The translations under genes were made by a program, and so were the position numbers. Under the pieces are notes generated by a model. It searched no databases and was not told where the DNA came from. It worked only from the letters and a program-made list of their open reading frames with translations. This document shows, piece by piece, positions 1-64,000 of a stretch of DNA of 64,000 nt; position 1 is the first letter of the stretch, and every line of letters starts with the position of its first letter. Origin of the DNA: Eledone cirrhosa (lineage: Eukaryota); assembly GCA_964016885.1 (NCBI GenBank), contig OZ024759.1, positions 21,080,001-21,144,000 on the forward strand, in the 5' to 3' direction.

Positions 1-16520: not shown

Positions 16521-17336
16521 GCTGAACAGTTAAGAAGAGGGAGTTTGTTGAAAAGTCACAAAGCTATTCACTTTGTGCAGACAGCGTGAAATATTAACTT
16601 TTGTTTCTCTCCTTAGACACAGCAAATAACAACACTGCTATAGAAAGTCCCCCGTCCTATGAAAAGTTATATTATTAATGATGGCCGTTTGGTGGTTTCT
16701 TTTCTTTTTTGTTTTTATGGCTCAACGACAAAATACGCGCTAAATATTATATATCTATATAATATATATATACACGCACACATTCATGTGTGTGTATATA
16801 TATATTACACACAGATACACACACACACATATGTATAATATATATATATATATATTTCTAACTCAAAAATATACACGCATAAACATAGGCATACTTTATT
16901 TACATGGACAGAAGATACTTATGGAGATATATATATACATATATATATGTATTGGTGTAATGGTAACTCAGTGATTTGGTTAACCATCCCTTTTCCATTT
17001 TGAGAGGGTTCTAAACCCCACTATCAGGCTAAATTTTCTTTACTAAAAAAAAAAGCTTCTATTTCTACTAAATATATATATATGGTTGTTTATTCCCATC
17101 TTTGCGTTGCTTTCATCCTTCTATGTTGTTTACTTGTCTCACTCACTTTACGCGATTTACTTGTCCCAATAGCTTTTTTTAGTTATTGCTCGCACCAACC
17201 TGAGGTATATGATTTTTAATGCGATGAAATATCAATGATGGTTGGCAAATCACTGACGAAGGACTATTTTTATCATATGTAACCCATGTGCAACCACGCA
17301 GTATTCTTCTTTCTTCTCATGTTTTATATATATAAT

Positions 17337-17386
<50 letters not shown>

Positions 17387-17541
17387 AAGATCCCGTTAAG
17401 GGTGAAAGCAGCGATTCTTTGCTTAAACTTTAATCTGTTATTTTAATAAATACAGTATTTGCTCTAGGGTTCTTATATATTTGATATATATTTATCCTTA
17501 TCGAGCCCTCTTTGGATTTTAGTCTTCACATTTATTATTAT

Positions 17542-17545
<4 letters not shown>
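17387..17545 (+). mobile_element. Solo 3' terminal fragment of the PLE at 60334-61510 (duplicate at 32788-32946)
   Basis: Near-identical to the reverse complement of 60334-60487; (TA)n on both sides. Confidence 0.9.
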
Positions 17546-17583
<38 letters not shown>

Positions 17584-17604
17584 TGAAGCTGAAAAAAAAT
17601 TATC

Positions 17605-17658
17605 TGACTTTCCTGATGATTTCTTACGAATGAGACAGCTCTAGTCCTGTAGAAGTCA
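17605..17658 (+). ncRNA. Degenerate hammerhead, same family as 14887-14935 (duplicate at 33031-33084)
   Basis: TGACTTTC CTGATGA TTTCTTACGAAT GAGA CAG CTCTAGTC CTGT A GAAGTCA; the core GAAA is changed to GAGA. Confidence 0.7.
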
Positions 17659-18643
17659 TTTCTTTAATAAAATTATATATATATATATATACAGAGAGTG
17701 ACTTTTCAATACAGACTCAAAATGAGAGACCAAGACCTCACCCACCAAGCACTGACAACACACACACACACACACACACACACAGATGCACACGAATGTA
17801 TATGTGCGGAAGATGAGGGCGTGAAGGTCTCGAAACGTCGATAGACCTGTGTATTTAGGAAATCCTTTGTTCCTAACCAAACACAAAGAACTAATAAGGA
17901 AGTATGAAAAAACCCTTAATAATCATTGTTGTTGGGCGGGTGGAGGGGGGGGGTCCGGGTTATAGAATGGCGGGAGGTTACTGGATATGGGGAGGTCTGG
18001 TGGTGGTGGGTCCTGGTGATAGTGGTGGTGGTGGTTGTGCCGTTAGTGTTGGTGGTAGTTGTGGTGGTGGTTGTGCCGTTGGTGTGGTGGTAGTAGTAGA
18101 AGTTGCGCTAGTATTAGTGGTGGTTGGTGGTTGTGATGGTGGTGGGTAGTATTAGTGGTGGTGGTCGTAGTAGTGGTGGTAGTGGCCGTAGTAGTAGTGG
18201 CCGTAGTAGTAGTGGTGGTAGTAGCAATGATGGTACTACTATTAGTGGTCGTAGTAGTAGTAGTATTGGTAGTGGTGGCGGCTGTATTAGTGGTGGTAGT
18301 AGTGGTAGTGGTGGTAGTAGTGGTAGTGGCGGTAGTGGTAGTAGTAGTAGTAGTGGTAGTAGTGGTGCTGCTCCGCTACATTAACTGAGTCTAATTATGC
18401 TAAACTATAGCTTAACAATCTCCGGTGTTTTCAGCCTAAATTGAGCGGAAACTGTTTGTGTGGTGGTAGGGGGAGTGTTGGTGGGAGGAAGGTCTGGAGA
18501 CGGAGTAAGGGAGGGGGAAGAAGAAAGGGCGGGAAATGGACGCTTTATATATATATATTTAATATATATGTATGTATGTATATATATATATATGTGTGTG
18601 TATATATACGTGTATATCGTGTATATATATATGTGTGTGTGTG

Positions 18644-18701
<58 letters not shown>

Positions 18702-18902
18702 TATATATATATATGTGTGTGTGTGTATATATGTAATATGTGTGTGTGTGTATATATATGTGTGTGTGTGTGTAATATTGTGTGTGTGTGTATATATATA
18801 TATATGTATATATATATGTGTGTGTATATAGGTGTATATATATATATATGTGTGTGTGTATATATATATATGTATATATATATATGTGTGTATATATATA
18901 TG

Positions 18903-18933
<31 letters not shown>

Positions 18934-19104
18934 ATATGTATATATATATATGTATGTGTGTGTTATTTGTGTAAGCATACACAGCTAGGTAGGTAAGCAA
19001 TTAAACTTTAACTAGAACTTCAAATATAGATAGCTTTTAAAATGCTCGGATCTATTCATTGGAATCTTTGAGCATATTCTACAGTGGATATGGCGCATTT
19101 ATTT

Positions 19105-19196
<92 letters not shown>

Positions 19197-19325
19197 TCGT
19201 GGTTATAGCATTGGGCTTGCAATCGAAAGGTTGAGTTCAATTCTTGGACTGGGTGATGTGTTGTTTTCTTGAACAAGACACTTTATTTCACGTTGCTCCA
19301 GTTTACTCAGCTGTAGAAATGAGAT
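19197..19325 (+). mobile_element. tRNA-derived SINE, family S2, with CORE-like domain (duplicate at ~34670-34795)
   Basis: B box GAGTTCAATTC, then CTTGAACAAGACACTTTATTTCACGTTGCTCCAGTTTACTCAGCTGTAGAAATGAG, which resembles the MIR/CORE consensus. Confidence 0.75.
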
Positions 19326-19439
19326 GATAGGAGTGGGATCCCTATCATTAAATGACCCAAGACACCTCCAACGAGATATACATTGGCCAGCTAAACCTGC
19401 ACAGGTGTGAGCTGTCTCCTCCTCTCATATATATGTGTG

Positions 19440-19481
<42 letters not shown>

Positions 19482-19495
19482 CACACACATGCACA

Positions 19496-19724
19496 TACAC
19501 AATATAAATAACAATAAAAAAGTCTTTAAAATATTTAATCACTTACGATCGTTTCATCCTACCACAAATCCGGAATTTAGGATGAAACGATCGTGATTAA
19601 ATGTTTTAAACCCTCTTTGATTGTCATATATATTGTATATTGTATCCTGGATCTGTGGTATTCTCGGTATTTTACATTGTGCTATTTTCACACTTATAAA
19701 TGGGTAATATTTATTGCTACCCGC

Positions 19725-19727
<3 letters not shown>
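19496..19727 (+). mobile_element. Fold-back element with half-hammerhead arms (duplicate at ~34965-35197)
   Basis: Perfect 17-bp inverted repeat ACGATCGTTTCATCCTA/TAGGATGAAACGATCGT, extending imperfectly to about 19496-19640, then a unique tail and (TA)n. Confidence 0.8.
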
Positions 19728-19790
<63 letters not shown>

Positions 19791-19791
<1 letters not shown>

Positions 19792-19957
19792 CGAAGGAAA
19801 TGTGGTAAGGAACCAGGTGGACCATAACGCACCAAAGTACTCAATACTTAGGGTAGTAGAGTGGGTAATAGGAACAAGTAAGACCCCGACGGCTGACTCA
19901 GTCCAGAATTAGCCGTCGAAACGGCTTGAGCTCAGCCGTCGGGGTCTTACTTGTTCC
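19791..19957 (-). mobile_element. HP1 copy C (duplicate C' at 35246-35412)
   Basis: Reverse complement of copy D, with an internal deletion in the tail-proximal arm; (TA)n flanks. Confidence 0.9.
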
Positions 19958-20344
19958 TATATATATATATATATATATATATATGACGAGTGTATGCTGT
20001 TTGTGTGGTAAGCATTATTGTGCTGAAATGTTTTAATATTGGCTATGTATTGCTATATACGAGTAGCTATCTATTATTTTAATACCACGTATTTTTGTCA
20101 GGAATTCTGTATAATACTGATGTATTTTCCGTTAGTGTTTTCCTATACATCCTTATTAGTGTTCTGTGCTGTAGTGTGTTACAACTGCCCCTTGTTGTAA
20201 ATGTATGGGGAGCCTTCAAGAGAGTGTTGTACCACCACAACTACTACTACTACTACTACTACTACTACCAACATCATCACCATCAACAGAATCACAACCA
20301 TCAATACGCTTCCTGATGTCACTACCACCATCAACTGTTAGCGT

Positions 20345-20850
20345 CACCATCACCAACACCATCACCACTATGGTCAGCACCACCACTACAAACATCATCA
20401 CCAACACCATCACCACTATGGTCAGCACCACCACTACAAACATCATCACCAACACCATCACCACTATGGTCAGCACCACCACTACAAACATCATCACCAA
20501 CACCATCACCACTATGGCCAGCACCACCACTACAAACATCATCACCAACACCATCACCACTATGGCCAGCACCACCACTAGAAACATCATCACCAACACC
20601 ATCACCACTATGGTCAGCACCACCACTACAAACATCATCACCAACACCATCACCAACACCATCACCACTGTGGCCAGCACCACCACTACAAACATCATCA
20701 CCAACACCATCACCACTATGGTCAGCACCACCACTACAAACATCATCACCAACACCATCACCACTATGGTCAGCACCACCACTACAAACATCATCACCAA
20801 CACCATCACCACTATGGTCAGCACCACCACTACAAACATCATCACCAAAA
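20345..20850. repeat. 48-bp minisatellite, about 10 copies (duplicate at ~35810-36300)
   Basis: Unit CACCATCACCACTATGGTCAGCACCACCACTACAAACATCATCACCAA. Confidence 0.95.
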
Positions 20851-20879
20851 ACATCACGACCAGTAGAGACATTATCACC

Positions 20880-23800
20880 TAACAACAACAACATCACTAC
20901 CACCTCCACTACCATCACCACCACCACTAGCATCACCACCACCACCACCACAACCACTACCACTACCACCACCACCACCACCACCACCACCACCACTACC
21001 ACCACCACCACTACCACCACCAACAACACCACCAACACCAACAACACCACCACAACCACTACCACCACCAACACTACCACCACCACTACCATCACCACCA
21101 CTACCACCACCACCACTACCACCAACACCAACAACACCACCACAATCACCACCACCACCACCACAATCACCACCACCACCACCACCACCACCACCACCAC
21201 TACCACCACCAACAACACCACCACAACCACTACCACAATCACCACCACCACCACCACTACCACCAACACCAACAACACCACCACAATCACCACCACCACC
21301 ACCACCACCACCACAATCACCACCACCACCACCACCACTACCACCACCAACAACACCACCACCACCACCACCACAATCACCACCACCACCACCACTACCA
21401 CCAACACCAACAACACCACCACAATCACCACCACCACCACCACCACAATCACCACCACCACCACCACCACCACCACCACTACCACCACCAACAACACCAC
21501 CACAACCACTACCACCATCACCACCATCACTACCATCACCACCACCACCACCACCACCACCACTACCACCATCAAAATCTCTTTGCTAAACCATTCTCTA
21601 TGTTCCATGTTAATATGTTGTCACAGCCATTTAAATAGATTTTACATTAAACGGTGTAAACGACATTTGGAGGGGGGGGGGGTATGAGGAGAGGGTTGAG
21701 GAGGGGGTGGAATCAATATCGCCATCTCATCACCTCCGCCACCAACATCAGTGCTATGTTCACTTCCACCTTCGCCACCGCTGCAACCATTGCCATTACT
21801 GCAACTAGCACTGCCAACAACAACAACAGCCGCACCACCAGCAACAGCAACACAACCACCACCGCCAGCAACAGCAACACAACCACCAACACCAACAACA
21901 CCACCACCAGCACAACCACCACCAACAACATCACCACCACCAACACCACCACCACCAACAGCACAACCTCCACAAACACCACCACCAACAGCACCAGCAC
22001 GAACAACAGCACAACCTCCACCAACAACACCACGTCCTCCACCAACAACACCACCACCAACAACAACAACAACACCACAACCTCCACCAACAACACCACG
22101 TCCTCCACCAACAACACCACCACCACCAACAACAACAACAGCACAACCTCCACCAACAACACCACGTCCTCCACCAACAACACCACCACCACCAACAACA
22201 ACAACACCACAACCTCCACCAACAACACCACAACCTCCACCGACACCACGTCCTCCACCAACAACACCACGACCTCCACCAACAACACCACGACCTCCAC
22301 CAACAACACCACGACCTCCACCAACAACACCACAACCTCCACCAACAACACCACGACCTCCACCAACAACACCACGTCCTCCACCAACAACACCACGTCC
22401 TCCACCAACAACACCACGACCTCCACCAACAACACACCACTACCAACAACACCAACAACACCACGACCTCCACCAACAACACACCACTACCAACAACACC
22501 AACAACACCACGACCTCCACCAACAACACACCACTACCAACAACACCAACAACACCACGACCTCCACCAACAACACACCACTACCAACAACACCAACAAC
22601 ACCACGACCTCCACCAACAACACACCACTACCAACAACACCAACAACAACAACACCACCACCAACAACAACACACCACTACCAACAACACCAACAACACC
22701 ACGACCTCCACCAACAACACCACAACCTCCACCAACAACACCACGACCTCCACCAACAACAACACCACAACCTCCACCAACAACACCACCACAACCTCCA
22801 CCAACAACACCACCACAACCTCCACCAACAACACCACCACAACCTCCACCAACAACACCACGACCTCCACCAACAACAACACCACAACCTCCACCAACAA
22901 CACCACGTCCTCCACCAACAACGCCACAACCTCCACCAACAACACCACAACCTCCACCAACAACACCACGACCTCCACCAACAACAACACGACCTCCACC
23001 AACAACACCACAACCTCCACCAACAACACCACGACCTCCACCAACAACAACACCACAACCTCCACCAACAACACCACAACCTCCACCAACAACACCACGA
23101 CCTCCACCAACAACAACACCTCAACCTCCACCAACAACACCACGACCTCCACCAACAACACCACGACCTCCACCAACAACAACACCACAACCTCCACCAA
23201 CAACACCACGACCTCCACCAACAACACCACGACCTCCATTAACAACACCACAACCTCCACCGACACCACGTCCTCCACCAACAACACCACCACTACCAAC
23301 AACACCACCAACAACACCACGACCTCCACCAACAACAACACCACAACCTCCACCAACAACACCACGACCTCCACCAACAACACCACGACCTCCACCAACA
23401 ACACCACGACCTCCATTAACAACACCACAACCTCCACCGACACCACGTCCTCCACCAACAACACCACCACTACCAACAACACCACCAACAACACCACGTC
23501 CTCCACCAACAACGCCACAACCTCCACCAACAACGCCACAACCTCCACCAACAACACCACGACCTCCACCAACAACACCACGACCTCCACCAACAACACC
23601 ACGACCTCCACCAACAACACCACGACCTCCACCAACAACACCACGACCTCCACCAACAACACCACGACCTCCACCAACAACACCACGACCTCCACCAACA
23701 ACACCACGACCTCCACCAACAACACCACGACCTCCACCGACACCACGTCCTCCACCAACAACACCACCACTACCAACAACACCACCAACAACACCACGTC

Positions 23801-24232
23801 CTCCACCAACAACGCCACAACCTCCACCAACAACGCCACAACCTCCACCAACAACGCCACAACCTCCACCAACAACACCACGATCTCCACCAACAACACC
23901 ACAACCTCCACCAACAACGCCACAACCTCCACCAACAACGCCACAACCTCCACCAACAATACCACGATCTCCACCAACAACACCACGATCTCCACCAACA
24001 ACACCACGACCTCCACCAACAACACCAACAACACCACAACCTCCACCAACACCACGTCCTCCACCAACAACACCACAACCTCCACCAACAACACCACAAC
24101 CTCCACCAACAACAACAACACCACGTCCTCCACCAACAACACCACCACCAACAACAACAACAACACCACCACCAACAACACCACCAACAACAACAACAAC
24201 AACAACACCACCACCACCAACAACAACACCAA
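20880..24232. repeat. (ACC/AAC)n tracts and a 21-bp minisatellite CCACGACCTCCACCAACAACA
   Basis: Seen directly; includes a 47-bp variant unit at about 22430-22680. Confidence 0.95.
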
Positions 24233-24294
24233 TCATAAACAGATCACGATTTAAGGCCGTGTTATTTTATTTTTTTATCCAATGAATATTTTAG

Positions 24295-25204
24295 ATGTTG
24301 TTGTTGTTGGTGTTGGTGTTGGTGGTGGGGATGGTGTTGGTGGTGGGGTTGGTGGTGATGGGGATGGTGTTGGTGGTGGTGTTGATGGTGTTGTTGATGG
24401 TGGTAGTAGTGGTGTTGGTGGTAATGTTGTTGTTGATGGTGTTTTTGTTGATGTTGGTGGTGATGATGTTAGTGGTGTTGGTGGTGGTGGTGTTGGTAGT
24501 GGTGATGTTGTTGTTGTTGATGGTGTTTTGTTGATGTTAGTGGTGTTGGTGGTGGTGTTTTGTTGATGTAGGTGGTGTTGTTGGTGGTGATGGTGTTAGT
24601 GGTGTTGGTGGTGGTGGTGATGGTGTTAGTGGTGGTGGTGTTAGTGGTGGTGTTTTGTTGATGCTGGTAGATGTGATGTCGCTTTTGTTGGTGGTGTTGT
24701 TGTTGATATTGTTGATGGCAGCGGTGTTGGTGGTGATGGTGTCGTTGTTGTTCTTGTTGAGGATGGTGTTGTTATTAGTGGTGGTGGCGGTGTCGTTGCT
24801 AGGGATGATAGGGATGTTGCTGGTGGTGGTGATGTTTGTGGTCTTGATAGTGTTGTGTGATGGCGATGTTGTTGATGTTGGCGTTGTTGATTGTGGTGTT
24901 GTTGATGTTGTTGGTGGTGTTGGTGGTGATGTTGCTGGTGATGGCGGCGATAGTGTTGGTGTTGGTGGTGTTGGTGGTGTTGTTGGTGTTGTTGTTGTTG
25001 TTGGTTGTGGTGGTGGTGGCGATATTGTTGGTGTTGTGTGATGGCGATGTTGTTGATGTTGGCGTTGTTGATTGTGGTGTTGTTGATGTTGTTGGTGGTG
25101 TTGGTGGTGATGTTGCTGGTGATGGCGGCGATATTGTTGGTGTTGGTGGTGTTGTTGTTGTTGGTGGTGGCGGCGATATTGTTGGTGTTGTGTGATGGCG
25201 ATGG

Positions 25205-25266
<62 letters not shown>

Positions 25267-25693
25267 GTGTTGGTGGTGATGATGATGATGATTGTGGTGG
25301 TGTTGGTGGTGATGGTGGCGGTGCTATTAATGGTGTTGTTGTTGTTGTTGTTGATGTTGATGGTTGCCGGTGCTATTGGTGGTGTTGTTGTTGTTGTTGT
25401 TGTTGGTGGCAGTGCTATTGATGGTGGTGTTGTTGTTGGTGGTGTTGTTGGCGGTGCTATTGATGTCGTTGTTGATGGTGGCGATGCTGGTGTTGTTGTT
25501 GTTGTTGTTGGTGATATTGTTGATGTTGTTGTTGATATTGTTACATTTATCGCTTGTTGTTCTCATTGTTGTTAATGTTGTGTTGTGACTGTTGTTTTAG
25601 TTGTTGTTGCTTTCTTGCTAGTGTTAGTAATGTAATGTTTTTGCTGCTGCTGCTGTTGTTGTTTTATGTTTTTGCTGCTGCTGCTGCTGCTGC

Positions 25694-25736
<43 letters not shown>

Positions 25737-25737
25737 A
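24295..25737. repeat. (GGT/GTT/GAT)n low-complexity tract
   Basis: Seen directly; contains an internal repeat starting GTGTTGTGTGATGGCGATG at about 24850, 25031 and 25184. Confidence 0.9.
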
Positions 25738-26062
25738 ACTTAATGGCGACTCTGACATGATTAAATTTGCCTGTCTATTTGACGGAATTGTTTCCTAAAT
25801 GCCAGGCAGAAGATGGTAATTTCTTGAAGAAAGAGAGAGAGAGAACTACCACACACGCACATACACACACACACGCGCGCACACACACACAAACACACAC
25901 GCACACGCACGCACACACACACACACACAGGCACACACACACACACAGGCACACACACACACGGCCTCTTTTGATAAGACGGACGCGGCAGTAGGAAAAG
26001 AAAGGAGAGGGAGAGTGTGTGAGAAAGAAAAACTAGCGAAAGGAGAGCTGCACGATAGTGGG

Positions 26063-26138
<76 letters not shown>

Positions 26139-26194
26139 AAGCTGGATGAAGACGAGAAAGAAAAAAGTGAGAAAAAGAGGGAGGCTGTGTATGA

Positions 26195-26227
<33 letters not shown>

Positions 26228-27190
26228 GATATGTGTGTGTCTGTGTATGAGTGTGTGTGTGTGTGTGTGTGTGTGTGGTTGTGAGTCTCTGTGTGTGAAG
26301 AAGAAGAAAGTGGAAGAAAGAGGGACAGGGAGAGCAATTGCAAACATAGAGAGTGGTTGTATTGGAGTGAAATAAGGTTGGAGGGAGTGGGCAGGACAGA
26401 GAACAAGGGAGAGAGAGAGAGAAGAAGAAGGAATTGAGCGGGAGAGAGAATGAAAGAGAACAAGAGAGAGTGAAAGAGAGAGAGAGAGCTGCGTGTAAGA
26501 AGATAGAGAAAGCTGCATTGAAAAGACACTGAGTGAATATATAGAAGTGGAATGAGGAAAAATGAAGAGAGTGCGTGTGTATATGTATGTGTAAGTTTGT
26601 GTGTGTTTATATATATATATATGTATGTGTGTAAGTGTGTGTGTGTGTATATATGTATGCGTGTGTGTGTGTGTGCGTATATATATGTATGCGTGTGTAA
26701 GTGTGTGTATATGTATGTGTGTAAGTTTGTGTGTATATATGTGTGTGTGTGTAAGTTTGTGTGTATATATATATATATGTATGTGTATGTATAGATGTGT
26801 GTGTAAGTTGGTGTGTGTATATATATGTGTGTGTGTATATATATGTGTGTAAGTTTGTGTGTGTATAAATGTGTATGTATATATATATGTGTGTATATAC
26901 ATACACACACATATATATATACACACACAAACTTACACATATGCATATATATATGTGTATATATATATATGTGTGTGTAAATTTGTGTGTATGTATACAT
27001 ATGTATGTGTAAGTGTGTGTGTATATATATGTATGTATGTGTAAGTTTGTGTATATATATATATGTATGTGTGTGTAAGTGTGTGTGTGTATATATATAT
27101 ATATGTATGCGTGTGTAAATGTGTGTGTGAAATAGGTATGTGTGTGTATAAGATGTGTGTGTAAGTGTGTATGTTTATAAAATATGCATA

Positions 27191-27222
<32 letters not shown>

Positions 27223-27494
27223 AAATATGTATGTGTGTGTGTGTGTGTAAATATATAAAATATGTATATATATTTATGTGTGTGTGTGTGTGTAAATAGA
27301 AATAGTAGGAAGAGGAGGAAGAATGAGGGAGGGGGAGGTGCCCCCCTACCCCCGGGGTGAGGAGGAGGGAGAGGGGCTAATTCCATGATAGACACAAACC
27401 ATTTATCAAGACTATTAAGAACACGCTAAACGGTAATTTATTCTTACAAACACAGACTCACACATACTCACACACACACTGGCACATACACATA

Positions 27495-27995
27495 TACACA
27501 CACACACACTGGCACACCCCTCTCTCACCCCCCTCTCTGCCTCTCTCTCACCCCCCCCCCCTCTCTGCCTCTCTCTCACCCCCGCTCTGCCTCTCTCTCA
27601 CCCCCGCTCTGCCTCTCTCTCACCCCCTCTCTGCCTCTTTCTCACCCCTCTCTGCCTCTCTCTCACCCCCCTCTCTGCCTCTCTCTCACCCCCTCTCTGC
27701 CTCTCTCTCACCCCCCTCTCTGCCTCTCTATCACCCCCTCTCTATCACCCCCTCTCTGCCTCTCTCTCACACCCTCTCTGCCTCTCTCACCCCTTCTCTG
27801 CCTCTCTCCCCCTTCTCTGCCTCTCTCCCCCCTTCTCTCCTCTCTCTCCCCCCTTCTCTGCCTCTCTCTCCCCCCTCTCTGCCCCTCTCTCTCCTCTCTC
27901 TGCCTCTCTGCCTCTCTCTCTCTCTCTCTCCCTCCCTCTCTCTCACTCTCTCTCTCTCCCTCTCTGTCTCCCTCTCCCCATTCCCCACTCTCTCT
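27495..27995. repeat. ~22-bp CT-rich minisatellite CTCTCTGCCTCTCTCTCACCCC
   Basis: Seen directly. Confidence 0.9.
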
Positions 27996-28625
27996 CTCCT
28001 CGCCGATTCTTAATAATTCTCTTGTCCGCCATCTTATTTTCTCTACCTGTGACTTTCTTGCAGTTTCTCCATTTTTTTTTTGTTTTCGACCTTCCTTCCT
28101 TTTCTTCTTCTTCCTTGCTTCGATATTATAACGCATGTTTCTTCCTCGGCCTCCTCCACCCTCTCCTCCACCTCCGCCTCACTCCCTCCACCCTCTCCGC
28201 CGCCTCTTCCACCCCCTCCAACTTCTTGTCCTTCTATATTATTATTATTTTTATTATTATTATCTTCATAAATATCATCAGCTTCCCTATTTCTTCTCCA
28301 TATATCTCGTTCATTTCACCATAATATATTCATATATACATATGTATGTATGTATATATATATATATATGTATGTATATATATATATATATGTATGTATA
28401 TATATATATATATGTATGTATATGTGTATATGTATATATAATATATATATGTATGTATATGTGTATATGTATGTGTATATATATATGTATATGTATGTAT
28501 ATGTGTATATATATATGTGTATATATATGTGTATATGTATATGTGTATATGTATATGTGTATATATATATGTATATATATATGTATATATATATATGTAT
28601 ATGTGCGTATATATACATGTGTATG

Positions 28626-28671
<46 letters not shown>

Positions 28672-29007
28672 GTATATAAGTATATATATACACTACTATT
28701 GCTGAGATTCCATCACCACCCCAATATATATTTTCACAAGGAAGATCTTTCTATATATACACTTAGTTTGTGTATATATAATCTAAAGAATATGTTACAA
28801 CACATATATATTCATATATATGCATAATTTGTGTGTGAGTATGTGTATATATATATATATATACATTATGCATAATGTATATACTTATATATATGTCGGT
28901 GTATTTATCTCTCTATGTATGTATGTATGTGTGTGCATATATACGTATGTGTGTATATATATATATACGTAAATATATATGTGTGTGTGTGTGTGAATAT
29001 ATATGTA

Positions 29008-29039
<32 letters not shown>

Positions 29040-29499
29040 CGTATATGATCTATACGTGCATATGTGTGTATATGTATATATAGAGATATATACGTATATG
29101 TGTATATATGTATATAGATGTATATAGATGTGTGTGTAAGAAATCTATTCTCATCAACACACCACACCTCACCACCTAGTTTATTTTTTCCCTCCTACCC
29201 CCTTATCGTTGTCTCTCTTCACTATTTACATATTTTATATTGAACATACTGCTTTCATATACGATATTTGAATATTCATTGCAAGTTATCTCCCTTTGTA
29301 TTTATTATTTATTGTTTGTGTTCGTGTTGTTGTTTGTTATTTTTTTAAATAAATTATTGCTATTGCTGTTTAAGGAGTTTTAATGGAGCGGCAGAGCTTC
29401 CGATAGAATGCCTTGTGTTATTTAGAGTAGTGATTTTCAAATGGATCCCTTGAAGAATTTTAGCCAAGGGAAATTTTGAGAGACTTCGAAACACGGAAA

Positions 29500-31165
<1,666 letters not shown>

Positions 31166-31211
31166 AGAAAATGCGAAGTAGTTTAAGATGTTAAAGTCAT
31201 TTAATGATAAT

Positions 31212-31286
31212 GCTGTGATACATATTTCAATGACGACAGTGGCCACACGATCCCGTGTACCCAGTGCCGTGACATCATCAGACAGC
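31212..31286 (-). ncRNA. Type I hammerhead with long stem II (duplicate at 46652-46726)
   Basis: Minus strand GCTGT CTGATGA [TGTC ACGGCACTGGGTACACG GGAT CGTGTGGCCACTGTCGT CATT] GAA ATATGTAT C ACAGC. Perfect 5-bp stem I; 15 of 17 positions paired in stem II; AUC triplet. Confidence 0.85.
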
Positions 31287-31415
31287 TTCTTACATAATAA
31301 GGTTACGCTCCCGAGGCAATCCAACTCGAATCGACAAGGGAACGGACAAAGCGGATGTTCTTGGATCCTTCGCCCGTTCATATATATATATACGTGTTTT
31401 CTTCAGACAAAAATG

Positions 31416-31485
31416 TTTGTCTGAAGAGAACACGTAGGGCAGTTGTTATATAACTGCCTTAAGTCTTTGAAATACGTATAACAAA
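31416..31485 (+). ncRNA. Type I hammerhead (duplicate at 46856-46925)
   Basis: TTTGT CTGAAGA [..AGGGCAGTTGT TAT ATAACTGCCTT..] GAA ATACGTAT A ACAAA, followed by AATAAA. Palindromic stem III; AUA triplet. Confidence 0.85.
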
Positions 31486-31517
31486 ATAAATAAGGATGTA
31501 CAAATGAAACCGTCTTC

Positions 31518-31667
31518 GGTAGAGCGTCAGACACCATGCTTTGCAGCGTAGTTACGGCTTTTTACGTCTGAGTTCAAATCCCGCCTTTCATCCTTACGGG
31601 GTCGATAAAATAAAGTACCAGTAATGTACTGGGCAATTGGTGGCCTTGTGCCAAACGTTGAAACATT
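31518..31667 (+). mobile_element. SINE family S1 (duplicate at 46958-47108)
   Basis: Aligns to 14459-14625 with an internal deletion after AAATCCCGCC. Confidence 0.8.
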
Positions 31668-31759
31668 ATATACATATATATATCAAATGAAATACCAATA
31701 TACCCAACTACAGTGTTTGTGTATATATATCAAATGTAATGTCAATATATCCAACTATA

Positions 31760-31959
31760 NNNNNNNNNNNNNNNNNNNNNNNNNNNNNNNNNNNNNNNNN
31801 NNNNNNNNNNNNNNNNNNNNNNNNNNNNNNNNNNNNNNNNNNNNNNNNNNNNNNNNNNNNNNNNNNNNNNNNNNNNNNNNNNNNNNNNNNNNNNNNNNNN
31901 NNNNNNNNNNNNNNNNNNNNNNNNNNNNNNNNNNNNNNNNNNNNNNNNNNNNNNNNNNN
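31760..31959. other. Assembly gap (200 N)
   Basis: Run of N. Confidence 1.
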
Positions 31960-47200
<15,241 letters not shown>

Positions 47201-47328
47201 GTATACACTGTGTATATATGTTAAATGTAATATCAATATATCCAACTATAGTATACATAGTGTATATATATCACATCTAATAGTAATATACCTAATTATT
47301 GTGTAATAGTGTACATATATATATATAG

Positions 47329-47407
<79 letters not shown>

Positions 47408-47409
47408 TA

Positions 47410-47630
47410 GTGAAGGCGTGTGGCTGAGTGGTTAGGGAATTGGATTCGGAATCGTAAGGTTGTGAGTTCGATTCCTGGACCAGGTGATGCGTTATGTCCT
47501 TGAGCAAGACACTTTATTTCACGTTGCTCCTTCTACCTGGAGTTGCGACCGATAGATAGTATTAGCAATTGGAAAGACCAACGGAAACATTGTTCCCTCG
47601 GTCCGATTTGACGAAAGTCGATCGTTCCTT
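47410..47630 (+). mobile_element. Chimeric S2 SINE: tRNA head and partial CORE joined to a distinct ~100-nt tail
   Basis: A box TGGCTGAGTGG, B box GAGTTCGATTCC, GTCCTTGAGCAAGACAC; inverted homologue at 55039-55259. Confidence 0.85.
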
Positions 47631-47638
47631 AAAATATA

Positions 47639-47694
<56 letters not shown>

Positions 47695-47814
47695 TATATA
47701 TGTGTGTGTCTATCAACTGAAATACCAATATACCCAACTATAGTGTGTGTATATATATATATATATGTCTCTCCACCACTCCCCTACACACCCTTGGAAC
47801 TCTCTTTCCACACA

Positions 47815-47852
47815 CTTTTCACCTGAAGAAGGGCTTATGCCCGAAACGTCGT
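47815..47852 (+). ncRNA. Minimal PLE-type hammerhead motif in a TA-flanked island (47766-47942)
   Basis: CTGAAGA A GGGC TTAT GCCC GAA ACGT C; palindromic ACGT stem III; only 2 bp of local stem I; AATAAA at about 47890. Confidence 0.7.
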
Positions 47853-47938
47853 TCCCCACCACCACCCCACTCTCAAGAGCGTGAAACTAATAAACCTTTG
47901 TTCGTACTGCCTCTCTGTTTTGTTCCCGTTCAATTTTT

Positions 47939-47982
<44 letters not shown>

Positions 47983-48336
47983 TTATATCAACTATAGTAT
48001 ATAATATATATATTTCAAATGTAATACCAACATACCTGACTTTACCGGTGATCACGATTTAACAGTTCACAAAATATAAACTTCTATTTCAAATTTAATC
48101 CTGCTTGGGATTGTACAATTATCGAGGTTTGAAAGGCTCGCCCATGTTAATATGGTGTTGGGGAGAAAATTTGTCGGGTGGCAATTTAAAATTGGAAAGA
48201 TATTGTGAAAACCTGTGATTGCAAAAAGAGGAATATAATGTGGGTCTCTGAACGATACAGTTATTGAGATTTTAGAAAGCTTCTTCGTGTTAATATGGCG
48301 CTCGGGTGATAAATTATTCTATCAATGTCTCTAGGC

Positions 48337-48708
48337 CAACAGTCGACAACCTTTCGAACATTGAATTCTTGATTTTGAATCTCGTAGACCACTAATATGA
48401 ATTTAAAAGAAAAAAGAAAAATACATTTGTAAAATAATGATCAGAGAACTTCCATTTTATTAAACAATACTGAAGTGTGTGTGTGTCATATTGTCGATAG
48501 ATGATACATATGTGTAAAATTATTTCATGGATGTTAGTTCTTTATTGAGGAGAAACATTTTTTAGGGGTGCTATAAAATATATATATATATATTTTTTTG
48601 GGGGGGGGGGGGGGGGGGTATTAATAATTAATTAAAAAAATTGCAAATAATGTCCAATCTTTTGTGTGGACCACCAGTGGTTGGCGGACCACCGGTTGGC
48701 AACCGCTG
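48337..48708. mobile_element. Non-autonomous hAT-superfamily MITE
   Basis: Perfect 8-bp TSD CTCTAGGC at 48329-48336 and 48709-48716; imperfect TIRs CAACAGTCGACAACC / GGTTGGCAACCGCTG. Confidence 0.85.
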
Positions 48709-48799
48709 CTCTAGGCTGTTCTATATGTAAAGTAATTATTGATTAAGAAATATCATTCGTCCTTTGTGATATTTTTCTCCGTCTCATTATTACAACAAC

Positions 48800-49402
48800 G
48801 TTTGCGGCTTATATTGACGGTTCTTTACATTCTGAGTACAAATTTCGCCAATGTTAGCTTTGCCTTTCGTCCTTACGCGGCAGATAAAATAAAGCATCAG
48901 TAATACCAGTAATGCACTTGGGTCGACTTAATCGATTTTCCCTCCGCCAAAATCTGTAGGGAAAGTGTGTTTTTTTGAAAGTGTTGAAAATAAATCTGTA
49001 TGAAGTGTTTTGTGAAAGATCGCAAAAAAAATCTATATGAAAAGTGTTTTATAAAAGTTCGAAAAAAAAACCCGAATGAAAAGTGTATTTTGAGAACGGT
49101 CGAAAAAATAAAATCTATATGAAAAGTGTTTTTGAAAGTGTCGAAGAACAATCTGTATGAAAAGTATGTTTTTGAAAGTGTCGAAAATAAAATCTGTATG
49201 AAAAGTATGTTTTTGAAAGTGTCGAAAATAAAATCTGTATGAAAAGTATGTTTTTGAAATTGTCGAAAATAAAATCTATATGAAAAGCCCGTTTTGTAAA
49301 AGGTCGAAAAAATATCTATATGAAATGGGATCAAACTACTTGACTTTCCCCTCCTCAAAAATTGTTGGCCTTCTGCCCAAATCAGAAACAATTATTATTA
49401 TT
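48800..49402 (+). mobile_element. SINE S1 with a 41-bp minisatellite in its tail
   Basis: S1 core at 48830-48910; array at about 48950-49325; SINE-like tail ending AGAAACAATTATTATTA. Confidence 0.7.
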
Positions 49403-49531
49403 AAGTTTGCACTGTGAATATAATTACTGAACCTGTCGAATCTTAAGGGCCTTAGTCAGACGGTACGTTCCTGAGTATATCGGCAGAGTTTTGTAGGAGA
49501 GCAATTTGTGTTTCGAGGTCTATTTGCTTAA

Positions 49532-49736
49532 CTCTTTTGCATTCAAACCCGCCATATCCGGCCAGAATTCTCTCACCTCTTTCTAGTCAAACCATCTGTA
49601 ACTGGCCACTCATACTAATGTTAAGGTATTGTTCTCAAGATAAATAATATCAAAATCTCATAGATTCAATATTATGTGAGGTAAAGTCTTTACCACGAAA
49701 ATACAATAAATATAGAGTAATGTAAATGGTAAAGAG
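49532..49736. mobile_element. Degenerate TTAA-type (piggyBac-like) MITE
   Basis: TTAA|CTCTTTTGCATT at the left end and AATGGTAAAGAG|TGTA at the right end (imperfect TIR, decayed right TSD). Confidence 0.45.
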
Positions 49737-49974
49737 TGTAGTTGTTATATAGTTAAGGTTTAAGTTTTAACAACAGAAACTTTTAGTAGCTTTATAGTGA
49801 AATTATCACATGATCCTCATGACAAGGGCAATGTGTCCGAACACGGAAAAGCCGAACTCCCACCATCATCTCCCTCATCTTTCTCGCCCTCCCCATCTCT
49901 CTCTATATATTTCAGGGAATTTTTTAGTTTTTTCGAGACTAAAAGTCAAATGAGAACTGGAATTATTTCGTTGT

Positions 49975-50190
49975 TGTTCCAGGTCGATAAACAAACTACC
50001 AGTCAAGTACTGAGATCAATTTTTCCTCTGTATTTCTTTCTTTCTCTATCTTTTAAGGTCGATAAACAAAGTACCAGTCGAGTACTGGAGTCAGTTCTTC
50101 CTCTATATCTCTTTCTCACTTCCTCGCTATCTTTTAAGGTCGATAAACAAAGTACCAGTCTAGTACTGGAGTCAATTCTTCCTCCATATA
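49975..50190 (+). repeat. Three tandem copies of an S1 SINE tail segment
   Basis: AGGTCGATAAACAAA.TACCAGTC.AGTACTG at 49981, 50056 and 50137. Confidence 0.8.
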
Positions 50191-50196
50191 TCTTTC

Positions 50197-51819
50197 TCAC
50201 TACCATTATCTCACTACCGTTCTCTCACTACCATTCTCTCACTACCATTCTCTCACTTCCATTCTCTCACTACCATTCTCTCACTACCATTATCTCACTA
50301 CCGTTATCTCACTACCATTCTCTCACTTCCATTCTCTCACTACCATTCTCTCACTACCATTCTCTCACTACCATTCTCTCACTTCCATTCTCTCACTACC
50401 ATTCTCTCACTTCCATTCTCTCACTACCATTCTCTCACTACCATTCTCTCACTTCCATTCTCTCACTACCATTCTCTCACTACCATTCTCTCACTTCCAT
50501 TCTCTCACTACCATTCTCTCACTACCATTCTCTCACTTCCATTCTCTCACTACCATTCTCTCACTACCATTCTCTCACTACCATTCTCTCACTACCATTC
50601 TCTCACTACCATTCTCTCACTTCCATTCTCTCACTACCATTCTCTCACTACCATTCTCTCACTACCATTCTCTCACTTCCATTCTCTCACTTCCATTCTC
50701 TCACTTCCATTCTCTCACTTCCATTCTCTCACTACCATTCTCTCACTACCATTCTCTCACTATCATTCTCTCACTACCATTCTCTCACTACCAGTCTCTC
50801 ACTACCATTCTCTCACTACCATTCTCTCACTTCCATTCTCTCACTACCATTCTCTCACTACCATTCTCTCACTTCCATTCTCTCACTACCATTCTCTCAC
50901 TACCATTCTCTCACTTCCATTCTCTCACTTCCATTCTCTCACTACCATTCTCTCACTACCAGTCTCTCACTACCATTCTCTCACTACCATTCTCTCACTA
51001 CCATTCTCTCACTACCGTTCTCTCACTTCCATTCTCTCACTACCGTTCTCTCACTACCAGTCTCTCACTACCGTTCTCTCACTTCCATTCTCTCACTACC
51101 ATTCTCTCACTACCGTTCTCTCACTTCCATTCTCTCACTACCATTATCTCACTACCATTATCTCACTACCATTATCTCACTACCGTTATCTCACTACCAT
51201 TCTCTCACTACCATTCTCTCACTACCATTCTCTCACTACCATTCTCTCACTTCCGTTCTCTCACTACCGTTCTCTCACTACCATTCTCTCACTACCAGTC
51301 TCTCACTACCATTCTCTCACTTCCATTCTCTCACTACCATTCTCTCTACCATTCTCTCACTACCATTCTCTCACTACCATCCTCTCACTACCATTATCTC
51401 ACTACCATTATCTCACTACCGTTATCTCACTTCCATTCTCTCACTACCATTCTCTCACTACCATTCTCTCACTTCCATTCTCTCACTACCATTCTCTCAC
51501 TACCATTTTCTCACTACCATTCTCTCACTACTATTCTCTCACTTCCATTCTCTCACTTCCATTCTCTCACTACCATTCTCTCACTTCCATTCTCTCACTA
51601 CCATTCTCTCGCTACCATTCTCTCGCTACCATTCTCTCACTACCATTCTCTCACTTCCATTCTCTCACTACCATTCTCTCACTACCATTCTCTCACTACC
51701 ATTCTCTCACTACCATTCTCTCAGTACCATTCTCTCACTACCATTCTCTCACTTCCATTCTCTCACTACCATTCTCTCACTACCATTCTCTCACTACCAT
51801 TCTCTCACTACCATTCTCT
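50197..51819. repeat. 14-bp minisatellite TACCATTCTCTCAC, roughly 115 copies
   Basis: Period of 14; the common variant is TTCCATTCTCTCAC. Confidence 0.97.
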
Positions 51820-52017
51820 GCCTCTCTCTATCCTTCTCTGTAAGAAATCTGCTGTGTTCAGGCCTGGAGAGATGGACTCCACCAGGTTCTAAAATGCCAA
51901 AGAATCTCTGTATGTCAATAGGGCACCCCTACCACTCCCTCGGGAGTTATGGTTAAAAGTAAAAAATAAAATAAGGTTATATTGACTATATTCGATCTTC
52001 TGTGAATCATGATATCG

Positions 52018-52800
52018 ATGTTGTTGCTGCTGCTGCTGCTGCTGTTGCTGCTGAGTTGTGGTTCTGTTGTTGTCATTGTCGCTACTACTGATGTTGTTGT
52101 TTTTGTTGCCGCTGTGGTTGTGGTTACTGTTGTTGTCGTTGTCATTGTCACTGTTGTTGTTTTTGGTGCCGTTGTTCTTGTTACTGTTGTGGTTGTCGTT
52201 GTTATTGTTGTCGTTACTACTGTTGTCGTTATTATTGCTGTTGTTATTATTGCTGTTGTTGTGGTTACTTTTGTTTTTGTTATCGTTGTCATCGTTGCTT
52301 CTGTTGTCACTGTTGTTGTTGTTGTTTCTGCTGTGGTTGTTGTTGTTGTCACTGTTGTTGTTTCTGTTGTTGTTGTCACTGTTGTTGTTGTCACTGTTGT
52401 TGTTACTGTTGTTGTCGTCGTCGTCGTTGCTTCTGTTGTCACTGTTGTTGTTGTTGTTGTTGTTTCTGCTGTGGTTGTTGTTACTGTTGTCATTGCTGTT
52501 GTTACTGGTGTTGTTGTTGCTGTTGTCACAGTCGTTGTTGTTGTCGCTGTTGGTGTTACTGTTGTTGTTGTCACAGTCGTTGTTGTTGTCGCTGTTGGTG
52601 TTACTGTTGTTGTTGTCACAGTCGTTGTTGTTGTCGCTGTTGGTGTTACTGTTGTTGTTGCTGTTGTCACTGTTGTTGTTGTTACTGTTGTCGTCGTTGC
52701 TGGTGTTACTGTTGTCGTCGTTGCTGGTGTTACTGTTGTTGGTGTTGGTGTTACTGTTGTTACTGTTGTCGTTGTTGTTGCTGTTGTTGTTGTTTCTGCC
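52018..52800. repeat. (GTT)n-based low-complexity tract
   Basis: Seen directly. Confidence 0.9.
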
Positions 52801-53239
52801 GTTATCTTTAAAAACGCTGTAGGTCTTAACTACCGGAAATGGAGCGAAAACTAACGAAAGAAGAAAAAATAAATATTTAAAAAGACTTCCCATCAATATT
52901 CTGAAGACTTCCACAACAACAACAACAACAACAACAACAGTTCAGGCTATCATCATAGTCATCATCAGCATCATCAGCATCATCATCATAGACTAATGTT
53001 ATCAGCATAATCTTCAACAGCATAAAGTATCATTATCATCATCATCATCATCATTGTTATTATTATCATTATTGTTATTATTGTTGTTGATATCATTATC
53101 AATATGTTCGTCCCTATACATTCTCGTTGATATTATTTGTCGTTATCCTTATTGGTTTTACCACTACTACTGCTACTACTACTACTACTACTACTGCTGC
53201 TGCTACTTCTACTATTACTACTATTACTACTACTACTAT

Positions 53240-53273
<34 letters not shown>

Positions 53274-53402
53274 ACTACTACTACCACCACCACTACCACT
53301 ACTACTACTCCTACTGCTACTACTACAAAAATAAACAATCTAACATAGAAACAAATATAAAAGATGGGGCGAAAAGGGATTGCTTATTTTACCCATACAC
53401 TC

Positions 53403-53445
<43 letters not shown>

Positions 53446-53499
53446 GTGTGTGTGTGTGTATGAAAATGTGTATGTGCGTGTATAATCTATACATTATAT

Positions 53500-53954
53500 A
53501 TATATATGTATATATGTGTTTATCTATGTATGTATTTGTATATATATATATATGTATATGTGTGTGTGTGTGTGTGTGTTTATCTATGTATGTATTTGTA
53601 TATATATATATATATATTTGTATATATATATATGTGTGTGTGTGTGTTTATCTATGTATGTATTTGTATATATATATATATGTATATGTGTGTGTGTGTG
53701 TGTGTTTATCTATGTATGTATTTGTATATATATATATGTATATGTATATGTGTGTGTGTGTGTGGTTATCTATGTATGTATTTGTATATATATATGTATA
53801 TGTGTGTGTGTGTTTATCTATGTATGTATTTGTATATATATATATATATGTATATGTGTGTGTGTGTGTGTGTGGTTATCTATGTATGTATTTGTATATA
53901 TATATATATATTTGTATATATATATATGTGTGTGTGTTTATCTATGTATGTATT

Positions 53955-54007
<53 letters not shown>

Positions 54008-54310
54008 TTATCTATGTATGTATTTGTATATATATATATATATGTATATGTGTGTGTGTTTATCTATGTATGTATTTGTATATATATATATATATATGTA
54101 TATGTGTGTGTGTTTATCTATGTATGTATTTGTATATATATATATATATATATGTATATGTGTGTGTGTGTGTGTTTATCTATGTATGTATTTGTATATA
54201 TATATATATATATGTATATGTGTGTGTGTTTATCTATGTATGTATTTGTATATATATGTATATGTGTGTGTGTGTGTGTTTATTTATGTATATATTTGTA
54301 TATATATACA
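53500..54310. repeat. Compound minisatellite GTTTATCTATGTATGTATTTG(TA)n(TG)n, about 14 units
   Basis: Constant 21-nt core separated by variable-length microsatellite spacers. Confidence 0.9.
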
Positions 54311-54675
54311 TGTGTATATATATATATATAAATATATATAGTGTTGTTACTTCGTTGAAATCTCATCAAATGATAAGCCACTTGTCTTCCTTCGCATCCG
54401 CCATTTTGTTCCAGTTCCACGTCCTGTGATATTGGTTAATGCATTGTATGTATATCGATATGTGTGTGTGTGTATATATATTCGTGAAGTTTATTTATAT
54501 ATATATATATATATATATACGTGTGTGTGTGTGTGTAGATATGTGTATAGATGTGTGTGCATGCATGCCCATTTTATGCTATTGAATATGTAATACTCGG
54601 CATCTGTAGTGTACGGCTTCGTGCCTAAATGTAGATATGCACATACACACTATAATATATATATATATATATATA

Positions 54676-54867
54676 GGAACAGGTAAGACCCCGACGGCAG
54701 AGCTCAAGCCATTTCGACGGCTAATTCTGAAGTCCATAATTAGTCGTCGAAACGGCTTGAGCTCTGCCGTCGGGGTCTTACATGTTCCTATTACCCACTC
54801 TACTACCCTAAGTATTGAGTACTTTGGTGCGTTATGGTCCACCTGGTTCCTTACCACATTTCCTTCG

Positions 54868-54868
<1 letters not shown>
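54676..54868 (+). mobile_element. HP1 copy D
   Basis: Arms GGAACAGGTAAGACCCC...GGGGTCTTACATGTTCC plus tail; (TA)n flanks. Confidence 0.92.
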
Positions 54869-54912
<44 letters not shown>

Positions 54913-55038
54913 GATGTGTGTGTGTGTAGTATAGGTGTTTCAGTGAATTACTGGTAGTTGTAGATATGTATGTATATCTGTGTATGTGTATACATATGAA
55001 TGTGTATACATATATATATATATATATACATATATATA

Positions 55039-55256
55039 AAGGAACGATCGACTTTCGTCAAATCGGACCGAGGGAACAATGTTTCCGTTGGTCTTTCCAA
55101 TTGCTAATACTATCTATCGGTCGCAACTCCAGGTAGAAGGAGCAACGTGAAATAAAGTGTCTTGCTCAAGGACATAACGCATCGCCTGGTCCAGGAATCG
55201 AACTCACAACCTTACGATTGTGAATCCAAATCTCTAACCACTCCGCCACACGCCTT

Positions 55257-55259
<3 letters not shown>
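55039..55259 (-). mobile_element. Chimeric S2 SINE, inverted homologue of 47410-47630
   Basis: Reverse-complement match; the differences are confined to the tRNA head. Confidence 0.85.
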
Positions 55260-55310
<51 letters not shown>

Positions 55311-55457
55311 TATATATGCGTGTGTGTGTATATATATGCGAGTGTATATACACATATATATATATATACATATATATACATATACACATATATATATATA
55401 TAAATAAACACATATATATATGCGTGTGTGTGTATATATATGCGAGTGTATATACAC

Positions 55458-55526
<69 letters not shown>

Positions 55527-55714
55527 TATATACACATATATATATACACATATATATATACACATATATATATATATACACACATATATATATATATATA
55601 TATGCGTCAAATACGGCGTCAGCATATGTTACTACCTAATTTTAAAATCTTTTAAAATTAAAGTCCAATATTCAATCTATCTATTATATAATTTTAAACA
55701 AGTTAATTATATAT

Positions 55715-55781
55715 TTGTGGCCCCATAGCAAATGATCCACAGACTGGTACCGGTTCGCCGCCTGGTGGTTGGAGACCTCTG
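55715..55781. mobile_element. Possible right end of a hAT (Charlie-like) MITE
   Basis: Ends GGTGGTTGGAGACCTCTG, similar to the right end at 48708; no left end found. Confidence 0.4.
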
Positions 55782-56004
55782 TCATATAGGGTAGGGCACA
55801 GCAGTTGGAGTGCTAGGTATAGGATTCTCAGTCCAGTACAAAATGGTTACCCTAGATGTGAATGTTAGTAAGTACCTACCTATGCTAGATGGGGTTGACA
55901 AGGAAGGACCAACCCATGAAGTAGATAAGGATCTGGAACACTTTGACCCAGGCAGAAGCACAAGGATATACATATGTATGTGTGTGTATATATGTATGTG
56001 TGTG

Positions 56005-56049
<45 letters not shown>

Positions 56050-56610
56050 ATAATATACATGTATCTATATACATATATGTGCATACATAATATATAATAT
56101 ACATGTCTGTATATATGTATGTATATATATATATATACACACACATGTATGTATGTACTTATATGTATATAAATATGTTTATACTTGTATATGTATATAT
56201 ATTTATATTTGTACGTGTGTATATATAATATATATACACATATATTATGTACTTATATATATATATATATATTATATCTGTGTGTTTATATGTATATAAC
56301 GACACATGGCAGTAGGTAACAGATTCTATATTCTAGCGACTGTCGGTAATTCGCTCCTCATTAAATTGATTGATCACTTAATTTACCTGCCAGTCTGGCT
56401 GTCTACCTGTCTGACTAGCTAGACTTAGGTGCTGTATATATAGAGATAGATAGATAGCTATAGCATATATATATATAGAGAGAGAGAGAGCATATAGATA
56501 GATAGATATAGCATATATATATGCATGCTATTTCAAGCGTCAAAGTAATATATTCCTTCCATATACTGTACCGTTTGTGTTGTTATTTCTGTTTACCGTT
56601 TACACACACA

Positions 56611-56671
<61 letters not shown>

Positions 56672-57221
56672 TTATATATATATATATGAGCATTCACAGG
56701 TATGTGTACCTTTCATAGGGAACTTCAACGAGACGCACTTAGTGACAAGGCTGGCTGTTTGACTTACAGGTAGTCCATCCGACGGGATATCAAACCTCTT
56801 CTGTGTTTCTGTCTACCCAATTTCCATCAGAAGGGTTAGGTCTACCTGGGACTATGGTAAATGGCACTTGTCGTATACTAGCCTCGAACCTGAGCATGGA
56901 TGTACCCGTGATTACAGTAAACGACACGTACCCAAGATGCCATACACTACGCTCCAAACTAAGCATGGATAGGCCCATATTTAGTCACACTTACCCAAAA
57001 TGCCATAGATTAGAATCGAACACCATCATGGATGGACCCCTAGTAACAGTAAAAGACATTTATTTAAGATACATTAAAGCTCCGACGTCTGGTAACTGAC
57101 TTGGTAGATACTCAGAAGAATTCCATATGTCTAACACCCGTTGACATACTTACAAAGTCAGAAAACAGCACAGCTCCCATGACTGTTAGATATTTTTTTT
57201 TCCCGCTCAGAGCTGCTGAAG

Positions 57222-58014
57222 CATGGAACAAACTACCTGCATCAGTTGTTAGCTGCCAAGACACTGCATCCTTTAAAACCTCCATTGAACAAACTACCTG
57301 CATCAGTTGTTAGCTGCCGGGACACTGCATCCTTTAAAACCTCCATTGAACAAACTACCTGCAACAGTTGTTAGCTGCCAAGACACTGCATCCTTTAAAA
57401 CCTCCATTGAACAAACTACCTGCATCAGTTGTTAGCTGTCGGGACACTGCATCCTTTAAAACCTCCATTGAACAAACTACCTGCATCAGTTGTTAGCTGC
57501 CAAGACACTGCATCCTTTAAAACTTCCATGGAACAAACTACCTGCAACAGTTGTTAGCTGCCAAGACACTGCATCCTTTAAAACCTCCATGGAACAAACT
57601 ACCTGCATCAGTTGTTAGCTGCCGGGACACTGCATCCTTTAAAACCTCCATGGAACAATCTACCTGCAACAGTTGTTAGCTGCCAAGACACTGCATCCTT
57701 TAAAACCTCCATGGAACAAACTACCTGCATCAGTTGTTAGCTGTCAAGACACTGCATCCTTTAAAACCTCCATTGAACAAATTACCTGCATCAGTTGTTA
57801 GCTGTCAAGACACTGCATCCTTTAAAACCTCCATTGAACAAACTACCTGCATCAGTTGTTAGCTGCCAAGACACTGCATCCTTTAAAACCCCCATGGAAC
57901 AAACTACCTGCATCAGTTGTTAGCAGCCAAGACACTGCATCCTTTAAAACCTCCGTGGAACAAACTACCTGCATCAGTTGTTAGCTGTCGGGACACTGCA
58001 TCCTTCAAAACTTC
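57222..58014 (+). repeat. 13 x 61-bp tandem array derived from the LINE ORF end
   Basis: Unit CATGGAACAAACTACCTGCATCAGTTGTTAGCTGCCAAGACACTGCATCCTTTAAAACCTC; period of 61. Confidence 0.97.
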
Positions 58015-58132
58015 CATGCTTACTGAAATTTGCCGACACTACACCTGATATTCCACCCCATACACAGGCACGCATATGTGTCTGTATCTGTGTATACCAG
58101 GACTCATACACTGTTTACTATCCTGATATTTT

Positions 58133-58288
58133 TACTTTATTCTATCGACCACGTAAGGATGAAAGGCAAAGTTAACCTCAAATCCCGCCGAAGTTAACTT
58201 TGCCTTTCATCCTTTCAGGGTCGATAAAATAAAGTACCAGTAATGCACTGATAATTGCTGACCTTGTGCCAAAAGTAGAAACAATTAT
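58133..58288 (+). mobile_element. SINE S1 with an inverted 47-bp copy at its 5' end, inserted in the LINE 3' UTR
   Basis: 58133-58179 is an imperfect reverse complement of 58190-58236. Confidence 0.8.
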
Positions 58289-59512
58289 TCTCTGTACTAT
58301 ACATGCACCTTTGATGAGTTGTATTGCACCTGAGCACTGTACACAATAATTTTCATTGAATTAGACCATAGACTAGGACATGGATGGACTTGAGGTTATA
58401 GTAGATCATACTTACCCATCATACCATATATGGTATCCAACACGGACACACGGGTGTACCTTAGGTTAGGGTAAATCACCCAAAATGTCCTATAGTAGAA
58501 TCGTACCCGAGATCTAATGATTGCGAAGTGACCCCCTTAACCATCCGACTCTCTGATTCTGTCAATTCTTTGCCGTATATATCAAAGGCTAATTAATTAA
58601 AGATGTCTGCGATACTTACTTTAATCAGTTGCTATGATGGGGTCCCGGTGGAAGGGTGGATGTAGGACCCTAATGAGGTTTTCGGCGACAGGAGCTGCTT
58701 CGAATATGTAAGATATAAGGCTGGTGGTGTTAATACGTCTCTCTCTCCCTCTCCTTCTCTCTCTTCCTCTCTCCCTCTCCTTCTCTCTCTTCCTCTCCCC
58801 TCTCTCCTCGTCTCTCCTTCGCCGTCGCCGCATCAACCTGGGTAGGTGGGAGTGGGATTCCTTTTCGTAAAAATGGGATTTTGTGGGGTTGTAACTGATA
58901 CCTAACGTGTGTGTGGTTGGAAGGGGAAGAAAGGGGTGGTGGTGGTGGTAGTAGTGTTTGTGGTAGTACGGAGGTGGTGGTAGTACGGTGTTGGTTTGGT
59001 AGTGTCGGTGATAGTATGGTGGTGGTGGTGGTGGTGGTCTTTGTGGTAGTACGGTGGTGATGATTTGATAGTGTGGGTGGTGTCAGTGGTGGTGGTAATG
59101 GTGGTGGTAGTATGATGGTGGTGGTGGTAGTGTTTGTGGTAGTACGATAATGGTGTCAGTAGTGTTGGTGGTAGCGTGGTTAACGTTGGCGATAGTATGG
59201 TGGTAGTGTTGGTGATAGTACGGTGGGGGTTTGGCAGGGTTGGTGTTAGTATGGTAGTAGTATTGGTGATAGTATCGTTAGTGGCATCAATGGTGGTAGT
59301 GTTGGTGATAGTATGGTAGTGGTAACAGTGGTGAGTGTGATAGTGGTGGTGGTAGTATGGTAGTGGTAACAGTGGTGAGGGTGATAGTGGTGGTAGGGTT
59401 GGTGATAGTGTTGGTGGTAGTATCGGTATTGTTATCAGCTGTGGTGTTAGTAGTGGTGATGGTGGAGGTATTATTGGTGTGTTAAAGATTACATGTAAGG
59501 CAGGGTTACCAG

Positions 59513-64000: not shown

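Follow-up and report, generated by a model that had tools for sequence, protein, structure and literature searches.

A hairpin repeat at 54676-54868 of the window (the whole 64-kb stretch of DNA analysed here) raises the question of why the two arms of each copy carry the same variants, and of what kind of element leaves such copies behind. An earlier note on this DNA had described six copies whose arms co-vary, had offered as causes either the templating of one arm by the other or selection for pairing, and had proposed that the RNA might be a half-ribozyme substrate cut in trans by a parental element.

Structure of the repeat and its copies in the window

The repeat is short (~195 nt), very abundant and embedded in TA runs, and the window as a whole is microsatellite-rich DNA of eukaryotic type. 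A full copy is ordered as (TA)n, inverted arm, direct arm, 78-nt one-sided tail and (TA)n. In the copy at 54676-54868 (copy D) the parts are as follows:

54656-54675, no strand: (TA)n run on the tail-less side, the likely insertion target
54676-54730, minus strand: inverted arm, ending at TA just ahead of where the tail would start
54731-54790, plus strand: direct arm, starting with AGTCC, the point at which a one-armed form of the repeat continues upstream with other sequence
54748-54771, plus strand: probable 3' half of a type I hammerhead (C-GAAA, helix III, GUC; C17 at 54771)
54791-54868, plus strand: 78-nt tail, present on one side only and identical in copies C and D
54869-54910, no strand: (TA)n run past the tail

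Both outer ends are fixed at TA, with the inverted arm halting at the TA ahead of the tail, whose own end lies at another TA; in addition, the (TA)n run at 54656-54675 and the end of the arm have ATA in common, a microhomology at the outer end. The hairpin of copy D folds with a predicted energy of -110.6 kcal/mol (z -15.45), and 0 of 200 shuffles were as stable.

BLAST and inspection of the 64-kb window located six loci. The outer-arm sequences previously quoted for copies A, C, D and E were found at 11051-11186, 19869-19957, 54676-54788 and 61564-61676, and the count of six holds for loci, but only five of these are independent copies, one of them (B) one-armed. The loci other than D are:

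11051-11264, plus strand: copy A, two arms; part of the inverted arm is duplicated internally, the junction is short of 4 nt and the tail is full
14640-14768, plus strand: copy B, a single 5'-truncated arm and a tail with its end intact
19791-19957, minus strand: copy C, a full inverted arm, a direct arm without 26 nt and a full tail
35246-35412, minus strand: duplicate of C, letter-identical to it within a 15-kb duplication and not independent
61511-61676, minus strand: copy E, a near-perfect hairpin with its tail cut to 51 nt

The 15-kb duplication (16540-31759 vs 31960-47200, 93% by blastn) flanks a 200-N gap and may be assembly or haplotype redundancy.

An inverted 5'-truncated copy lies head to head beside a direct copy in A, C, D and E. 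Copies A, C and D have (TA)n on both sides, E has it on one side only, its tail being cut, and B is flanked by TA-rich sequence on the left and (TA)n on the right. The (TA)n flanks and the 78-nt one-sided tail are diagnostic features that the earlier note had passed over. Its statement that the centre lies at nearly the same place in every full copy needs correcting: only D and E, which belong to different subfamilies, have a centre, or junction, in common, and it differs in A and C, whose inverted arms extend further at the junction than their direct arms. Nor is the inner stem matched on both arms throughout, as had been claimed: the tail-side arm of C is without the 26 nt that include the stem, in D the stem has one mismatch, and in A part of it is missing.

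Co-variation of the arms

In 4/4 two-armed independent copies (A, C, D, E), the closest match to the inverted arm is the direct arm of that copy. Three parts of the arm entered the distances (outer segment, loop site and inner site; the inner site of the direct arm of A was left out), which came to 2, 0, 1 and 0; their total of 3, against a mean of 12.6, was reached by 1/120 assignments. The tails of C and D are identical, but both arms of C carry two letters absent from D, and this observation together with the assignment result establishes that the co-variation reported in the earlier note is real.

The cause, of the two then offered, appears to be templating, in the sense that both arms were copied from the same source, which is supported by the clustering of the arms and by the existence of the one-armed form. 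Selection for pairing finds no support. Mismatches accumulate in the arms (5/58 pairs in D, 2/58 in E), with two compatible with G-U pairing on each strand, three on neither and no strand preference for G-U; they look like neutral decay. Furthermore, the paired region takes in the core of the ribozyme.

The probable hammerhead 3' half and its predicted inactivity

The presence of GAAA, helix III and GUC was confirmed, and CUGANGA proved absent from all six loci. In copy D, helix III is formed by 54752-54756 paired with 54766-54770 (5-6 bp), with a loop that holds the palindrome GAGCTC, and is followed by the NUH site. A descriptor consisting of C-GAAA, a 5-bp helix and GUC, written post hoc when the motif had already been seen, was found in 29/20,000 shuffles of the E arm and 32/20,000 of the D arm plus tail. 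Dropping the leading C raises the counts to 81 and 140 per 20,000, respectively, and allowing a helix of only 3 bp raises them to 1,418 and 2,029, i.e., 7-10%. From these sequence comparisons, the hammerhead 3' half is probably real. C11.1 is likewise present, as part of the helix II closure G10.1-C11.1, and the closing G falls past the contig end of the one-armed form.

Other hammerhead features are missing. CUGANGA is not visible in the 30-letter upstream consensus of the one-armed form, taken from the loose ends of run X1. Rfam at gathering score gave 0 matches across the window; by e-value, no hammerhead was found among the best 150 of 202 matches for 10900-20100 or in 25/25 matches for 54600-54900, in both listings the entries were of hairpin type and fell under the threshold. 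Each copy stands alone, with its arms head to head, and no head-to-tail tandem units with a complete hammerhead were found among them. An intact hammerhead in which the outer and inner stems were helices I and II, with one strand overwritten, was also considered and dropped, because the one-armed form has other sequence at the centre.

Folding predictions bear on the proposal of a substrate cut in trans and maintained by selection for pairing, a reading that we find scarcely credible. In the direct arm alone there is indeed a GUC site, next to a stable helix III that forms with a predicted probability of 0.8; in the D and E hairpins, however, helix III is predicted not to form on either strand, and C17 is buried, being unpaired with a predicted probability of 6e-5 on either strand. 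Arm mismatches without strand preference for G-U pairs argue against selection as well, and templating accounts for the co-variation by itself. Self-cleavage of the hairpin copies is predicted to be impossible, and with only the 3' half of the hammerhead kept the element would have no ribozyme activity.

Neighbouring elements of the same build

The window also contains head-to-head elements in which the hammerhead core is complete, the clearest of which served as an internal control:

12337-12805, no strand: control palindrome unrelated to the repeat, composed of (TA)n, an 84-nt one-sided tail, two ~190-nt arms and (TA)n

The control has 2 mismatches in 180 pairs, its inverted arm ends at TA, and both arms carry CUGAAGA...GAAA, that is, complete hammerhead cores. 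A second, shorter head-to-head junction with a CUGAAGA core lies at 31393-31434. Since these controls have the same build, the head-to-head arrangement is general in the window and goes with hammerhead cores.

These findings bear on whether the repeat is instead a fold-back DNA element (MITE-like, Helitron-like or of the tyrosine-recombinase type) whose likeness to a hammerhead is due to chance. Such an element would be compatible with the lack of CUGANGA, of a visible parent ORF and of an Rfam hammerhead among the matches listed, and TA flanks also suit DNA transposons. We nevertheless regard it as very unlikely: the inverted repeats are not terminal, with a tail outside one arm, so that the inverted repeats at both termini of a MITE or TIR transposon were not found; copy B is 5'-truncated with its tail end intact; the 3' half motif occurs in just 29-32/20,000 shuffles (by the post hoc descriptor; 7-10% by the looser one); and neighbours with full hammerhead cores have the same build.

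Several other elements were observed in the window. The centre of the control palindrome holds a short filler that repeats part of the arm in reverse. At 31393-31490 and 46833-46930 a head-to-head junction that starts at a (TA)n run has a long helix II and a core reading CUGAAGA, and at 47767-47941 a (TA)n-flanked island contains a minimal PLE-type hammerhead (at 47823) made up of CUGAAGA, one extra base, a 4-bp helix II and GAAACGUC. A small family at 14878-15039, 17610-17690 and 33036-33116 has CUGAUGA and a long outer stem with no clear helix III, and further degenerate cores lie at 15264 and near 17810. Two dispersed repeat families are also present. One, which we presume to be SINE-like, is found at 55029-55259, 47404-47642 and 19188-19299, one copy lying 160 nt from D; the other occupies 14457-14640, 31516-31683, 46956-47124 and 58133-58286, with part of it at 58133-58236 forming an inverted pair with 44-nt arms.

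Relatives in public reads and the one-armed form

To extend the analysis beyond the window, four public sequencing runs (X1, X18, X4 and X7, of 20 listed) were compared to copy D at 80% likeness. The family is very large: it accounts for 18,644 X1 contigs and for 22,554 of the 12.47 million X18 reads, both runs coming from one organism (organism A). The 3 contigs of X4 and 4 of X7 may be stray DNA and do not demonstrate presence in other species. The tail-less end followed by (AT)n is seen in 3,615 X18 reads and 171 X1 contigs. Two further features of the read data, a pile of X18 read ends at 54726 and 54738 (on AATT) and a dip in read depth at the hairpin centre, are likely a library restriction cut and a technical effect, respectively. 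Variant frequencies at mirror sites were not taken as evidence of co-variation, because reads can align to either arm.

The one-armed form appears as loose ends ahead of 54731 in X1 (109 contigs), X4 (2) and X7 (1). The consensus sequences of the three runs are identical in their final 14 letters (X1 agreement 0.47), the outer part of the 30-letter X1 consensus is AT-rich at the same agreement of 0.47, and the X18 consensus ahead of 54731 (745 reads, 0.46) is similar, not identical, to the others. As these upstream letters differ from the inverted arm, the centre of D and E is an inversion product, and the hairpin was likely made by inversion. A clean 22-nt upstream sequence of the one-armed form, from a single contig, pairs with the 10 nt before GUC-GAAA in a helix II-like manner with one bulge; by a post hoc count, 373 of 2,000,000 random 22-mers of the same composition do so, and such pairing could also be left over from an earlier inversion. 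Separately, loose ends ahead of 54785 (173 X1 contigs, 2,230 X18 reads) mark a more diverged subfamily with a different arm before the same tail.

Joints within the reads vary in position. Among the joints listed, 10/15 depart from the inverted arm at 54727-54729 and arrive at 10 sites within 54780-54831; each joint is carried by 1-2 contigs with sides of 21-28 letters, and such joints are flagged as unreliable in repeats. Among the joint inserts listed, 2/12 run on into the one-armed sequence (GACTA), and deletion from the D/E hairpin therefore cannot explain those two joints. A further 26 joints, 31 inserts and 374 loose ends exist beyond those listed. The inner ends of B, A, C and the X1 joints differ, most of them lying near 54731, a pattern that deletion afterwards could also yield.

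The hairpin might have been born once or a few times and have spread ready-made, its arms homogenised by DNA conversion or template switching and its various centres arising as later apex deletions. The junction common to D and E across subfamilies accords with such a history, as does the CTGGAG centre, the commonest among X1 contigs spanning it (54730 A>G in 71 contigs); moreover, palindromes tend to lose their centres. We consider this history quite unlikely, as it would require at least five sites over four variant types each to be copied onto both arms while unrepaired mismatches persist in old copies, and as the one-armed form exists, with two of the listed joint inserts holding its sequence.

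A Penelope-like element as the proposed source

Inverted 5'-truncated copies beside direct copies, with a one-sided tail, are often left by insertions of Penelope-like elements (PLEs), some clades of which use (TA)n targets, according to portions of PMC8557442, PMC3846280 and PMC8969392. Truncated PLEs give pairs of opposite-strand hammerheads 100-700 bp apart, as described in part of PMC4209133. In vitro, purified PLE protein cleaves both strands at AT-rich sites and extends them, and it initiates at two sites within the RNA, the tail being the stretch between them (excerpts of PMC11167929), and the Penelope element of D. virilis has an internal promoter (excerpt of PMC2377424).

We hypothesize, at slightly better than even confidence, that the repeat is the truncated end of a PLE (its pseudo-LTR region) and that the two arms are cDNAs of one source RNA joined head to head. 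The features observed directly are the build, the match of arms within a copy, the two outer ends fixed at TA, the one-armed form and the clustered inner ends; assignment to the PLEs rests on insertion structure, with the inverted copy, the one-sided tail and the AT-rich or microsatellite target all found. A PLE enzyme would nick a (TA)n target on each strand, with priming from one nick at the tail end (54868) and from the other ~80 nt upstream (54790). Both cDNAs would then extend to a common stop at ~54731, possibly the 5' end of the RNA, and be fused head to head at a point that can shift by a few bases. If source loci carry differing subfamily variants, each copy would show the variants of its source on both arms. 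The stop would lie downstream of the expected CUGANGA position, leaving the hammerhead 3' half alone. Joining of two cDNAs would accordingly account for arms that match, for a tail on a single side, for outer ends at set positions and for a junction that varies by a few bases, as well as for the missing CUGANGA half. TTAGTCC at the stop of the one-armed form fits what we take to be the initiator consensus.

Copies A and C speak for two cDNAs only on condition that their direct arms were short from the start and were not cut back by deletion afterwards. Among the observations against the PLE model are the 78-nt tail, which exceeds the 30-40 nt of published PLE tails, the common junction of D and E, which is also expected from inheritance of a ready-made hairpin, and the junctions of A and C, which are compatible as well with deletion from a hairpin whose centre base had flipped. 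Flip-flop at the centre in the style of rolling-hairpin replicons may have occurred but need not be invoked, because A and C simply extend the inverted arm further.

The same PLE origin could also involve a single cDNA that folds back at its 3' end and primes itself, halting where ATA pairs with the (TA)n target. This route guarantees arms identical at birth, as observed, and the ATA microhomology is found at the outer end. A self-copied arm cannot, however, exceed the content of the direct arm, and it does so in A, C and the listed X1 joints, so the self-priming model must add later deletions; nor does the D/E centre retain the loop of the one-armed form. Self-priming has been proposed for PLE inverted junctions in a section of PMC3846280, and for this family we judge it unlikely.

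A more specific and still tentative version of the two-cDNA model, to which we give appreciably less than even credence, holds that the PLE promoter starts in the helix II loop and that the resulting 140-nt half-ribozyme RNA has been mass-retrotransposed by double-ended priming, with the cDNAs fused at each insertion.

No parent ORF of the RT/GIY-YIG type was matched among the 123 complex open frames of the window, a set that leaves aside low-complexity frames and those of the duplication's second copy. Peptide searches with a 45-codon open frame through the arm and tail found no relatives; given also the lack of third-position bias at the listed variant sites, it was rejected as coding. Matches to 7tm_1 and TetR_C_8 among the frames of the window were below cut-off and were disregarded.

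Comparison with known systems

The hairpin repeat resembles the inverted pLTR insertions of endonuclease-bearing PLEs, as presented in parts of PMC8557442 and PMC3846280, in its head-to-head copy, its one-sided tail, its microsatellite or AT-rich target and the absence of a discernible target duplication. In contrast to the insertions in those same parts, it is only ~195 nt long with no ORF seen, its tail measures 78 nt vs 30-40, and its inner ends both cluster at one site. With the type I hammerheads of PLE pLTRs, as far as covered by the relevant text of PMC4209133, it has in common the C before GAAA, the GAAAC...GUC arrangement, a palindromic loop 3 and, in the one-armed form, a candidate long helix II; unlike them, it lacks CUGANGA and has its core buried in a hairpin, and its helix III of 5-6 bp is longer than that of the minimal metazoan motifs.

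Poseidon PAc of Anolis in vitro is similar in having two start sites that bound the tail, AT-rich cut sites and a hammerhead a short distance upstream of the start sites; relative to the portion of PMC11167929 used here, the head-to-head joining of two cDNAs is proposed for the present repeat only. Non-LTR retrozymes, from a partial view of bioRxiv 10.64898/2026.07.22.740005, are likewise short repeats that are non-coding, derive from PLEs and carry a type I hammerhead motif, but they form head-to-tail tandems of complete ribozymes, whereas the hairpin repeat is dispersed and head to head with half of the core missing. It is therefore not classed as a hammerhead ribozyme or retrozyme, as the core strand and the tandem build were looked for and not found.

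Exact-pattern scans of viral contigs, metagenome contigs and prokaryote genomes gave no matches. Nine short motifs from the hairpin family and the control were absent from the supplement of PMC8557442, in which line breaks could hide matches. No published description of the family was found in the literature searched, repeat databases and most subscription papers excepted.

Significance

As a functional RNA the repeat is of little importance, since its co-variation is a by-product of copying, and it offers a caution for covariation screens in repeat-rich genomes. Its structure is of a known kind, and the mildly new part is the fixed junction inside the hammerhead. How the inverted structures of PLEs arise is posed as an unsolved problem in the part of PMC8557442 drawn on here, and the high copy number and fixed junction make the family a useful test set for models of PLE inversion: among thousands of young, short copies with markers on both arms, discordant arms and the longer arm at the junction can be counted. 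If the reading of a promoter in the helix II loop with double-ended priming were true, the family would be a genome-wide natural record able to decide between self-priming and two-strand priming.
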